Assembly: GCA_040776985.1 (NCBI GenBank)
Contig: JAXGZL010000003.1
Location: forward strand, 54,970 to 118,969
Reading direction: 5' to 3'
From: Christensenellales bacterium
GTDB lineage: Bacteria > Bacillota > Clostridia > Christensenellales > Aristaeellaceae
Length of the DNA: 64,000 nt
Shown: one piece after another, positions 1 through 64,000 of the stretch
Numbering within the stretch: the stretch's first letter is position 1
Layout of the letters: the number at the start of each line of letters is the position of its first letter
Notes under the pieces: generated by a model
Databases searched by the model: none
Told to the model about the DNA's origin: nothing
Seen by the model: the letters and a program-made list of their open reading frames with translations, nothing else
Translations under genes and position numbers: made by a program

Positions 1-9
1 AGGGGCAGC

Positions 10-264
10 ATGAAAAAGACGGAGGAAGCTCCCTTTGAGACCATGGCCTCCCACTGGCCGGAGGCTGAGATGACGCCCCTGGGCAGGGCAGAGGAAAGAA
101 AAGGGGTGGAGCCTGCGCCACAGGCGCTGGCATCTGGCAGCGTTTTGCCCCAGCTGACCCGGAACAGCCTGGTTCAGGCGCTGGTCACCCATGAGATCCT
201 GACCCGTCCCCGCTCCGCCTGGCGGCGGAAGAGTCCTTACTTCAACCGACGGTCGGGCGCTTAG
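10..264 (+). CDS. hypothetical protein (may extend upstream of the window edge)
   Basis: Open frame with no stop back to base 1. It ends 37 nt before a strong GC hairpin plus T-run at 301-326. No recognisable motif. Confidence 0.3.
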   Translation: MKKTEEAPFETMASHWPEAEMTPLGRAEERKGVEPAPQALASGSVLPQLTRNSLVQALVTHEILTRPRSAWRRKSPYFNRRSGA

Positions 265-300
265 GGCCCTTCACAGATTCTGGAAACTGTGCAGTTATGC

Positions 301-326
301 CGCCGCGGCCTTGCCGCGGCGCTTTT
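301..326 (+). terminator. intrinsic terminator
   Basis: 9-bp GC stem CGCCGCGGC / GCCGCGGCG with a 3-nt loop, followed by cTTTT. Confidence 0.6.
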
Positions 327-427
327 GCGCCGCCCATTGACCGGCCGGTCAAAAAACGGCGTCATTCCCTTGAACTGACAAGGGGAACTGTGCTATGATA
401 CGGTGTATCATTTTATTAGGGGACACG

Positions 428-859
428 ATGATCAGAACGGGAAGGGTGCAGAAGAAGGAGCGAAACCTGCTGGAGGTCTGCTTTGAGCAGCATGAGCAGT
501 GCAGCAGTTGCGGCCTGTGCGGCCGCCAGGCAATGACCATGAGCATCAAAGGATCTGCCGAGGTAGGGGACTGGGTGGACGTGGAGCTGCCAGACGCCCA
601 GGTGCTGAAAGCCTCCATGCTGACCTACGCCGTTCCCCTGGTGGGGCTGATCCTGGGCCTGTGGCTGGGCTCTGAGTTCTTCCCCGGGCGCGAGGCCATG
701 TCCCTGCTGACAGCCTTGATCGGCGCGGTGATCTTTTTTGCCGGGGTCAGGCTGGTGGACCGGACGCTGCGGGAAAAGGCTGCCTGGCAGCCCCGGATCA
801 TCGCGGTTCGCCCGGCGGACAGCCAAGAGGCGGAAGCCGGGGTTCAATCAGAAGACTAA
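428..859 (+). CDS. RseC/MucC-family (SoxR-reducing system) membrane protein
   Basis: N-terminal CSSCGLCG cysteine cluster followed by two hydrophobic helices, the typical RseC layout. The second ATG (428) has GGGGA 5-6 nt upstream, so I prefer it to the ORF-track start at 395. Confidence 0.55.
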   Translation: MIRTGRVQKKERNLLEVCFEQHEQCSSCGLCGRQAMTMSIKGSAEVGDWVDVELPDAQVLKASMLTYAVPLVGLILGLWLGSEFFPGREAMSLLTALIGAVIFFAGVRLVDRTLREKAAWQPRIIAVRPADSQEAEAGVQSED

Positions 860-860
860 T

Positions 861-881
861 CCTGTCGCGAGGACAGGTTTT
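861..881 (+). terminator. intrinsic terminator
   Basis: CCTGTC-gcgag-GACAGG followed by TTTT, directly after the stop at 859. Confidence 0.55.
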
Positions 882-961
882 GACACGAAAAGTGATTAAG
901 CCAGCGTTCATCCTGTGCTCCCGTTGGGCATGGGACGCGCTGGTGGTATGTGGAGGTATCA

Positions 962-2626
962 GTGGCAACACAATCGAAACTGAAGATCATTCCCCTGGGC
1001 GGAATTGACGAAATTGGCAAGAACATCACAGTGTTTGAGTATGAGGACGACATCATCGTCATGGACTGCGGGTCCATCTTCCCCAAGGAGGACATGCTGG
1101 GCATTGACCTGGTGATCCCGGACATCAGCTATCTGATCGCCAACCGGGAGCGGGTGCGGGGCTTTGTGTTCACCCACGGGCATGAGGACCACATCGGCGC
1201 CACGCCCTATGTGCTGGACAAGATCAGGGCGCCGATCTATGGCTCCAAGCTGACCCTGGCGCTGATTGCCAACAAGCTGAAGGAGCACCGCATAGGCCAT
1301 GTGGTGATGAACGCGGTGGAGCCCCGGCAGACCATCAAACTGGGCAAGTTCTCCGTGCAGTTCATCAAGGTGAACCACTCCATCGCCGGCGCCTATGCCC
1401 TGGCCATCACCAGCCCGGCCGGAACGGTGCTAGCCACCGGTGACTTCAAGATTGACTACACCCCGGTGGACGGGCAGGTGACCGACCTGGCCACCCTGGC
1501 CGCCATCGGCGAAAAGGGCGCGTTGGCCCTGCTGGCAGACAGCACCAATGTGGAGCGGGAAGGCCATACCATGAGCGAGCGCAAGGTGGCGGAGACCTTC
1601 CACCAGCAGATCGCCAGCGCCCAGGGGCGGGTGATCATCGCCATGTTCGCCAGCAACATCCACCGGGTGCAGCAGGTGGTGGACTGCGCGATCAGCTATG
1701 GCCGAAAGGTCTGCTTCATCGGCCGCAGCATGATCAATGTGTCCACCCTGGCGATGGAGCTGGGCTATCTGGTGATCCCCCGGGAAAACCTGCTGGAGAT
1801 CGACGACCTGGACCGCTACCGGGATGACCAGATCCTGGTTTTGACCACGGGGAGCCAGGGGGAGCCCATGAGCGGGCTGACCCGGATGGCCTTTGCGGAG
1901 CACCGCCGGATGCAGATCAAGCAGTCCGACAAGGTGATCATCTCCGCCACCCCCATTCCCGGGAACGAGATTTTTGTGTCCCGGGTGATCAACCAGCTCT
2001 ACCGCTGCGGGGCCGAGGTGATCTACGAGGCGTTGGCCGAGGTGCATGTCTCCGGACATGCCCGCAAGGAAGAGCTGAAACTGATGCAGGCCCTGGTGCG
2101 TCCCAAGTATTTTATCCCGGTGCACGGCGAATACCGGATGCTTTGGCAGCATGCGGAGCTGGCGGAGTCCATGGGCGTGCTGCGGGAGAACATCGTCCTG
2201 CCGGAGACCGGGCAGATCATCGAAATGAACCAGGACAGCCTGTCCATTTCCGGTGTGGTGCCCACCGGCACCGTGCTGATTGACGGCCTGGGCATTGGGG
2301 ACGTGGGCAATGTGGTGCTGCGCGACCGCAAGCATTTAAGCCAGGAAGGCCTGATCATTGTGGCCATGGCCTTTGACCGGACCCACGGCGCCCTGATCTC
2401 TGGGCCTGACATCATCTCCCGCGGCTTTGTCTATGTCAGGGAGAACGAGGACATCATCGAGGGCGCCCGGGAAGTGGTGCGCAAGATCATTGACTCCTAC
2501 GAGCAGATAGACGGCAGCGACTGGCCCACCATCAAGAACCGCATCAAGGATGACCTGCGCCGCTACCTCAGCGAAAAGATCAAGCGCAATCCCATGATCC
2601 TGCCCGTGATTGTGGACCTGGGATAA
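962..2626 (+). CDS. rnj: ribonuclease J
   Basis: Metallo-beta-lactamase HGHEDHIG motif, KLKIIPLGG N-terminus, ~555 aa RNase J architecture. GTG at 962 follows GGAGG; the ORF track starts at 950. Confidence 0.9.
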   Translation: MATQSKLKIIPLGGIDEIGKNITVFEYEDDIIVMDCGSIFPKEDMLGIDLVIPDISYLIANRERVRGFVFTHGHEDHIGATPYVLDKIRAPIYGSKLTLALIANKLKEHRIGHVVMNAVEPRQTIKLGKFSVQFIKVNHSIAGAYALAITSPAGTVLATGDFKIDYTPVDGQVTDLATLAAIGEKGALALLADSTNVEREGHTMSERKVAETFHQQIASAQGRVIIAMFASNIHRVQQVVDCAISYGRKVCFIGRSMINVSTLAMELGYLVIPRENLLEIDDLDRYRDDQILVLTTGSQGEPMSGLTRMAFAEHRRMQIKQSDKVIISATPIPGNEIFVSRVINQLYRCGAEVIYEALAEVHVSGHARKEELKLMQALVRPKYFIPVHGEYRMLWQHAELAESMGVLRENIVLPETGQIIEMNQDSLSISGVVPTGTVLIDGLGIGDVGNVVLRDRKHLSQEGLIIVAMAFDRTHGALISGPDIISRGFVYVRENEDIIEGAREVVRKIIDSYEQIDGSDWPTIKNRIKDDLRRYLSEKIKRNPMILPVIVDLG

Positions 2627-2637
2627 GGCGGGCTGCC

Positions 2638-2985
2638 ATGAACTATGACGCGGTCCGTGCCCTGGAAAGGGCGATTCATGAATCAGAAGAGGCCCGGGAG
2701 TATAAAAGGCTGAAAGCCCTGGTGGAGGAAAGCGAAACCACAAGGGCGCTGCTGAAGGAGCTGCGGCGGCTGCAGATCCTGGTGCAGATGTCCACCGTCT
2801 CCGGGCAGGCGGTGCCGGAGGGGGAAATGCAGCGCTTTCAGCAGATTTCCTCCCTTCTTTATGCGGGCACCGACACCTCCCAGTTTTTGCTGGCGGAAAT
2901 GCGCCTGCAGCAGATGATGGCGGACATTTACAGCGCCATCAACCGGGCCTCCGGACTTTCCCTGGAGCTGCCCGGGCTTAGCTGA
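2638..2985 (+). CDS. YlbF/YmcA-family regulatory protein
   Basis: ~115 aa all-helical protein. Its position next to rnj and its sequence pattern resemble the YlbF/YmcA family. Family call is from memory. Confidence 0.5.
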   Translation: MNYDAVRALERAIHESEEAREYKRLKALVEESETTRALLKELRRLQILVQMSTVSGQAVPEGEMQRFQQISSLLYAGTDTSQFLLAEMRLQQMMADIYSAINRASGLSLELPGLS

Positions 2986-3001
2986 GGAATCACACGAAAA
3001 C

Positions 3002-4183
3002 ATGAGCCATCACGAAGAATACACCCCAGAAAAGCTGGTGGAGGAAAGGGAATACGGCCTCTACTGGTATAGTTGGCTGTGGACGCTGTTGCGGCCGGTG
3101 CTGGTGTTTGCCTGCTCCATTTTGCTGCTGGTGGGCGTTATTACCTTTGCCTGGGGCAAGTTCGCCGGGGTGATGATTGACCCGGTGAACCCGCAAGACA
3201 AAACGCCCATCACCTTTGAGATCAAGAGTGGGGAAAGCCTGACGCGGGTGGCCAACAACCTGCAGGGGCAAAACCTGATCAGGAACCGCTCGGTGTTCAA
3301 GTACTACGCGGACTTTATGGGCTTTGGGCAGAAGATTCAGGCGGGCAGCTACACCCTTGACCGGGGGATGACCATCTTCCAGATCGCGGAGCAGCTGACC
3401 CGGGGGGATGGCAAGCCCATCGTGCGCAACATCACCATCATCCCGGGCTGGACGGTGGAGGGGATCGCAGACTATCTGGTCAAGGAGAACATCATCAGGG
3501 ACCGGGAGGCTTTCCTGGCCCTTTGCAGGACCGGGCAGCAGTTTGCCGACTATTACTATGTGAACGACCTGCTGGCCTCCGGCACCGTGCCCCAGCGCAA
3601 GTATGCCCTGGAAGGCTATCTGGCCCCCAACACCTATGAGATCTACACCGACGCCAAGGCGGAGGACATTGTGAAAAAACTGCTCTCCCAGACCGGCGCC
3701 ATGTACAAGGAGGGCTACCAGACCCGGGCGGAGGAACTGGGCATGACCATGGACCAGGTGCTGACCCTGGCCTCCATCATCGAAAAAGAGGCCAAGACGG
3801 ATGATTTTGCCCGGGTGTCCGCCATTTTCCACAGCCGGCTGAAGCAGAAGATGCTGCTGGGCAGCGACGTGACGGTGAAGTATGTCTCCGGCTCCACCAA
3901 GATGGCTTTGAGCGGCAGTGACCTGGCGGTGGACTCGCCTTACAATACCTATAAGCGTCAGGGGCTGCCCATTGGGCCCATCTGCGGGCCGTCGCCCAGG
4001 GCGGTGCAGGCGGCACTCTACCCGGATGAAGGCTTCATGGCGGAGGGTTATCTGTACTTCTGCTCCAAGGACCCGGATACCGGGGAGCTGTATTTCTCCA
4101 AAACCCTGGCGGAGCACGAGCAGGCTGTGCGGGTGTATGCCCCCCTCTGGGAGGCCTATGACAAGCGCACCGGGGCCCAATGA
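3002..4183 (+). CDS. mltG: endolytic murein transglycosylase MltG (YceG-like)
   Basis: N-terminal TM helix, YceG-type domain, conserved SPYNTYKRQGLPIGPICGP region. Confidence 0.85.
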   Translation: MSHHEEYTPEKLVEEREYGLYWYSWLWTLLRPVLVFACSILLLVGVITFAWGKFAGVMIDPVNPQDKTPITFEIKSGESLTRVANNLQGQNLIRNRSVFKYYADFMGFGQKIQAGSYTLDRGMTIFQIAEQLTRGDGKPIVRNITIIPGWTVEGIADYLVKENIIRDREAFLALCRTGQQFADYYYVNDLLASGTVPQRKYALEGYLAPNTYEIYTDAKAEDIVKKLLSQTGAMYKEGYQTRAEELGMTMDQVLTLASIIEKEAKTDDFARVSAIFHSRLKQKMLLGSDVTVKYVSGSTKMALSGSDLAVDSPYNTYKRQGLPIGPICGPSPRAVQAALYPDEGFMAEGYLYFCSKDPDTGELYFSKTLAEHEQAVRVYAPLWEAYDKRTGAQ

Positions 4184-5049
4184 TGGAGAGAAAGCATCAG
4201 CTGATCTTTGGCCCTGGCGGCAACTCGGACTCCTTCTACGCGGCGGGCTTCAAGCGCACGGTGGATACCTTCGCCTGGCAGCGCCGGTTTGGCCTCATGG
4301 CCTTTGAATATTCCTTTGGCCGGGGCATCCGCCTGTCAAGCGCCGCCGCCCGGGAGATCGGGGACGCCGCCAGGGAGGCCGGGGTCGCGGTCAGCGTCCA
4401 CGCGCCCTACTATATCAACCTGGCCAGCGACCTGCCGGAAAACCAGGTGAAAAGCCGGAACTATATCCTTGACAGCGCCCGGATGCTGACCCTGATGGGC
4501 GGCAGCCGCCTGGTGGTGCACCCCGGCTCTCCCCAGAAACAGCGCCGGGAGGATGCCCTCAAAAGATGCCGGGAGGCGCTTGTTGAGGTCCGGGAAGCCA
4601 TGGTGGCGGAGGGGCAGGCGGGGGTTTCCCTTTGCCTGGAGACCATGGGCCGGCCCAGCCAGATTGGCAGCCTGGAGGAGATCATTGACTTTGTTCAGCT
4701 TGATCCCTCCTTCCTGCCCTGCGTTGACTTTGCCCATCTGCACGCGGCCTCCGGCGGCAGCCTAAAGAACGAGGCGAATTTTGAAGTGGTCCTTGACCGG
4801 CTGGAAGAGGGGCTGGGGCTGGAACGGGTCAGAAACATGCATGTGCATTTTTCCAAGATTGAGTACGGCCCCAAAGGAGAGCTGCGGCACCGCATTTTCG
4901 CGGACGAGGGCTTTGGCCCTGATTTTGCCCACCTGGCGGGGCATTTGGTGGCGCGCGGCTATGCCGCCACCATCATCTGCGAGAGCAGGGGCACCATGGC
5001 GGAGGACGCGGCGGAGATGCTTCGGATAGCGGATGCGATCAAAGCATAG
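4180..5049 (+). CDS. TIM-barrel protein, endonuclease IV / xylose-isomerase-like family
   Basis: AP endonuclease family 2-like pattern (SVHAPYYINL, LVVHPGS, VHFSKIEY). ATGA overlap with mltG. Confidence 0.6.
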   Translation: MMERKHQLIFGPGGNSDSFYAAGFKRTVDTFAWQRRFGLMAFEYSFGRGIRLSSAAAREIGDAAREAGVAVSVHAPYYINLASDLPENQVKSRNYILDSARMLTLMGGSRLVVHPGSPQKQRREDALKRCREALVEVREAMVAEGQAGVSLCLETMGRPSQIGSLEEIIDFVQLDPSFLPCVDFAHLHAASGGSLKNEANFEVVLDRLEEGLGLERVRNMHVHFSKIEYGPKGELRHRIFADEGFGPDFAHLAGHLVARGYAATIICESRGTMAEDAAEMLRIADAIKA

Positions 5050-5111
5050 CCAGACGCGGTTTGTTGTGATAAAATACCAACTGTGCCATTTTGGGCACCT
5101 GGAGGAAGCAG

Positions 5112-6179
5112 ATGAACAGGGTTGACCGGCTGATTGAACTGTGCGGGCTTGGGGAGAAGCAGGGGATCGTCATCCACCGCCCGTCCAATATGTTTTACCT
5201 GAGCGGCTACACCGGGGAAGGCTTGCTGGTATTGTCCCGGGGCGTCCGCGCCATTGTGACGGACTTCCGCTATGTGGAGCAGGCCCAGCAGCAGGCGCCG
5301 GGATTTGGCGTCCATCAGATTTCAAACACGGTGAGCCATGCCCATTTGGCCGCCAACCTGATCAAGGGGGCCAACATCACCGAGGTCCTGTATGAGGATG
5401 ACTTTGTCACCGTCAAGGATAGCGGCAAGCTGCAGGAGGCCCTGGGCGATGTGAAGCTCTTGCCCCTTGACAACAGGCCGGAGAAACTCCGCGAGGTGAA
5501 GGACCAGCAGGAAGTGGTCCTGATTGAGAAGGCATGCCAGATTTCCTGTCAGGCCTTTGACTATATCCTGACCCGGATCAAGCCCGGCATGACGGAAAAG
5601 CAGATCCGCCTGCTGCTGGACTACCGGATGCTGGAACTGGGCGCTGATGCCCATGCCTTCAGCACCATCGTGGCCTCCGGGCCCAATGGCTCCCTGCCCC
5701 ACGCCATCCCGGGGGAGCGGGAGATTGCCAAAGGGGACATGATCACCCTGGACTTTGGCGCCAAGTATGGCGGCTACTGCGCGGACATGACCCGGACTGT
5801 GGCGGTGGGCCAGCCGGATCCCCGGATGAAGGAGGTTTATAACATCGTCCTCCATGCCCAGAAAACCTGCCAGGAAGCGGTGGCCCCCGGCAAGATCTGC
5901 CGGGATGTGGATGCCATTGCCCGCCACATCATCGGCGACGCGGGCTATGGCGAGCGCTTTGGGCACGGCCTGGGGCACGCGGTGGGCATTGACATCCATG
6001 AGAACCCGCGCCTCAGCCCCAACTGCGGGGATACGCTGCTTCCGGGGCATGTGGTGACAGTGGAGCCAGGCATCTATGTGCCGGGCCTGGGCGGGGTGCG
6101 GATTGAGAACTCCTGCCTGGTGACGGAGCAGGGCGCCCGCTCCCTGGTGAGCGCGGACCGGGAACTGATAATTCTGTAA
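5112..6179 (+). CDS. M24-family Xaa-Pro aminopeptidase
   Basis: Creatinase-like N-domain plus M24 metal ligands ([31 protein letters not shown]). ATG at 5112 follows GGAGG. Confidence 0.85.
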
Positions 6180-6211
6180 CAAACACAAGGGAAGAAAGTG
6201 GAGGGGATAGC

Positions 6212-6769
6212 ATGATCACAGCGGGCGATTTCAGAAAAGGCATTACCATCGAATGGGATGGCGGCGTATGGAACATTGTGGACTTCCAGCATGTGAAGCC
6301 GGGCAAAGGGGCAGCCTTTGTGCGCACCAAGATCAAGAACGTGATGACCGGCACCGTGGTGGAGCGCACCTTCAACCCCACCGACAAGATGCCCCGGGCC
6401 ATCATCGAGTCCAAGGACATGCAGTATCTGTACAATGACGGCAGCCTGTACTATTTCATGGACCCGGACACCTTCGAGCAGATGCCCCTCAACCAGGATC
6501 AGGTGGAGGAAGCGGTGCAGTTCGTGAAGGAAAACACCAATGTCACCATCAAGTTTTTCAAAGGCACCGCCTTCTCGGTGGAGGCCCCCAACTTTGTGGA
6601 CCTGGAGATCACCGAGACCGAGCCCGGCTTCAAAGGGGACACCACCTCCAACACCTACAAACCCGCCACCACCGAAACCGGCTACACCCTGATGGTGCCG
6701 CTGTTTATCAACATCGGGGACGTCATCAAGATTGACACCCGCACCGGTGAGTATCTGTCCAGGGCTTAA
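6212..6769 (+). CDS. efp: translation elongation factor P
   Basis: 185 aa with the [12 protein letters not shown] loop diagnostic of EF-P. Confidence 0.95.
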
Positions 6770-6793
6770 GCCTGATTTTGAAAGGAGAGCGCG

Positions 6794-7249
6794 ATGAGCG
6801 AGCTGTCTAAGAAAGTGGAGTTTTTAAAGGGCCTTGCTGAGGGGATGAACCTGAAGGAGGACAAGCAGGAGCACAAGCTGATGCTCAAAATGCTGGAAAC
6901 GCTGGATGCCTTCGCCAAGGAGCTGGAGGAGATGCAGATGCAGCTGGATGACCTGGACGAGTTTGTGGACGACCTGGACGAGGACGTGGCGGAATTGGAA
7001 GACGCCGTGTTTGAGGACGGGGACCTGGAGGACGAGGAAGGCTGCCATGGCTGCGGCCAGCGCTGGGAACAGGACGGCGAAGCGGTGGTGGAGTACGAAT
7101 GCCCCAACTGCGGCTATGAAACCCGGTTTGACATCGCTGACTTTGACTTTGAAGAGGATTACCTCTGCCCCCAGTGCCACCAGCCCTTCTTCCCGGAGCA
7201 TGAGGATGAGGACGAGGAAGAGGACAAGCACGAGGACAACCAGGGCTGA
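6794..7249 (+). CDS. acidic zinc-ribbon protein (CD1247 N-terminal-domain-like)
   Basis: Very D/E-rich, with CHGC...CPNC...CPQC cysteine pairs. Function unknown. Confidence 0.5.
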   Translation: MSELSKKVEFLKGLAEGMNLKEDKQEHKLMLKMLETLDAFAKELEEMQMQLDDLDEFVDDLDEDVAELEDAVFEDGDLEDEEGCHGCGQRWEQDGEAVVEYECPNCGYETRFDIADFDFEEDYLCPQCHQPFFPEHEDEDEEEDKHEDNQG

Positions 7250-7325
7250 GGCCAAAGGAAACAACAAGGGTTTTGCTGTGCGCAACCGCGCATAGCAGCC
7301 CTTTTGTCATGGAGGAAGTATTCAG

Positions 7326-8702
7326 GTGAACATCACAGGCGGCGCCAGCGGCAGGCGGCGTCCCATGAACCCGGCCACCATCCTGGTGCTGGGTTTTCTG
7401 GTCATCATCCTGGTGGGCACGGGCCTTCTGATGCTGCCTTTTGCGGCGGAGGAAGGGGTGGTGATCAGCCCTTTTCAGGCGCTGTTCACGGCCACCAGCG
7501 CCACCTGTGTGACGGGCCTGATGGTGGTGGACGCCGCGGCCGCCTTTTCCCTGTTTGGTGAAATCGTTATCCTCTGCCTGATCCAGTTGGGGGGCCTGGG
7601 CTTCATGCTTTTTGCCACCTCCCTGCTGGTGTTGAGCGGCAAGCGCATCTCCCTGCGCAACCGGGTTTTGCTGCATGAGACCATGAGCATGCCGGGGCTG
7701 TCCGGCATTGTGCGCAACACCCTGCGCTTTGTGCTGATTGTCTTTGGGGTGGAGTTTGTGGGCGCGGTGCTCCTGGCCATCCACTTTGTGCCCCGACTGG
7801 GGGCGGCCCAGGGGGCCTATTTCGCGGTCTTCCATGCCATCAGCGCCTTTTGCAACGCCGGCATTGACCTGTTTGGAACGGCCGGCAGCCTGAGCACCTT
7901 TGTGGATGACCCCCTGGTGCTGCTGACCATCGCCGCCCTTTTGATCCTGGGCGGGCTGGGCTTTGCGGTATTGGCCAATGTACTGGAGGCGGGGCGGCAC
8001 AAAAAGCGCCTGGCCCTGCACAGCAAGATCGTGCTGTCCACCACCGGCTTTCTGATTCTTTTTGCCACGCTGTATTTTGCGTTGGCGGAGTGGAACAACC
8101 CGGCCACCCTGGCCGCCTCCGGCGCCACCACCCAATCCAGGCTGCTCAACGCCTTTTTTCAGGCGGTGACGCCCAGGACAGCCGGCTTTTATTCCCTGGC
8201 GCAAAACGGGCTCCATGACGCCAGCAAGGCGGTCACCATCCTGCTGATGCTGGTGGGCGCGTCCCCGGCCTCCACCGGCGGCGGCGTGAAAACCACCACC
8301 CTGTTTGTGCTGTTTGCCATTATCAGAAGCGTTCTTTCGGGGCGGGATGATGTAAACGCCTTCAAGAAGCGTCTGCCCCTGGTGCTGATCCGAACGGCGC
8401 TGAGCATTTTCATGCTCTATCTTTTGCTGCTGTTTGCGGGCAGTGTGCTGATGGGGCTCCTGGAACAACCCCGGGGCTTTGCTATGATTGACCTGGTGTT
8501 TGAGGAGGCTTCCGCCCTGGGCACGGTGGGGCTGAGCGCTGCCGGCACGCAGATGCTGACCCTGCCCAGCCAGATGTGGCTGACATTGCTGATGTTTGTG
8601 GGCCGTGTGGGGCCCCTCACCATGATGCTGAGCATCACCCTGCGCCAGATGGGGCAGAAGTCCATGGCCAGGTACCCGGAGGACGAGATCATCGTCGGTT
8701 GA
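7326..8702 (+). CDS. trkH: TrkH/KtrB-family potassium transporter membrane subunit
   Basis: Polytopic membrane protein with repeated pore-loop segments (TATCVTGL, CNAGI, TAGF, GTVGLS). GTG start after GGAGGA. Confidence 0.85.
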   Translation: MNITGGASGRRRPMNPATILVLGFLVIILVGTGLLMLPFAAEEGVVISPFQALFTATSATCVTGLMVVDAAAAFSLFGEIVILCLIQLGGLGFMLFATSLLVLSGKRISLRNRVLLHETMSMPGLSGIVRNTLRFVLIVFGVEFVGAVLLAIHFVPRLGAAQGAYFAVFHAISAFCNAGIDLFGTAGSLSTFVDDPLVLLTIAALLILGGLGFAVLANVLEAGRHKKRLALHSKIVLSTTGFLILFATLYFALAEWNNPATLAASGATTQSRLLNAFFQAVTPRTAGFYSLAQNGLHDASKAVTILLMLVGASPASTGGGVKTTTLFVLFAIIRSVLSGRDDVNAFKKRLPLVLIRTALSIFMLYLLLLFAGSVLMGLLEQPRGFAMIDLVFEEASALGTVGLSAAGTQMLTLPSQMWLTLLMFVGRVGPLTMMLSITLRQMGQKSMARYPEDEIIVG

Positions 8703-8720
8703 CGCTGAAGGAGATTAAAA

Positions 8721-9380
8721 ATGGCTGACAGAAAGCAGTATCTGGTGTTTGGGGTGGGGCGCTTCGGCTCTGCCCTGGCCCGCACCTTGTGTGAACTGGG
8801 GCATGAGGTGCTGGCGGTGGACTCGGACGAGCGCCGGGTGGCCGCCATCGCGCCCCATGTGACCAACGCCATTCAGGTGGACGTGATGGATGAGGAGGGG
8901 ATGAAATCCCTGGGCATCCGCAACTTTGACGCGGTGGTGGTGGCCATTGGAGACGACCTGCAGCATTCCATCATGACCTGCATCATCTGCAAGGAACTGG
9001 GCGCCCGGTACATCCTGGGCAAGGCCACGGATGAGATGCATGCCAAGGTGCTGCGCAAGCTGGGCGTGGACCGGGTGGTGTTTCCGGAGCGGGACATGGG
9101 CATCCGGGTGGCCCACAGCCTGATCAGCCCCCACACCCTGGACGTGATCAACCTGGACGCGGACCTGACCCTGGTGCACCTCACCTGTCCCAAGGCCTGG
9201 GTGGGCAAGTCTGTCCGAGAAGCGGACATCAGGCGCAAATACAGGGTGAGCGTGCTGGCGGTCTACCATGAGGGAAGCGTGAGCATGGACATGGTGTCTG
9301 AGGACAAGCTGCGTGAGGACGACAAGCTGCTGATCATGGGCCACCACAGGGACGTGGAGGCGGTGGAAGCCTTAGACTAG
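8721..9380 (+). CDS. trkA: TrkA/KtrA potassium uptake NAD-binding subunit
   Basis: RCK N-domain Rossmann motif GVGRFGSALA plus a C-terminal RCK_C domain. Adjacent to trkH. Confidence 0.85.
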   Translation: MADRKQYLVFGVGRFGSALARTLCELGHEVLAVDSDERRVAAIAPHVTNAIQVDVMDEEGMKSLGIRNFDAVVVAIGDDLQHSIMTCIICKELGARYILGKATDEMHAKVLRKLGVDRVVFPERDMGIRVAHSLISPHTLDVINLDADLTLVHLTCPKAWVGKSVREADIRRKYRVSVLAVYHEGSVSMDMVSEDKLREDDKLLIMGHHRDVEAVEALD

Positions 9381-9527
9381 AATAATAGTGTAGTTTAGCA
9401 CTTTTTCAGTACCCCAATGCCCAAACTATGAATGATTTATTGCGAAAGCCTTGCTTTTCTTGGCTTAGATGTTGTAATATATGAACAAATAATGTTTGTT
9501 ATGGTTTGCAGGAAAGGATGACTCACC

Positions 9528-10223
9528 ATGGCCAAGCGGATCCTTCTGGTGGATGATGAACCCATTCTTATCAAAGGTTTGAAGTATACCCTGGAGAAGG
9601 ATGGCTATGAAACGCTGGTGGCCTATGACGGCGAGGAAGCGCTGGCCCAGTTCCGGGACAACGAGGTGGACTTGATCCTGCTGGACGTGATGCTGCCCAA
9701 GATTGACGGCATCGCCGTGTGCCAGAGAATCCGCGAGCAGAGCAACGTGCCCATCATCATGCTCACCGCCAAGGGCGAGGACATGGACAAGATCCTGGGC
9801 CTGGAATACGGCGCGGATGACTATATGACCAAGCCCTTCAACATCCTGGAGGTCAAGGCCAGGATCAAGACCATCCTGCGCCGTGCGGCGCAAAACACTG
9901 CCCCTGAGGACAACAAGGTGATCAAGGTGCGGGACCTGGTGGTCAATACCGTCAACCGCTCCGTGCAGCTCAGCGACAAGGACATCCGCCTGACCGCCAA
10001 GGAGTTTGACCTGCTGAACCTGTTCATCACCAACCGGGGCCGCGTGTTCAGCCGGGAGGAGATGCTGGACGCGGTCTGGAAGAGCGACTATGCCGGGGAT
10101 GAGCGGACGGTGGACGTCCACATCCGCCGCCTGCGGGAAAAGGTGGAGCGCAACCCCACCCAGCCGGAGTTCATCTTCACCAAGTGGGGGGTAGGTTACT
10201 ATTTTACTGACCGGGATGAGTAA
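9528..10223 (+). CDS. OmpR-family response regulator
   Basis: Receiver domain (LLVDDEP, DLILLDVMLP, LTAKG) plus a winged-helix output (TVDVHIRRLREKV). Confidence 0.9.
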   Translation: MAKRILLVDDEPILIKGLKYTLEKDGYETLVAYDGEEALAQFRDNEVDLILLDVMLPKIDGIAVCQRIREQSNVPIIMLTAKGEDMDKILGLEYGADDYMTKPFNILEVKARIKTILRRAAQNTAPEDNKVIKVRDLVVNTVNRSVQLSDKDIRLTAKEFDLLNLFITNRGRVFSREEMLDAVWKSDYAGDERTVDVHIRRLREKVERNPTQPEFIFTKWGVGYYFTDRDE

Positions 10224-11673
10224 TCCGTTTGCCAGCATCCGGTGGAAAGTGATGCTGGCCTTTTTTTTAATTATAGGGCTTTCCTTCCTGATGATGGCGG
10301 GAACGCTGATGAACATGCTGGGGGAATACCTGTTTTCCCAGCGCATCCAGGCGGACCGGGCCGGCCTTGAAAAGTGGGCGGTACAGGCAGCGGGCCACCT
10401 GATGTTTTCTGATGCCCCGGGACTGGATGACACGGTGCGCAGGGCCGGGGCGGAACTGGGCGGGCGCATCCTGTTGATGGACGCGGACGGCAAGGTGCAG
10501 GCGGACAGCTTCCAGACCGCCATGGGCAGAAGGCTGCAGTATCCGGAGGTGGCCAGCATCCTGGTGTCAGGCGAATTGGCGGACTACGGGGTGCACAGCC
10601 TGAAGACCGGGGAGAGCGCCGCCACCGACAACATGCTGCGATTTGGGGCTGCTGACGAGTGGGTCAGTTATTCCACCGCCGGCATCGTCAGCTCCTCCCA
10701 TGTGATTGGCGTGCTGATGCTGGTGTCCTCTGTCCGGGGGCTGATGCAGGGCCTGGGCAATGTGCAGACCCAGATGACCATCCTGTTTGCGGGCGTGGCC
10801 CTGGCCGCCGTGGCCTCCGGGATGTTCTTTTCAGGCGTTCTGACAAAGCCCATCACCGAGATGACCAAGGTGATCCTGCGTATGTCCAAGGGGGACCTGG
10901 GGGCCCGGGTGGAGGAGAAGGGCAGCGGGGAGATCAAGCACCTGGCGGTGGCCTTCAACTCCATGAGCGAGCAGCTGGAGGCCCTGAACCAGACCCGCAA
11001 CCAGTTTGTGTCAAACGCCAGCCATGAGCTGAAAACCCCGCTGGCCACCATGAAAATCATGACGGAGAGCCTGATCTATCAGCCGGACATGGACGCCGAG
11101 CTGCGCACGGAGTTCCTCTCCGACGTGAACATGGAAATCAACCGCCTGTCCTCCATCGTGTCAGACCTGCTGACCCTGGTGAAGGTGGACTCCCGCTCCA
11201 GCGACCTGCACAAGGAAAAACTGTCCCTGGCGGAGGTGGTGAAGGACGCCCAACACCGCCTGCAGCCCATCTATTCTCAGCGCGAGCAGGCGATCGTGCT
11301 GCAATTGCAGGACAGCTGCGACGTGCTGGCGGACAAGTCCATGATGCAGCAGATCGTGTATAACCTGATGGAAAACGCGGTGAAATACACCCCGCAAAAG
11401 GGGAAGATCACCGTCAGCCTGCAGCGGACAGGCCGGGACGCTGTGCTGTCGGTGACCGACAACGGGCCTGGCATCCCCAAGGAGAGCCAGCCCCATGTGT
11501 TTGAGCGTTTCTACCGGGTGGACAAGGCCCGTGGCCGGGAATCCGGCGGCACGGGCCTGGGGCTGTCCATTGTGCAGCAGTATGTGAACCTGCATGACGG
11601 CAGGGTGCGGGTGCAAAGTGAGGAAGGGCAGGGGGCCACCTTCATTGTGGAACTGCCCCTCAACAAGCTCTAA
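10216..11673 (+). CDS. sensor histidine kinase (HAMP-HisKA-HATPase)
   Basis: Two TM segments, HAMP, H-box SHELKTPL, N/G boxes DNGPGIP and GGTGLGLSIV. Overlaps the response-regulator gene by 8 nt. Confidence 0.9.
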   Translation: MSNPFASIRWKVMLAFFLIIGLSFLMMAGTLMNMLGEYLFSQRIQADRAGLEKWAVQAAGHLMFSDAPGLDDTVRRAGAELGGRILLMDADGKVQADSFQTAMGRRLQYPEVASILVSGELADYGVHSLKTGESAATDNMLRFGAADEWVSYSTAGIVSSSHVIGVLMLVSSVRGLMQGLGNVQTQMTILFAGVALAAVASGMFFSGVLTKPITEMTKVILRMSKGDLGARVEEKGSGEIKHLAVAFNSMSEQLEALNQTRNQFVSNASHELKTPLATMKIMTESLIYQPDMDAELRTEFLSDVNMEINRLSSIVSDLLTLVKVDSRSSDLHKEKLSLAEVVKDAQHRLQPIYSQREQAIVLQLQDSCDVLADKSMMQQIVYNLMENAVKYTPQKGKITVSLQRTGRDAVLSVTDNGPGIPKESQPHVFERFYRVDKARGRESGGTGLGLSIVQQYVNLHDGRVRVQSEEGQGATFIVELPLNKL

Positions 11674-13217
11674 GGCGTCACAAGGCCCGTGTTGGGCAGG
11701 AAGCTGCCGGCCAGGTCAATCTGTTGGGCAAACCGCCCCTCCTGGCTGCCATCGATAAAAAACTGAACCCGGGTGACCCCGCCCAGCCTGGCCAGGGTGT
11801 TCACCAGGCCATAGACCATCAGCCGCTCCTGGGTTTCCCCCAGGGGCTTTATCAATTCCGCTGCCTTGGCGGACAGGTTGACCGCCAGGGTGTCGTTCTG
11901 GCGGGTGATGCCCAGCCAGTCCGCGTCCTTCAGCCCTGTGGGCAGCACAGGGGACAGGCCGGGGACAGAATCGGTATAGTCCGGGCCTGCCAGCAGCTGG
12001 TTTAAGACATAGCGCGGGTTGTGGGCCTGATAATAGGGGATGGCCCTTAAGGAGGGGCTCAGGGTGTCGCCGCTGTTGGCGAAATACAGGGTGCAGTAGT
12101 CTAGCAGGAAGCGGCTGAAGTCCCTGCGCTTCATCACCTGATCCTGGAACACGATCTCCTGCCCGGCGCCTTCCAGGACGCCTGCCGGTACGACGGCGCT
12201 GATCATCTCATTCCCGATCCGCACCTTGACCCCTGCCAGGCCGGGCAGGAAGGTGGTCAGGGTCTGGCAGATGGAGGCCAGCATGATGGAGCGGGGGATG
12301 CCGGCGGCAATCAGCTGCTCGTTGGCGCTTTCCTGGAAGGACAGCTGCACAATGCGCCCCTGGGCGCCCGGCAGTTCATCCACCAGGGGGGCGCCAGCCA
12401 GCAGCGCCTTCAAATCCGGCACCTGTGGCAGGTTGGGCAGCGCGCTGCTGCGCTGGGACAGGGCAGCCAGCAGGGCCACGCACATGCCGGACAGGCTGGC
12501 GTCCGGGAAGCTGATCACCCTGCCCTCTGCCACGATGCCCCTGCCGGCTGCCGCCGGGACATAGAGGGTGGCAGGCAGGGAAAAGCTGCCCTGCACCTTG
12601 CCTGAACGGTGGCTGCTGCGGGCTTCCCACAGCTTGTCCGCCGCCCCCGGGCTGCTGTCAGCCGTCAGGCTGCCCAGGGGAATGGTGGCGGCCGGGTCAA
12701 TGCCCGGATGCTGGTCGTTGACCAGGATGTTCACATATTGGATGTCCCCCCATTGGGCCAGGGTGTTGGTGATGGCCATGGCCGCCTGGAAAAAGGTTTT
12801 GGAATCCAGCACCAGGGCGCTGGCGGACAGATTGACCAGGGCGGTGCCGCCGGAGACCTCCACCCCGCGTCCTGGCATCAGGGAAAGGGCGGCGCTGGTG
12901 TTGTCCAGGCTTTGCACCTGCTGATTGCTGGGGTAGGATAAAAGCCGAGTCAATACAGCCTCGGCCGGGTGCCGGGTGGCGGGCAGGGGCAGGCGCTCCT
13001 GTATCTGGGTGAGTTGCCCGGTGGCCAGGCTGGGAAGGGTGAGGGACACCCGCTGGATGATCTCCTCCCCGCCGTCCCCGATGGGGGCCTGGATGCTGCC
13101 TGAGACCGGCGGCAGGGTGACCGTGCTGGCCTCCTTGATGGGCACGCTCTGGCTGCAGCCGGATAGCAGAAGGATCAGCGCGCTCAGACAGGCCAGGATT
13201 CTCATCATGCGGTTCAT
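11670..13217 (-). CDS. GerMN-domain lipoprotein
   Basis: Signal peptide with lipobox LLSGC. Repeated GerMN-like segments. 4-nt overlaps with neighbours. Confidence 0.6.
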   Translation of the reverse strand: MNRMMRILACLSALILLLSGCSQSVPIKEASTVTLPPVSGSIQAPIGDGGEEIIQRVSLTLPSLATGQLTQIQERLPLPATRHPAEAVLTRLLSYPSNQQVQSLDNTSAALSLMPGRGVEVSGGTALVNLSASALVLDSKTFFQAAMAITNTLAQWGDIQYVNILVNDQHPGIDPAATIPLGSLTADSSPGAADKLWEARSSHRSGKVQGSFSLPATLYVPAAAGRGIVAEGRVISFPDASLSGMCVALLAALSQRSSALPNLPQVPDLKALLAGAPLVDELPGAQGRIVQLSFQESANEQLIAAGIPRSIMLASICQTLTTFLPGLAGVKVRIGNEMISAVVPAGVLEGAGQEIVFQDQVMKRRDFSRFLLDYCTLYFANSGDTLSPSLRAIPYYQAHNPRYVLNQLLAGPDYTDSVPGLSPVLPTGLKDADWLGITRQNDTLAVNLSAKAAELIKPLGETQERLMVYGLVNTLARLGGVTRVQFFIDGSQEGRFAQQIDLAGSFLPNTGLVTP

Positions 13218-14161
13218 CGGCAGGCCTCCAGCAGGGCGCCAAAAGCGCCCCAGGGCAGGGCCCAGCTGCCTTCCTGGCGGACAAGGCGCAGGGGCCAGTT
13301 GTTGATCATCCGGTCCCCGCCGGTTTGGGCCTGGTACTGCAGGGACACGCAGACCACGGCATAGCGGCCGTCAGGCCCGGGCATTCCCGGGGTGAGGGTG
13401 TAATGCTGGATGGCGGGGGAGGCGTCCAGCATCAGGCCAAAGGCGTTCTGGGCGGAGGCCTCCACCGGGGCCTGGGCCAGGCTGGCCTTCAGGGCGTCCC
13501 ACTCCCGGTTCTGCCAGCGGGCCATCACCTGGTCCACCAGATAGCTGGGCAGCAGGATATGCCCCTCCTGCCGGGTGAGGGGATCGGGCAGGGCGTCGCT
13601 GTCCTCCAGGTAATAGCGCTTGCTCAGCCTCAGGGAGCCGGTCAGGGTGGTTTCCCCCCGCACCAGCACCTGCACCCGGGCATATTCCCCGCTTTCAGTG
13701 AGGGTGTTCACCAGGGAAGCCATGGCCAGCTCCCGGCGCAGCCGCCCTTCTCCGGCCCGGTAGCCCTCCTGGGCGATGTCCGCCCCTTCGTCTGAATAGG
13801 GGGCCATCAGGCGCTCGTTGAAGGTGACAAACAGCTGGCGCCCTTCCGCGATGACGGAAAGCACCTTGACCCCTGCCGGGAAAAGGGAGGTCAGGGTGCC
13901 GGCCTTGGGCCCCTCCACCAGGGCCTGCACCAGCGCCTTCTCCGGGCTTTCGCTGAGGCTGATGCTGATTTCCCGCTGCTCCCGCTCCAGCCAGCGGCTC
14001 TGGCCGTGGCGGAAGTACAGGGTGACGGTGCGGGGCTTGGCGCCTTCCTCTGTCTGGTCGGTGAGGAGGCCGGCGGCCATCGCGCCATCAGGGAACAGAA
14101 AACTCGCCAGCAGCATCATGGCTGCCAGCAGGCAGAATAAAACCGTTCTCTTAGTGCGCAT
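13214..14161 (-). CDS. GerMN-domain secreted protein
   Basis: N-terminal signal/anchor helix. GerMN-like pattern (TLYFRHG...VKVLSV...LFVTFN). Confidence 0.55.
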   Translation of the reverse strand: MRTKRTVLFCLLAAMMLLASFLFPDGAMAAGLLTDQTEEGAKPRTVTLYFRHGQSRWLEREQREISISLSESPEKALVQALVEGPKAGTLTSLFPAGVKVLSVIAEGRQLFVTFNERLMAPYSDEGADIAQEGYRAGEGRLRRELAMASLVNTLTESGEYARVQVLVRGETTLTGSLRLSKRYYLEDSDALPDPLTRQEGHILLPSYLVDQVMARWQNREWDALKASLAQAPVEASAQNAFGLMLDASPAIQHYTLTPGMPGPDGRYAVVCVSLQYQAQTGGDRMINNWPLRLVRQEGSWALPWGAFGALLEACR

Positions 14162-14924
14162 CGTCCTCCATGGGCTCCGGGCCCAGACACCAGCCCCGCA
14201 GCTTGTTCACCGTGCGCTCCAGGGCGTCCTTGCTGTCCCCCCAGGGAGCGTCCTGGTTGCGGTAGTCAAACTTCTGGGTGTACCAGTTCAGCTCCTTTTC
14301 CAGCCGCTGCAGGTTATGCTGCAGGCCTTTTTGCAGGGCTTCAAGAAAAGCCTGCCGATGGGCAGGGCGCATCTGCTGCGCCAGGGGAATCAGGCGGCCG
14401 GCGTCCATAAGGCACAGGCCCTTGGAAGCGGTGAACTGCTTCCGGAAGGCGGGGTCACGCTCAAACAGGTAGATCAGGGTGTCTGCCTGGCGGCTGCTGT
14501 GGTCCTCCAGGGCTTCACAGAGCATGCAGCGGGCGGTGAGCTGTTGAAGGGGGGAATCCGCCGCTGCCTGCTTTCCAGAAAACAGGCCCCTGCGCCGGGC
14601 GCCTTCGCCGATGTCAGCGTCGCTTAGCGCTTTTTTCACCTGGGGGATCAGGGTCTGCAGGCGGGACAGGGTTAAAAGGGCGTGGCCCAGGCGGTTCTTC
14701 TGTTCGAAAAGCTGCCGGTGATGATGCTGGCAAAAGCCGGCGGCGTTGACCCGCTGCCGGTCGTCCGGGCTCATCACCGCGCCGCCCAGGCTGCGGTCAA
14801 TCAGCTGGCGCTCTGTTTTTCGCCTCAGGGCGCAAAGCAGGCATTCGCTGTCCTCCTTCAGCGCCTCCCAGACGGAATAGGTGTCCAGCCTGTCCTGCAT
14901 CCTCACCGGGCCGGCGCCTTGCAC
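14151..14924 (-). CDS. Cys/His-rich protein of unknown function (DUF6062-like)
   Basis: CLLC, FCQHHH, CMLC and a further Cys, suggesting metal binding. The family name is recalled, not searched. Confidence 0.45.
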   Translation of the reverse strand: MQGAGPVRMQDRLDTYSVWEALKEDSECLLCALRRKTERQLIDRSLGGAVMSPDDRQRVNAAGFCQHHHRQLFEQKNRLGHALLTLSRLQTLIPQVKKALSDADIGEGARRRGLFSGKQAAADSPLQQLTARCMLCEALEDHSSRQADTLIYLFERDPAFRKQFTASKGLCLMDAGRLIPLAQQMRPAHRQAFLEALQKGLQHNLQRLEKELNWYTQKFDYRNQDAPWGDSKDALERTVNKLRGWCLGPEPMEDDAH

Positions 14925-16015
14925 TGGGGGCAGGGGATCAGGTTTTTGAGCTTGGTGGAGGACACATCCCGGTAGTAGAACATGGCGGTGAGGGGGCGGT
15001 ACTTAGCCCCGATGGAGGAGCAGTCTGGATCCAGGTGATAATACTTGCCGCCGTCCGCGTTGTAATACAGGATGGTGTCAGCGCTGACCTGGGTGACGGG
15101 GGCAGCGGCCTGCGCCTGGGGCGCCTGCTGCTGTTGCTGTTGTTGCGGCTGCTGTTGCTGGGGCTGGTTGCCGCCCACCACCTGGGACGAGGAGATGGAG
15201 TTGGGGTCCACATACCAGACGTTGTTGACCCGCATCATCAAAATCTGAAAATTGTACTGCAGGGGGGCTTCCCCGTTGTTTTTGCTGATGGAGGCCTGCA
15301 TGGTGATGGTGCGGGTCTGGTCGCCGTCGTTGCCGGAGACATCCTGGATCTGATAGTCCAGCACAGAGCGGTTTCCCCGCAGGTGGAACATGCTCTTCTC
15401 GGCGTCGGTGGTGTCCTCATGCTTGTTGACCCAGCTGGGAACGGAAAAACTGACCATGCCGGCATAGTCGGTGTTCATCCAGGCGGTCATGAACTGCTCC
15501 AGCTTCTGCTGGGCCTGGGAGGCGGAGCCGGGGTTTTCCGTGGCCTCCGGCTGGGCCTGGGCCTGGCTTTTGGCCATGTCCACCATGCTGGCGCTGGAGT
15601 TGTCAGAGAAGATGGAGGTGAGGGCCTGGGTCTGCTGCACCCGGTCGGTGGCCGGCGGCGGGCTGGACACCAGGATGGCAAACAGCACCACCGCGATCAT
15701 GGCGATGTGCACCACCCCCAGCACCTTCCTGGCGTTGGGCACAAAGGCGCGCAGCAGGGCCATGGCAAGCAGGCACAGCAGGCTCAGCCCCACAAAGGCC
15801 CAGTAAAGCCGGGTGTCCTTCATCAAAAGGGACACCACAAACAAAATGGGCAGCACCAGGGTTAACAGCACCTGGAGGATGGGGAAGCTGCGCGGGCTGG
15901 CCGACTGCTGGCCCATGTTCTGCGCCGGCGGACGGTGGGCTGGCTGCGGCCTGCTGGGCCGCCTGCTCATATCCCGCAAGGGGGCAGAGGAATACCTGCC
16001 TCTGTTTTCGCTCAT
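14903..16015 (-). CDS. membrane protein with poly-Gln tract and C-terminal H-C-C-C motif
   Basis: Three or four TM helices, an extracytoplasmic domain, a Q-rich linker, and the terminal YYHLDPDCSS...CPQC motif. Confidence 0.5.
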   Translation of the reverse strand: MSENRGRYSSAPLRDMSRRPSRPQPAHRPPAQNMGQQSASPRSFPILQVLLTLVLPILFVVSLLMKDTRLYWAFVGLSLLCLLAMALLRAFVPNARKVLGVVHIAMIAVVLFAILVSSPPPATDRVQQTQALTSIFSDNSSASMVDMAKSQAQAQPEATENPGSASQAQQKLEQFMTAWMNTDYAGMVSFSVPSWVNKHEDTTDAEKSMFHLRGNRSVLDYQIQDVSGNDGDQTRTITMQASISKNNGEAPLQYNFQILMMRVNNVWYVDPNSISSSQVVGGNQPQQQQPQQQQQQQAPQAQAAAPVTQVSADTILYYNADGGKYYHLDPDCSSIGAKYRPLTAMFYYRDVSSTKLKNLIPCPQCKAPAR

Positions 16016-16054
16016 GCTGTGGTCCTTTCTTAAGAGGTGCCGGTGGGCACCAGG

Positions 16055-17734
16055 TCAGGCTTGATGGGGGTCTGACTTGACGATGATCTTGTCCCGGCCA
16101 AAGACCAGGGACAGCATTTCCAGGTTTTCCTTGGCCAGCGCCTCCTGGCTGATGGCGCTGGTGTCCTGCATGCGGGCGGCGCGGAAATGCGCTTCTTTGC
16201 CCATGATGTCCCTGAGCATCCCACCGATCACCTGGGAACGGCTTTCCTCGTTGAGCATGTCGGTGAAAATGCTCTCCTCCGGCGGCAGGAGCAGGGTGAA
16301 GGTCTGGTTCTCATAGCCGCCGTACTTGCCCCGGTGCACCAGGGAGAACAGGCCCGGCTGCTCCTGGCCCAGACGCTTCAGCATCCGGTTCCAGACCTCC
16401 TTGGGGGAGGGGCCGGCGGTCGGTTCCGCTGCCGCTGGCGGCTCTGTCAGGGGCAGGTCAAGGGCAGGCCCGGGGACGGGTTCGGCGGCGGGTTCAGGCG
16501 CCTGCTCAGCGGCTGGCTCTGGCTCTGCTGGCGGCGCTGTTTCTGCCTGAACAGGCTGAACGGGCTGAACGACAGGGGGCAGCGGCTGGCTGCCCAGGGC
16601 GGCGAAGCGGGTTTCCAGCTGGGCCAGGCGGGCCAGAATGCCGCCCAGGTCCTGTTCCTGGTCCACCTGGCAGACGCGCAGGGCAAAAACCTCCAGCACT
16701 GCCCGGGGGGTGGAGGCCCAGCGGGCATCCGTCTCCGCCTGCATGCATTTTTCAAGCATCCGCACCAGGGAGATCTCGCTGATGCCGTTGGCCTGGCGCT
16801 GAAGGCCCTCCTGGACGCTGCCGCCCACCGGGTGCAGGGGGCTGCCCGTCAGTTTGACCGACAGCACCTGGCGCAGATGGGCGCTGAAATCCCGCAGGAA
16901 CACCTGCACATCCCGCCCCTGGCGCATCAGGGTGTTGATTTCCTTGAGTGCATCCCGGCTGTTGCCCAGGGAAAGTGCGTCCAGGAAGGAGAACAGCACC
17001 TCCTGGCTGACCGAGCCCAGGGCCTCGCGCACATGGGGTTCAGACAGGGCCAGACCGGATGCCAGGCACATGTCCAGCAGGCTCCAGGCGTCCCGCATGC
17101 TGCCCTCAGCGGCCTGGGCAATCAGCTGCAGGGCGGCCTCATCCTGCTGATCTTCCGGCAGCGCCTGCTTCATCCTGCCCACAATCTGGGCGTCCGCGAT
17201 GCGGCCAAAATCAAAGCGCTGGCAGCGGGAGAGGATGGTGGCAGGCAGCTTCTGGGGCTCGGTGGTGGCCAGGATAAAGACCATGTAGCCGGGCGGCTCC
17301 TCCAGGGTTTTAAGCAGGGCGTTGAAGGCGGCGCCGGAGAGCATGTGCACCTCGTCAATGATGTACACCTTGTATTTGGCGAATTGCGGGGGATAGTCGG
17401 TCTTGGACAGCATCAGGCGCACATTGTCCACCGAGCTGTTGCTGGCGGCGTCCATTTCCAGAAGGTCCAGGCTGGTTTCAGCGGACAGGTTTTTGCAGCT
17501 CTCGCATACGAGGCAGGGATCCCCCTCCTGGGGGTTTTCGCAGTTGATGGCAAGCGCCATGATGCGGGCGGCGCTGGTCTTGCCGGTGCCGTGGCTGCCG
17601 CAAAACAGGTAGGCATGGGCCACATGCCCGGTCTTGGCCTGGTTTTTCAGCATTCTGCGCGTGGCATCCTGGCCCACCATGTCGCTGAAACGGTGGGGAC
17701 GCCAGGTGCGGTAAAGGGATTGGTAGCTGCTCAT
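16055..17734 (-). CDS. dnaX: DNA polymerase III subunit gamma/tau
   Basis: AAA+ clamp-loader N-terminus (GSHGTGKTS Walker A, zinc module CLVCESC, DEVHML, SRC motif) followed by a Pro/Ala-rich linker. Confidence 0.92.
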   Translation of the reverse strand: MSSYQSLYRTWRPHRFSDMVGQDATRRMLKNQAKTGHVAHAYLFCGSHGTGKTSAARIMALAINCENPQEGDPCLVCESCKNLSAETSLDLLEMDAASNSSVDNVRLMLSKTDYPPQFAKYKVYIIDEVHMLSGAAFNALLKTLEEPPGYMVFILATTEPQKLPATILSRCQRFDFGRIADAQIVGRMKQALPEDQQDEAALQLIAQAAEGSMRDAWSLLDMCLASGLALSEPHVREALGSVSQEVLFSFLDALSLGNSRDALKEINTLMRQGRDVQVFLRDFSAHLRQVLSVKLTGSPLHPVGGSVQEGLQRQANGISEISLVRMLEKCMQAETDARWASTPRAVLEVFALRVCQVDQEQDLGGILARLAQLETRFAALGSQPLPPVVQPVQPVQAETAPPAEPEPAAEQAPEPAAEPVPGPALDLPLTEPPAAAEPTAGPSPKEVWNRMLKRLGQEQPGLFSLVHRGKYGGYENQTFTLLLPPEESIFTDMLNEESRSQVIGGMLRDIMGKEAHFRAARMQDTSAISQEALAKENLEMLSLVFGRDKIIVKSDPHQA

Positions 17735-18597
17735 TGGTCCTCCCCGGATAGCTTGCGGAAGCCTTCGCCCAGGGTCTCATGGGCGTCGGTGATGTAGACA
17801 AAGGCAAAGGGGTCTTCATGGTCCACGATGCGCTTCACCTGCATGGTTTCAAGCCGCCCCACCACGCAGACCAGCATCTTGCTCTCCTTGCCGGAATAGG
17901 CGCCGGTGGCGGGCAGGATGGTGACCCCCCGCTCCAACTCCTTCATCAGGCGGCTGGCGATCTTCTCCCACTGGGCGGAGAGGATGTGGCAGGCCTTGTC
18001 GGTGCCGATGCCTGAGAGCACCTTGTCCAGCACCCGGGCGGAGATGTACACGCAGATGATGGCATACATGGCGTGCTGGGCGCTCATGAAAATCCAGGCC
18101 AGGATGATCACCACAAAATCCAGCGCAAACAGGAAGGCGCCGGTTGAGATGGCGGGGAACTTCTTGTGCACCACCCGGGCCAGAAGGTCTGTGCCGCCGG
18201 TGGTGGCGCCCCCCCGCATGATCAGCGCGATGCCCGCCCCCAGAATCACCCCGCCAAAGACGGAGGAGAGCATGGGGTCAATGCTGACGGGCTTGAAGGC
18301 CATCAGGTCAATGAGGCTGGAGAAGAGGATGGTGGCGAAGATGGTGCGGATCACAAACTTGAGCCCGCTGACCTTCCAGCCCAGGATCAGCAGCGGGATG
18401 TTCAGCGCCAGGCTGGTCAGCCCAATGGGCAGCCCGAAGTGAAAGTTCAGGATGGTGGTAAGGCCTGTGATGCCGCCGGGGGCAATATGGCTGGGCTCCA
18501 AAAACAGGGGATAACTGGCCGCCCCGATGGCGCATCCCACAACGATCAGCGCCAACTGGAGCCATGCTGCGCGTTTCTCTGTCATCCTGCTTGTCAA
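17731..18597 (-). CDS. YitT-family membrane protein (DUF2179 C-terminal domain)
   Basis: Five or six TM helices plus a C-terminal DUF2179-like domain. 4-nt overlap with the dnaX start. Confidence 0.75.
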   Translation of the reverse strand: MTSRMTEKRAAWLQLALIVVGCAIGAASYPLFLEPSHIAPGGITGLTTILNFHFGLPIGLTSLALNIPLLILGWKVSGLKFVIRTIFATILFSSLIDLMAFKPVSIDPMLSSVFGGVILGAGIALIMRGGATTGGTDLLARVVHKKFPAISTGAFLFALDFVVIILAWIFMSAQHAMYAIICVYISARVLDKVLSGIGTDKACHILSAQWEKIASRLMKELERGVTILPATGAYSGKESKMLVCVVGRLETMQVKRIVDHEDPFAFVYITDAHETLGEGFRKLSGEDQ

Positions 18598-18697
18598 ATC
18601 CCCTTCTCGTAATCATTTCGTCATATTCAGTATAGCATAGTTCGCGCTGTGCATACAAGAGATCTGGCTGGCCGTGTGGCCTTGCGGCAAAAAGAAA

Positions 18698-18722
18698 AGG
18701 AGAGGGCTTTTCGCCCCCTCCT
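18698..18722 (-). terminator. intrinsic terminator hairpin (left copy of a duplicated 25-mer)
   Basis: On the minus strand: AGGAGGGGGCG-aaaa-GCCCTCTCCT followed by TTTTCTTTTT. Identical 25-mer at 18931-18955. Confidence 0.6.
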
Positions 18723-18729
18723 GAGAGAG

Positions 18730-18923
18730 TCGACAAAGTGTCTGCGGACACTTTGTCGTTTTAGAAGAACGGGCATTTTCGCTTGGGAACAAAGTTCCCG
18801 GCCAGCGAAAATGCGTGGAATGCATTGCTTCGCAATGCCCCGCCCGCCCGGCAAAGCCGGGCGATACGATTTCACTCAGAGGACTGTGCCCTCTGAAACA
18901 CCCCCTTTGATTTAGTTTGTCTA
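18730..18923 (-). repeat. ~193-bp multi-hairpin repeat element, copy A (forward orientation is on the minus strand)
   Basis: The reverse complement aligns over its full length, with about a dozen differences, to 35538-35730. Contains five perfect or near-perfect hairpins. Confidence 0.85.
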
Positions 18924-18930
18924 AAGTCTG

Positions 18931-18955
18931 AGGAGAGGGCTTTTCGCCCCCTCCT
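18931..18955 (-). repeat. right copy of the duplicated terminator hairpin (no U-tract on the minus strand)
   Basis: 25/25 identical to 18698-18722. The stem is extended by TCTGAGG/CCTCAGA. Lies 16 nt after the peroxiredoxin stop. Confidence 0.7.
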
Positions 18956-18972
18956 CAGATGCTGTGAACCGA

Positions 18973-19659
18973 TCAGGCCTTGTCCTTCTTGAAGCAGAGG
19001 AACCAGTCCAGACAGGTGATGTCCTCGTCCTTGCCTTCCATGCGCTCCTTGGCGGTGCCGCAGGAGCCGGCCGGGGGCACGATGACATCCTGGCCGGGGC
19101 GCCAGTCGGCCGGGGTGGCCACCTGGTCGCTGTCCGCCTTCTGCAGGGCCAGCACGATGCGCTTAAGCTCGTCAAAGTTGCGGCCGGTGGACAGCGGATA
19201 GTACAGGATGGTGCGGATGATGCCCTTGGGGTCAATCACAAACACGGCGCGCACCGCCTGGGTGTTGCTCTGGCCAGGCTGGATCATGCCATACTTGTTG
19301 GCAACCTCCATGCGGATGTCCTCAATCAGCGGGAAGTGGACCTCCACGTTCTTCATGCCCTTCCACTCCAGCTCCTGGATGCGGCGCAGCCAGGCGATGT
19401 GGGCGTAGAGGGAGTCCACGGACAGGCCGACCAACTCGGTGTTGATGGCCTTGAACTCATCCGACATGGTGGCAAAGGTCATGAACTCCGTGGTGCAAAC
19501 CGGCGTAAAGTCAGCGGGGTGAGAGAAAAGGATGACCCACTTGCCCTTGTAATCCTCCGGGAAGTTGAGGGGGCCCTGGGTGGTGACTGCCTTGAACTCC
19601 GGGGCCTTGTCGCCGATCAGGGGCATGCGGTTGTAGGTGATGGTCTGTGTGTTTTCCAT
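18973..19659 (-). CDS. peroxiredoxin (Prx1/Prx6-type thiol peroxidase)
   Basis: Peroxidatic Cys motif FSHPADFTPVCTTE. ~228 aa with a C-terminal Cys-containing extension. Confidence 0.9.
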   Translation of the reverse strand: MENTQTITYNRMPLIGDKAPEFKAVTTQGPLNFPEDYKGKWVILFSHPADFTPVCTTEFMTFATMSDEFKAINTELVGLSVDSLYAHIAWLRRIQELEWKGMKNVEVHFPLIEDIRMEVANKYGMIQPGQSNTQAVRAVFVIDPKGIIRTILYYPLSTGRNFDELKRIVLALQKADSDQVATPADWRPGQDVIVPPAGSCGTAKERMEGKDEDITCLDWFLCFKKDKA

Positions 19660-19720
19660 GGTTCTTTCCTTTCTTTGGCGTTAATATTCGCAGACAGGTC
19701 AGCCTGTCAAAAGCGTCCAT

Positions 19721-20101
19721 TCAGTGGGGAGGCGTTACGCCTTGCCTTGCCTGGCAATCAGCGCAGGTGTAGTTGATCTTCAGGTCATAGGAGTGCACCT
19801 GAACGCCGGTCTGATGCCTGAGGGTGTCGGTCAGATCAGGCAGCAGGACATCGGACAGCTGCCCGCAGACGATGCACAGCAGGTGATCGTGGCGGGTGAC
19901 CCGGTCGTAGCGGTCCGGGAAGCCCTCCACCGAAACCCTGCGCACAAGGCCGGCCTGGCTTAATTTTTTCAGGTTGTTGTACACCGTGGCCAGCACCATT
20001 TTGGGCTGACTTTGCTTGAGCTGCAGATAGATCTCCTCCGCGCTCAGGTGCCCATCTGTTTCCTGGATCAGAGCCAGGATACGGTCGCCGTAGGTGCCCA
20101 A
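19721..20101 (-). CDS. Fur-family transcriptional regulator (PerR-like by context)
   Basis: Winged helix (ATVYNNLKKL), HDHLLCIVCG and CADC metal sites. TTG at 20101 sits 8 nt after AAGGAG; the ORF-track GTG at 20110 abuts the RBS. Confidence 0.8.
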   Translation of the reverse strand: MGTYGDRILALIQETDGHLSAEEIYLQLKQSQPKMVLATVYNNLKKLSQAGLVRRVSVEGFPDRYDRVTRHDHLLCIVCGQLSDVLLPDLTDTLRHQTGVQVHSYDLKINYTCADCQARQGVTPPH

Positions 20102-20117
20102 AGCATTCACTCCTTAG

Positions 20118-20136
20118 AATTAGAACTAATCTAATT
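20118..20136. promoter_or_regulatory. inverted repeat AATTAGA-N5-TCTAATT (candidate Fur/PerR operator)
   Basis: Perfect 7-5-7 inverted repeat overlapping the -10 hexamer, in an AT-rich patch with TTAGAA-type half sites. Confidence 0.4.
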
Positions 20137-20162
20137 ATAAGTGAGAAAGCGCTCGATGTCAA
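20134..20162 (-). promoter_or_regulatory. sigma-A consensus promoter of the Fur-family/peroxiredoxin operon
   Basis: Minus strand reads TTGACA-17 nt-TATAAT, both hexamers perfect. Confidence 0.7.
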
Positions 20163-20192
20163 GTCTCCAGGGAAAGAACTTTAGTCTATCGT

Positions 20193-20219
20193 TTAGCACT
20201 CGAAAGGGAAGAGTGCTAA
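20193..20219 (+). promoter_or_regulatory. CIRCE operator (HrcA binding site)
   Basis: TTAGCACTC-N9-GAGTGCTAA, an exact match to the CIRCE consensus. Sits 7 nt upstream of a TTGCAA-17-TAAGAT promoter (20227-20255) in front of htpG. Confidence 0.85.
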
Positions 20220-20291
20220 AAATCGCTTGCAATCGGTGCGGACGGATGATAAGATAAGGCCATCCATTATTTTTCATTCGGAGGGACCACC

Positions 20292-22235
20292 ATGGCAAAG
20301 GAAAAAAGCACAGTTCAGAAGGGCAGCATTTCCATTGATGCTCAGAACATCATGCCGGTGATCAAACGCTGGCTGTATTCAGATAAGGACATTTTCATCC
20401 GGGAAATCGTCTCCAACGGCGTGGACGCCATCACCAAGCTGAAAATGCTGGGGAAGGGCGGGGAGGAGGACCTGCAGGTCACCGTCACCATTGACAAAAA
20501 GAAAGGTGAGATCCGGGTGTCCGACAACGGCATCGGGATGACGGCGGAAGAGGTGGACCAGTTCATCAACCAGGTGGCCTTTTCCAGCGCCGAGGCCTTC
20601 CTGAAGAACTATCAGGGGGAGGACGCCGCCGGCATCATCGGCCACTTTGGCCTGGGCTTCTACTCCGCCTTTATGGCATCAAACATGGTGACCATTGACT
20701 CCCTGTCCTATCAGGAGGGGGCGGAGGCGGTGCGCTGGGAGAGCAAGGACGGCATCAACTTTGAGATGATGCCGGGGGAAAGAACCGCAAGGGGCACCAC
20801 CATCATCATGCGCCTGATGGAGGAGGAGAAGGAATTCCTGGAAACCCACCGGGCTCGGGAGGTGCTGGAGAAGTACTGCGGGTACATGTCCGTGCCCATT
20901 ATCCTGAACGACCTGGAGGACATCAAGGAGCGCAAGGCCGACTTTGAAAAGCGCCGCAAGGAGCATGAGAAGGAAGCGGCCAAAAAGAAGAAGGAAGCCG
21001 AAAAGGAAGGAAAGCCGGCGCCGGAGGAGCTGCCCTTTGTCGGGGAGGAGCCCGGCCCCGTCCAGATCAACGATGTAAGCCCCCTGTGGCTGAAGGCGCC
21101 CAAGGACTGCACGGATGAGGAGTACAAGGAAACCTACCGCAAGCTTTTCCGCACCTGGGAGGAGCCTCTGTTCTGGATCCACCTGAATGTGGACTATCCC
21201 TTCAACCTGAAGGGCATCCTGTACTTCCCCCGCATCAAGAAGGATTTTTCCGGTCAGGACGGCGAGATCAAGCTGTTCAACCGCCAGGTCTTTGTGGCGG
21301 ACAACATCAAGGAAGTGATTCCGGAGTTTTTGATGGTCTTAAAGGGCGTCATTGACTGCCCGGACCTGCCGCTGAACGTGTCCCGTTCCTTCCTGCAAAA
21401 TGACGGCTATGTGAGGAAACTGTCCACCCATATTGTGAAAAAGGTGGCGGACAAGCTGAACAGCCTGTTTAGCTCCGAACGGGAAACCTACCATCGCTAC
21501 TGGGACGACATCCACCCCTTTATCAAGTACGGCTGTGTGAGCGACCGGAAGTTCTATGACCAGGTGAAGGACAGCCTGCTGCTGAAAACCACCAAAGGGG
21601 AATACCTGACCCTGGACGAGTACAAGGCCCGCAACAAGGGCAAGACCGAGAAAAAGGCCTACTACACCACCGACGCCGCCCGCCAGGCCGCCAGCGTGGC
21701 CCCCTTTGAGGCAAAGGACATTGACGTGGCGGTGCTGGACACCCTGATTGACGTGAACTTCATGTCCTTCCTGGAGTATTCGGGTGGGCAGGACCTGCAG
21801 TTTGTGCGGGTGGACGCGGACATCAAGGGCCTGCAGGAGGACAGCGAGGAGGGCAAGGACCTGGACCAGGAAGCCCTGCAGACCCGGGTGCGGGAGGTGC
21901 TGAGCCAGCCTGAGATGGAGGTGCAGCTGGCCTCCCTCAGCGACAAGGACCTGCCCGGCATCCTGACGGAGGACGAGCAGCTCAGGCGTTACAAGGACAT
22001 GAGCCGCATCTATGGCCAGGCGCAGGCCTTCCCTGAGCGCTACACCCTGGTCTTAAACCGGGGCAACAAATCTGTCCAGGCCATCGCCGCCATGGAGGCG
22101 GGGGAGAAGCAGAGCCTGCTGATCCAGCAGATCTTTGACCTGGCCCGGCTGTCCTCCAGGCCCCTGGAAGGGGAGGAGCTGAAGGCTTTCATGAACCGCA
22201 GCAACAGGCTGATTGAGATTCTGGCGGAGGAATAA
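20292..22235 (+). CDS. htpG: molecular chaperone HtpG (Hsp90)
   Basis: GHKL ATPase N-domain (EIVSNGVDA, DNGIGM, GHFGLGFYS), a charged linker, and ~647 aa length. Confidence 0.93.
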   Translation: MAKEKSTVQKGSISIDAQNIMPVIKRWLYSDKDIFIREIVSNGVDAITKLKMLGKGGEEDLQVTVTIDKKKGEIRVSDNGIGMTAEEVDQFINQVAFSSAEAFLKNYQGEDAAGIIGHFGLGFYSAFMASNMVTIDSLSYQEGAEAVRWESKDGINFEMMPGERTARGTTIIMRLMEEEKEFLETHRAREVLEKYCGYMSVPIILNDLEDIKERKADFEKRRKEHEKEAAKKKKEAEKEGKPAPEELPFVGEEPGPVQINDVSPLWLKAPKDCTDEEYKETYRKLFRTWEEPLFWIHLNVDYPFNLKGILYFPRIKKDFSGQDGEIKLFNRQVFVADNIKEVIPEFLMVLKGVIDCPDLPLNVSRSFLQNDGYVRKLSTHIVKKVADKLNSLFSSERETYHRYWDDIHPFIKYGCVSDRKFYDQVKDSLLLKTTKGEYLTLDEYKARNKGKTEKKAYYTTDAARQAASVAPFEAKDIDVAVLDTLIDVNFMSFLEYSGGQDLQFVRVDADIKGLQEDSEEGKDLDQEALQTRVREVLSQPEMEVQLASLSDKDLPGILTEDEQLRRYKDMSRIYGQAQAFPERYTLVLNRGNKSVQAIAAMEAGEKQSLLIQQIFDLARLSSRPLEGEELKAFMNRSNRLIEILAEE

Positions 22236-22250
22236 AAGCAGACGATAAAC

Positions 22251-22284
22251 AAAGGGGATGGCGCCAATCGGCGCCATCCCCTTT
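22251..22284. terminator. bidirectional intrinsic terminator
   Basis: 15-bp perfect stem AAAGGGGATGGCGCC-aatc-GGCGCCATCCCCTTT between convergent htpG and cvpA. Confidence 0.8.
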
Positions 22285-22299
22285 GTGCGTTAAAACGCT

Positions 22300-23007
22300 T
22301 TATGACGATATGCCGATCACCCGCATGAACAGGCCGTCATTGGCAAACCAGTTGGCCAGGGCGCTGGACTCCATCAAATTGTTGAACTGCCCGCCGGGAA
22401 CAATCACCTGGATCAAAGGAATCAGCAGCACCAGCAGATAGCACAGCGCCGCTCCCCGCACCAGGCCAAAGGCGCCGCCCGCCAGCCAGTCCAGCTGCCT
22501 TAAAATGGGGTATTCAAACACATGGCGCACCAGGGACAGCAGCAGGGTGAAGAGAAGGTAGGCGGCGGCAAAGCAGGCCAAAAAGCTTAAAATGCTGATG
22601 GCGGTGTGGACGATGGTGCTGGAGACATAGTCGTTTACCGTGGATAGCCCTCTCTGGCTGAAGGCCTGAGTGACGATGTTGTTGCGAAGGGCATGCTCGA
22701 TGTTCTCCGGCAGGGACACGCTGTTAAGCACCGTGTCCAGCACCGAGCCTGACACCTGGTTGACGGGGGAGGAGGCCAGGTCATAGTCCCCCACCCGGGC
22801 CACGGCGTCGGTCATGTTGACCATCAGCCCGCTGATGGTCTGGTCCCCGGAAAAAAGCCGGGCCAGCGCCGGGCCAAACAGAAAGCCGGACAGAATGGAC
22901 AGGCCCAGGGCCACCAGGCTGGCGACCGACTGGATAAAGCCGTGATACAGGCCATAGATCACGCTGATCGCCAGGATAAACAGCAGGATGCCATCGATGA
23001 TATTCAC
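22300..23007 (-). CDS. cvpA: CvpA-family membrane protein
   Basis: Four TM helices with a typical CvpA N-terminus (IIDGILLFILAISVIYGLYHGF). GTG at 23007 follows AGGAGG; the longer ORF-track start was rejected. Confidence 0.7.
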   Translation of the reverse strand: MNIIDGILLFILAISVIYGLYHGFIQSVASLVALGLSILSGFLFGPALARLFSGDQTISGLMVNMTDAVARVGDYDLASSPVNQVSGSVLDTVLNSVSLPENIEHALRNNIVTQAFSQRGLSTVNDYVSSTIVHTAISILSFLACFAAAYLLFTLLLSLVRHVFEYPILRQLDWLAGGAFGLVRGAALCYLLVLLIPLIQVIVPGGQFNNLMESSALANWFANDGLFMRVIGISS

Positions 23008-23023
23008 AGTTCCTCCTAAAGGC

Positions 23024-24136
23024 TTAGGGCAGGGTGACGGCGTAGACCTCCTGGCCCGCGTTGACCAGGGCAACCCCGTTGGTCAGCCGGCCGATGTAGC
23101 CGGTGACAGGGTCCGGGATGGGCAGTTTGGCGGCTGAGAAGCGCTGGGCGTTCAGCTCCGCCTTGTAGACGCTGCCGGAGGAGAAGGCGAAGAGGCTGTT
23201 GCCCTTGAGGCCCGCGCCCACGCAGGTGTCAGGCAGGGTATAGCGGCTGTCCCGCTTGCCTCCGGACAGCACCCGGAGCTCTGTAATCTGCTGGGTGTCC
23301 GCGGTCTGCAGTTCCGGCGCGAAGAGCATCAGGGCGTCGCCCGCGCCGGTGACGCTGTCAATCAGCCGCCAGCCATAGACCAGCTGCTTTGACAGCGGGT
23401 CCAGGGTGCCGCGGTAGTCGTAGAGGTTCAGTTCCCGGGTGTTGATCACATTCAGCTTGGTGCCCGAGTAGTGCACCGCGTAGGGGATTTCCTCCCCCAG
23501 ATCCACCTCACCCGTGTTCATGGCGCCCACCTGATAGATGTTCATCACCGTCAGGGGGGCCACGCCGTAGACATCCAGGGCGGTGGTCCACAGGTAGTTG
23601 CCGTTTTCAAAAAAGCCCATGTCCAGGATCATCTTGTCCGCGTAGGCCACGGTTTCAGAGTCCACCGCCAGGCCGCCCAGGTCCTTGACCAAAAGGGTGG
23701 GGCTGAAGTTGTCCCCGATCACGACGGCCACATACTGCCGTCCGGGCTTGGCGTACTGGATGGGGTCTGACAGACGGTCGTTATAGGTGGCATGCCCCTT
23801 CTGGTCCAGGATGTGCAGGTGGGCGCCGATCCAGGCGGCCACCGCGGTGTCGCTGGCGGTGAAGCGGGCCCCCGCCCCCAGGGCGTATTTCCATTGCTCC
23901 GTCCCGTTGGCATTCAGGCAAAACAGGGTGGAGCCGTCGTAGTACAGCACCTTGTCCCCAAAGGGGGTCACCTGCTGGGACACCACGCAGCGCAGTTTCC
24001 TGGCGGTCAGCTGCCGGGGGCCGCCCCCGAATATGCCCAGGACATAGAGAATCAGCAGCAGCACGACAACAATGGCGCCAATGGCCAGATATATCCTTAT
24101 CCTGCTTCCGCGCTCCCCGGTCTGATCCATTCCCAT
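23024..24136 (-). CDS. membrane-anchored protein of unknown function (DUF5711-like, beta-rich)
   Basis: One N-terminal TM helix followed by ~330 aa of repetitive beta-rich sequence. The family name is recalled only. Confidence 0.45.
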   Translation of the reverse strand: MGMDQTGERGSRIRIYLAIGAIVVVLLLILYVLGIFGGGPRQLTARKLRCVVSQQVTPFGDKVLYYDGSTLFCLNANGTEQWKYALGAGARFTASDTAVAAWIGAHLHILDQKGHATYNDRLSDPIQYAKPGRQYVAVVIGDNFSPTLLVKDLGGLAVDSETVAYADKMILDMGFFENGNYLWTTALDVYGVAPLTVMNIYQVGAMNTGEVDLGEEIPYAVHYSGTKLNVINTRELNLYDYRGTLDPLSKQLVYGWRLIDSVTGAGDALMLFAPELQTADTQQITELRVLSGGKRDSRYTLPDTCVGAGLKGNSLFAFSSGSVYKAELNAQRFSAAKLPIPDPVTGYIGRLTNGVALVNAGQEVYAVTLP

Positions 24137-24192
24137 CCTCCCTTGCTCCAGTGCCTGCTGAATTATAAGCCCGGAAGGGGGCTTTGGTCAAT

Positions 24193-24468
24193 TTATTGCG
24201 ATAAACCCTGCCGCCGTCTCTCCTGGCGCTGGCGGCTGATTTCAAACAGGCGCTCATACACTGAAGAGACATCCGCCTGGAAGGCATTGTCACAGCCTTC
24301 CATCAGGCGGGCGATGATGGCGGCTTCCCTGGCGGGGTCATAGACGGCCAGGCTGTGCGCTGCCTTGTAGTCGGACACGGCGTCCACCACCTGAAAGCGT
24401 TCCGCCAGAAGTGCCGTGATTTGCTGATCCAGCTGGTCAATTCTCTCCCGGGCTTGCGTTAAATCCAT
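24193..24468 (-). CDS. chorismate mutase (AroQ class)
   Basis: ~91 aa helical protein with RERIDQLDQQITALLAERF, typical of AroQ. Internal ATG at 24468 preferred. Confidence 0.75.
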   Translation of the reverse strand: MDLTQARERIDQLDQQITALLAERFQVVDAVSDYKAAHSLAVYDPAREAAIIARLMEGCDNAFQADVSSVYERLFEISRQRQERRRQGLSQ

Positions 24469-24563
24469 GTTGTCAGGCTTCCTTTCTGCCAGGCAAGGGT
24501 GCAAGAAGGTGTCTGGTTCTTAAACTTATTGACAGTATTATGCCCGATCATCGAGGGGATCAC

Positions 24564-24598
24564 AAGAAGAAAAGGGAGCCTCTCATTCAGAGGCTCCC
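24564..24598 (-). terminator. intrinsic terminator
   Basis: GGGAGCCTCT-loop-AGAGGCTCCC followed on the minus strand by TTTTCTTCTT. Downstream of the 24616 stop. Confidence 0.7.
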
Positions 24599-24615
24599 AG
24601 ATGTAAGGGAATCTA

Positions 24616-25692
24616 TCAGTAGCGCAGCACGGCCACAAAGCCGCCCAGCAGCGCCAGGGCATCCCAGTCCAGGGAATAGAGGGTGCCGCCGTTCATCAGC
24701 ACCTGCTCGGCTGCCTTGTCCAGGGCTTTGCTTTCGCTCTCCCGGGGCCTGTCCGGCAGGATCAGCAGTTCCACCCTGCCCTCCTGGGCGGCGGTTCTGA
24801 TTTCGCCCAGGTCCAGCAGGATCTTGTTTTCCTTGCGCTTGTTGCTGATCCGGGTGCGCAGGGCGTCCAGCTCCTTTTCCAGATAAGGGCGGAGGATGTC
24901 CCGGGCTTTCACATACAGGTCCCTGGGATCAATGGAATCCATCGGTTTCTTGATGGGGTCCAGGTAGAAATTGCCCTTGGCCAGCTGCTGATATTCATTC
25001 ACATTGCTTTCGGTGCCCACCAGGATCATGGGCAGGCCTGTGTCCCGGTGCAGCTTGGTGAAGGCGCCGTCCAGGTAGCGGAAGTATTTCTCCCGGTCCT
25101 TGGCCACCTCTTCTGCCCGGGCGCGGTGCCCGTGATGGGTGCCGGCAATCCCGGAATAGCTGCCCACATTCAGGTTGGAATTGGCGTCAAAGTCGTCAAA
25201 CAGCTCGGGGAAGGAGGCTTTGACTTCCGGCAGTTCCACCTGCTCCAGGCCCTCCCGGCTGACCTGGAAGATGGAGAAGCGGTCCCGGCTGATGTCGGTC
25301 AGGTAGGCCTGGCCAATGGACTGCAGCATGGGATAGATGGGGGGCAGATGATAGTGCTTGCCCACATAGTGGAGCGGGCCCACCGGGGCGTCCAGCATGA
25401 AGGTGGCAACACGGCCGCCGCCTGCCAGGACGGCCAGGCCCTCGGTGGTGTGATTCCAGAAATCATCATCATCAAGCAGGCCCTGAAGCGCTGTGAAGGT
25501 GTCCTGCCATTCCCGGCGGGGGTATTTGGCGTCCAGCAGCGTTTCCACTTCCTGCAGTTTGTTTTTATAGTTGATGGGGTCCTGCTTGTTGTCAGGAAAG
25601 GCCCGGTGGGTGGGAATGAAGATGGACACCCGGGGCGGCTGCGCCTTGAGCAGTTCTGCCATCAAAGCATCGCGTTTTTTAATATCAATCAT
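24616..25692 (-). CDS. eRF1/Pelota-like protein (bacterial archaeo-eukaryotic release-factor-like, baeRF type)
   Basis: N-terminal VSIFIPTHR motif, central GxxGTHHGHRA loop, and a C-terminal ...LGGFVAVLRY end resembling the eRF1_3/Pelota C-domain. ATG at 25692 follows AAGGAGG. Confidence 0.5.
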   Translation of the reverse strand: MIDIKKRDALMAELLKAQPPRVSIFIPTHRAFPDNKQDPINYKNKLQEVETLLDAKYPRREWQDTFTALQGLLDDDDFWNHTTEGLAVLAGGGRVATFMLDAPVGPLHYVGKHYHLPPIYPMLQSIGQAYLTDISRDRFSIFQVSREGLEQVELPEVKASFPELFDDFDANSNLNVGSYSGIAGTHHGHRARAEEVAKDREKYFRYLDGAFTKLHRDTGLPMILVGTESNVNEYQQLAKGNFYLDPIKKPMDSIDPRDLYVKARDILRPYLEKELDALRTRISNKRKENKILLDLGEIRTAAQEGRVELLILPDRPRESESKALDKAAEQVLMNGGTLYSLDWDALALLGGFVAVLRY

Positions 25693-25747
25693 AAGCTCCT
25701 CCTTCTTTGCACAGTGTGAAATTGATCCATACATTGTATATACCCAG

Positions 25748-25779
25748 AAAAAAGGGAGGCGCCGTATCAGGCGCCTCCC
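25748..25779 (-). terminator. intrinsic terminator after nrdB
   Basis: GGGAGGCGCC-gtatca-GGCGCCTCCC followed on the minus strand by TTTTTT. Confidence 0.8.
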
Positions 25780-25801
25780 AACAGGATTGATTTACCTGTG
25801 C

Positions 25802-26848
25802 TTACAGATCGTCCACCAGGGCGCTGGACTTGGCGTAGGCGGTGCTGCGGGCCTCAAAGAAGTCCGTCTTGATCATGTTGGCGTTGGAGTACTGGCTGAC
25901 CCACTTCATGGTGTCCGGCTCCTTGTCAAAGCCCTCATAAATGGGTTCCAGGCCGATGTTGGTGGCCCTCAGGTTCCCCAGGTATTTGATGTAGTCAGAC
26001 ACCATCTGCCCGGTCAGACCCTGGATCTCTTCCCCGATGGCGTACTGCCCCCAGGCGATTTCCTGCTCGCAGCCCTCCCGGATCATTTCCCGGTACATGG
26101 TTTTCATCTCCGGGGTGAAGAGGGAAGGCACTTCCTTTTCCAGCTCCGTGATGATGTTTTTGAACAGGTAGAGGTGGGTGGCCTCGTCCCGGTTGATGTA
26201 GCGGATCTGCTGAACACTGCCCGGCATCCGGTTGTTGCGGCCCAGGTTGTAGAAGAACATGAAGCCGGAGTAGAAGTAGACCCCTTCCAGGATGTAGTTG
26301 CCCATCACAGCTCGCATGAAGTTGACAAGGGACTTGTCCTCCTGGAAGGCGTTGTAGATGTCCCCGATGAAGGTGTTGCGCCTGAGCAGATGCTCGTCAT
26401 CCTTCCACTGGAACAGGACCGCGTCCCGCTCATGGGGCTCGCAGATGGAGTCTAGCATGTAGGAGTAGCTCTGAGAGTGGATGGCTTCCTGATAGGTCTG
26501 GATGCAGATGCAGAGGTTGACCTCGTTGGCGGTGATGTAGTCGCCGATGTTGGGGAGGTTGGCGGTCTGGATGCTGTCCAGGAAAATGAGGAAGGAAAGC
26601 ACCTTGTCATAGGCCCTGCGCTCGGCTGGCGGCAGATGGGGATACTGCTTCTTGTCGGTGGCCAGGTTGATTTCCTCCGGAATCCAGAAGTTGTTCATGG
26701 CCTGACGGTACCAGGGGCTGACCCACTGGTATTTCATGTTGTTGAAGTCGTTCAGGTTGGTGGTGTTGCCGCCGATCATCTGGCGCAGGTGCACCTCTGT
26801 GTCCCCTTTGGGGTTGAACAGAGGTTTTTTGATCAGTTCCGCCATCAT
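25802..26848 (-). CDS. nrdB: class I ribonucleotide reductase beta (R2) subunit
   Basis: Di-iron ligands (EAIHSQSYS, EGVYFYSGF, EATHL). ATGATG at 26848 follows GAGGAGG. Called nrdB rather than nrdF because the alpha subunit carries an ATP-cone. Confidence 0.88.
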   Translation of the reverse strand: MMAELIKKPLFNPKGDTEVHLRQMIGGNTTNLNDFNNMKYQWVSPWYRQAMNNFWIPEEINLATDKKQYPHLPPAERRAYDKVLSFLIFLDSIQTANLPNIGDYITANEVNLCICIQTYQEAIHSQSYSYMLDSICEPHERDAVLFQWKDDEHLLRRNTFIGDIYNAFQEDKSLVNFMRAVMGNYILEGVYFYSGFMFFYNLGRNNRMPGSVQQIRYINRDEATHLYLFKNIITELEKEVPSLFTPEMKTMYREMIREGCEQEIAWGQYAIGEEIQGLTGQMVSDYIKYLGNLRATNIGLEPIYEGFDKEPDTMKWVSQYSNANMIKTDFFEARSTAYAKSSALVDDL

Positions 26849-26934
26849 ATCCTCCTCATTTTCCCGCTTTTCGGGGGCTTCCACTCAGAAAGCCCCCAAA
26901 GTCCTTTGTGTTATTGCTTACATGATACCATGTT

Positions 26935-28929
26935 TTACTGCAGTTTGCTGGTGGCCACAAAACCGCGGGCCGGCTGGTTGTTCACGGTGGTTTCCACATA
27001 GGTCCAGTGGTTGTCATCCCCAGTGTAGGCAAGGGCCGTGACCGGGGTGCCGGCGGGAAGAACGGCCAGGCGTCCGTCCAAAGGCTTCATGATGGGGTCG
27101 TCGGTGAGGTTGCCCTCGGCATTCATGGTCATCGGGACGCTGGAAAGGCGGAGGGCGCCCACCGTCACATCAGCGGGCACAGCGGACTGGTCCACATAGC
27201 CGATGCGGTAGAGATTGTCGCCATAGCCGTAGCCAATGAGCGCCCAGCCATCCACCACGCCATAGATGCGGCAGCGGCCTCTGGACACATGGGCCTGACC
27301 GCCTGCTGCCCGCAGGTAGTTGGTTCCGGGCCCGGTGTAGACATCAAAGGCGCCGGTGAGGGCGGAAGTCTTGAAGTTGGGCAGCGGCTGCAGGCTGACC
27401 GGGGGCGGGGTGGGCTCTTCCGTCGGTTCCGCGGTGGGTTCAGCAGTAGGTTCAGCAGTGGGCTCCGCGGTGGGTTCCGCAGTCGGTTCGGCTGTGGGTT
27501 CCGCGGTTTCCGTAGGTTCAGTGGTGGGTTCCGCGGTTTCTGTTGGATCTGCGGAAGGCACAGGGCTGGGGGAAGGGGTCGGCGTGGGCGTGACCACCAC
27601 AGCCGCCTTGTAGATGAAGGTGACGCTGGGCGGGGTCACGCTGCTGTCTGCGCCCACGGTCACGGTGACGCTGCGCTCACTCTGCAGGGTGTAGCCTTCC
27701 GGCACCAGGGCATCGTTGGCAGTGATGACATTCTCGCCCTGGGTGACCTTCTGGTTTTCATTGTGAAGGGGATTGTTGTCGGTGTCCACGTAGTGGACCG
27801 GCAGGTCCGCCGTGGCGGGCGCCTTGAAGGTGAAGGTGACAGAGGGGGGCGTGGCCACGCCGTCGGCGCTCACCTGGACGGTGACGCTGCCGGGTCCCTG
27901 CAGGGTAAAGCCATCCGGCACATAGCTGGTGTTGGCGGTCACGGTGTGGCTGCCCTGGGCCATGTTGATCTGATCGGTTTTGAAGGTTTCCCCTTCGGTG
28001 CTGACATAGTTGACGGGCACCATCACCGTCACCGGCGCCTTGCGGTAGACAAAGCTGATGACGGCGGGGTTGGCCACGCCGCCAGCGGACACGGTGACGC
28101 TGACCGTCCTGACGCTGGTGAGGGTGTAGCCCTCCGGCACCAGGGAGTCATTGGCGGAAACCTGGGTGATGCCCTGGGGCAGGGTGACGGTTTGACTGGT
28201 GATCAGCTTGTTGTCCGTATCCAGGTAGTTGACGGTGATGTTGGCGGTGACAGGCGGCGTCTCCTTATAATAGGTGAAGGTGACAGAAGGGGGCGTGGCG
28301 CGGCTGTCAGCGCTGACGGTGACCAGCACCTGGGTCTGCCCGGTAAGGAAATAGCCGGCGGGCACACGGGAGGGATTGGGACGCACGGTGGTGCGGCCCT
28401 CAGCCAGGGGGAGGACATCGGTAAACAGCCGCTCCCCGGTGGTGCTCATGTAATAGACCGGCACGTTCACAATCACCGGCGGCCTGACGGTGGGGCTTGG
28501 GGTGACATCCACCGGCGCAAACACCACATTGGGGTCCTGATACAGCTTGGTGAGGGTTTTCACCCCGGCGATGCCATCCTGGGTCAGCTTGTTATAGTAC
28601 TGGAAGCGCTCCACCGCCCGCTTGGTCTGCTGGCCGTAGATGCCGTCCACAGCGCCAGTCAGATAGCCCAATTCCTTTAGGCGCAGCTGCATCACGCGCA
28701 CGTTCTCGCCCCGGTCGCCCACATACAGCGTGGTCATCCTGGGGGTGGAGGTGGGCACAGGCGCCGGGGTGCTGGTGATATAGACCGGCGTGGGGCTGAT
28801 GGTGACCACCGGCGTGGGGGTCTGGAACTGGGTGGGCATGGGGGTGAGGGCAGGCAGCTGAGACACCCCCGAGGTCAGTAAAACGGTCATATAGACCAAC
28901 AGTGTTTTCAACAGATCCATCTCGTTCAC
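26935..28929 (-). CDS. secreted cell-wall-associated protein (PG_binding_1, MucBP-like repeats, Pro/Thr/Glu linker, SH3-like C-terminus)
   Basis: Signal peptide, LKELGYLTGAVDGIYGQQTKRAVERFQ PG-binding motif, five ~70-aa repeats (...VNYLDTD...VPEGYTL...VTF.YK), and an (AEPT)n linker. Confidence 0.7.
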   Translation of the reverse strand: MNEMDLLKTLLVYMTVLLTSGVSQLPALTPMPTQFQTPTPVVTISPTPVYITSTPAPVPTSTPRMTTLYVGDRGENVRVMQLRLKELGYLTGAVDGIYGQQTKRAVERFQYYNKLTQDGIAGVKTLTKLYQDPNVVFAPVDVTPSPTVRPPVIVNVPVYYMSTTGERLFTDVLPLAEGRTTVRPNPSRVPAGYFLTGQTQVLVTVSADSRATPPSVTFTYYKETPPVTANITVNYLDTDNKLITSQTVTLPQGITQVSANDSLVPEGYTLTSVRTVSVTVSAGGVANPAVISFVYRKAPVTVMVPVNYVSTEGETFKTDQINMAQGSHTVTANTSYVPDGFTLQGPGSVTVQVSADGVATPPSVTFTFKAPATADLPVHYVDTDNNPLHNENQKVTQGENVITANDALVPEGYTLQSERSVTVTVGADSSVTPPSVTFIYKAAVVVTPTPTPSPSPVPSADPTETAEPTTEPTETAEPTAEPTAEPTAEPTAEPTAEPTAEPTEEPTPPPVSLQPLPNFKTSALTGAFDVYTGPGTNYLRAAGGQAHVSRGRCRIYGVVDGWALIGYGYGDNLYRIGYVDQSAVPADVTVGALRLSSVPMTMNAEGNLTDDPIMKPLDGRLAVLPAGTPVTALAYTGDDNHWTYVETTVNNQPARGFVATSKLQ
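27415..27550 (-). repeat. in-frame 12/15-nt tandem repeat encoding (PTAEP/TEPTE)n linker
   Basis: ggttc(c/a)gc(g/a)gt(g/a)gg units repeated about 8 times. Translates to TAEPTAEPTAEPTAEPTAEPTAEP. Confidence 0.8.
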
Positions 28930-28980
28930 TCCTTTTTGTCGAAGCTGTCTTCAACCATCAAACGATTGATGGAGGGGGTT

Positions 28981-30000
28981 TCATGCATCCTTGCCCAGGG
29001 TGATAAAGCGTTCAAAGTCAGGCAAAATGCCGATGCCATCCGGGTAGTGGGCGGCGAACTGGGGCACCGCGTGGCTGGGGAAGGAATTGCCCTCAATAAA
29101 CTCCGGCCCCTGGGGCGTGATGGCCACATCCCAGGCCACAAAGCGCAGCTGGGGAACCAGCCGCATCGCCTCCAGGCAGGCCTGCCTGGCCTCTTCAAAG
29201 AAGGGCACCTGAAAGCCGGTGATGGGGGTGTCGGTCAGCGGATGGCGGGAAAACTCCTGCCCCTTTTTGTCCGCAGCCACGGTGTTGATGACGCCGCTTG
29301 AAAGTTCTACCCGGGCGGCCATGCCGCCGCAGTCCACATTGTCCATCACCCGGCCGTTGCCGATGCGCATGAAGGCGTAGACGATGCCGGCGTCCTTGTC
29401 GCCAATCAGGGTGGCGATGCGGATGGTGTTGACGCTGCCGGGGTAGATGGCGGCCATGTCAGCGTGCTGCGAAAGGGCTTCCTCCAGGATGCAGTCCCCC
29501 TTGTCCCGCAGGCGCTTTAACAGGGCCTTGGCGTCCTTCAGCTCCTCCGGTTCCAGCCGCTCCACCCCGATGCCGCTGGAGCCCTCCAGGGGCTTGGCGA
29601 ACAGGGCACCTTTTCCTACGCAGAAGTCCTTCAGCGCGGATTCCGTGGTGGCGGCGTCCACCCGCATCCAGGCCCGCTTCACCCATTTGGAAAAGGTTTG
29701 GTTGAACAGGGTTTTGTCATCAAAGAAGCGCCAGTATTCCTTGTCGTTCATCCGACGGACGATGTCATTGCTGATGCCCCGGGTGATGACGGTCTTGCGC
29801 TGGGCATGGTTTAGGCGGTCCATCCGGGCAATCATATAGTCCATATACCCGGCGTTGTAGCGGATGCCGCAGACCAGCAGGTCTGCCAGCAGGAAGGGGG
29901 TGGGCTTGCCACTTTGGGCGCGGATCATGCGGAGGGTTTCCCGGAAGCGCCGGGTGTCCATCTGAAAGAGGCGTTTAAAGAAAAAACTCAGCTTGCTCAT
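28981..30000 (-). CDS. ATP-grasp enzyme (sugar-transfer-associated ATP-grasp type)
   Basis: ATP-grasp signatures (LFAKPLEGSSGIGV, VNTIRIATL, FVAWDVAITPQGPEFIEGN). ATG at 30000 is 1 nt after the ychF stop codon. Confidence 0.65.
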   Translation of the reverse strand: MSKLSFFFKRLFQMDTRRFRETLRMIRAQSGKPTPFLLADLLVCGIRYNAGYMDYMIARMDRLNHAQRKTVITRGISNDIVRRMNDKEYWRFFDDKTLFNQTFSKWVKRAWMRVDAATTESALKDFCVGKGALFAKPLEGSSGIGVERLEPEELKDAKALLKRLRDKGDCILEEALSQHADMAAIYPGSVNTIRIATLIGDKDAGIVYAFMRIGNGRVMDNVDCGGMAARVELSSGVINTVAADKKGQEFSRHPLTDTPITGFQVPFFEEARQACLEAMRLVPQLRFVAWDVAITPQGPEFIEGNSFPSHAVPQFAAHYPDGIGILPDFERFITLGKDA

Positions 30001-30001
30001 A

Positions 30002-31099
30002 TCACACATTAAAGCGGAACAGCGTCACGTCGCCGTCCTGCATCACATAGTCCTTCCCCTCGCTGCGCACCAGGCCTTTTTCGCGGCAGGCAGCCATGCT
30101 GCCTTGGGCCATGAGGGCGTCAAAGGGGACGATTTCAGCCCGGATAAAGCCCCGCTCAAAATCCGTGTGGATCTTGCCAGCGGCCTGGGGCGCCTTGGTG
30201 CCCTGGGGGATGGTCCAGGCGCGGCACTCGTCCTCACCCACCGTCATGAAGGAGATGAGGCCCAGCAGGCGATAGCTGGCCTTGATCAATTGATCCAGCC
30301 CGCTTTCGCCCAGGCCCAGCTCCTCAATGTACAGGGCTTTTTCCTCCTGGGGCAGGGAGGCGATCTCCTCCTCAATCCTGGCGCTGATGACGATGGTTTC
30401 TGCCTTTTCCCTGGCCGCCTGCTCCAGCGCGCGCTGCAGCAGGGGAAGCTCCTCCGGGGATTTGCCCAGCTCGTCCTCCGCCACATTGGCGGCGTAGATG
30501 ACCGGCTTATCCGTCAGCAAAAACCAGTGCCTGCTGAGGGCCCGCTCCTCCTCCGTCAGGGGGCAGAGCCGCGCCGGCTGGCCTGATTCCAGGAAGGCCA
30601 GCATCTTATCCGCCAGCTCAGTCTCCTCCTGGTACTTTTTCTCCCCGGTTTTAAACAGCTTCCGGGCCTTTTCGCCCCGCTTCTGCAGGGTTTCCATGTC
30701 GGCAAAGATCAATTCCAGGTTCAGCGTTTCCATGTCCCTGAGCGGATCCACCGAGCCCTCCACGTGGATGACGTTGTCATCCGCAAAGCAGCGCACCACA
30801 TGGAGGATGGCGTCCACCTCCCGGATGTGGGAGAGGAAGCGGTTGCCAAGGCCCTCCCCGTGGCTGGCGCCCCGCACCAGGCCTGCGATGTCCACAAACT
30901 CCACCGCCGCGTGGGTGGTCTTTTTAGGCTTGTACATGGCGGAAAGCGCGTCCACCCGGCTGTCCGGCACGGACACCACCCCGGTGTTGGGCTCGATGGT
31001 GCAAAAGGGATAGTTGGCGGCCTGGGCCCCGGCGTTGGTGATGGCGTTAAACAGGGTGCTTTTACCCACATTGGGCAAGCCCACAATTCCAAGCTTCAT
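30002..31099 (-). CDS. ychF: redox-regulated ribosome-binding ATPase YchF
   Basis: [14 protein letters not shown]-loop and a TGS/YchF C-terminal domain, 365 aa. Confidence 0.95.
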
Positions 31100-31131
31100 C
31101 CTTCAGTGACTCCTCTCAAACAAACAGCCTT

Positions 31132-31160
31132 ATTATACTGTGTGTTCCCCGCGCTGGCAA
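31132..31160 (-). promoter_or_regulatory. sigma-A promoter of ychF
   Basis: Minus strand reads TTGCCA-17 nt-TATAAT. Confidence 0.6.
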
Positions 31161-31195
31161 TAAAGCAAGCCCCGGGGAAAGCGTATTTTGGCATC

Positions 31196-31220
31196 AAAAA
31201 AAGGGCCGTCTGGCCCTTTT
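31196..31220 (-). terminator. intrinsic terminator after rpmB
   Basis: Minus strand reads AAAAGGGCC-agac-GGCCCTTTTTTT. Confidence 0.7.
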
Positions 31221-31234
31221 GGCGAACACCGGCC

Positions 31235-31456
31235 TTATGAAGCCTGGCTGTCCGCACGCATCCGGGGCATGGCGCGCTGCACATTGCCGCTGCGCAGGCA
31301 GCGGGTGCACACGTACAGCCGCATGGGGCGGCCTTCCTTCACCACACGGATGTTCTGCACATTGGGGGCCCAGGTCCGGTTGCTCTTGCGGTTGGAATGG
31401 CTGACCTTATGGCCGCTCATCAGGCCCTTTTCGCACACTTGACAAAACTTTCCCAT
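31235..31456 (-). CDS. rpmB: 50S ribosomal protein L28
   Basis: C..C...GHKVSHSNRKSNRTW.PN...V......R..VCTRCLRSG pattern of L28, with a short C-terminal extension. Confidence 0.9.
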   Translation of the reverse strand: MGKFCQVCEKGLMSGHKVSHSNRKSNRTWAPNVQNIRVVKEGRPMRLYVCTRCLRSGNVQRAMPRMRADSQAS

Positions 31457-31619
31457 CTCTATTCCCTCCCTGTGGGATCAAACTACCGCAGCCTGCCTGC
31501 CGCGGCGGGATGACAGCCAAAGTAATATAGCACAGGCGCGGCATAATGGCAAGCGGAAAAACAGGGGAAATTGATGCCACCGGGAACTGATGAAGGCAAT
31601 GCTGGATCTTGTGGTGTTC

Positions 31620-31648
31620 TTGGCATACAGGGGCAGCTGTGGTATAAT
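31620..31648 (+). promoter_or_regulatory. sigma-A promoter (extended -10)
   Basis: TTGGCA-17 nt-(TGg)TATAAT, 36 nt upstream of the 31685 start. Confidence 0.6.
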
Positions 31649-31684
31649 CAAGGCAACCAATACATAATAAAGGGGGAATGTCCC

Positions 31685-32095
31685 ATGATACAAGTCATTC
31701 ACGGAAAGAAGGGCACAGGCAAAACCAAACGCATTATCGACATGGCCAATGACGCTGTCCAGGACCGCCATGGCGATATTGTTTTTGTGGATGATGACAA
31801 CCGCTACATGTTTGACCTCCGCCATGAAATCCGCTTTGTGAACGCGGGCGAATACGGCATGGTGGGGCCGGAGATGTTCTACGGCTTTCTCTGCGGCATG
31901 CTGGCTCAGAACTTCGATGTGACCACGGTGTTTATCGACGCCTTTCTGAAGCTGGTGAATGTGAAGCCAGATGAAACCGAATGGTTCTTCAATAAATTGG
32001 AGTGGCTGGGGGATAACAGGAACATCAACTTTGTCCTTTCCATCAGCTGCGATGACGCGGACGCCCCGGAATACATCAGAAAGCACTTCATCTGA
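31685..32095 (+). CDS. 136-aa minimal P-loop NTPase of unknown function
   Basis: Walker A GKKGTGKT at residues 7-14 and Walker-B-like IVFVDDD. ATG at 31685 follows AGGGGGAA; the longer ORF-track start was rejected. Confidence 0.55.
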   Translation: MIQVIHGKKGTGKTKRIIDMANDAVQDRHGDIVFVDDDNRYMFDLRHEIRFVNAGEYGMVGPEMFYGFLCGMLAQNFDVTTVFIDAFLKLVNVKPDETEWFFNKLEWLGDNRNINFVLSISCDDADAPEYIRKHFI

Positions 32096-32104
32096 TAAAA
32101 TTTT

Positions 32105-32794
32105 ATGAAATGGATCTGCAAAATCTGCGGCTATATCCACGAAGGGGACGCGCCGCCCGCCATTTGTCCGGTCTGCAAGGCTGACAGCAGCAAGTTTGAG
32201 CTGCTGGAGGAAAAACCCGCAGAAAGCAAACAGGCAAAAAAAGAGAAAACACTAGCCCGCTGGATCTGCAATGTCTGCGGCTATATCCACGAAGGGGATG
32301 CGCCGCCGGATATCTGCCCGGTGTGCAAGGTGGGCAGGGAGCATTTTGAGCCCTATGAGCGCCAGCGCGTCTTTGCGGAGATGCACCGCCTGGGGGTGGC
32401 CCGTGGCGTGGACAGCCAGGTCTTCGCGGGCATCAAGGCCCAGTGCCTGGCCGCCTGTGAGGATGTGGGGCAGTGTCTGGCCATGGCCCGCGCGGCGGAC
32501 CGGGAGGGATATCCCGAGGTGGCGGAGGCGCTGCGCCGCATCGCCCAGGAAAAGTCCGGCCACGCGGCCAGGCTTTATGAGCTGATGGGGGAAGGGATTG
32601 CCCCGGAAAGCGAGGGCAATCTGCGCCTGCTGACGGAGGCGGAGTTGACCGGCTGTCAGGAGGCGAAGGCCATCTCCCAAAGGGCAGGGGCCCTGGGCCT
32701 GGAGGAAATCCGCGACGCCCTGCTTGAGATCGCCCGGGACCGGGCCAGGCATGGCCGGGCGGTGGAGGGGCTGCTGAAAAGACTGTTCTCCTGA
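32105..32794 (+). CDS. tandem rubredoxin-like domains fused to a rubrerythrin/ferritin-like four-helix domain
   Basis: Two copies of W-I-C-x-x-C-G-Y-I-H-E-G-D-A-P-P-x-I-C-P-V-C-K, then ~130 aa resembling the rubrerythrin di-iron domain. Confidence 0.7.
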   Translation: MKWICKICGYIHEGDAPPAICPVCKADSSKFELLEEKPAESKQAKKEKTLARWICNVCGYIHEGDAPPDICPVCKVGREHFEPYERQRVFAEMHRLGVARGVDSQVFAGIKAQCLAACEDVGQCLAMARAADREGYPEVAEALRRIAQEKSGHAARLYELMGEGIAPESEGNLRLLTEAELTGCQEAKAISQRAGALGLEEIRDALLEIARDRARHGRAVEGLLKRLFS

Positions 32795-32858
32795 TATAAA
32801 AACCCGAAACATGGAGGAAGCGCTGAAAAGCCTTCCTCTTTTTTGGCCCTTTGTGACA

Positions 32859-32887
32859 TTGACAGGGGGAGGACACCCCTATATAAT
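32859..32887 (+). promoter_or_regulatory. sigma-A consensus promoter of nrdA
   Basis: TTGACA-17 nt-TATAAT, both hexamers perfect. Confidence 0.7.
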
Positions 32888-32891
32888 GCGC
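32876..32891 (+). promoter_or_regulatory. NrdR box 1
   Basis: CCCCTATATAATGCGC matches most positions of the acaCwAtATaTwGtgt NrdR-box consensus and overlaps the -10. Confidence 0.55.
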
Positions 32892-32906
32892 ATACAATTG
32901 AACGCG

Positions 32907-32922
32907 CTACCATATATGGTAT
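32907..32922 (+). promoter_or_regulatory. NrdR box 2
   Basis: CTACCATATATGGTAT, with the palindromic core ACCATATATGGT. Its centre is 31 bp from box 1, the typical tandem spacing. Confidence 0.65.
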
Positions 32923-32943
32923 TGAGAGCTGAAAGGACAGCAC

Positions 32944-35502
32944 ATGGAAAAGACATTGAGCATCCCTTCCCGGATCACCAAGCGCAGTGGCAACCAGGAG
33001 GCTTATGACAGCCGCAAAATCCGGGAGGCCATCCGCAAATCCTTCCTGGGGACCGATACCCAGGTTTCAGACAGCAAGCTGGACGCGCTGGTGGAGCAGG
33101 CGGAGGCGCTGATCATCCGGGAGATCGCCGCGGGGCAGGCTTTCTCGGTGGAGTTTGTGCAGGACAAGGTGGAGCAGGCGCTGATGGAGGCGGACTGCTT
33201 CCCCCAGGCCAAGGCCTATATCCTCTACCGGGAAACCCGGCGCAGGCTGCGGGAGGACAGGCAGCGCCTGCTGGCCTTTTTCCCGGATCTGCCGCCCCTG
33301 GCCCAGACCCTGGCGGGCATTGGGCGGGATTTCCCCGCGGAGCCCTATTCCCTGGGGGCGCTGAACCGCAAATTCCAGTCCCTTTATAAGGAAGACAGGG
33401 AGCTGGAGGAGCGGGTGGCGCTGCTGGTGCGCGCCGCCCTGGAACTGACCGACAAGGAAGCCTCCCGCTGGGAGATGATCGCGGGCAGGCTGTACAGCTG
33501 CCTGTACCACTACCGCCTGGAAGACCGGGTCAGGAAGCTGGGAATCAACAGCTATCCTGAAAAGATGCGCTACCTGGACCGGGAAGGCCTGCTGGCAAAG
33601 TCCATGCTGGAAACCTATTCCCAGGCAGATCTGGAAGAAGCCTATCAGCTGATCCAGCCGGAGCGGGATCACCTGCTGCCCTATTCCGGGCTTGACCTGC
33701 TGGTGCGCCGCTATGTAATCCATGACCGGAAGCACCGGGGGCTGGAGAGCATCCAGGAGATGTACCTGAACATCGCCCTGTTCCTGGCCATCCCGGAAAA
33801 GCCGGACATGCGCCTTTATTGGGTGAAGCGCTTCTATGACATGCTGAGCCTGCTTTTGGTCACCATGGCCACCCCCACCCTGACCAACGCCAGAAAGCCC
33901 TATCACCAGCTGAGCTCCTGCTTCATTGACACGGTGCCCGATGACCTGCAGGGCATCTACCACAGCATCTCCAACTTCGCCAATGTCTCAAAGTTCGGCG
34001 GCGGCATGGGCCTGTATTTTGGCAAGGTGCGCGCCCATGGCTCGGACATCCGGGGCTTTGAGGGGGCAGCCGGCGGGGTAATCCGCTGGATCCGCCTGGC
34101 CAATGACACCGCCGTGGCGGTGGACCAGCTGGGCGTGCGCCAGGGGGCAGTGGCGGTGTACCTGGACGTGTGGCACCGGGACCTGCCGGAGTTTTTACAG
34201 CTGCGCACCAACAACGGGGATGACCGGATGAAGGCCCACGATGTCTTCCCGGCGGTCTGCATGCCGGACTACTTCTGGCAGCAGGTGCGCGACAACATCG
34301 AGGGGGACTGGCACCTCTTTGACCCCCATGAGATCAGAAAGAAAAAGGGCTGGGCGCTGGAGGACAGCTTTGGCGAGGCCTGGACAGAGAAATACCGGGA
34401 ATGCGTGGCGGACCAGACCCTGAGCCGCCGGGTGATCCCCATCAAGGAGCTGGTGCGCCTGGTGATCAAGTCCGCCGTGGAGACCGGCACCCCCTTTGTT
34501 TTCAACCGGGACCTGGTGAACCGGATGAACCCCAACCCCCACCAGGGGATGATCTACTGCAGCAACCTGTGCACGGAAATCGCCCAGAACATGAGCGCGG
34601 TGCAGGGGGTGTCCCAGGAGATTAAGACCATTGACGGGGAAACGGTGGTGGTGAACATCACCAAGCCTGGGGACTATGTGGTGTGCAACCTGGCCAGCCT
34701 CAACCTGGGCCGCATCCAGGTGGAGGACAAGGAGGAGCTGGAAAGCCTGATCACAGCCGGCATCCGGGCCCTTGACAATGTGATTGACCTGAACTATTAC
34801 CCGGTGCCCTATGCCCAGGTCAACAACAAGCGCTACCGCCCGGTGGGCCTGGGGGTGAGCGGCTATCACCACATGCTGGCCAAGCGCTTCATCGACTGGG
34901 AGACGGAGGAGCACCTGAAGTTCGCCGACCAGGTGTTTGAGGACATCAACTACTTCGCCATCGCCGCCAGCAACAGCCTGGCCAGGGAAAAGGGCAGTTA
35001 TCCGCTCTTCCCCGGAAGCGACTGGGAGAACGGGGAATATTTCGCCAAACGGGACTATGATTCCCCCCGCTGGCAGGAACTCAAGGAACAGGTGGCAAAG
35101 GATGGCCTGCGCAACGGCTATCTGTTGGCCGTGGCGCCCACCTCCAGCATTTCCATCATCGCCGGCACTACGGCGGGAACCGACCCCATCATGAGCCGCT
35201 TCTACTATGACGAGAAGAAAAATGGCCTCATTCCAAGGGCTGCGCCGGACCTGGACGCGGACACCTACTGGTATTACAAGAGCGCCCATCAGATCAACCA
35301 GCTCTGGTCCGTCCGGGCCTGCGGCGTGCGCCAGCGTCATGTGGACCAGGCCCAGAGCATGAACCTCTACATCACCAACGACTACAGCTTCCGCCAGGTG
35401 CTGGAACTGTACATCAGCGCCTGGGAAGAAGGGGTGAAAACCATCTACTACATCCGCTCCAAATCCCTGGAGGTGGAGGACTGCGAAAGCTGCTCCACCT
35501 GA
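32944..35502 (+). CDS. nrdA: class Ia ribonucleoside-diphosphate reductase alpha subunit
   Basis: N-terminal ATP-cone, active-site SNLCTEI, and a C-terminal CESC redox pair, 852 aa. Confidence 0.92.
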   Translation: MEKTLSIPSRITKRSGNQEAYDSRKIREAIRKSFLGTDTQVSDSKLDALVEQAEALIIREIAAGQAFSVEFVQDKVEQALMEADCFPQAKAYILYRETRRRLREDRQRLLAFFPDLPPLAQTLAGIGRDFPAEPYSLGALNRKFQSLYKEDRELEERVALLVRAALELTDKEASRWEMIAGRLYSCLYHYRLEDRVRKLGINSYPEKMRYLDREGLLAKSMLETYSQADLEEAYQLIQPERDHLLPYSGLDLLVRRYVIHDRKHRGLESIQEMYLNIALFLAIPEKPDMRLYWVKRFYDMLSLLLVTMATPTLTNARKPYHQLSSCFIDTVPDDLQGIYHSISNFANVSKFGGGMGLYFGKVRAHGSDIRGFEGAAGGVIRWIRLANDTAVAVDQLGVRQGAVAVYLDVWHRDLPEFLQLRTNNGDDRMKAHDVFPAVCMPDYFWQQVRDNIEGDWHLFDPHEIRKKKGWALEDSFGEAWTEKYRECVADQTLSRRVIPIKELVRLVIKSAVETGTPFVFNRDLVNRMNPNPHQGMIYCSNLCTEIAQNMSAVQGVSQEIKTIDGETVVVNITKPGDYVVCNLASLNLGRIQVEDKEELESLITAGIRALDNVIDLNYYPVPYAQVNNKRYRPVGLGVSGYHHMLAKRFIDWETEEHLKFADQVFEDINYFAIAASNSLAREKGSYPLFPGSDWENGEYFAKRDYDSPRWQELKEQVAKDGLRNGYLLAVAPTSSISIIAGTTAGTDPIMSRFYYDEKKNGLIPRAAPDLDADTYWYYKSAHQINQLWSVRACGVRQRHVDQAQSMNLYITNDYSFRQVLELYISAWEEGVKTIYYIRSKSLEVEDCESCST

Positions 35503-35537
35503 TCGTGGCGCCATATGGTTTGTCTGAATTCAGAATG

Positions 35538-35730
35538 TAGACAAACTATATCAAAGGGGTGTTTCAGAGGGCACAGCCCTCTGAGTGAAATCGTATCGCC
35601 CGGCTTTGCCGGGCGGGCGGGGCATTGCGTAGCAATGCATTCCACGCATTTTCGCTGGCCGGGAGCCAAGCTCCCAAGCGAAAATGCCCGTTCCTCCTAA
35701 ACGACAAAGTGTCCGCAGACACTTTGTCGA
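35538..35730 (+). repeat. ~193-bp multi-hairpin repeat element, copy B
   Basis: Aligns to the reverse complement of 18730-18923. Hairpins: CAGAGGG/CCCTCTG, CGCCCGGC/GCCGGGCG, GCATTGC/GCAATGC, GCATTTTCGC/GCGAAAATGC enclosing GGGAGC/GCTCCC, and CGACAAAGTGTC/GACACTTTGTCG. Confidence 0.85.
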
Positions 35731-35735
35731 CACTC

Positions 35736-35770
35736 AAAGGCCCGCATCCTGTGATGGATGCGGGCCTTTT
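35736..35770. terminator. bidirectional intrinsic terminator (nrdA / nrdR)
   Basis: 14-bp stem AAAGGCCCGCATCC-loop-GGATGCGGGCCTTT, flanked by an A-run and a T-run. Confidence 0.8.
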
Positions 35771-35783
35771 CAGCGAAACAATA

Positions 35784-36266
35784 TCAGTGGCTGCCCAGGT
35801 CGTCCTTCATGCGGTTTTCTTTCATGATGCGGCTGAGCTCATACATGAAGGTGGGGATGTCGGTGAACTGGCGGTAGACCGAGGCGAAGCGGATGTAGGC
35901 CACCTCATCCAGCTCCCGCAGGGCTTCCATCACCCGCTCGCCGATTTGGTGGGTGGTGATCTCCTGCTGCATGCTGTTGTAGGCGAACTGTTCCACCTGG
36001 GTGACAATCCGGTCAATGTCCTGGGCGGCCACCGGGCGCTTGTGGCAGGCGTGGATGATGCCCGCCCGGATCTTGTCCGCGTCAAACAGCTCCCGGGTCT
36101 GATCCTTTTTGATCACCAAAAGGTGGATGGTCTCCACCTTTTCATAGGTGGTGAAGCGCTTGCCGCAGGCGATGCACTCCCGCCTGCGCCGGATGCTGGC
36201 GCCGTCATCGGTTGGCCTGGAGTCCACCACCCGGCTGTCCTCGGAATTGCAAAACTGGCATTTCAT
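35784..36266 (-). CDS. nrdR: transcriptional repressor NrdR
   Basis: MKCQFC...CIACGKRFTTYE zinc ribbon plus an ATP-cone, 160 aa. Confidence 0.93.
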   Translation of the reverse strand: MKCQFCNSEDSRVVDSRPTDDGASIRRRRECIACGKRFTTYEKVETIHLLVIKKDQTRELFDADKIRAGIIHACHKRPVAAQDIDRIVTQVEQFAYNSMQQEITTHQIGERVMEALRELDEVAYIRFASVYRQFTDIPTFMYELSRIMKENRMKDDLGSH

Positions 36267-36392
36267 GGCATCACGTTCCTTGTGCTTTTGGCTGAGTATA
36301 CCGTTTCTTTGAATGTTTGTCCATCAAGCAATCCCATGGAACGCATATTTGATCTGTTCCGTCTATTCAGGTGAATGAGAAGGAGGATTGTC

Positions 36393-37232
36393 ATGAAAAA
36401 ATTGGCCTTAGCACTTGCCCTGATCATATGTCTGATACCGCTGCTTGCCTTGGCTAAAACAAGCGAAGAGGAAGCGCTGGAAAAAGCCTATCAACACCTG
36501 CTGGAACAGCAAGGGGTGGCCAGAGAGGCGCTTAACCCCTATCAATCAGGCTACGATAAAAATGGAAAAAGCTGGCGCTTCAGCTTTTTGCTGAAGGAAA
36601 AACAGGAGGAAACCGACAACCTTTATGTGGTGGTGTTCAGGAATGACGGCAGCCTGGTGGAGATGATCACGCCCAGGCAGCTCAATCCTGTTGAGCGTTT
36701 TAACCGGGATGGCTTTGAAGCCAGGCCTTATACCACAGCCAGTCTGATGGCAATGAAGCAGAAATGGGGGGATCAGCTGGAGCTGCTGATGGCGGAGGTG
36801 GCGCGCAAAAGCAGTTATCCCTCCCAGGATCAGGACTATAAGCTGAATCTGATGCGCGCCCTCACTCTGGACATCAGGCCTGCTGATGCAGGGGCGCTCA
36901 GCCAGGATGAAGCGCGGAAAAAGGCGGAGGCAGCCATTTTGACAGCCGCCCCCTGGTCAGATGAGAAGCTGGCAAAATATGTGCCGCAGGCAGCCTTCCA
37001 CCATGTCTCCAGAGAGCTGGGAAAGCCTGTATGGCAGTTTATCTATGATTTGGATGCGGCATGGCTGGATCAATACGCACAGGTGGCAAGGCTGTTTGGC
37101 GGGCAGGAGAAAATGCCGATTTATGTCAGCGTGCGCGTAGACGCGTTCACAGGGGCCCTGATGGGGGAGGTGGACACGGTCTATGCCATCAAAGATGGTT
37201 ATGCCAATGCACCCTTCAGTTTTGTGAAGTGA
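36393..37232 (+). CDS. secreted protein with two PepSY-like modules
   Basis: Signal peptide MKKLALALALIICLIPLLALA, and two segments shaped like PepSY domains. ATG at 36393 follows AGGAGG. Confidence 0.4.
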   Translation: MKKLALALALIICLIPLLALAKTSEEEALEKAYQHLLEQQGVAREALNPYQSGYDKNGKSWRFSFLLKEKQEETDNLYVVVFRNDGSLVEMITPRQLNPVERFNRDGFEARPYTTASLMAMKQKWGDQLELLMAEVARKSSYPSQDQDYKLNLMRALTLDIRPADAGALSQDEARKKAEAAILTAAPWSDEKLAKYVPQAAFHHVSRELGKPVWQFIYDLDAAWLDQYAQVARLFGGQEKMPIYVSVRVDAFTGALMGEVDTVYAIKDGYANAPFSFVK

Positions 37233-37992
37233 GGCCTGTCCAGGGCTTGGCCAGGGCCTGCATCCAGGCGCCTACATCCATGCCGTAGGCAAGGTTGAGG
37301 CTCTCAGGGCACAGCACCTGGTCCTTGCTGCCCTGGGCCACTGCCTGCCCTTCCTTCATCAGCAGGGCATGGCTGCCATAGAGCCTGGCGATGGACAGGT
37401 CATGCACCACGGAGATCACCGCCTTGCCGGGCTTTTGCACCCACTGCTCCGTCAGTTCAAACAGCTTTTTCTGATAGGGCAGGTCCAGGGCGTCCGCCGG
37501 CTCGTCCAGCATCAGGATAGCGGGGTCTTGGGCCAATACCTGGGCCAGGAAGGCCCGCTGGCGTTCCCCGCCTGACAGGCTCAGCAGGCTCCTGTGCCTG
37601 AAATCAGCCATCCCGGTCCAGTGAAGGGCCTGCTCCACCATGGCATCCCCGCCGGGGTCCTGGCCGGACAGCCAGCCTTTTTTATGGGCATAGCGGCCCA
37701 GGCGCACCACCTCTTCCACCGTGAAGGCATAGTGCACCCCCTGGCGCTGGGACAGCACCCCCACCAGGCGTGCCCGCTGCCTGGGGGACAGGCTTTTGAT
37801 GTTCTGGTTGAGCAGCCGAACCTCCCCCGTAAAGGGCAGGCTGCCAGACAGGGCGGCGATGAGGGAGGACTTGCCCGCCCCGTTGGGGCCAATCACCATC
37901 AGCCACTGGCCTGCCTCCAACGAGAGGCTGACATCCAGCACGGCGGCGCTTAGCCCATAGTGCAGGGACACATGGGAGGCGGACAGCATCAT
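37216..37992 (-). CDS. ABC transporter ATP-binding protein (iron-siderophore/cobalamin type)
   Basis: Walker A GPNGAGKSS, signature LSGGERQR, Walker B ILMLDEP. ATGA overlap with the permease stop sets the start at 37992. Confidence 0.85.
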   Translation of the reverse strand: MMLSASHVSLHYGLSAAVLDVSLSLEAGQWLMVIGPNGAGKSSLIAALSGSLPFTGEVRLLNQNIKSLSPRQRARLVGVLSQRQGVHYAFTVEEVVRLGRYAHKKGWLSGQDPGGDAMVEQALHWTGMADFRHRSLLSLSGGERQRAFLAQVLAQDPAILMLDEPADALDLPYQKKLFELTEQWVQKPGKAVISVVHDLSIARLYGSHALLMKEGQAVAQGSKDQVLCPESLNLAYGMDVGAWMQALAKPWTGLTSQN

Positions 37993-39035
37993 GAACCCCT
38001 CCTGGCCTTGCGGCGAAACAGGATGCCCACAAAGACGCTGGCGCCAATCAGCGAGGTGACCACCCCGATGGGCAGTTCCACCGGGCTTAGCAGGGTTCTG
38101 GCCAGCAGGTCGCACAGCATCAGGAAGATGGCCCCCATCATCAGGGAGGCGGGCAGCAGGCGCTTATGGTTGGGGCCGGTGACCATGCGCACCATGTGGG
38201 GGATGATCAACCCCACAAAGCCGATGGAGCCGCCGATGGCCACGGCCACCCCGATGAGGGCAGAGACGCTGATCAGCATCTCCAGCTTCACCCGGCGAAC
38301 CGGGATGCCGATGTGGTACGCGTTTTCCTCGCCTATCGCAAAGGCGTTCAGCTCCCCTGAGCGCAGCATGACAAGCCCCCCGCAGACCAGCAGCGCCAGC
38401 AGCAGAAGCCCTGACTGGGCATAGTCGCTGCCTGCCAGGGAGCCCATGGTCCAGAAGGACAGGCTGCGCAGCTTTTCCCCGGAAAAGGCCATGATCAGGG
38501 TGATGAGGGAGCTGGCGAACATGGAAAAAATGACCCCCACCAGGATGATGGTGTGGGTGGAAAAGCTGCGGTCAAAGGCATAGGCCAGGCTCAGGATCAG
38601 GATCAGGGCCAGAAAGGCAAAGACGATGGCAGCCAGCATGGTGCCGGCATAGGGCATCCCCGGGATTTGAAAACCAAAGGCTAGCGCCAGCAGGGCGCCA
38701 AGAGCAGCGCCTGAGGACACCCCCAGGGTGGAGCCATCCGCCAGGGGATTGCGCAAAAGCCCCTGCATGGCGGCGCCGCACAGCGCCAGGGCGGCGCCTG
38801 AGAGCGCCGAGGCCAGCACCCGGGGGATGCGCACATGAAGCAGGATGGGGCCGGCCACGCCTGCCGCCTGCGCGCGGCCGGACAGGGCATCCATCACCGT
38901 CTGCCAGGAGGTGTTAAGGGGGAGGGCCACGCTGCCCAGGCTGATGCAGACAAGGGCCGTGAAGACCACTGCCCCTGCCATCATCAGCAGGGTCAGCAGG
39001 TGGAAGCCTTCGCTTGCTTTGTTTTTCTGCATCAT
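37989..39035 (-). CDS. FecCD/BtuC-family ABC permease
   Basis: ~10 TM helices with the FecCD-family pattern. Lies between the binding-protein and ATPase genes. Confidence 0.85.
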   Translation of the reverse strand: MMQKNKASEGFHLLTLLMMAGAVVFTALVCISLGSVALPLNTSWQTVMDALSGRAQAAGVAGPILLHVRIPRVLASALSGAALALCGAAMQGLLRNPLADGSTLGVSSGAALGALLALAFGFQIPGMPYAGTMLAAIVFAFLALILILSLAYAFDRSFSTHTIILVGVIFSMFASSLITLIMAFSGEKLRSLSFWTMGSLAGSDYAQSGLLLLALLVCGGLVMLRSGELNAFAIGEENAYHIGIPVRRVKLEMLISVSALIGVAVAIGGSIGFVGLIIPHMVRMVTGPNHKRLLPASLMMGAIFLMLCDLLARTLLSPVELPIGVVTSLIGASVFVGILFRRKARRGS

Positions 39036-39079
39036 TCAAAAGAGGGGAAAGCGGCTGGCCGCTTTCCCCGGATCGCTCA

Positions 39080-39994
39080 TCAGGCAGCCTTGTCGGCGGC
39101 CGCTTCAAACAACAGCTGGTACAGGGACTGAAGCGCTTCGGTCAGACGGGGGCCAGGGACGGTGAACAGGTCGCTTTCCACATGGATCACCTGGTTTTCC
39201 TTGACGGCGATGATGTCCTGCCAGCCCTTGCGGGCCATGACCTCTTCCTCGGGCCGGGGGCCTTCCCCAAAGTACATGGTGGTGGTGAAGATGTAGTCCG
39301 GGTTGCGGCTGATGACCTGCTCCTCAGACACCTCGGCCCAGGCGGGACTGTCGGCAAAGATGTTGTCAAGGCCCACTTTTGCGCCCAGCTCGTCCATGAA
39401 GCAGCCCTTGCCGGCGGCCCACAGGCCCCAGGCCAGGGGGGAAGCCTCGTAGTAGGCGCTGCCGGCCTTCTTACCGTCAACTTTCTTGACGATCTCATCA
39501 AAGGAGGCGGTCATGTCCGCCACCAGCTTTTCCGCCTCGGCGGTTTTGCCGGTAACCTGGCCCAGCAGGGTGATGGCCGCATAGACGTCGGCGATGTCCT
39601 GGGCATCGGTCACCAGGGTCAGGATGCCGGCTTTCTCCAGGGCTTCGATGTGCTCCACGCTCTGAGCCATCTTGGTCATCACCACCACATCCGGCTTAAG
39701 CGCGATGATCTGCTCCAGGTTGGTTTCCTGGCCGGACTTGACGGCCTCCACCTCCTGCACCTGGGCAGGATAGTTGCAGTATTCGCCCCTGCCCACCACC
39801 GTGTCGCCTGCGCCAATGGCATACAGAATCTCGCAGTCGCCGGGCATCATCACCACCACGCGCTCCGCCGGCTTTGCGAAAGCCAGCTCGCGCCCGGTCA
39901 TGTCGGTCACCTTCAGCTCTTCCGCAAGAGTGGGCACCGTCAGGGACATCAGCATCACAAGGGTCAGAATCAGGGAAAGTCTGCGCTTTTTCAT
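39080..39994 (-). CDS. periplasmic-binding-protein (BtuF/FhuD type) lipoprotein or secreted substrate-binding protein
   Basis: Signal peptide MKKRRLSLILTLVML and a PBP type 2 pattern. First gene after the cobalamin riboswitch. Confidence 0.8.
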   Translation of the reverse strand: MKKRRLSLILTLVMLMSLTVPTLAEELKVTDMTGRELAFAKPAERVVVMMPGDCEILYAIGAGDTVVGRGEYCNYPAQVQEVEAVKSGQETNLEQIIALKPDVVVMTKMAQSVEHIEALEKAGILTLVTDAQDIADVYAAITLLGQVTGKTAEAEKLVADMTASFDEIVKKVDGKKAGSAYYEASPLAWGLWAAGKGCFMDELGAKVGLDNIFADSPAWAEVSEEQVISRNPDYIFTTTMYFGEGPRPEEEVMARKGWQDIIAVKENQVIHVESDLFTVPGPRLTEALQSLYQLLFEAAADKAA

Positions 39995-40039
39995 CAGGGG
40001 TTTCCTCCTCCAGTTGATCAAATGAAACCGGGCAGCCCC

Positions 40040-40245
40040 TTATGGAACTGCCCGAAAGCATACGCGTGTCATCGCGCCCCACCGCAGGAGCTGATCGCAC
40101 GCCTCGGTCTCCCGGCTTGGCTTCATCCGCTCAGACGCCTTCCCGCTTGCGCAGTGGCCGATGGTCTGATTGTCCGCTTCACGGTTACTGGGTTAGCCTG
40201 GAATTTTCATCCATGTTCCCTGGCGCGGGTTGCCCCTTGCCAGGC
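40040..40245 (-). promoter_or_regulatory. cobalamin (B12) riboswitch
   Basis: Minus strand contains ...AGGGAACATGGATGAAAATTCCAGGCTAACCCAGTAACCGTGAAGCGG...GGCCACTGCGCAAGCGGGAAGGC... with the B12 box GCCACTG at 40152-40158, then the hairpin GGGCAG...CTGCCC before the RBS. Confidence 0.85.
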
Positions 40246-40370
40246 GCGCGCAACTGTTCATTTGTCATGTGAAGTATACCCTGCGCACATTACCCTGTCA
40301 ACGCAAAAGGGCCTTGTGCAGGGCCCTTGATGCGGTTACAATCCCCTTAGCAAGATATCAGGAGGCAACA

Positions 40371-40898
40371 ATGGAAAACAACCGTCTGCACCTCTACACC
40401 GGCAATGGCAAGGGCAAGACCACCGCGTCCATGGGGCTGGCCCTCAGGATGATAAGCCACGGGGGCAGGGTGCTGGTCACCCAGTTTATGAAGGACGGCA
40501 CCTCAGGGGAACTGAAGTCCCTTTGTACCTTTCCCAATGTAAAGCTGGTGGAAGGCGCCAAGATGAAGGGTTTTGTCTGGAAGATGGGGGAAGAGCAGCT
40601 GGAAAAGGCGCGGCAGGACATCCGGGATTCCCTTCTGCATCTGGAAGAGGAAATCAAGGCCTATGAGCCCCAGCTGATTATCCTGGATGAACTGGCGGTG
40701 GCCATTGCCACCCGGATGATCAGCGAGGAGGATGCCATCCGGCTGATTGACACCGCCCTTTCATACGGGGAAACGGTGGTCACCGGACGCTATGCCGGGG
40801 AAAAACTGATTGAGAAGGCGGACTATGTCAGCGAGATCCGGGCGGTAAAGCACCCCTTTGATGAGGGGGCGCCAGCCAGGAAGGGGATTGAGTTTTAA
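40371..40898 (+). CDS. cobO: cob(I)yrinic acid a,c-diamide adenosyltransferase
   Basis: P-loop TGNGKGKTTASMG and ~175 aa CobO/BtuR size. ATG at 40371 follows AGGAGG. The upstream ORF extension overlaps the riboswitch and was rejected. Confidence 0.85.
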   Translation: MENNRLHLYTGNGKGKTTASMGLALRMISHGGRVLVTQFMKDGTSGELKSLCTFPNVKLVEGAKMKGFVWKMGEEQLEKARQDIRDSLLHLEEEIKAYEPQLIILDELAVAIATRMISEEDAIRLIDTALSYGETVVTGRYAGEKLIEKADYVSEIRAVKHPFDEGAPARKGIEF

Positions 40899-42382
40899 GG
40901 GCGCCTGATCAGGCGGACGGGAGGGCTTTCCGCAGAATAGGAGGCGCCTGACAGGGTGGTGGTCACCACAAGGGTGTAGCGCCCGCCGGGCGCCGGGTTG
41001 CCGCTGTTGTCCAGCCCGTTCCAGTGCAGGGTGCTGCCTTCGGGCGCCAGGTGGAGGGGCCTTGTGGGGCTGTGGGCCAGCAGGCTTGCCACCAGGGCGC
41101 CTTCTTCGTTGCGGATGGTGGCGGTGAGGGCGCAGGGCCCCTGATGGCGGATGAAGAAGGAGGCCTCCTCCCCCCTTTCCGGCGCGAAAGCCCGTGAGGC
41201 AGCAACCATCAGGCCCGGGTCCTCCACCGTCTGCCGGACAGCCACCAGGGGGCAGACATGGGGAAAGGCCCTGTCCTCCTCCACCGTGGTCAAAAGCATC
41301 AGCAGGTAGCCGGAAAGCGGGCTGTCTGTGCCGCCCAGCTGCAAGCTGGCGCTCTTCCTGCCGGGCAGCAGCAGGCCGCCCTCGTCCCCGGGAGCCGCGA
41401 TGATCTGGGGCGTGTCAAAGCGCCAACTGTCCTCCTCCTGATACACCAGCTGGTAGGCCACCCGGGACGGCTGATGCAGGGTGTAGGAGAAGCTGATGTC
41501 AGGCTCCTCAAGGCTGATCAGCTGGCTTTCCAGGCTGAGGCCTGTGAGCAGGCTTTGGGAATTGTCCGCCAGGGACAGGGGGTAGGAAAAGACGGGGAAT
41601 GGGTCATTCTCCGGATAGATCTGGGGGCTGGAGGCGCCGTAATATAGCCGCTGATGGCGAAACAGCTCCGTCAGCGTCACCAGGCCGTCCCGGTTGCTGT
41701 CCGCGGCAAAGCCGCCTTCCTTTCCGATGCCCATCACCAGGGTCTGGGCGAAATAGCTGCCACCCCTGACAGCGCCCTGGGGGTCTGTCCAGAGGAAGCT
41801 GGGCTCCCGGGCGCCGCTGCTGGTAAGCACCTTGAAGTCGCTGCCGGAAAACAGGGAGGAAACCGCCAGGCTTTCATCCCCCTTGTGGATGGCGGCGCCG
41901 GAAAAACAGGCGTCCAGGATCAGCACCTTGGTGCCTTTGATGTCCTTGAGCGCCTCATAGATGGCGCGGCTGTCAAGCATGGCCTCCTGCTCGCCGTCGC
42001 TTAGCAGGAGGGCGAAGTTGGTCCTGCCCTCCTGGGGGATCAGCAGGCCGTGGGAGCTGAAATAGATCAGGGAGATGTCCTGCTCCCGGGCGTCCCCCAG
42101 CACCCCGCTGGCGAGGGAGGCGAAGGCCTCCGGCCCCAGCGCCCGGTTCACCACCGCCTGGATGGCCTGGTAGCCCCTCTGGTCCTGCATCAGGGCCCGG
42201 CGCAGGCTGACCACGTTGTTGAAAGAGGAGGGCGTGGTTTCAGGCATGGTGACAAAGCGGTCGCTTGAAATCAGGATGGCGCGGAGGGCAGGGGCAGGCG
42301 GCTCTTCCGCCTGATGGGCGTTAAAGAGAGGCATGGCAAGCAGGCAGAGGCACAGACAGATCTGGCGCCATTTTCCTCGCAT
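40895..42382 (-). CDS. secreted caspase-family (peptidase C14) protein with C-terminal FlgD-Ig-like domain
   Basis: Signal peptide, catalytic dyad context IYFSSHG and LILDACFSG, and a C-terminal LHWNGLDNSGNPAPGGRYTLVV FlgD-Ig-like segment. Confidence 0.7.
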   Translation of the reverse strand: MRGKWRQICLCLCLLAMPLFNAHQAEEPPAPALRAILISSDRFVTMPETTPSSFNNVVSLRRALMQDQRGYQAIQAVVNRALGPEAFASLASGVLGDAREQDISLIYFSSHGLLIPQEGRTNFALLLSDGEQEAMLDSRAIYEALKDIKGTKVLILDACFSGAAIHKGDESLAVSSLFSGSDFKVLTSSGAREPSFLWTDPQGAVRGGSYFAQTLVMGIGKEGGFAADSNRDGLVTLTELFRHQRLYYGASSPQIYPENDPFPVFSYPLSLADNSQSLLTGLSLESQLISLEEPDISFSYTLHQPSRVAYQLVYQEEDSWRFDTPQIIAAPGDEGGLLLPGRKSASLQLGGTDSPLSGYLLMLLTTVEEDRAFPHVCPLVAVRQTVEDPGLMVAASRAFAPERGEEASFFIRHQGPCALTATIRNEEGALVASLLAHSPTRPLHLAPEGSTLHWNGLDNSGNPAPGGRYTLVVTTTLSGASYSAESPPVRLIRRP

Positions 42383-42460
42383 TGCCCTCTCCTTTCATGC
42401 AATTGCTTGAGGGCATCGTATCATCCGGCATAAAATGCGTCAAGATTATAAGCCTCGTAT

Positions 42461-42489
42461 TGAAATGCGGGGCCTGATATGCTAAAATC
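42461..42489 (+). promoter_or_regulatory. sigma-A promoter of the hyd maturation operon (extended -10)
   Basis: TTGAAA-17 nt-(TGc)TAAAAT. Confidence 0.6.
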
Positions 42490-42602
42490 ATGGCGGAACC
42501 GATGTGTTCCGTCTTTACACAACAATCAACGGATCCGACCACCAAGTTTCCTGAGTTACATTCCGGATTCTGCGTGAGAGGGGTTGCCATAGACCTGTGA
42601 AC

Positions 42603-42640
42603 AGGATGGCTGCGCCTTTTATCAGAAGCAGCCATCCTGC
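42603..42640 (+). promoter_or_regulatory. 12-bp perfect leader hairpin just upstream of the RBS (attenuator or stabiliser candidate)
   Basis: CAGGATGGCTGC-14 nt-GCAGCCATCCTG followed by CTTGTTT, 20 nt before the 42661 start. No + strand gene ends upstream of it. Confidence 0.45.
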
Positions 42641-42660
42641 TTGTTTAAGGGGGAATCAAT

Positions 42661-42918
42661 ATGGAAAGCAGAATTGCCATCATGGCCATCATCGTGGAGA
42701 ACACCCAGGCGGCGGAGCCTCTCAATGCCCTGCTGCACCAGTATGGGCGCTATATCATCGGCAGGATGGGCCTGCCCTATGACAAAAGGGGCATCAGCCT
42801 GCTGTCGGTGGCCATTGACGCGCCCCAGGATGTGATCTCTGCCCTGACCGGCAAAATCGGCAACATCCCCCAGGTGAGTGTCAAAACGGTTTACTCCAAG
42901 GTGGGGGCCAATGCCTGA
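42661..42918 (+). CDS. TM1266-family iron-only hydrogenase system regulator (ACT/NikR-C-like)
   Basis: 85 aa with RIAIMAIIVEN...GRMGLPY...ISLLSV pattern. Immediately precedes hydE. Confidence 0.75.
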   Translation: MESRIAIMAIIVENTQAAEPLNALLHQYGRYIIGRMGLPYDKRGISLLSVAIDAPQDVISALTGKIGNIPQVSVKTVYSKVGANA

Positions 42919-43963
42919 AGGTCTGACAGGCCTGCTTGATGAGCTGGCGGAGAAGCGCAGCCTGCCTCTGGCGGATTATGCCAGGCTGATTGAGCGCCGG
43001 GATGAGGCGCTGGCGGCGTACGCGGCCACCCTTGCCCGGGAAAAGCGGCGGCAGGTGTATGGGGATGTGGTGTTCATCCGGGGCCTGATTGAGATCAGCA
43101 ATGTCTGCGGAAATGATTGCTATTACTGCGGCATCCGGCGGTCCAACACCCGGTGCGAGCGCTATACCCTGAGCCCGGATCAGGTGATGGCCTGCTGCCA
43201 GGAGGGGCATGCTCTGGGCTTCCGCACCTTTGTGCTCCAGGGGGGCGAGTCCGGGGTGTACACAGTACCCCAGATCTGCGCTCTGGCGCGGGAGATCAAG
43301 CATTCCTTCCCTGACTGCGCCCTCACCCTGTCCCTGGGGGAATATGCCTATGAGGATTACCGGGCCATGCGGGAGGCCGGGGCAGACCGCTACCTGCTGC
43401 GCCATGAGACCGCCAACGCGGCCCACTATGCCGCCCTGCACCCGCCCGGCATGACGCTTGAAAACCGCAGGCGCTGCCTTTTGGACCTTAAAAGATTGGG
43501 CTTCCAGACGGGATGCGGCTTCATGGTGGGCTCCCCGGGGCAAAGCGCCGCAATGCTGGCGGAGGACCTGAAGTTTATTGAAGGCTTTGCGCCAGAGATG
43601 TGCGGCATCGGCCCCTTCATCCCCCACCACGACACGCCCTTTGGCCAGCATCCGGCGGGCAGCATCCCGCTCACCCTGTTTCTGCTGTCCCTGCTGCGGC
43701 TGATTCACCCAAGTCTGCTGCTGCCGGCCACCACCGCCCTGGGCTCCCTGGGGGAAGGGGGCAGGGAGCAGGGCATTCTGGCAGGGGCCAATGTGGTGAT
43801 GCCCAACCTGTCCCCGGTTTCTCAGCGGGAGAAGTACAGCCTGTATGACAACAAGCTGGTAACCGGGGCGGAATCCGCCCAGAACCTGGAGGCGCTGAGG
43901 ACAGGCATCCGCGCGGTGGGCTGTGATATCGCGCTTGACCGGGGGGACCATATCCCCTCCTGA
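42911..43963 (+). CDS. hydE: [FeFe]-hydrogenase H-cluster radical SAM maturase HydE
   Basis: Radical SAM CGNDCYYC motif, BioB-like fold length. 8-nt overlap with the preceding gene. Confidence 0.85.
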   Translation: MPEGLTGLLDELAEKRSLPLADYARLIERRDEALAAYAATLAREKRRQVYGDVVFIRGLIEISNVCGNDCYYCGIRRSNTRCERYTLSPDQVMACCQEGHALGFRTFVLQGGESGVYTVPQICALAREIKHSFPDCALTLSLGEYAYEDYRAMREAGADRYLLRHETANAAHYAALHPPGMTLENRRRCLLDLKRLGFQTGCGFMVGSPGQSAAMLAEDLKFIEGFAPEMCGIGPFIPHHDTPFGQHPAGSIPLTLFLLSLLRLIHPSLLLPATTALGSLGEGGREQGILAGANVVMPNLSPVSQREKYSLYDNKLVTGAESAQNLEALRTGIRAVGCDIALDRGDHIPS

Positions 43964-44026
43964 ACCATCGTTCCCCATATCCCTCTGACGGAAAGATCAG
44001 TCTGACCCAAAGAAAGGAGCATCACC

Positions 44027-45475
44027 ATGGCCATCTACAACCCAAAATCCATGAAGGCGGAGGAGTTCATCAACCACGGGGAAATCCTGGAGACTCTGGC
44101 CTATGCCGAGAAGAACAAGAACAACCTGCAGCTGATTGACAGCATCCTGGAAAAGGCGCGTCCCAGGCGCAGCGGCAACGGCCTTAAATGTGAAGGGCTC
44201 AGCCACCGGGAGGCCTCGGTGCTGCTGGCTTGTGAGATTCCTGAGAAGGTGGAGGAGATCTATAAGCTGGCGGAAGAGATCAAGCTGGCCTTCTATGGCA
44301 ACCGCATTGTGATGTTTGCCCCACTGTATCTGTCCAACTACTGCGTCAACGGCTGTGTCTACTGTCCCTATCACCTGAAGAACAAGACCATCGCCCGTAA
44401 GAAGCTGAGCCAGGAGGAAATCCGCCAGGAGGTGATCGCGCTGCAGGACATGGGGCACAAGCGCCTGGCCCTGGAGGCGGGGGAGGACCCGGTGAACAAC
44501 CCCCTGGAGTACATCCTGGAGAGCATCAAAACCATCTATGACATCAAGCATAAAAACGGCGCCATCCGCCGGGTGAATGTGAACATCGCCGCCACCACGG
44601 TGGAGGACTATGAGAAACTGCGGGACGCGGCCATCGGCACCTATATCCTGTTCCAGGAAACCTATCACAAAGAGAGTTATCTGAACCTGCACCCCACCGG
44701 CCCCAAGCACAACTATGAATACCACACCGAGGCCATGGACCGCGCCATGGCGGGGGGCATTGATGATGTGGGCCTGGGCGTGCTGTTTGGCCTGGAAAGC
44801 TATATGTATGAGTTTGCCGGCATCCTGATGCACGCGGAGCACCTGGAGGCGGTGCACGGCGTGGGGCCCCACACCATCAGCGTGCCCCGGGTGAAAAAGG
44901 CGGACAACATTGACCCGGAGGTGTTTGACAACAGCCTGAGCGATGACACCTTTGCCAAGATCATCGCCTGCATCCGCATCGCGGTGCCCTATACCGGGAT
45001 GATCATCTCCACCCGGGAGAGCCAGGCGGTCAGGGAGCGGGTGCTGGGCATCGGCATCTCCCAGATCAGCGGGGCTTCCCGCACCTCGGTGGGAGGCTAT
45101 ACCCATGAGGAACGGGAGCATGACTCCGAGCAGTTTGAGGTCTCCGACCAGCGCAGCCTGGATGAGGTGGTCAGCTGGCTGATGGGCCTGGGCTATATTC
45201 CCTCCTTCTGCACCGCCTGTTACCGGGAGGGCAGAACGGGCGACCGGTTTATGAGCCTGTGCAAAAGCGGGCAGATCATCAACTGCTGCCATCCCAACGC
45301 CCTGATGACCCTGGCGGAATACCTGACTGACTATGCCGCCCCGGACACCAGGACGGCGGGCTTTGCCCTGATTGACCGGGAGCTTCAAAAGATCACCCAG
45401 GACAAAGTGCGGAAAATCGCCATTGAGAACGTGCGGGACATCAAAGGCTCCAACCGCCGGGATTTCCGCTTCTGA
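44027..45475 (+). CDS. hydG: [FeFe]-hydrogenase H-cluster radical SAM maturase HydG
   Basis: ThiH-like radical SAM CVNGCVYC plus the C-terminal CTAC...C cluster region, 482 aa. Confidence 0.88.
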   Translation: MAIYNPKSMKAEEFINHGEILETLAYAEKNKNNLQLIDSILEKARPRRSGNGLKCEGLSHREASVLLACEIPEKVEEIYKLAEEIKLAFYGNRIVMFAPLYLSNYCVNGCVYCPYHLKNKTIARKKLSQEEIRQEVIALQDMGHKRLALEAGEDPVNNPLEYILESIKTIYDIKHKNGAIRRVNVNIAATTVEDYEKLRDAAIGTYILFQETYHKESYLNLHPTGPKHNYEYHTEAMDRAMAGGIDDVGLGVLFGLESYMYEFAGILMHAEHLEAVHGVGPHTISVPRVKKADNIDPEVFDNSLSDDTFAKIIACIRIAVPYTGMIISTRESQAVRERVLGIGISQISGASRTSVGGYTHEEREHDSEQFEVSDQRSLDEVVSWLMGLGYIPSFCTACYREGRTGDRFMSLCKSGQIINCCHPNALMTLAEYLTDYAAPDTRTAGFALIDRELQKITQDKVRKIAIENVRDIKGSNRRDFRF

Positions 45476-45494
45476 TTGGATTAGGGAGACGAAG

Positions 45495-46697
45495 ATGAGC
45501 CTGAATGAACAACCCAGCGCCCAGCGGCTGCATATTGGCTTTTTCGGGATGAGGAACGCCGGCAAGTCCAGCGTGGTGAACGCGGTGACCGGGCAGGCGC
45601 TGTCCATTGTTTCGCAGGTGAAGGGCACCACCACGGACCCGGTGCAAAAGGCCATGGAGCTGCTGCCCATTGGCCCGGTGGTGATTATTGACACCCCGGG
45701 GCTGGATGATGAGGGGGAGCTGGGGGAGCAGCGGGTGGCGCGCACCCGCCGGATGCTGCACAAAACAGATGTGGCGGTGCTGGTGCGGGACGCGGAGCAG
45801 GGGGAGACGGAGGAGGACAGGGCGCTGCTGGCCCTTGTCAAAGCCCGTCAGATCCCCTATGTGATTGCGCTGAACAAGGCGGATCTGCGGGGCGACAGGC
45901 CGGAGGCAGGGGAGGACAGCCTCTGGGTGAGCGCCCTGACCGGGGAGGGCATCGAGGCCCTCAAAGAGCGCATCGGCCAGCTGGGTAAGTCCAGGGAAGC
46001 GGAGCGCCACATCGTGGCTGACCTGCTGGTGCGCGGGGATGTGGTGGTGCTGGTGACGCCCATTGACGACGCTGCCCCCAAGGGACGGCTGATCCTGCCC
46101 CAGCAGCAGACCATCCGGGATATTCTGGAGGTGGGCGGGCTGCCGCTGTTAACCCAGCCGGGGGGACTGGCGGAGGTTCTCAATACGCTTAAGAATCCGC
46201 CCCGCCTGGTGATCACCGATTCCCAGGCCTTTGGCCCGGTGCACAGCATCCTGCCGGAGGGCCTTCCGCTGACTTCCTTTTCCATCCTGTTCTCCCGCTA
46301 TAAGGGAAACCTTAAGGAAGCGGTGGCGGGGGCAGCGCAGCTTGGCAGGCTGAAGGACGGGGACCGGGTGCTGATCTCGGAAGGCTGCACCCATCACCGG
46401 CAGTGTGAGGACATCGGTACGGTGAAGCTGCCCGGCTGGATCAGGAAGTACGCCGGGAAGGAGATTCATTTCGCCTTCACCTCAGGGGGCGAGTTCCCGG
46501 AGGATCTGTCGCCCTACGCCCTGGTGGTGCACTGCGGCGCCTGTATGTTAAACGACAAGGAGGTGCGGCACCGCACCCGCCTGGCCACAGAAGCCGGCAT
46601 CCCCATCACCAACTACGGCATCGCCATCGCCCACATCCACGGCATCCTCAAGCGCTCACTCAGCCCCTTTCCGGAGATACAGGGCTTGTTGAATTAA
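45495..46697 (+). CDS. hydF: [FeFe]-hydrogenase maturation GTPase HydF
   Basis: GTPase G1 GMRNAGKSS, DTPG, NKAD, and a C-terminal CTH..C cluster motif. ATG at 45495 follows GGGAGA. Confidence 0.88.
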   Translation: MSLNEQPSAQRLHIGFFGMRNAGKSSVVNAVTGQALSIVSQVKGTTTDPVQKAMELLPIGPVVIIDTPGLDDEGELGEQRVARTRRMLHKTDVAVLVRDAEQGETEEDRALLALVKARQIPYVIALNKADLRGDRPEAGEDSLWVSALTGEGIEALKERIGQLGKSREAERHIVADLLVRGDVVVLVTPIDDAAPKGRLILPQQQTIRDILEVGGLPLLTQPGGLAEVLNTLKNPPRLVITDSQAFGPVHSILPEGLPLTSFSILFSRYKGNLKEAVAGAAQLGRLKDGDRVLISEGCTHHRQCEDIGTVKLPGWIRKYAGKEIHFAFTSGGEFPEDLSPYALVVHCGACMLNDKEVRHRTRLATEAGIPITNYGIAIAHIHGILKRSLSPFPEIQGLLN

Positions 46698-46797
46698 TAC
46701 GGTCAATCTGAATAAAACTGCATAGACAAGGCTTGCTTGACACTTTGCGCGCCATTGATTAGACTGGGATTGAAGAACATATCCGAGGAGGCCACTG

Positions 46798-47763
46798 ATG
46801 TCACTTGATCAACAGCGCATTGTTTTTGGTGATGTTAATACAGCGCAATTGGCGGCCCGCCTGGAAAAGCCCTCGCGAAAAGTGGATGTGGTGCTGGATA
46901 CGGACTGCTACAATGAGATTGATGACCAATTTGCATTAGCATACATGGTCAATGCACAGGACGCCTGCAATATACGCGCCATTTGCGCGGCGCCATTTTA
47001 CAGCGCGCCCGGTTCCGGTCGTGTGATGCGCTCAGACAGCCCCGGCGACGGGATGGAGCGCAGTTATCAGGAGATCCTGAAGGTGCTGGCGCTGGCGGGC
47101 AGACCGGATCTGGAACCCCTGGTGTACAGAGGTTCTGACTCATATCTGACAGATGAAAGGACGCCGGTCCCGTCCCCCGCGGCAGACCGGCTGGTGGCCT
47201 TGTCCAGGGAATATTCAGCGGATAATCAGCTGTATATCGTTGCCATTGGGGCCATCACCAATGTGGCCTCTGCCCTGCTGCTGGATCCTTCCATGCGGGA
47301 GCGGGTGGTGGTTGTTTTCCTGGGAGGGCATGGACACCATATTGGAACCTGTACGGACTTTAACGTGGCGCAGGATGTCGCAGCGGCCCGTGTGGTTTTC
47401 GGCAGCGGCGTTCCCCTGGTTCAGGTGCCCTGCCTGGGGGTGGTGTCTGAGTTCAGGTTCACCAGGGTGGAGCTGGAATCCCTGTTCCGGGGAAAAAACG
47501 CGCTGTGTGATTACCTGATCGACAACACCTATGCCTATGCCAGGGACAAGTTCTCCTATGAAGGATGGAGCAAGCCGCTTTGGGATGTGGCGGCGGTTGC
47601 CTGGCTGATGCCCGGAGATTTCATGTGGGACCGGCTGACGCCAAGCCCAGTCCCCCTGAAGGAGGGCATCTATGGCATCCAGCCTGACCGGCATCTCATC
47701 CGCTATGTCTACTATGTCAACAAGGATGAACTGACCCGGGACCTGGTCAGACGCTTGACATAA
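46798..47763 (+). CDS. nucleoside hydrolase (IUNH family)
   Basis: N-terminal aspartate cluster DTDCYNEIDDQFAL, ~320 aa. Confidence 0.75.
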   Translation: MSLDQQRIVFGDVNTAQLAARLEKPSRKVDVVLDTDCYNEIDDQFALAYMVNAQDACNIRAICAAPFYSAPGSGRVMRSDSPGDGMERSYQEILKVLALAGRPDLEPLVYRGSDSYLTDERTPVPSPAADRLVALSREYSADNQLYIVAIGAITNVASALLLDPSMRERVVVVFLGGHGHHIGTCTDFNVAQDVAAARVVFGSGVPLVQVPCLGVVSEFRFTRVELESLFRGKNALCDYLIDNTYAYARDKFSYEGWSKPLWDVAAVAWLMPGDFMWDRLTPSPVPLKEGIYGIQPDRHLIRYVYYVNKDELTRDLVRRLT

Positions 47764-47810
47764 CATATCCGCGCAAGCGGTTGATGTAAAAAACAAATGG
47801 AGGTACAAGC

Positions 47811-49094
47811 ATGAAAAAACTGGTTTCCCTGTTGCTGTCCCTGTTTCTTCTCCTGTCGCTGACGGGCGGTTTGGCCGAAGGCTCAGGTGAGGTGGTTACC
47901 CTGAAGCTGATGATGTCACAAACGCAGGAGCCCGGCGTTAGCGCTGCGGTTGCGGCATTCAACGAGGCATACAAGGGAAAGATCTTCCTTGAGGCAGACT
48001 ATCTGGCCTTTGACAATGTGTTTGAGACGCTGGAAATCCTGATGAGCTCCAAGTCATCCGAGTATGACGTGTTCGCGGCGGACGGCCCCAACATTGCTGC
48101 CTATGCCACGCGCGGTTATTTGGCGCCGTTGACCTCCTATTTCACCAAGGAAGAGGTTGAGATGTTCACGCCCCCCATGCAGGAGGAGTGCGTCTTCAAC
48201 GGCGAGCTTTATGGCGCTGCCATGGGCGACTCTTCCCTGGTCATGTACTACAACACCGACCTGCTGAAGGAAGCCGGCGTCACCTATGATTTCCAGGCCT
48301 TGAACGGTGAGAACCGCATCAGCTGGGAAGAGCTGCTGGAAATTGCCAGGGAAGTGCAGGCCAAGGCAGATCCTGACAAGTCCAAGGGCATTGCGGGAAT
48401 CGAGTTCCAGCAGGTGGGCCGCACCTATCATATGAACGTGCTGGCCAATGACTTTGGCGGAAAGAACATCGGCGATGATGGCTTCACTGTGGACGGCATC
48501 ATCAATGGAGACGCGTGGATCAAGGCGCTGACCTGGTATCAGCAGCAGGTGAACGACGGCATCTTCACCAAGGGCATTCCCGCCAATGAAACCTCCAGCT
48601 ACTTCATGGCGAACAAGATCGCCTTCTATCTGGGGACCACTGCGATGCCCGGCACCTTTGACCGGAACAACATGGAAAACTACGCCTACACCTATGTGCC
48701 CTATTTTGAAGGGTTCAAGGACAATGTCACCACCTCCTGCGGCAGCTGGACAGTGGGTCTTAACCCCTACTCCACCAAGGCAGAGGCCGCGGTTGAGTTC
48801 ATCAAGTATCTGACCCTGTATGACGGAGCGGATGTCTACATCAAAACCAGCGGCATGGTTCCCGCGCTGACCCGCCAGTTTACCGAGGAGCTGCTGACAG
48901 AAAAACCCTACCTGCGCATTGCGCAGTATGAGGGAGCGAACACCGCCCTGGTGCGCGCCATCACCCCGGGGTTCAATGAGTATGCGACTGCGGTGAACGC
49001 GCTGTGGGAGAACGTGCGCAACGGCGCCGACCCGAAGGAGGCGGCCCAGAACTGTGTGGACGAGCTGAGAACAGCTTTCCTTGAGTACGAGTGA
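47811..49094 (+). CDS. ABC transporter extracellular solute-binding protein (family 1, sugar type)
   Basis: Signal peptide, ~427 aa SBP_bac_1-like sequence. Followed by two MalF/MalG-type permeases. Confidence 0.8.
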   Translation: MKKLVSLLLSLFLLLSLTGGLAEGSGEVVTLKLMMSQTQEPGVSAAVAAFNEAYKGKIFLEADYLAFDNVFETLEILMSSKSSEYDVFAADGPNIAAYATRGYLAPLTSYFTKEEVEMFTPPMQEECVFNGELYGAAMGDSSLVMYYNTDLLKEAGVTYDFQALNGENRISWEELLEIAREVQAKADPDKSKGIAGIEFQQVGRTYHMNVLANDFGGKNIGDDGFTVDGIINGDAWIKALTWYQQQVNDGIFTKGIPANETSSYFMANKIAFYLGTTAMPGTFDRNNMENYAYTYVPYFEGFKDNVTTSCGSWTVGLNPYSTKAEAAVEFIKYLTLYDGADVYIKTSGMVPALTRQFTEELLTEKPYLRIAQYEGANTALVRAITPGFNEYATAVNALWENVRNGADPKEAAQNCVDELRTAFLEYE

Positions 49095-49135
49095 TTGAGA
49101 CAGGCGGGGAAAGGCATGCCTTTCCCCGCTGAGAT

Positions 49136-50059
49136 TTGCGGACAAAACCCGAATATTACAATGAATGGGGGGAATGCCCTGTGGAGAGAACGCTGATCAA
49201 CCATGACAGAAAGGCTCACCTGCGGAAAGCGGCGCCCTATATCCTGATTTTACCGGCGCTGGCGTTTATCCTGGTGTTCAAGATTTATCCGATTGTGTCA
49301 GTGATGGTCACCTCCTTCATCAGAAGAGGGCAGTTTTCCTTCAGAACCTATGAGATTCTTTTCTGCGACCGGGTTTTCTGGAACTCGGTGGGGACCACCC
49401 TGCTGATGAACGCGGTGATGATTCCGCTGCAGATCGTGATCTCCCTTATTCTGGCGCTGCTGATCAACAACAACATGAAGGGCATTGGCGTTTTCCGCAG
49501 CATTTATTATCTTCCGGTGACCATGGCAATCTCTGTTGCCTCGGTCACCTGGGGGCTGATGATGAATGTGAACAACGGGATCTTCAACAGCCTCCTGTCC
49601 CTGATCGGGGTGCCGAAACAGGGCTTTTTCACCGATCCCAACCAGGCCTTGTGGTGCATTGTTCTGATGGCCTCCTGGAAAGGCTGTGGATACTGGATGA
49701 TGTATCTGCTGGCGGGCCTGAAGGCGGTGGACAACTCCATCTACGAATCCGCCAAGATGGACGGCGCAGGGTATTTCACGGTGCTGTTCAAGATTACCCT
49801 TCCTCTTATTAAGCCGGCCATGCTGTTTGTGCTGGTGGCAAACACCTGCGCCAACATGCTGCTGTTTGCCCCTTCCAAGCTGATCACCGAGGGAGGGCCG
49901 CAGAACAGCACCAACGTGCTGATGTATGAGGTTTATAAGTCAGCGTTCCGTAACGGCAACATGTCCCGCGCCGGGGCAATCACCGCCATTCTGCTGGTGC
50001 TGATTGTGACCATGGTGTTCTTCCAGTTCCGCCTGATGAACCGCGGAGAGGAGGAGTAA
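49136..50059 (+). CDS. ABC sugar-type permease (MalF/UgpA-like)
   Basis: Six TM helices with the EAA-type loop (ESAKMDGAGYFTVLFKITLP). The start is uncertain: TTG at 49136 or GTG at 49181. Confidence 0.8.
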   Translation: MRTKPEYYNEWGECPVERTLINHDRKAHLRKAAPYILILPALAFILVFKIYPIVSVMVTSFIRRGQFSFRTYEILFCDRVFWNSVGTTLLMNAVMIPLQIVISLILALLINNNMKGIGVFRSIYYLPVTMAISVASVTWGLMMNVNNGIFNSLLSLIGVPKQGFFTDPNQALWCIVLMASWKGCGYWMMYLLAGLKAVDNSIYESAKMDGAGYFTVLFKITLPLIKPAMLFVLVANTCANMLLFAPSKLITEGGPQNSTNVLMYEVYKSAFRNGNMSRAGAITAILLVLIVTMVFFQFRLMNRGEEE

Positions 50060-50062
50060 GCC

Positions 50063-50911
50063 ATGAAAACAAGACAGAAGCGCGCCTTTGCCGTGACCGC
50101 CCTATACATCACCCTGCTGATTATCGCGGTGATCGCCTTGTTTCCGATGGTTTACGTGATCCTGGCTTCCTTCCGCACGGATGCGGAGATCTTTACCTAC
50201 GCGCTGCCCTTTTCCAAGCACACCATCATCCCTGTGGAATGGACGATGGAAAACTATGCGGTGATCTTTGACAAGTTTGATTTTGCGACGCCGCTGACCA
50301 ATACCTTTATCGTGGTGGGCGTTTTGGTGCCCATCAACCTGCTGATCTCCTCCCTGGCAGGCTATGCCTTTGCGTTCTTCAAGTTCAGGGGGAAGCAGCT
50401 GTTGTTCTCCATTTTCATCATCTCCTTTATGGTGCCGATTGACTCCATCGCGCTGCCGCTGTATTCGTTCGTGGCATCCATGGGCTTGGTGGACTCCTAT
50501 TGGGCTCTGATTCTGCCCAGTGTGTCCAGCGGACTGGCCATGTTTTTGTTCACCCAGTTCTTCCGCGGCGTGCCTGCCAGCATCCTGGAAGCCGGCAGAA
50601 TTGACGGGGCGAATCTGATGCAGGTTTTCCTTAAGATTGTGCTACCGCTGTCAGTGCCGGTTGTGATTACGGCGGGCCTGATGATCTTTGTGACGGAGTG
50701 GAACAACTATTTCTGGCCGCTGCTGGTCACCCGGTCGCCTTCTGTCCGCACCATCCAGGTGGCGTTGGCCTATTTCAAGGACGAGCATGAAACCTTCTGG
50801 AGTTACATCTACGCGGCGGCTTCCATCTCAGCCATTGTGCCGGTTTTGCTTTTCCTGCCGCTTCAAAAGTACTTTGTTCAGGGCGTCACATCCAGCGGCA
50901 TCAAGGGCTAA
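50063..50911 (+). CDS. ABC sugar-type permease (MalG/UgpE-like)
   Basis: Six TM helices with the EAA loop (EAGRIDGANLMQVFLKIVLP). Confidence 0.85.
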   Translation: MKTRQKRAFAVTALYITLLIIAVIALFPMVYVILASFRTDAEIFTYALPFSKHTIIPVEWTMENYAVIFDKFDFATPLTNTFIVVGVLVPINLLISSLAGYAFAFFKFRGKQLLFSIFIISFMVPIDSIALPLYSFVASMGLVDSYWALILPSVSSGLAMFLFTQFFRGVPASILEAGRIDGANLMQVFLKIVLPLSVPVVITAGLMIFVTEWNNYFWPLLVTRSPSVRTIQVALAYFKDEHETFWSYIYAAASISAIVPVLLFLPLQKYFVQGVTSSGIKG

Positions 50912-51014
50912 TCACGATAAACCAATGAAGCACCCTTTAAAAAGCTCTGTTTTTCAGGGCTTTTCTCTTGTTTTGAGCCTTTCATGCTGCGGCAAAATAA
51001 AGTTCAAAAATCAT

Positions 51015-51043
51015 TTGACAAGGATGTGAGGCTATGTTATATT
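51015..51043 (+). promoter_or_regulatory. rRNA operon promoter
   Basis: TTGACA-17 nt-TATATT, preceded by an A-rich UP-like stretch (aaaataaagttcaaaaatca). About 165 nt upstream of the 16S. Confidence 0.65.
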
Positions 51044-51206
51044 CATCGGGCACCCCAAACGGGGCTGCGGGGACCTTGAAAACGATACAGAGACGAGAAG
51101 CGAAGAAACGACAGTTGATTCTTTGAGCGAATTAGCGGGGAAGCGGAGCTGGAAGGACGAAGCAGAGATGCGGAGTTTGGAAGGTGAAGTGGACCTGTTA
51201 AGGATT

Positions 51207-52734
<1,528 letters not shown>

Positions 52735-53149
52735 GGGAGCAATGGTAGGCAGGAATGCCAACCATGAATTCCAGGTCGATCGGTCGGGCTGAAAGGCCAG
52801 GCTGAAAGAAACAGAGCCTGCAGGCGCGAGCCACAGGCAGGCAGCAGGAAGAGACGCCTGTTGCGAAACGAAGGACAACTGTCCCGCTTCTCCATCTGTA
52901 TCGTCTTCAGGGTCCCTTTGGATTCTGAAACAGCCTGAGAGGCTGTGCGCACCTTGACAACCGCACAACGGAAGAACGAGAGAAGACCTTAAAGAAAAGA
53001 AGGTTTTAAAGGCCAGTTGCGTGATGTGGAGACACATTGCAAAACGCATCGAGAGATGCAAAAGATAATTGGTCTCAGGATAAAGCAGCAGAGCATGTAT
53101 CGCTACATGGGAAACTCTGCTGCGAGATGTGAGAGATCACATCAAAAGA

Positions 53150-56063
<2,914 letters not shown>

Positions 56064-56258
56064 CAGGAGACCAATGGAGAATGGCTAAAAGACTCTCGTT
56101 TAGAAGTTGTGCGGTTGTCAGGGGGCGAAGGCGAGCGCCCGCAGAAGCGGGAAGAAGCGAGCCGAAAGCCCAATGAGGCAGGGAGCTTTCGATGAGCGAA
56201 AGCGAAGAAGAAAGAGCCCATGCCGAATTGAGGGAAGTAAAGTCCCACCTGAACAACT

Positions 56259-56375
56259 ACCGGTGGCAAAGGCGAAGGGGCCCCACCTGTTCTCATCCCG
56301 AACACAGAAGTTAAGCCCTTCAGCGCCGATGGTACTTGGCTGGAAACGGCCCGGAAGAGTAGGTCGCCGCCGGTT
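56259..56375 (+). rRNA. rrf: 5S ribosomal RNA
   Basis: ...CCCGAACACAGAAGTTAAGCCCTTCAGCGCCGATGGTACTTGG...GAGTAGGTCGCCGCCGG, ~117 nt. Confidence 0.9.
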
Positions 56376-56383
56376 CCCAAAAG

Positions 56384-56412
56384 AGACACCTTGTGAAAGC
56401 AGGGTGTCTTTT
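56384..56412 (+). terminator. intrinsic terminator after 5S
   Basis: AGACACC-loop-GGTGTCT followed by TTTT. Confidence 0.65.
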
Positions 56413-56430
56413 CAGTTTGCGCTGATTCAT

Positions 56431-56485
56431 CAGCGCCTTGGACCTTGGCTGGAAACGGCCCGGAAGAGTAGGTCGCCGCCGGTTA
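56431..56485 (+). pseudogene. 55-nt duplicate of the 5S rRNA 3' portion
   Basis: CAGCGCCttGGacCTTGGCTGGAAACGGCCCGGAAGAGTAGGTCGCCGCCGGTT against the genuine 56321-56375. Four substituted positions (56438, 56439, 56442, 56443), clustered near the 5' end of the copy. No 5' half is present. Confidence 0.8.
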
Positions 56486-56493
56486 CCAAGAGA

Positions 56494-56522
56494 AGACACC
56501 CAACACAAACGGGTGTCTTTTT
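56494..56522 (+). terminator. second intrinsic terminator (after the 5S fragment)
   Basis: AGACACCC-loop-GGGTGTCT followed by TTTTT. Confidence 0.7.
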
Positions 56523-56617
56523 CGTGTTGCTATTTAATGTCGCTTAATTTCTTGTTCACGGCAGGATGATTGGTTACAATCCATCTATTAATACTTTGAA
56601 GGGAGCGAACAGCAGGG

Positions 56618-57850
56618 ATGGAAACGCTCAGCCTGAAGGAAGCCCGCGCCATCGCCACCATAGCCAGTAGGCTGGACAGGAAACCGGGGCGGCGCAAAGT
56701 AACCGCGCTTCACCTGATGGACACCATCAAACACCTGGGCATGGTGCAGTTGGACACCATCAGCGTGGTAACCAGGGCCCATGAAACGGCCCTGTTCAGC
56801 CGCCTGGGCCCCTATGGCCTGGAACTGTGGCAGGAGCTGTTTTCAGACAGAATGATAACTGAATACCTGGCCCATGCTGCGGCCATTGTGCCAGCGGAAG
56901 ACATTTTTCTGATGCGGGAGATGATGCGGCGGATAAGGGAGCGGGCAGACAGATGGGTTGATGACCCGCAGCTGAGTGAACTGGCGCAATTTGTGCTGGA
57001 GCGCATTGAAGCAGAAGGCCCGCTGACCTCGCGGGATTTTGACAACCCGCCGCCTGAAAAACAGGGAGCCTGGGCCAGCTGGTATGGCCCGAAGAAGGAA
57101 CGGCGGGTATTGGCAGACTCGTGGGCAGGAGGGGAACTGCTGATTGCAAGGCGGGACCCCAGCTTCACCAGGTGGTATGACCTGGCCCACCGAATCTATG
57201 ACATGGGGCATTTGGAGGAGGAACCGGCAGAGGATCTGTTGGAGCAGCTGGCGCTGCGCTCCTTGAGGGCCCTTGGCATAACGAATGCCAACTGGCTGTG
57301 CGACTACTACCGGACCGGGGGCAGGCGCTATATCAGCCACAGCCAGGCCCAGCAGATGCTGCGGGAGCTGAGCAAGCAGGGGGACTGTGTCCCGGTGTCT
57401 GTTCAGGGGGTGACGGGCCCGCTGTATCTGTACCGGGAATACCAGGAAGCCCTTGATGGGCTGCGGACAGGCAGGGGATGGCCCAGCCATACCACCTTTC
57501 TGTCCCCCTTTGATAACCTGATATTCAACCGCCGCCGGATGCGGGAGCTGTTCTTGATGGACTATACCATTGAGATTTATACCCCGTCCCATCAGCGGAC
57601 ATACGGCTATTACACCATGCCCATTCTCCACAAGGGGGAGCTGATTGGACGCATTGACCCAGTCCTGAACCGGAAAACCAGGCAGCTGACCATCCGTCAG
57701 GTGACCATGGAGGCAGGTGTAAAGCCCGGAAAAGCCCTGAACCAGGCTCTGACTGGCGCCTTTGATTCCTTTGCGCAGTTTATTGGAGCAGAGCAGTGGC
57801 AGATAGAGAATAGCGGCCCGACAGAATGGGATTATTTGACCAAGCTGTAA
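56618..57850 (+). CDS. YcaQ/AlkZ-family winged-helix DNA glycosylase (interstrand-crosslink repair family)
   Basis: ~410 aa with the characteristic ...LGMVQLDTISVV... (Q-x-D motif) and C-terminal FLSPFDNLI...YGYYTMPIL segment. Confidence 0.7.
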   Translation: METLSLKEARAIATIASRLDRKPGRRKVTALHLMDTIKHLGMVQLDTISVVTRAHETALFSRLGPYGLELWQELFSDRMITEYLAHAAAIVPAEDIFLMREMMRRIRERADRWVDDPQLSELAQFVLERIEAEGPLTSRDFDNPPPEKQGAWASWYGPKKERRVLADSWAGGELLIARRDPSFTRWYDLAHRIYDMGHLEEEPAEDLLEQLALRSLRALGITNANWLCDYYRTGGRRYISHSQAQQMLRELSKQGDCVPVSVQGVTGPLYLYREYQEALDGLRTGRGWPSHTTFLSPFDNLIFNRRRMRELFLMDYTIEIYTPSHQRTYGYYTMPILHKGELIGRIDPVLNRKTRQLTIRQVTMEAGVKPGKALNQALTGAFDSFAQFIGAEQWQIENSGPTEWDYLTKL

Positions 57851-57933
57851 AGAAACGCGGTTTTATAACAGGAAGAACCAACTTTTCTTGTATCTGTGCT
57901 GGCTTTGGACTATAATATCCCGGTGAGGTGAGG

Positions 57934-58194
57934 ATGGTGTCTGAAGAGATCAGGATGCATGACGTGGTGGAGATGCGCAAGAAGCATCCCTGCGGCTCAT
58001 TCATCTGGACAGTGACCCGCATTGGGGCAGACATCAAGATGAAGTGCGATGGCTGCGGCCGGGTGGTGATGCTGGACCGGCACGAGTTTCTGCGCCGGCG
58101 CAAAAAAGTGCTGACACCGGGGCCTGTGGCGCCTGAAATCACCTTAGGGCTTATGAAGGAGAATGAGGATGACGGATCAGAACATGAAGAATGA
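57934..58194 (+). CDS. DUF951-family small protein
   Basis: VEMRKKHPCGS..W.V.R.GADIK.KC..CGR motif. ATG at 57934 follows GGTGAGGTGAGG. Confidence 0.7.
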   Translation: MVSEEIRMHDVVEMRKKHPCGSFIWTVTRIGADIKMKCDGCGRVVMLDRHEFLRRRKKVLTPGPVAPEITLGLMKENEDDGSEHEE

Positions 58195-58882
58195 AGCCAA
58201 GGAAGCAGTCGAAAAGGCTGAACAGGTGATTGACAGCCAGGACGCCAAGGAACAGGACGAGGCTGTGGAAATAGACCCCAAAACCGGCAAGAAAAAGAAA
58301 GAAAAAAAGAAGAAGACCGTGGGACAGGAAATACTGAGCTGGGTGGGCACCCTGCTGCTGGCGGTGATCATCGCCATGGCCATTCGCGCCCTGCTGTTTG
58401 AGCCCATCAAGGTGGATGGAGAGAGCATGATCAACACCCTGCAAAACGGTGAGATCGTGCTGGTGACCAAGCCGGATGTGCTGCTGAACAAGCTGAAGCG
58501 GGGCGATGTGGTGATCTGCCGCTTCCCCAACCGCAACAAGTCCACCAACTTCAGGCTGGGGGCGCCCCTTGATGTGGCCTTTGTCGGGCATGAGCTGTTT
58601 GTGAAGCGCCTGGTGGCGCTGCCGGGCGACAGCGTGGCGAGTTTGGACGGCAAGCTGTATGTGAATGATGCCCTGGTGGATGAGAGCTATGTGGATTATC
58701 CCAGCCGCGGGGATTACCCCCGCCAGGTGCTGGGGGAGGATGAGTACATGGTGATGGGGGATAACCGCGCTTCCAGCCATGACAGCCGCTCACGGGATGT
58801 GGGCCCCATCAGCCGGGACATGATTGTGGGGCACGCCGCCTATGTGCTGTTTCCCCTGAACCGGATCAGGAGCATTCGCTGA
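58169..58882 (+). CDS. lepB: signal peptidase I
   Basis: Box B GESMINTL (catalytic Ser), box D VKRLVALPGD (Lys), box E GDNRASSHDSR. Lys/Glu-rich N-terminal extension. ATG at 58169 is 7 nt after AAGGAG. Confidence 0.88.
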   Translation: MTDQNMKNEAKEAVEKAEQVIDSQDAKEQDEAVEIDPKTGKKKKEKKKKTVGQEILSWVGTLLLAVIIAMAIRALLFEPIKVDGESMINTLQNGEIVLVTKPDVLLNKLKRGDVVICRFPNRNKSTNFRLGAPLDVAFVGHELFVKRLVALPGDSVASLDGKLYVNDALVDESYVDYPSRGDYPRQVLGEDEYMVMGDNRASSHDSRSRDVGPISRDMIVGHAAYVLFPLNRIRSIR

Positions 58883-58902
58883 TCAGATGGCAAAACAAGA
58901 AA

Positions 58903-59172
58903 ATGGCAGGAGGAGGCGACAGCGTCGCGGTGGATTCAGGCAAACTCTATGTCAATGATGCCCTGGTGGAAGAAGCCTATGTGGATTACCCCGGCTGGTC
59001 GGACTATGCTCGCCGGGTGCTGGGGGAGAACGAATACATGGTGATGGGGGACAACCGGGCGGCCAGCCATGACAGCCGCTCTTGGGATGTAGGCCCCATC
59101 ACGCGGGAGATGATCGTGGGGCATGTCTCCCTGGTGGTTTATCCCTTCGATAAAATCAGAACCATCAACTAA
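58903..59172 (+). pseudogene. 5'-truncated tandem copy of signal peptidase I (C-terminal third only)
   Basis: 89-aa ORF that aligns residue-for-residue with the lepB C-terminus (GDSVA..GKLYVNDALV.E.YVDYP...GDNRA.SHDSR). It lacks the TM helix, the catalytic Ser box and the Lys box. Confidence 0.65.
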
Positions 59173-59195
59173 CAGGCATTGCAAACGCAATTTTA

Positions 59196-59216
59196 AAGCG
59201 CCCCGGAGGGGGCGCT
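59196..59216 (+). terminator. hairpin after the lepB fragment (weak terminator)
   Basis: AAGCGCCCC-gga-GGGGCGCTT with no clear T-run. Confidence 0.35.
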
Positions 59217-59245
59217 TCACCTATCAGGACAGTCAGGAGGAAGCA

Positions 59246-60661
59246 TTGAAGGCTTGGGTTCAAAGGCTGATCAGGCGCATGTGGGCAGTTCCGGGGATAT
59301 CCGGAGAGGAACTTCGCAGCCTTTATCAGGAGGCGATCCGGATTGCCTGGCCTGCCGCGCTGGAAGGGCTGCTGATCAGCGTGATCAGCGCTGTGGACAC
59401 CATGATGGTGGGGGCCATCAGCCCGGCTGCCATTGCCGCGGTGGGGCTCACCGCCCAGCCCCGCATGATCCTGCTGGTTTTGACCCAGGGGCTTAACATC
59501 GGCACCACTGCCCTGGTAGCCAGGCGGAAGGGGGCGGGCAATGAGAAGGGCGTTATCGCCTGCCTGAACCAGTCCCTGTACATCAGCGCCTTGGTGGGGG
59601 TGATGATCACGGTGGCCGGCTTTTTTCTGGCGGAGCCATTCATGCGCTTTGCCGGGGCCAATGAGGAAACCCTGGGCCTTGCCACCAACTATTTCAAGAT
59701 CATCTCCCTGGGCTTTGTGCCCACCAGCATCCACCTGTGCATCTGCGCCGCCTTCAGGGGGCTGGGGAAAACCCGGGTGACCATGTTCACCCATCTGCTG
59801 GCCAACCTGACCAACCTCCTTTTCAACTTCCTGCTGATTGCTGGCCGGCTGGGCTTCCCAAGGCTGGAGGTCAACGGCGCTGCCATCGCCACGGTGCTGG
59901 GCAGCCTGGCTGGCGCGCTGCTGTCCCTCCATTTTGCCAGGAACCCGGACATGGGATTTGCTTACCGGCTGAGGCGCCCGAAGTTTGACCGTGACACCCT
60001 GTCCGGGCTGATCCGGGTGGGGGGATCCTCGGTGATGGAGGCCAGTTTTCTGCGGATCGGCTTTCTGCTGATCACCAAGATCATCGCCAGCCTGGGCACC
60101 CTGTCCCTGGCCGCCTATCAGATCGTCAGCCAGGTAAGCGCCCTGTCCTTCACCCTGGGGGACGGCATCGCCTCCGCGGGAATCGCCATTGTGGGGATGA
60201 GCCTGGGGGCAGGCAACAAAGCCCGGGCTAAACAGGCGGTTTATGTGGCCAGGCGGATCTCTGTGATGGTGTCCCTGGCGCTGATGGCGGTGATTATTGT
60301 TCTGCGGCGCGGGCTGGCTTCCCTGTTTACGGCGGACCAGGCGGTGATTGCCGCCGCTTCCACCGGGTTTTTGATTGCCGCTGTCTCCATCCTGCCGCAA
60401 AACGGACGGGTGGTGTATTCCGGCTGCCTGCGGGGGGCGGGGGATGTGCGCTATGTGGCGCTAACCTCCCTTGTCAGCGTGGCCATCCTGCGCCCGCTGC
60501 TGACCTGGCTGTTCTGCTTCCCGCTGGATAGCCTCCTGCCGCAGCTTCACATGAGCGCGACCGGCCCCTGGCTGGCCTTCCTGCTGGATGCGCTGCTGAG
60601 GAACTATCTGCTGGCCAGACGGGTGAAGGGGGAGGCCTGGACGCAGGTGCGGCTGCAATAA
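59246..60661 (+). CDS. MATE-family efflux transporter
   Basis: 12 TM helices with a MatE-type N-terminus (AWPAALEGLLISVISAVDTMMVG). TTG at 59246 is 6 nt after AGGAGG; the alternative ATG is at 59279. Confidence 0.85.
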   Translation: MKAWVQRLIRRMWAVPGISGEELRSLYQEAIRIAWPAALEGLLISVISAVDTMMVGAISPAAIAAVGLTAQPRMILLVLTQGLNIGTTALVARRKGAGNEKGVIACLNQSLYISALVGVMITVAGFFLAEPFMRFAGANEETLGLATNYFKIISLGFVPTSIHLCICAAFRGLGKTRVTMFTHLLANLTNLLFNFLLIAGRLGFPRLEVNGAAIATVLGSLAGALLSLHFARNPDMGFAYRLRRPKFDRDTLSGLIRVGGSSVMEASFLRIGFLLITKIIASLGTLSLAAYQIVSQVSALSFTLGDGIASAGIAIVGMSLGAGNKARAKQAVYVARRISVMVSLALMAVIIVLRRGLASLFTADQAVIAAASTGFLIAAVSILPQNGRVVYSGCLRGAGDVRYVALTSLVSVAILRPLLTWLFCFPLDSLLPQLHMSATGPWLAFLLDALLRNYLLARRVKGEAWTQVRLQ

Positions 60662-60739
60662 TGTTCCGGAACTGGTTTTTTGATGTTTTTTTATTCATCG
60701 CATGTCCATATTGGGCGGACTTGGAGCAATAAGGGCAAA

Positions 60740-60762
60740 GGGCGGATTGACGCCCTTTTTTT
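60740..60762 (+). terminator. intrinsic terminator after the MATE gene
   Basis: GGGCG-gattga-CGCCC followed by TTTTTTT. Confidence 0.65.
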
Positions 60763-60775
60763 CTCGTGATAGGAT
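60747..60775 (+). promoter_or_regulatory. sigma-A promoter of the cstA leader (extended -10)
   Basis: TTGACG-17 nt-(TGa)TAGGAT. Confidence 0.5.
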
Positions 60776-60781
60776 CCCTGC

Positions 60782-61044
60782 ATATCCAATGCTGTGACGG
60801 GAGAACGGCAAGAGGAGCAGGGTCAAGAGAGCTGCCGGTGGGTGCGAGGCAGTCCCTGAAGTCTTGGCCGACTGGTCCCCGAGCAGGCCGCCCAAAGGCA
60901 GCGATGCCCAGTAGACCGGCCCGCCTCATCCCCGATAAAGGATGCCCGGGCTGGATGGCCTGGAGCAAAGAGGACTTCCTGGAAGTCAAGCAGAGTAGTA
61001 CCGCGGGATAACCCGTCTCTGGCAGTGATGCCGGAGACTTTTTT
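60782..61044 (+). promoter_or_regulatory. T-box-like transcription-attenuation leader
   Basis: Stem I with an AGAGAG bulge and GGTG...GAG distal loop (60823-60852). Stem III at 60973-60987. T-box-like AGAGTAGTACCGCG at 60992-61005. An antiterminator alternates with the terminator GTCTCTGGC-agtgat-GCCGGAGAC-TTTTTT (61015-61044). Confidence 0.55.
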
Positions 61045-61074
61045 ATATAGAAGTTTGTAGCAGGAGGAATGTGT

Positions 61075-62760
61075 ATGAACGGATTGACCATGATGTTGAT
61101 TGCCATTGGCGCGTTGGGGGCGGCGTATCTGCTCTACGGGCGCTACCTTGCCCGGAAATGGGGCGTTGACCCCCATGCCAAAACACCGGCCTATGAACTG
61201 GAGGACGGGGTGGATTATGAGCCGGCGGACACGGCGGTTGTGTTTGGCCACCAGTTTGCCTCCATCGCAGGCGCGGGGCCCATCAACGGGCCCATCCAGG
61301 CGGCGGTTTTTGGCTGGGTGCCTGTGCTTCTGTGGGTTTTGCTGGGCACCATCTTTTTTGGCGCGGTGCAGGATTTTTCTGCCATGTACGCCTCGGTCAA
61401 GAACAAGGGGCGCACCATCGGCTATATCATTGAGGAATACATCGGGAAAACCGGGAAGAAGCTGTTTCTGCTGTTCTGCTGGCTGTTTTGCATTCTGGTG
61501 GTCGCCGCCTTTGCGGATGTGGTGGCCGGCACTTTCAATGGCTTTACGGCGGAAGGCGAAAGGATTGCCGCCAATGGCAGCGTGGCCACCACCAGCGTGG
61601 TGTTTATCGCGGAGGCCATTGCCCTGGGATTTTTGCTTCGCTATGGAAAGCTGAAGAAGTGGACGAACACGGTGATCGCCATTGGTCTTTTGGTGCTGGC
61701 GGTGGCCATTGGGCTGAACGCGCCGATGTTTGTCGCGGCTTCCACCTGGCATATCCTGGTGTTTGTCTATATTTTTGTGGCCAGCATCGTGCCGGTGTGG
61801 TCGCTGCTTCAGCCCCGGGACTATCTGAACAGCTACCTGCTGGTCTTTATGATTGTGGCCAGCGCCGTGGGGATTTTATTCACCAATCCGCAGATCCAGC
61901 TGCCGGCCTTTACCGCCTTTCATGTGGCCGGGGTGGGGAACATGTTCCCGATCCTGTTTGTGACCGTGGCCTGCGGCGCGGTGTCCGGATTTCACAGCCT
62001 GGTCTCCTCCGGCACCTCCTCCAAGCAGATCAAGAACGAGCGGGACATGCTCCCGGTCTCCTTTGGCGCCATGCTGATGGAGGGCCTGCTGGCGGTGATT
62101 GCCCTGATTGCGGTGGCTTCCTTCGCCACTGGCCAGGCGGCTTCCATGGGATACAACACCCCGGCGCAGGTTTTCTCAGGCGGTGTCGCCCGGTTCCTGG
62201 AAGCCCTGGGCATGCCCCATCAGCTGGTGTTCACGCTGATCAACCTGGCGGTTTCCGCCTTTGCGCTCACCAGCCTGGACAGCGTGGCCCGGGTAGGGCG
62301 CCTGTCCTTCCAGGAGCTGTTTCTGGACGCCTCCATCAAGGATGAGGACATGGGGCCGGTGCGCAGGGTGCTGACCAACAAGTACTTTGCCACCCTCATC
62401 ACCCTGGGCTTTGGCTACGCGCTGGCCAAGGTGGGCTACCGCACCATCTGGCCGCTGTTTGGCTACGCCAACCAGCTTCTCAGCGCCCTGTCCCTGGTGG
62501 CCTGCGCCGTCTTCCTGAAGAAGACCAACCGTCAGGGGGCGATGCTCTGGGGCCCGATGGCGATCATGATGGCGATTACCTTTACCGCCCTGGGCATGAA
62601 GATTTACAGCTTCATCACCGCCATCGCAGCGGGCACCTTCAACCCGGCCACGGATTTGCTGCAGATGGTCTTTGCGGTGCTGCTGACCATTCTGGGCGTG
62701 ATTGTGGCCCTGCAGGGAATCGCCAAGCTGACAGAAAAGCATCACACGCAGGCAGCGTAA
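61075..62760 (+). CDS. cstA: carbon starvation protein A (CstA-family peptide/pyruvate transporter)
   Basis: Polytopic membrane protein with the conserved GHQFASIAGAGPINGPI segment. ATG at 61075 is 7 nt after AGGAGG. Confidence 0.9.
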   Translation: MNGLTMMLIAIGALGAAYLLYGRYLARKWGVDPHAKTPAYELEDGVDYEPADTAVVFGHQFASIAGAGPINGPIQAAVFGWVPVLLWVLLGTIFFGAVQDFSAMYASVKNKGRTIGYIIEEYIGKTGKKLFLLFCWLFCILVVAAFADVVAGTFNGFTAEGERIAANGSVATTSVVFIAEAIALGFLLRYGKLKKWTNTVIAIGLLVLAVAIGLNAPMFVAASTWHILVFVYIFVASIVPVWSLLQPRDYLNSYLLVFMIVASAVGILFTNPQIQLPAFTAFHVAGVGNMFPILFVTVACGAVSGFHSLVSSGTSSKQIKNERDMLPVSFGAMLMEGLLAVIALIAVASFATGQAASMGYNTPAQVFSGGVARFLEALGMPHQLVFTLINLAVSAFALTSLDSVARVGRLSFQELFLDASIKDEDMGPVRRVLTNKYFATLITLGFGYALAKVGYRTIWPLFGYANQLLSALSLVACAVFLKKTNRQGAMLWGPMAIMMAITFTALGMKIYSFITAIAAGTFNPATDLLQMVFAVLLTILGVIVALQGIAKLTEKHHTQAA

Positions 62761-62774
62761 AACAGGAATAAAAA

Positions 62775-62805
62775 ACCGGGGCCTGTCATCATGACAGGCC
62801 CCGGT
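62775..62805. terminator. bidirectional intrinsic terminator (cstA / recA)
   Basis: Perfect 15-bp palindrome ACCGGGGCCTGTCAT-c-ATGACAGGCCCCGGT, flanked by AAAAA upstream and T-rich sequence downstream. Confidence 0.8.
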
Positions 62806-62815
62806 CTGTTGTTGT

Positions 62816-63889
62816 TCAATCCTCTTCCGGAGTGCCCTCGTCCTCACCTTCTGTGTGGGCGGACAGGTTCAGGCTCTCCCGGATCGCCTGCTCGATCTCC
62901 TGGGCGATTTCCGGGTTCTCCACCAGGTATTTCCGGGCGTTTTCCCGGCCCTGGGCGATGCGGATATCCTTGTAGGAGAACCAGGCGCCGGATTTCTGCA
63001 CCAGGTCCCGCTCCACCGCCATGTCAAGGAGGGAGGATTCCTTGCTGATGCCCAGGCCATACAGCAGGTCAAACTCACAGACCCTGAAGGGCGGGGCCAC
63101 CTTGTTCTTGACCACCTTCACCTTGGTGCGGTTGCCGATGACCTCGGTGCCGTTTTTAAGCTGCTCACCCCGGCGCACATCCAGGCGCACGGAGGAATAG
63201 AACTTCAGCGCCCTGCCGCCCGGGGTGACCTCCGGGTTGCCGTACATGACGCCCACCTTTTCACGCAGCTGGTTGATGAACAGAGCCACGGAGTTGGTCT
63301 TGCTGACCACGCCGGCCAGCTTGCGCATGGCCTGGCTCATCATGCGGGCCTGCAGGCCCACAAAGGTGTCGCCCATTTCGCCGTCAATCTCAGCCCGGGG
63401 CACCAGGGCAGCCACCGAGTCCACCACCACGATGTCAATGGCGCCGGAACGCACCAGCGCTTCGGCGATTTCCAGCGCGTCCTCGCCCGTAGAGGGCTGG
63501 CTGACATACAATTCATCAATGTTGACCCCCAGGCGCTTGGCATAACTGGGGTCCAGGGCATGCTCCGCGTCAATGAAGGCGGCCAGGCCGCCCATCTTCT
63601 GGGCTTCCGCGATGATGTGAAGCGCCACCGTGGTTTTACCGGAGGACTCCGGGCCATAGACCTCGATGATGCGGCCCCTGGGGATGCCGCCCACGCCCAG
63701 GGCGCTGTCCAGCTCCAGGGAGCCTGTGGGGATGACCTCCACCTGCAGTTTGGGCTGGCCACCCAGCTTCATCACCGTGCCGCGGCCGAACTGCTTGTCC
63801 AGCGCCGCCAGCGCCCGGTCCAGGGCCTGGGTCTTCTCGTCCTGCTGCGCCCTGGCTGCTGCCTGGGCCTTTGTCTCTTTTGCTGCCAT
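62816..63889 (-). CDS. recA: recombinase RecA
   Basis: GPESSGKTT Walker A, L1/L2 loop regions, and an acidic C-terminal tail, 357 aa. Confidence 0.96.
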
Positions 63890-63910
63890 TGTTTTTCCTT
63901 TCAGTGTCTG

Positions 63911-64000
63911 TTAGTTGCTCGATTTATGCGGGATGTCCTGCTTGAAAATGGCCCGGCCATTGTAGAAATACTGCGCGCCGCTGATAAGGGTAAGCAGCGC
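63911..64000 (-). CDS. 3' end of an upstream gene (PgsA-like C-terminus), truncated by the window edge
   Basis: Minus-strand frame reads ALLTLISGAQYFYNGRAIFKQDIPHKSSN*. The hydrophobic ...SG..Y... tail and its position 21 nt before recA resemble pgsA. Only 30 codons are visible. Confidence 0.35.
   Translation of the reverse strand, partial: ALLTLISGAQYFYNGRAIFKQDIPHKSSN

Follow-up and report, generated by a model that had tools for sequence, protein, structure and literature searches.

The window analysed here, a stretch of 64,000 nucleotides from a Christensenellales genome, contains two copies (A and B) of an element of about 205 nt that moves, settles beside the GC-rich stem-loops of transcription terminators and often duplicates these stem-loops, a functional hairpin with its T-tract being retained. 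In our view both are likely members of a hitherto undescribed family of non-coding, promoterless and non-autonomous mobile repeats of about this size in a narrow group of uncultured digester Clostridia.

The first-pass annotation of this DNA had noticed an inverted, near-identical pair of segments at 18730-18923 and 35538-35730, and three comparisons bear it out. Alignment of the reverse complement of 18690-18980 with 35490-35780 gave about 93% identity over about 207 nt, blastn gave 92.75% over 207 nt, and a repeat finder returned an inverted pair with arms at 18720-18907 and 35553-35740 (188 nt, 93% complementary), the remaining inverted pairs of the window being far weaker (41-45 nt, 71-73%). 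The similarity between A and B far exceeds chance, and for a 21-mer derived from the element shuffled sequences predict 0 chance matches. A covariance-model scan counted two copies in the whole window, A and B. The unit of about 193 bp described in that annotation is a real repeat, but its extent was drawn too short; the actual limits, precise to about 2 nt for copy A, are given in Table 1 with the other features. The five stable hairpins reported for each copy are present as well: A and B fold into the same five, A at -145.9 kcal/mol (z = -9.5) and B at -142.5 kcal/mol (z = -9.4), and none of 200 shuffles was equally stable.

Pfam families and coordinates also agree with the gene context given earlier. 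The gene 5' of copy A encodes a 1-Cys-type peroxiredoxin (18973-19659, minus strand, Pfam AhpC-TSA/1-cysPrx_C), and the gene 5' of copy B encodes the large subunit of a class I ribonucleotide reductase (32944-35502, plus strand); nrdR, identified by Pfam, lies on the minus strand and is convergent with the reductase gene. A U-tract terminator does come only past each element, at 18722-18698 (minus strand) and 35736-35770, as had been claimed, each copy lying between a stop codon and its terminator. What had been overlooked is a second terminator hairpin before copy A (18931-18959), which forms a 29-nt direct repeat with 18698-18726. Judging from the sequence, the right-hand stem-loop copy with its T-tract would be the working intrinsic terminator of the peroxiredoxin gene. 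Copy B is placed at the 5' foot of the terminator 35736-35770, the hairpin of which has a T-tract of only four T's. Since the element has no promoter of its own and a T-tract terminator stands only past it, it is reasonable to read both copies as transcribed 3'-UTR extensions, probably carried by the peroxiredoxin and reductase mRNAs as a structured addition of about 230 nt. Such carriage is a by-product of the landing site and not the purpose of the element.

Table 1. Positions in the window of the two element copies, of the terminators beside them and of the hairpins of the element (hairpins numbered on copy B).
Feature	Position	Strand	Details
Copy A, ~205-nt element	18725..18930	-	5' CAGACTTTAGAC ... 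GTCGACTCTC 3'; covariance-model score 219 bits; limits from filled/empty comparison
Copy B, element	35531..35735	+	CAGAATGTAGAC ... GTCGACACTC; covariance-model score 240 bits; empty alleles L069, L068
Duplicated peroxiredoxin terminator stem-loop, left (upstream) copy	18931..18959	-	TCTGAGGAGGGGGCGAAAAGCCCTCTCCT; no T-tract after it
Right (downstream) stem-loop copy with T-tract	18689..18726	-	stem-loop 18698-18726, T-tract TTTCTTTTT 18689-18697; terminator-like site 18722-18698
Bidirectional terminator	35736..35770	.	AAA + GGCCCGCATCC TGTGAT GGATGCGGGCC + TTTT; serves the reductase gene (+) and nrdR (-)
Inverted relic of an older copy of the element (its first ~19 nt)	35513..35530	-	reads GAATTCAGACAAACCATAT directly past the nrdR terminator
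Possible closing helix P1	35556..35697	+	GGGG 35556-35559 / CUCC 35694-35697; one-sided changes only
Hairpin H1	35564..35584	+	UCAGAGGGC ACA GCCCUCUGA; copy A 18896-18876; nearly invariant in 32 copies
Hairpin P2	35592..35619	+	copy A 18868-18841; 3 pairs with compensatory changes; expansion site of the long variant
Hairpin P3	35620..35643	+	copy A 18840-18817; 2 covarying pairs
Hairpin P4, long stem and inner helix	35646..35687	+	copy A 18814-18773; 11 covarying pairs
3' subterminal perfect 12-bp hairpin P5	35702..35729	+	CGACAAAGUGUC CGCA GACACUUUGUCG; copy A 18758-18731; 5 covarying pairs

The mobility of the element is seen where filled and empty sites can be compared. For site A, we compared contigs encoding an identical peroxiredoxin protein, with flanks 96-99% identical. 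The site is filled in the window and in two other loci (L060, L061) and empty in four (L062, L063, L064, L066), whose 154-nt intergenic region contains one terminator hairpin. BLAST matched the empty allele in two segments that share 24 nt, and these 24 nt are the hairpin, indicating that the filled site consists of the empty allele, the element and a second copy of the stem-loop (GGAGGGGGCGAAAAGCCCTCTCCT). The duplication at site A covers the whole terminator stem-loop (24-29 nt). At site B, where the strains with an empty site are likewise 96-99% identical to the window, the difference from the two empty alleles is a clean insertion of 204 nt at the 5' foot of an A-tract and hairpin, with a target duplication of 0-2 nt. 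The relic at 35513-35530 is found in these empty alleles too and predates copy B.

Over the family, a clear hairpin duplication of 20-33 nt was observed in 15 of 34 copies, above the 99th percentile of a control in which left and right flanks were paired from different copies, and about six further copies have degenerate flank duplications. The duplicated sequence differs at each site and nearly always encloses a GC-rich stem-loop. In roughly one third to one half of the copies no hairpin duplication can be recognised; some have unlike hairpins on the left and on the right (L054, L037a, L021) and others have no left hairpin. Some metagenome contigs have one flank in common and the other not (L038/L058/L049 and L029/L039/L024). 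Recombination between copies or chimeras of metagenome assembly probably contribute to the mismatched flanks, another mode of insertion being a possible cause of the missing or mismatched duplications. In the left hairpin copy C>T and G>A changes are frequent and sometimes compensatory, which fits a relaxed constraint on a hairpin deprived of its T-tract.

Species-representative genomes were searched with a 21-mer of the conserved linker. Exact matches were obtained at 11 places in the fragmented MAG Clostridia bacterium CTOTU19891 and at two places in the MAG Clostridiales bacterium AS07pgkLD_4; the third match, in a Woeseiaceae genome (L012), was discarded as due to chance. In CTOTU19891, which contains the unit at least 11 times, most of the matches fall no more than a few bases from a contig end, a pattern typical of repeats at which assemblies break. 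With a 20-mer, 45 loci were retrieved from anaerobic bioreactor metagenomes, and single contigs of 39-58 kb contain up to three copies. When copy B was compared with all fetched loci, BLAST returned 51 full-length copies, which represent 36 unique sites. The related sequences are without exception contigs of MAGs or metagenomes, so that the figures for copy number, chimeric flanks and orientation can only be approximate. Two patterns gave 0 matches in viral contigs, and BLAST against plasmid and phage collections gave none. Remote or autonomous copies were also sought with a covariance model (R1) in the window and in 59 loci, and only the known copies came back. The related loci, about 0.5 Mb of MAG and metagenome contigs, yielded neither an autonomous version nor a candidate parent insertion sequence sharing the ends of the element. 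When all loci were compared by self-BLAST to find other repeats, 300 bp or longer and set in unrelated flanks, the result was only a long variant of the element (367 nt; L005, L022, L033), which carries a multi-hairpin expansion of about 180 nt inside P2 and is flanked by a duplicated hairpin; the insert was not found standing alone. Relics and truncated copies are common; the relic at 35513-35530 and, in other loci, solo fragments of the 3' hairpin are found beside terminators, which speaks for repeated use of such sites. The apical palindrome of P5, searched for REP-like spread, gave a few relics only, and a full-text search with sequence strings and topics on similar elements found no description of the element.

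The structure of the element was analysed with RNAalifold on an alignment of 32 unique copies. An unstructured leader of 27 nt is followed by the possible helix P1, by H1, P2, P3 and P4 around a junction, by a linker and by P5. P1, the pairs of which have no covariation support, may close a five-way junction. Standard pairs occupy 99.2% of the cells, compared with about 44% when the partners are slid by 1-3 columns, and 21 of the 60 pairs have changes on both sides (111 cells, transversion swaps included); none of 500 shuffles reached these pairing and covariation measures. H1 varies by one G.U cell in 288, and many unpaired bases of the junction and loop are invariant. The ends are the least conserved portion: the minor-allele fraction is 0.19 in the leader versus 0.07-0.10 in the core, leaders and tails are unrelated in the sister subfamilies L037c, L027b, L020b and L034, and the leader is exchanged or truncated in these four as well as in L058 and L044. 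At the junctions, the A-run on the right belongs to the target and the bases on the left are variable. Terminal inverted repeats were not detected, the first 70 nt and the last 70 nt, the latter reverse-complemented, reaching a best local alignment score of 16 for a shuffle mean of 16.2. A sigma-70 promoter scan of the element found none, ARAGORN found no tRNA-like fold in A and B, and coding capacity is absent, as indels of 1-2 nt between copies disrupt any reading frame. The statement of the first-pass annotation that no named RNA family fits agrees with our Rfam scans, which gave nothing relevant at the gathering threshold for the whole window, at E up to 10 for copy A or at E up to 1 for the long variant; the best sub-threshold matches correspond to flanking terminator hairpins only.

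Covariation in DNA palindromes may also be produced by template-switch correction without selection. The alignment contains 108 G.U cells versus 4 A.C cells, 90 of the former falling within three poorly supported pairs; when sporadic cells only are counted, there are 18 G.U cells in 12 pairs versus 4 A.C cells in 4 pairs. This excess hints that the fold matters on the given strand. The minimum free energy does not differ between sense and antisense, so that support for a strand-specific fold is weak.

Concerning the neighbouring genes, open reading frames in the related loci were scored by a codon-usage model trained on ten window genes, and the gene calls there come from this simple model save where checked. 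In the frame of the element, the right-hand gene is convergent in about 25 of 32 cases and ends about 41-63 nt away. At tandem-gene sites about four copies are sense and about ten antisense. Two antisense copies were checked by hand and with Pfam, one lying just past a gene for a solute-binding protein (L015) and the other between genes for a Zn-peptidase and a MatE protein (L027). As proxies for strand bias, we examined the local coding strand (co-oriented in 11 of 30) and GC skew (positive in 15 of 30), and orientation was related to neither. Taken as a rule, the position of the element 3' of a redox-linked gene and in its sense orientation fails outside the window, both by the antisense copies and by the unrelated functions of the neighbouring genes, and the sense orientation after redox genes is a coincidence of the two window copies. 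Copies adjoin nrdA in the window and nrdB in two loci (L005, L057), and a tie to redox or nrd genes was judged coincidental given the unrelated neighbours elsewhere; the nrdB copies are regarded as due to chance or to a preference for strong terminators. Between the two readings offered earlier, a small RNA or a REP/BIME/MITE-like repeat, the second essentially stands, the element being a dispersed, mobile, multi-copy repeat with strain polymorphism. The dedicated small RNA falls with the varying orientations: copies in varied orientations at many sites indicate a repeat, which the annotation had itself named as the sign to look for.

Concerning insertion, an enzyme encoded elsewhere in the genome would join the element to both feet of the hairpin. 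In the simplest setting, the palindrome would be extruded as a cruciform, its feet adjacent in space and one hairpin apart in sequence, and gap repair after the two joinings would leave the hairpin duplicated. The same reaction on a non-extruded target would give a duplication of 0-2 nt, as for copy B. As the 20-33-nt duplications are too long and variable for a fixed stagger on straight DNA, attack on a cruciform, a step that we purely infer, is the simplest model. Precedents for the duplication of an entire palindrome are IS1630 and spacer integration by Cas1-Cas2, which are compared below. Terminators would offer a safe landing site since genes and termination are undamaged. Classical cut-and-paste enzymes recognise terminal inverted repeats. 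Here the lack of inverted ends, the variable termini and the covarying interior with its conserved unpaired bases suggest that the machinery recognises the folded element and not its ends. Counting against this explanation, no transposase, integrase or reverse transcriptase is as yet linked to the element. Propagation through a folded single strand, whether as a SINE-like retroposon made from read-through transcripts or as the partner of a structure-specific integrase, is a tentative proposal, which we rate as unlikely.

RNA-mediated, SINE-like retroposition taken by itself appears more doubtful still. The fold of an RNA read through from an upstream gene would be recognised by a reverse transcriptase encoded elsewhere and the RNA copied into DNA at a nick next to a terminator hairpin, a second nick at the other foot producing a duplication of variable length; no bacterial retroposon is known to make such duplications. 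The absence of terminal inverted repeats and the varying duplication lengths (20-33 nt and 0-2 nt) are in line with this route, whereas a 3' tail, A-rich or defined in another way, is lacking. An RNA intermediate could also account for an internal fold that is conserved while the 5' leader varies by subfamily and is replaced or truncated in some copies, for G.U pairs far exceeding A.C pairs and for the structured expansion of about 180 nt accepted by P2, as in peripheral RNA helices, but the sense and antisense folding energies do not differ and Rfam detected no ribozyme or intron domains. The promoterless element would be transcribable where sense copies precede a T-tract; many copies, however, point antisense and follow an intact terminator, a position from which no sense RNA would be expected, and an internal promoter and a tRNA-like origin are both absent. 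Group IIC introns provide an example of retroelements homing to terminator hairpins (PMC1702495), but no such enzyme is as yet linked to the element.

It is very unlikely that the family is a structured RNA kept by selection for its benefit to the host, such as a small RNA derived from the 3' UTR, a 3' structure that stabilises the mRNA, or a scaffold or guide RNA acting in trans. Copies A and B are both sense and ahead of a terminator, which speaks for such a function, but about 10 of the 14 copies in tandem contexts are antisense behind an intact terminator and promoterless. The multi-hairpin fold, with its 21 covarying pairs and invariant junction bases, would suit a functional RNA, and H1 with its flanks (GUUU ... 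AAAU), read by eye, loosely resembles a fused repeat:anti-repeat duplex; Rfam, however, gave no match. Although two species that are 86% identical both carry a copy at one site after nrdB, the functions of the neighbours are unrelated, presence is polymorphic among near-identical strains, and relics and truncated copies are common. Least probable of all is transposition of single-stranded DNA by an HUH enzyme, the element being REP/REPIN-RAYT-like or a miniature IS200/IS605 derivative (PATE), since for all that the element has no inverted terminal repeats, a conserved P5 6 nt from its 3' end and a conserved H1 35 nt from its start, an extragenic position near terminators like REP/BIME elements, REPIN-like compensatory changes in its hairpins and an excess of G.U over A.C, such families duplicate no target while 20-33-nt duplications are common here, no 4-5-nt target motif is conserved at the left junction, the sequences of H1 and P5 are unrelated, orientation is unbiased relative to coding strand or GC skew, the IS605-related RNA families of Rfam do not match, and the element is one 205-nt multi-hairpin module rather than a short palindrome or a pair of them.

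Returning to a mobile repeat whose fold is recognised, its insertion outcome is closest to that of IS1630, its lifestyle to that of MITEs and small dispersed repeats, and its landing site to that of group IIC introns. According to the title of the work of Calcutt et al. in 1999, IS1630 targets and duplicates inverted repeats, and its duplications reportedly derive from rho-independent terminators. IS1630, a member of the IS30 family from Mycoplasma fermentans, makes variable duplications of 19-26 bp (PMC2853133, PMC3317919). The likeness is that inverted repeats or terminators are duplicated as a whole and vary in length and sequence, 20-33 nt in our case. In contrast, IS1630 is autonomous, 1.4 kb long, bounded by terminal inverted repeats of 27 bp and encodes a transposase, while ours has 205 nt, no gene or ORF and no inverted ends and is less conserved at its ends than in its interior, and no related transposase was found for it. 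With MITEs and other small repeats (Correia, ERIC, RUP, BOX, SPRITE, bcr1) it shares small size, non-coding nature, many copies, intergenic position, stable secondary structure, frequent co-transcription with neighbours and presence/absence polymorphism, and it falls within the classical MITE definition by size and copies (less than about 300-500 bp, non-coding, multi-copy). However, classical MITEs are defined by inverted repeats at their termini and by a short duplication of constant length, for example TA, and the element has neither; its duplications are long and variable, and its conserved part is a covarying multi-hairpin fold.

Group IIC introns sit after the stem-loops of intrinsic terminators, recognising structure and not sequence and sparing genes (PMC1702495). 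They differ in being ribozymes of at least about 700 nt, usually with a reverse transcriptase gene, that insert in sense only, 3' of the hairpin and with no target duplication, whereas the 205-nt element inserts in both orientations and duplicates hairpins; Rfam searches at E up to 10 found no group II features, including domain V, in it. REP/BIME/REPIN sequences, which RAYT mobilises, are alike in their extragenic position near gene 3' ends, their hairpins, the compensatory changes in the stems and their many copies, but REPs are palindromes of 20-40 nt that carry a conserved 5' tetranucleotide and frequently occur in clusters or pairs, and not one 205-nt module of five different hairpins that duplicates its target. 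In CRISPR arrays, Cas1-Cas2 integrates spacers at both borders of a palindromic repeat and the whole repeat is duplicated (PMC4940900); there, fragments of about 30-40 bp enter one defined array, and here a defined sequence of 205 nt enters many unrelated palindromes. For a 3'-UTR-derived small RNA, a consistent sense position would be expected across copies, in contrast to the roughly ten antisense and four sense copies at tandem sites. With a SINE-like retroposon the element shares the absence of inverted ends and target duplications of variable length.

The family offers a second case, independent of the first, in which a mobile element settles on terminators and the hairpin is duplicated in full. 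The sole precedent that we found is IS1630 in Mycoplasma, and the present element belongs to a different phylum, is tiny and has no gene. It reverses the normal design of a MITE, with variable ends and a conserved, covarying multi-hairpin core, and offers a tractable lead to its mobilisation mechanism, be it a structure-specific integrase or RNA-mediated copying. If recognition does occur through the folded strand, the element would represent a small mobile element of a type as yet undescribed in bacteria. For digester Clostridia, short-read assemblies are broken by the element, many contig ends lying inside it, and it may promote rearrangements. Finally, it adds structured 3' UTRs of about 200 nt to housekeeping genes such as those of peroxiredoxin and ribonucleotide reductase, which could alter the stability of their mRNAs.

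The element (a ~205-nt, five-hairpin mobile repeat found beside terminator hairpins) also exists as a 367-nt long variant in the related metagenome loci, where we identified three copies together with fragments at contig ends (see table). In this variant, the internal hairpin P2 is enlarged from within by a multi-hairpin expansion of ~180 nt, an insert that was never met by itself among the related loci and that matches no Rfam family. The terminator hairpin is duplicated on both sides of the L022 long-variant copy.

Features of the window and of related loci (L-numbers).
Feature	Position	Strand	Remark
Long variant, 367 nt	L005 6595-6961; L022 664-1032; L033 2608-2974
Long-variant fragments	L004, L014, L045		contig ends
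Conserved stems, divergent loops (flanks)	L042; L050; L037 (5165-5373); L015; L023; L037 (5926-6133)
P4 inner helix	window 35661-35675 (copy B); 18799-18785 (copy A)		alignment A4 columns 138-152
nrdB	window 25802-26884	-
664-aa ORF with tandem repeats	window 26935-28929	-
Rubrerythrin-like ORF	window 32105-32794	+	just upstream of nrdA
nrdA	window 32944-35502	+
19-nt inverted relic of element 5' end, GAATKCAGACAAACCATAT	window 35513-35531	-
Relic counterparts	L068 3032-3050; L069 595-613
nrdR	window 35784-36266	-	convergent on nrdA
Cobalamin riboswitch	window 40088-40259	-	Rfam RF00174, 63.9 bits
Partial 5S repeat	window 56330-56384 and 56439-56493
Solo 3'-hairpin fragments	L022 1065; L031 11108; L059 8288; L037 near 3640; L003 844

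Comparison of the duplicated terminator hairpins showed that their stems are sometimes identical or compensatorily changed between the two copies and that their loops differ at most positions, with C>T and G>A changes enriched in the left copy. This pattern may stem from selection acting on the two hairpins alike, from correction within the palindrome or from gene conversion. Within the element itself, the inner helix of hairpin P4 contains tandem G.A/A.G mismatches between covarying pairs in most members of the family alignment (A4); both window copies and the copy of L056 have Watson-Crick pairs at these positions.

In the window, the genes for class I ribonucleotide reductase do not lie together: nrdA and nrdB are 6 kb apart and on opposite strands. 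The rubrerythrin-like ORF encodes two rubredoxin-like domains that share 80% identity with each other over 91 nt. Tandem coding repeats occupy 27604-28317, with a period of 216-225 nt and 3-4 copies of 63-85% identity. The cobalamin riboswitch precedes three clustered ORFs on the minus strand (37216-40021). These look like putative transporter genes, judging from their resemblance to the FecCD and ABC_tran genes called beside nrdR in L067. The end of the 5S rRNA gene (its final ~55 nt) recurs 109 nt downstream with 93% identity, the second occurrence being a partial 5S copy 3' of the rRNA operon (51207-56375). Finally, a 227-nt direct repeat of 78% identity (58649-58875 and 58939-59165) covers the ends of two neighbouring plus-strand ORFs.

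The relic GAATKCAGACAAACCATAT is found immediately 3' of the nrdR terminator and its TTT. Since the alleles devoid of copy B (L068 and L069) already carry it, it is the decayed remnant of an older insertion in the opposite orientation at the same terminator. In the window, the start of copy B pairs with this relic, forming an extra hairpin. One and the same site 3' of nrdB is occupied in two organisms (L057 2470-3874 versus L005 5422-6961, 86% nucleotide identity), one of which carries the short variant there and the other the long variant, reflecting either an old common insertion or a single terminator used repeatedly. Fragments of the element's 3' hairpin (P5) also occur alone, as GTGACCGCAGTCAC, which derives from a sister subfamily, or as GTGTCCGCAGACAC. 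These solo fragments directly adjoin terminator hairpins, often with a full element copy alongside, and are leftovers from earlier rounds of insertion at these terminators.

Follow-up and report, generated by a model that had tools for sequence, protein, structure and literature searches.

We found that the DNA at positions 35538-35730 of the window (the whole 64,000-nt stretch analysed here) lies within one of two copies of a small repeat, and that this repeat is probably a non-autonomous, non-coding, MITE-like transposable element of about 205 nt, mobilised in trans, that belongs to digester Clostridia. Its size, lack of coding content, inverted repeats, target duplications, dispersed copies and presence/absence polymorphism are the structural features of a MITE. 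Indels disrupt the reading frames, which differ from copy to copy; this argues that the element is non-coding.

The interval is situated inside the 281-nt spacer between two convergent genes, one encoding the large subunit of ribonucleotide reductase (RNR; 32944-35502, + strand; Pfam ATP-cone, Ribonuc_red_lgN and Ribonuc_red_lgC) and the other encoding NrdR (35784-36266, − strand; Pfam Zn_ribbon_NrdR and ATP-cone, on an identical protein). The element found there, which we denote copy B, slightly exceeds this interval, running from 35531 to 35735 on the + strand (CAGAATGTAGAC...GTCGACACTC, about 205 nt). Its boundaries come from alignment to the second copy and from an empty site in a sister strain (L106), and it scores 206.9 bits with the family covariance model, R1. 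The second copy, copy A, occupies 18723-18930 on the − strand (CAGACTTTAGAC...GTCGACTCTCTC; 194.5 bits with R1), with a peroxiredoxin gene upstream of it (18973-19659, − strand; Pfam AhpC-TSA and 1-cysPrx_C). The partner of 35538-35730 was recovered at 18720-18931 (−) both by a repeat search (188 nt, 93% identity) and by BLAST (207 nt, 92.75%). The two copies were the only matches in the window to a 24-nt probe, where none is expected by chance, and a scan of the window with the family covariance model likewise matched copies A and B alone.

Several other repeats and structured sequences were observed in the window. Just upstream of the RNR gene, an ORF for a rubrerythrin-like protein (32105-32794, +) holds a 91-nt direct repeat (32111-32351, 80% identity) that corresponds to two rubredoxin-like domains. 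A minus-strand ORF at 26935-28929, whose product has a peptidoglycan-binding domain and PT repeats, contains at 27410-28317 seven overlapping 36-nt copies, mostly at 12-nt spacing, along with repeats of 216-225 nt. There is a cobalamin riboswitch at 40088-40259 (−, 63.9 bits), upstream of the minus-strand ORF 39080-40021. Finally, 55 nt at 56439-56493, about 110 nt downstream of a 5S rRNA gene (56259-56375), are 93% identical to the 3' half of 5S rRNA and look like a truncated 5S duplicate closing the rRNA operon.

Copies B and A each fold as five consecutive hairpins (predicted energies −97.7 and −93.3 kcal/mol), with z-scores of −7.8 for B and −7.4 for A relative to dinucleotide-shuffled sequences; folding is just as stable on the opposite strand (z = −8.4). 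In copy B, all on the + strand, these are H1 (TCAGAGGG-CACAG-CCCTCTGA, 35564-35584), H2 (CGCCCGGC-TTT-GCCGGGCG, 35597-35615), H3 (GCATTGC-GTA-GCAATGC, with a GNA triloop, 35622-35638), H4 (35646-35687) and H5 (CGACAAAGTGTC-CGCA-GACACTTTGTCG, 35702-35729). H4 consists of an outer stem (GCATTTTCGCT/AGCGAAAATGC), an internal loop and an inner stem-loop, while H5 is a perfect palindrome; H1 and H5 are found both in the single folds and in the consensus structure. The left terminal inverted repeat of copy B, read from the alignment of the family, is GAATGTAGACAAAC (35533-35546, +), and the right one, from the alignment and with its junction to the target set by the empty site, is CTTTGTCGACACTC (35722-35735, +); the distal arm of H5 extends into the right terminus of the element. 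The family consensus has the ends CAGAATGAAGACAAAC...CACTTTGTCGACACTC, within which GAATGAAGACAAAC matches the reverse complement of the right end, GAGTGTCGACAAAG, at 11 of 14 positions. These imperfect 14-nt repeats become perfect over 10 nt (AGACTATCGA) in locus L005.

Pairwise alignment of copies A and B revealed 15 differences (93% identity), and it bore out what the earlier note had read from the two copies. In the inner stem of H4, copy B has GGGAGC-CAA-GCTCCC (35661-35675) where copy A has GGGAAC-TTT-GTTCCC, so that a G:C pair faces an A:T pair by a double change and all three loop bases differ. The 3' arm of H1 is CCCTCTG in B and TCCTCTG in A, a change from G:C to G:U, and H3 differs in its loop alone (GTA or GAA). 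The note's further claim, that the remaining differences fall in unpaired linkers, was accurate for part of them; others affect the element's termini or the 3' strand of a long-range helix that has little support. Pairing is kept at 3 of 3 differences within well-supported stems. From the sequences, the H4 loops CAA and TTT may be related by inversion, as CAA differs from the reverse complement of TTT by one change; in the family alignment this loop is AAA in some and TTT in other near-identical relatives.

To place the window copies in a family, we scanned reference genomes with a pattern built on H3 and the 5' arm of H4, and metagenomes with a pattern built on the H5 stem. The patterns sit on different parts of the element, and thus in each set the other hairpins were unascertained. 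The reference genomes yielded 8 loci, 7 of them in the digester MAG "Clostridiales bacterium AS08sgBPME_466" and 1 in an uncultured Christensenella MAG, and the metagenomes yielded 87 loci, nearly every one sampled from a bioreactor or an anaerobic digester. Together the two scans gave 69 near-full copies, of which 50 are distinct. These occupy at least 46 distinct sites, which are intergenic and fall in several uncultured Clostridia. The flanks of the other copies are unrelated to the window DNA, which indicates a dispersed family present in several species. We found no match to the element in Rfam 15 at gathering score or at E up to 10, none by BLAST in phage and plasmid collections, and none in viral contigs scanned with the H5 pattern. 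Two end patterns gave only chance-level matches in the viral contigs, the best being 25 nt in L235 with the rest of the element missing; another, in L231, falls inside an integrase coding region. A literature search for the element sequence itself found no description, and the element looks like a previously undescribed miniature mobile family of uncultured digester Clostridia.

Copies elsewhere vary in size around 205 nt, from 150 to 470 nt, and no size class has an ORF. In "long-form" copies the H2 loop holds a structured, hairpin-rich insertion of about 175 nt (for example L006 5280-5458 on the − strand and L071 2260-2438; also L020, L034, L039, L044, L086 and L088). These insertions differ from one another and have in common only a central 51-nt palindrome, which occurs in either orientation. 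Shorter deletion forms of the element also exist, and two sets of relatives (L067/L090 and L031/L040/L060) have the same ends, H1 and H5, with other hairpins inside. At L012 436-463 a solo H5 palindrome (CGACAAAGTGTCTGCGGACACTTTGTCG) stands between a stop codon and a terminator with the rest of the element missing; this could be what is left of a full copy, or a minimal relative. Five contigs (L003, L004, L008, L104 and L105) end inside or right beside the element, which indicates that the repeat breaks short-read assemblies. The hairpins flanking the left part in L004 and the right part in L008 are nearly identical, and the two parts may belong to a single locus. At L057 3283-3523 the left flank is that of the L022 site (1831-2071) and the right flank that of the L029 site (1940-2179). 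This mosaic arose either by recombination between two copies of the element or as an assembly chimera joined across the repeat.

Evidence that the element moves comes from strains 97-99% identical to the window, which provide empty sites for both copies; apart from the missing copy, they show no visible change. Copy A is missing from L099, L100, L101 and L103, in which a single terminator hairpin follows the peroxiredoxin gene, while the filled allele reads hairpin, element, hairpin and T-run, with a 25-nt direct repeat flanking the element. The left copy of the duplicated target, AGGAGGGGGCGAAAAGCCCTCTCCT (18931-18955, −), is the peroxiredoxin terminator hairpin without its T-run, as judged from the 25-nt repeat and the single hairpin of the empty alleles. 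The right copy together with the T-run (18688-18722, −), recognised by the direct repeat and its terminator-like site, is predicted to be the functional terminator. After the peroxiredoxin stop codon and before the left hairpin, the filled allele carries a block of 15-17 nt (18956-18972, TCGGTTCACAGCATC) unrelated to that of the empty alleles (CCCAAAGGCAGGACCCA; L099 1864-1880, L100 1423-1439, L101 903-919, L103 758-774), even though the sequence around it is about 98% identical. A search of the retrieved loci gave no further occurrence of either block. The difference is either an earlier polymorphism linked to the insertion or the trace of an event more complex than a staggered cut.

Copy B is missing from the sister strain L106, where the junction is clean (..GGTTTGTCTGCATTC|AAAGGCCCGC..) and the duplication amounts to 0-2 nt. 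This empty site sets the insertion of copy B between ..GTCTG(C/A)ATT(C) and AAAGGCCC. At the right end of copy B lies the target terminator (35736-35770), an A-run, a hairpin (GGCCCGCATCC/GGATGCGGGCC) and a T-run; this terminator is unchanged in the empty allele and serves NrdR on the − strand and the RNR gene on the + strand. Copy B thus sits directly beyond the NrdR terminator, between convergent genes. Copy B is a mobile insertion, missing in a sister strain and placed relative to the NrdR terminator; it is no feature of the nrdA 3' region as such, where the earlier note had listed it.

The same relation to terminators is found across the family. Direct repeats of 20-36 nt abut the element ends in 18 of the 46 copies (about 40%) at a score of at least 12, for example with 28 of 28 positions matching in L029 and L015, whereas 0.7% of mismatched left/right flank pairs, taken as a control, reach that score. 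These flanking repeats are made up of an A-run and a GC hairpin, in many cases with a T-run as well; that is, they duplicate the terminator hairpin. In most copies the right end adjoins an A-run and GC hairpin whether or not the left duplicate is present, and the right flanks have a median minimum free energy of −16.5 kcal/mol compared with about −12.5 kcal/mol in controls. On the right-hand side, 36 of 43 sites have a convergent gene as neighbour, and its end lies 35-60 nt from the element. Since the right end abuts the A-run and hairpin of the terminator, the element, seen from the convergent gene, lies right after the U-tract and is antisense as drawn. Co-directional contexts comprise 20 antisense and 6 sense copies, with copy A among the sense cases. 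We considered and rejected attC sites, retron msr/msd, IS110 bridge RNA, TnpB omega RNA and integrase att repeats as identities for the element, because the flanking repeats are target-derived and differ per locus and no such genes are adjacent.

The earlier note had proposed, from two copies, that the preserved pairing came from selection for a folded hairpin, of RNA or DNA, and not from a dead repeat decaying neutrally, and it had rightly called this evidence only suggestive: three stem positions differ between A and B. The test with more copies, which the note had called for, was made on the 50 distinct copies, aligned with plain MAFFT and fitted to no structure. The RNAalifold consensus has 58 pairs, made up of H1 to H4, a weak long-range helix (GGGG/CUCC) around them, and H5. 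Standard pairs fill 98.1% of the cells, compared with 92.2% in column shuffles and 38-45% when pairing partners are slid. Both sides have changed at 24 of the 58 pairs, against 10.4±1.6 in column shuffles (0 of 500 reach the observed number) and 2-9 in slid controls, and compensated cells number 153, against 40.5 in column shuffles and 6-11 in slid controls. With more copies aligned, covariation is therefore present and the stems are not freely disrupted, which supports the proposal of selection on a fold.

The double changes are distributed over four pairs of H2, three of H3, seven outer and three inner pairs of H4, and six of H5. The stems of H2 occur as CGCCCGGC/GCCGGGCG, CGAGCGGC/GCCGCTCG and CGCGCGGC/GCCGCGCG, with changes such as CC/GG to AG/CT or GC/GC; those of H3 as GCATTGC/GCAATGC, GAATTGC/GCAATTC and GGTTTGC/GCAAACC; and the outer stem of H4 as CGC/GCG, CCC/GGG and CCA/TGG. 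The double changes in H5 are seen in L002, L018, L025 and L052, which vary within the bases of the H5 search pattern and thus entered the set through neighbouring copies or the other scan. H1 shows little covariation because it is nearly invariant in the core family; in the divergent relatives L002 and L067 the hairpin is kept with its bases changed. Not only stems are kept, as the single-stranded linkers GTGAAATCGTATC, GGGCGGGGC and ATTCC persist even in divergent relatives. The inner stem of H4, which has G-C/A-T in the window copies, shows tandem G.A/A.G at these places in the major subfamily.

On which copies does this selection act? Private mutations are mildly depleted in stems (0.21 vs 0.34 per site), and older shared variants are more so (0.33 vs 0.81), such that the ratio falls from 0.62 to 0.41 with age. 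As private alleles are only mildly depleted, older variants more strongly, and the constraint holds between subfamilies, selection seems to act on the lineages that propagate and not clearly on each resident copy, with residents drifting.

In the local hairpins the minor cells are about 22 G:U and about 18 A:C, without asymmetry. As these are about equal, they point to neither strand, and the covariation fits RNA and single-stranded DNA alike. Two fixed G.U pairs and changes from G-C to G-U in the possible closing helix favour the strand as drawn. By consensus there is no sigma-70-like promoter in or beside either window copy, and the orientation relative to neighbouring genes is mixed across loci.

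The element can be compared with several kinds of known mobile DNA. Bacterial MITEs combine terminal inverted repeats and target duplications with a predicted secondary structure that is stable (PMC10969869; PMC6199540). The present element resembles MITEs such as bcr1-bcr18 of the Bacillus cereus group, ERIC, Correia and RUP/BOX/SPRITE in being small, multi-copy, intergenic and non-coding. The ends of most such MITEs, however, pair into one long hairpin, and their duplications are short and fixed (TTTAT for bcr1), whereas this element has five independent local hairpins, terminator-specific insertion and duplications the length of a hairpin. For that target behaviour, the closest precedent would be IS1630, an IS30-family element of Mycoplasma fermentans, whose target duplications of inverted repeats are put at 16-26 bp in PMC3317919 and at 19-26 bp in PMC2853133. 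IS1630 targets inverted repeats derived from rho-independent terminators and duplicates them at variable length, with some copies lacking a duplication, and the present element does likewise. IS1630 is an autonomous 1.4-kb element with 27-bp inverted repeats and a DDE transposase, unlike the present element of about 205 nt, which is non-coding and has 14-nt imperfect repeats; its duplications, up to 36 nt, also lie beyond the range reported for IS1630. Group IIC introns, too, home just downstream of intrinsic terminator stem-loops, in fixed orientation to the terminator, but they are ribozymes of at least 0.7 kb, usually with a reverse transcriptase ORF and without target duplication, and we found neither intron domains nor an Rfam match in the element. 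Terminator homing and hairpin duplication in a non-coding element, together with five covarying hairpins and an orientation rule, is an unusual combination.

Based on these comparisons, we propose that the element is mobilised in trans by a transposase, absent from the examined sequences, that would recognise its target much as IS1630 does. If the transposase made a short staggered cut at the terminator's foot, a linear duplex target would be left with a tiny duplication, and the same cut on a hairpin extruded as a cruciform would duplicate the whole hairpin. Folding of a single-stranded form, DNA or RNA and of either strand, would matter for spread or for tolerance, placing the constraint on hairpins in the lineages that propagate, with no gene-specific function at nrdA. 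The interior hairpins could serve a single-stranded DNA or RNA stage in propagation, or could make transcripts of either strand tolerable or beneficial; template switching inside the hairpins is less likely to have contributed through mutation. Against this model, double-stranded cut-and-paste or copy-and-paste transposition gives no reason for five conserved hairpins, so the link drawn here between mechanism and structure is a proposal.

Several other observations count against this explanation. We looked for an autonomous element sharing these ends and detected none in the window or in the roughly 790 kb of loci retrieved; outside the known copies the end motif occurs only in the relatives L067 and L090. 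Searches of the same sequences with E. coli IS30 InsI (tblastn and phmmer) returned no IS30-like transposase at E below 0.1, clustering of the ORFs from all loci returned no transposase-like family in multiple contexts, and Pfam found no transposase among ten window ORFs. Moreover, the inverted repeats at the ends are short and contain mismatches, a long duplication is not obvious in over half of the copies, and a simple staggered cut fails to explain the 15-17-nt block to the left of copy A.

Alternatively, the element could move as single-stranded DNA by means of an HUH-type enzyme, as do the IS200/IS605-derived PATEs and the RAYT-mobilised REPINs, although we regard this as unlikely. REPs, REPINs and PATEs are short palindromic mobile DNAs at gene 3' ends, in which the hairpin of a REPIN or PATE is conserved as the substrate of mobilisation and the HUH enzymes recognise a conserved tetranucleotide. 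If the hairpins here were structures recognised by such an enzyme or by the replication fork, the preservation of pairing in propagating lineages would be directly explained. Such a route is consistent with hairpins that form equally on both strands, with the lack of a G:U over A:C excess (about 22 vs 18 cells) and with the existence of the solo H5 palindrome. It also suits the GC-GNA-GC form, a very stable DNA mini-hairpin, which is found in H3 (35628-35632) and, in the major subfamily, at the H4 tip as well. The orientation bias of 20 to 6 would follow from strand-specific insertion at forks, given a strong gene-strand bias. The target sites argue otherwise. To our knowledge, HUH single-strand transposition gives no target duplication and IS200/IS605 elements are without terminal inverted repeats; REPINs and PATEs likewise have neither target duplications nor such terminal repeats, while the present element has both. 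Its 20-36 nt duplications occur in about 40% of copies, one of them (copy A) associated with the insertion itself, and beyond the A/T run there is no conserved target motif of 4-5 nt. Nor did an HUH gene come to light in the course of the other searches.

The covariation raises a second alternative, namely that the element works first and foremost as a structured non-coding RNA serving the cell, be it an sRNA, a 3'-UTR module or an antisense module, and that mobility is only its means of spread. Strong covariation in four of the five hairpins is what such an RNA would show, as is the retention of the three linkers in divergent relatives, and the variable-length expansion of the H2 loop resembles the variable domains of functional RNAs. 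The G.U pairs of the possible closing helix favour the drawn strand, other bacterial MITEs are transcribed and give rise to sRNAs (PMC10969869), and the folds of bcr elements are conserved (PMC6199540). Nevertheless, the reading seems improbable to us in view of the missing Rfam family at E up to 10, the lack of a sigma-70-like promoter at either window copy and the absence of G:U over A:C asymmetry in the hairpins. The element sits just past terminators, mostly antisense and elsewhere sense, where read-through would transcribe no one strand consistently. In addition, private mutations are almost as frequent in stems as in loops, and sister strains lacking one or the other copy show no other visible change.

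A third idea, to which we give slightly less credence and which we regard as doubtful, is that the multi-hairpin core takes an active part in transposition as a cofactor, a single-stranded DNA or RNA scaffold that steers an enzyme to the junction of extruded terminator hairpins or to the 3' ends of terminated transcripts. If true, this would amount to homing to terminators guided by structure and not by sequence, and it would explain both the hairpin-length duplications and the orientation rule.

Compensation could, finally, be mutational rather than selected, if template switching within a hairpin (quasipalindrome correction) copied changes from arm to arm and inverted loops, with no function needed. 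Template-switch mutation can create and maintain hairpins, and the AAA/TTT flips of the H4 inner loop in near-identical copies, the window pair CAA and TTT being one change apart if inverted, and the equivalence of both strands are all of a kind with it. We consider it very unlikely as the main cause, however, since the five hairpins remain 96-99% paired in copies that diverge by up to about 20% while linkers and loops vary, one subfamily consistently tolerates a non-Watson-Crick tandem G.A, and rare alleles are increasingly depleted in stems with age (0.62 to 0.41), a signature of selection. That the agreement between A and B is mere chance in a decaying dead repeat, conceivable while two copies with three differing stem positions were all there was, is refuted for practical purposes by the 50 copies, since none of the 500 shuffles came up to the real alignment on any measure, and all slid controls fell far below it.

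The MITE-like element that we favour would extend the rare IS1630-type pattern, terminator homing with duplication of the hairpin, to a non-coding element in a distant phylum, and its natural filled and empty alleles are available for studying how homing to terminators works. Its example also indicates that abundant covariation alone need not mean a functional RNA gene, and covariation screens for non-coding RNAs will catch such elements. For the host, an insertion alters the 3' end of a gene by doubling its terminator or by separating the gene from it. The family therefore matters for annotation, through assembly breaks and altered 3' ends, and possibly for the expression of nrdR and the peroxiredoxin gene.

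Follow-up and report, generated by a model that had tools for sequence, protein, structure and literature searches.

Two things set apart the locus considered here: a leader with the outline of a T-box riboswitch precedes cstA, a gene outside the familiar repertoire of T-box targets, and the bulge that should pair with the acceptor end of tRNA reads UAGU, in place of the conserved UGGN. The questions that follow are whether this leader is a T-box at all, which tRNA it would sense, where its unusual A comes from, and what that A would do to the switch. The window, as we call the whole 64,000-nucleotide stretch of Christensenellales DNA that was analysed (assembly GCA_040776985.1, contig JAXGZL010000003.1, positions 54,970 to 118,969), supplies all coordinates that follow unless another contig is named. 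The gap between a MatE gene (59123-60661) and cstA consists of a promoter and a leader of about 265 nt, with these features:

59123-60661, open reading frame of the upstream MatE gene
60737-60758, plus strand, putative terminator of the MatE gene, an 8-bp stem followed by a T-run
60747-60775, plus strand, predicted sigma-70-type promoter of cstA, TTGACG-17-TAGGAT with a TG extended -10
60791-60884, plus strand, Stem I, aligning to RF00230 positions 7-103
60872-60874, plus strand, specifier codon CUG (Leu) in the model's register; the next base, G60875, is an unpaired purine, after which comes the UCCC strand of the basal helix
60886-60946, plus strand, Stem II and the Stem IIA/B region, aligning to model positions 106-153
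60968-60989, plus strand, Stem III with its flanking purine string, read from the sequence
60992-61020, plus strand, antiterminator, aligning to model positions 187-216
60997, plus strand, the A of UAGU, at the place of the expected invariant G that pairs with tRNA C75, a G/A polymorphism within the species
61015-61044, plus strand, intrinsic terminator with a 10-bp stem (61015-61038, one G.U), a GUGA loop and U6 (61039-61044)
61062-62760, plus strand, ribosome-binding site AGGAGG (61062-67) and cstA (Pfam CstA, E 5.6e-148)

The covariance model RF00230 aligned to this leader over its full length (model positions 1-219 at 60785-61023, with all domains present) in a permissive scan of the gap, giving a score of 80.8 bits and an E value of 4.6e-18. 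The T-box architecture that a sequence-only reading had proposed was thereby borne out by a significant alignment, though one under the curated gathering threshold of RF00230, which is 93 bits; an Rfam scan at that score gave no T-box match at the cstA leader, and the permissive scan was required to see it. The sub-threshold score is not disqualifying, because nine of the ten T-box matches in the same genome (38.6 to 102.1 bits, a single one exceeding 93, with the cstA leader in fifth place) also lie below 93 bits, among them those before valS-, hisS-, ileS-, serS-, thrS- and proS-like genes. The Rfam threshold is too strict for the genome of this GC-rich organism, and standard annotation under-reports T-boxes here by missing nine of ten.

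Elsewhere in this genome, three ABC-type substrate-binding lipoprotein genes, two of them tandem paralogues, carry a T-box each (G000 C1:880801-881030, C1:882232-882460 and C1:19392-19628; loci L004, L001 and L003), with UUC-A (Phe), UAC-A (Tyr) and UGG-C (Trp) as specifiers, which suggests an aromatic amino-acid uptake set in which each gene would be tuned by its own tRNA. The window also holds a cobalamin riboswitch (40088-40259, minus strand; 63.9 bits, E 1.7e-13).

Every element listed in the sequence-only reading was located where it had been placed. The promoter was recovered as proposed, one site being found in the scan against 0.2 expected by chance; its -35 box (60747-60752) sits in the loop and 3′ arm of the MatE terminator hairpin. 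Stem I comprises basal GC/GC pairs, a GA (K-turn-like) motif UGUGAC...CGAG with its GA dinucleotides at 60796-97 and 60881-82, the specifier loop, and an AGAGAG bulge and distal loop GGUGGGUGCGA within 60825-60847. The specifier loop is short, with GAAC on its 5′ side and no evident S-turn (no clear AGUA). Hairpins resembling Stem II and Stem IIA, claimed earlier, are supported by the RF00230 alignment over 60886-60946: in Stem II (60886-60921), GGCCG...CGGCC encloses an AGUAG S-turn element as well as an inner GNRA hairpin, and CAUCC...GGAUG is able to form the IIA/B pseudoknot. Stem III, GACUUC-cug-GAAGUC at 60973-60987, is flanked by AAGAG (60968-72) and AA (60988-89) and so displays the 5′-RRRxG-Stem III-AA-3′ purine string that belongs to the aminoacylation-sensing domain (PMC7583486).

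The T-box sequence AGAGUAGUACCGCGGGAUAACCCGUCUCU spans 60992-61020 and can fold into the antiterminator, in which helix A1 (AGAG/CUCU) is followed by the 7-nt bulge UAGUACC (60996-61002, with the A at 60997) and by helix A2 (GCGGG/CCCGU, loop AUAA), closed by a G61003.U61016 pair; the G.U pair closing A2 has been named as a steric sensor (PMC7583486). The antiterminator was as first described except that A1 has 4 bp instead of 3, and the terminator likewise kept its proposed alternation with the antiterminator and its U6 while its stem proved to have 10 bp, not 9. The terminator uses, in its 5′ strand, positions 61015-61020 that also belong to the 3′ half of the antiterminator, which makes the two folds mutually exclusive, and by nearest-neighbour rules on isolated fragments the terminator (-18.4 kcal/mol) is far more stable than the antiterminator (-8.8 kcal/mol), so that termination would be the default state. 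Variation among strains respects these structures: at 60819, 60835, 60869, 60978 and 60984 the variant leaves G.U in place of Watson-Crick pairing, and 60902 C>U converts GCGA into GUGA with the GNRA loop retained. Apart from 60997, the leader variants follow the pattern that selection on a structured RNA would produce. Downstream, the cstA open reading frame as listed opens at ATG 61069 (MCMNG...), and ATG 61075 is likely the true start, because homologues align from residue 3 and the spacing to AGGAGG is better. With its full-length match to RF00230 and with promoter and terminator in the expected places, the cstA leader is a genuine class I (transcriptional) T-box, placed to control cstA; its specificity for tRNA-Leu is taken up below.

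RNA assemblies, which gave leader contigs for G-allele strains only, offer a limited view of the leader in use, contig depth not being a measure of expression. In the metatranscriptome of a G-allele strain (X26), a contig covers 60777-61041, from just past the -10 box into the U-tract, which would be the extent expected of a terminated leader transcript; a contig from X9, which carries G and not A, crosses the terminator into cstA. The X26 contig stops at 61041, its successor starts at 61032 behind adapter letters, and contigs in X36 begin at 61038; these contig ends at 61032-61041 may reflect either a true RNA end at the terminator or a mere assembly break. Three RNA runs from an A-allele study (X38-X40) were nearly pure rRNA, with no mRNA contigs over about 14 kb of neighbouring genes, and the missing cstA RNA in them is uninformative because the runs are almost all rRNA.

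The association of a T-box with cstA had been taken as unfamiliar; a literature search for T-boxes together with cstA gave incidental matches only, and the T-box transporter survey of Wels et al. 2008 (PMC2494555) does not mention cstA. It is not an isolated oddity: many Clostridia have a Leu or Ile T-box ahead of cstA. A BLAST-type search of 201 family genomes with the leader as query recovered no orthologous leaders, its matches being confined to the generic motif of distal Stem I, and orthologous leaders were therefore reached through CstA orthologues. T-boxes of 70-102 bits lie directly upstream of cstA in at least 10 genera of the family, and cstA T-boxes occur also in metagenome-assembled genomes or isolates named Faecousia, Ruthenibacterium, Butyricicoccus and Lacrimispora; taken together, the loci with such leaders are L050, L056/57, L059-61, L065-70, L100, L127/129, L137, L143 and L179-199. 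Our strict structural scan is conservative, misses leaders that the covariance model confirms and gives a lower bound only. In genus g16 (L067-L070), a second T-box of 103-106 bits with GAA-CUG-G (Leu) is divergent from the Ile T-box of cstA. Control of cstA by T-boxes thus appears to be recurrent but patchy across Clostridia, with specifiers that are always Leu or Ile codons (CUG, CUC, AUC). For the E. coli CstA, peptide transport and pyruvate import have each been reported (PMC5847655, PMC7730263), and the recurrent Leu/Ile T-boxes tie this debated transporter family to branched-chain amino acids; they argue that clostridial CstA may serve branched-chain amino acid supply.

Closer to the window, in its own genus, loss of the leader is under way. 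A cstA gene was found in three of 24 species genomes of the genus. In one sister species (G212) the locus is syntenic and about 170 nt have been deleted, from distal Stem I through Stem III, with a terminator degraded by a mismatch; the promoter, the first ~25 nt and an antiterminator with UGGC are kept in the stretch between roughly 200 and 60 nt before cstA (L043), and we read this leader as a T-box probably in decay. No T-box was found before cstA in G207 or in the metagenome contig L123. Both cstA and its leader appear to be dispensable in this genus and in the course of erosion; drift of a damaged allele to appreciable frequency would fit this picture, and relaxed selection on the leader in the genus is plausible.

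The A at 60997 is a polymorphism. It was found in six runs from five studies (X1 and X13 in P1, X2 in P2, X3 in P3, X6 in P4 and X10 in P6), several of the contigs (Logan contigs) being identical to the window over 700 to 2,282 nt. G was found in 11 runs from at least nine studies (X9, X11, X12, X14, X16, X17, X18, X19, X20, X25 and X26), in sister strains that are 97.5-99% identical to the window and carry the canonical UGGU where the window has UAGU. Study P6 holds both alleles. The organism is known only from metagenomes, and the alleles were read from contig assemblies, in which minor variants are lost. The A allele occurs on at least two haplotypes (60790C with 60997A in X10, 60790T with 60997A in the window) and is therefore old enough to have spread over both. 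UGG is present in the nine other T-boxes of the genome, in every cstA T-box retrieved, and in 19 of 19 other antiterminators validated by a structural scan in which the three positions were left free; the syntenic outgroup G212 reads GGGUGGCACC, with G at the equivalent of 60997. Because the outgroup and all other T-boxes examined have G, G is ancestral and A a derived G>A allele that segregates within the species. The non-canonical bulge noted earlier is thus real, while its status as a fixed feature of a new T-box type is not borne out: orthologous cstA leaders do not conserve UAGU, all having UGG, and sister strains of the same species have UGGU.

In the ancestral UGGU form, Stem I would dock the anticodon and elbow of tRNA-Leu, and the free 3′-ACCA end of the uncharged tRNA would pair with the bulge UGGU, keeping the antiterminator together against the much more stable terminator; low leucine charging would then let RNA polymerase read into cstA. 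In the window allele, the transition at the second bulge position would set A opposite C75, with poor or no induction and cstA mostly terminated as the predicted outcome. The change abolishes a pair in the middle of the four-pair acceptor helix, at a loss of ~3-5 kcal/mol: the forced 4-bp acceptor duplex comes to -2.5 kcal/mol with UGGU and +0.6 with UAGU, and the best acceptor duplex to -7.4 and -2.5 kcal/mol, as estimated by nearest-neighbour rules on isolated pieces and not on the folded tRNA-leader complex. No compensating variants in the terminator or elsewhere in the leader were present among the strain contigs compared. In single-molecule work on glyQS, tRNA without the NCCA contact stayed bound for ~4 s, as opposed to >24 s with it (PMC6197855). 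UGGN has been described as invariant in T-boxes (PMC7583486), and among the roughly 23,000 leaders of the T-box database TBDB there are just 48 in which it was not found (PMC7778990). Our overall explanation, to which we give a probability of about 0.65, is that a Leu T-box controls cstA, with induction from the derived UAGU allele most likely poor or absent. The T-box identity, the Leu specificity and a real, polymorphic and derived A count as shown; the same rough figure applies to the inferred part, that UAGU is poorly inducible and leaves cstA largely terminated.

Two further ideas about the bulge were dropped. Pairing of UAGU with the specifier-loop ACUG is a 4-nt match expected by chance and would compete with tRNA binding, and a compensating change in the terminator found no variants there.

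The rival that survives best, though we hold it distinctly less probable, is that UAGU is tolerated: three of the four acceptor pairs, or an A.C or A+.C wobble, would suffice, and cstA would still be inducible by tRNA-Leu, perhaps at a higher threshold, with the anticodon and elbow contacts, the Stem III purine string and A1 stacking intact. Binding of tRNA by T-boxes is multivalent (PMC7583486), and all T-box features other than the bulge are retained here. The allele is common, geographically spread and persists on two haplotypes, and its presence in five studies would be unexpected for a strongly harmful allele. In A-allele strains cstA is intact and identical, and cstA differences among strains fall almost entirely at third codon positions, a sign of purifying selection on the gene within the species. 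The spread of the allele together with a selected, intact cstA leaves real room for a tolerated or threshold-shifting variant. Against tolerance stand the near-invariance of UGGN in TBDB and the UGG shared by the 19 validated antiterminators, the nine other T-boxes of the genome and all cstA leaders, the placement of the mismatch in the middle of a 4-bp helix at the cost given above, and a terminator ~10 kcal/mol more stable than the antiterminator.

A stronger form of this idea, which we think rather improbable, holds that UAGU is a naturally selected and still tRNA-responsive T-box in which an A.C or A+.C opposition to C75 would lower affinity and raise the induction threshold. If that were true, the invariant UGG would have its first natural exception that still functions, and riboswitch set-point tuning would be segregating in wild populations. 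Both alleles are common in anaerobic digesters, and UGGU and UAGU on near-identical leaders amount to a natural experiment on the contact that reads tRNA charging.

That the switch instead senses tRNA-Thr through ACU is very unlikely. The two codons overlap in the loop GACUGG, so that by eye either fits, and the specifier had been left ambiguous between them for this reason; three observations settle the choice on CUG (Leu) and exclude ACU, namely the identity of bulge position N, the variant at 60871 and the register of orthologous leaders. Position N is U, which pairs with A73, the discriminator in 5/5 tRNA-Leu genes, while the discriminator of 3/3 tRNA-Thr genes is U73 and would need N = A, as found in the thrS T-box of the same genome (UGGA); the serS T-box likewise has UGGC against G73, and the N-to-discriminator rule holds for the other T-boxes of this genome. 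The sister-strain variant 60871 A>G turns ACU into GCU and leaves CUG untouched. In the model register GA-CUG-G makes up the 3′ side of the specifier loop and the UCCC strand comes next, and cstA leaders of other genera show CUG-C, CUC-C, AUC-C or AUC-A in matching register, both placing the codon one base ahead of the helix. We conclude that the specifier is CUG, to be read by tRNA-Leu(CAG), whose gene is present (G000 C2:456842).

ARAGORN detected 45 tRNA genes in this genome and found no tRNA-Ile(GAU) or tRNA-Ala(UGC), yet the specifier of the ileS T-box is AUC. Genes for these two tRNAs usually lie in rRNA spacers, so the 3-contig assembly may have merged or lost copies of the rRNA operon.

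A sequencing or assembly error at 60997, which would account for a single-base departure from a highly conserved motif, can practically be dismissed: the same A stands in independently assembled contigs of five studies, which excludes such an error even should the genome itself derive from one of those runs, and other runs are clearly G. Equally negligible is a change of ligand to an RNA or tRNA with a 3′ end in ...ACUA, which has nothing in its favour beyond the UAGU sequence itself and is contradicted by 45/45 tRNA genes that encode ...NCCA and by a strain polymorphism on an otherwise unaltered leader.

Our preferred reading, a Leu T-box on cstA in which the UAGU allele is probably impaired, places the locus close to well-known systems: the element would work as a standard class I T-box does, and it descends from one. 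Canonical class I T-boxes (RF00230; B. subtilis tyrS and glyQS, ilv-leu, ileS) have the same full domain set, with Stem I bearing a GA motif, specifier loop, AG bulge and distal loop, with Stem II, Stem IIA/B and Stem III with its purine string, with the 7-nt bulge between A1 and A2, the G.U pair closing A2 and a competing terminator with a U-tract, and with a match of N to the discriminator of the cognate tRNA. The present leader differs from them in its target, a CstA-family transporter, in its short specifier loop (GAAC, no clear AGUA S-turn), in a score below the Rfam cut-off in a GC-rich genome and, in the window allele, in UAGU in place of UGGU. The cstA leaders of other Clostridia share the downstream gene family, the architecture, a branched-chain codon and its register; unlike the window leader, with its UAGU and Leu codon, all of them retain UGG and most specify Ile (AUC), and they are too diverged to align with it outside conserved T-box motifs.

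Mutations of this bulge have been engineered, reportedly by Grundy, Rollins and Henkin in their mutagenesis of the tyrS T-box. In contrast to engineered mutants of the bulge or of the tRNA 3′ end, the change described here arose naturally and stands at intermediate frequency in wild populations, and it introduces a single mismatch without removing the contact entirely. The glyQS experiments with tRNA lacking NCCA (PMC6197855) come nearest to it, the acceptor-end contact being disrupted there too with anticodon recognition intact. By the sequence-level features that we tested, the G allele of the species appears to be a T-box in every respect, and the window allele departs in one, UGGN. The locus is thus best described, in our view, as a standard class I T-box with a natural sensor mutation, and not as a new type of T-box.
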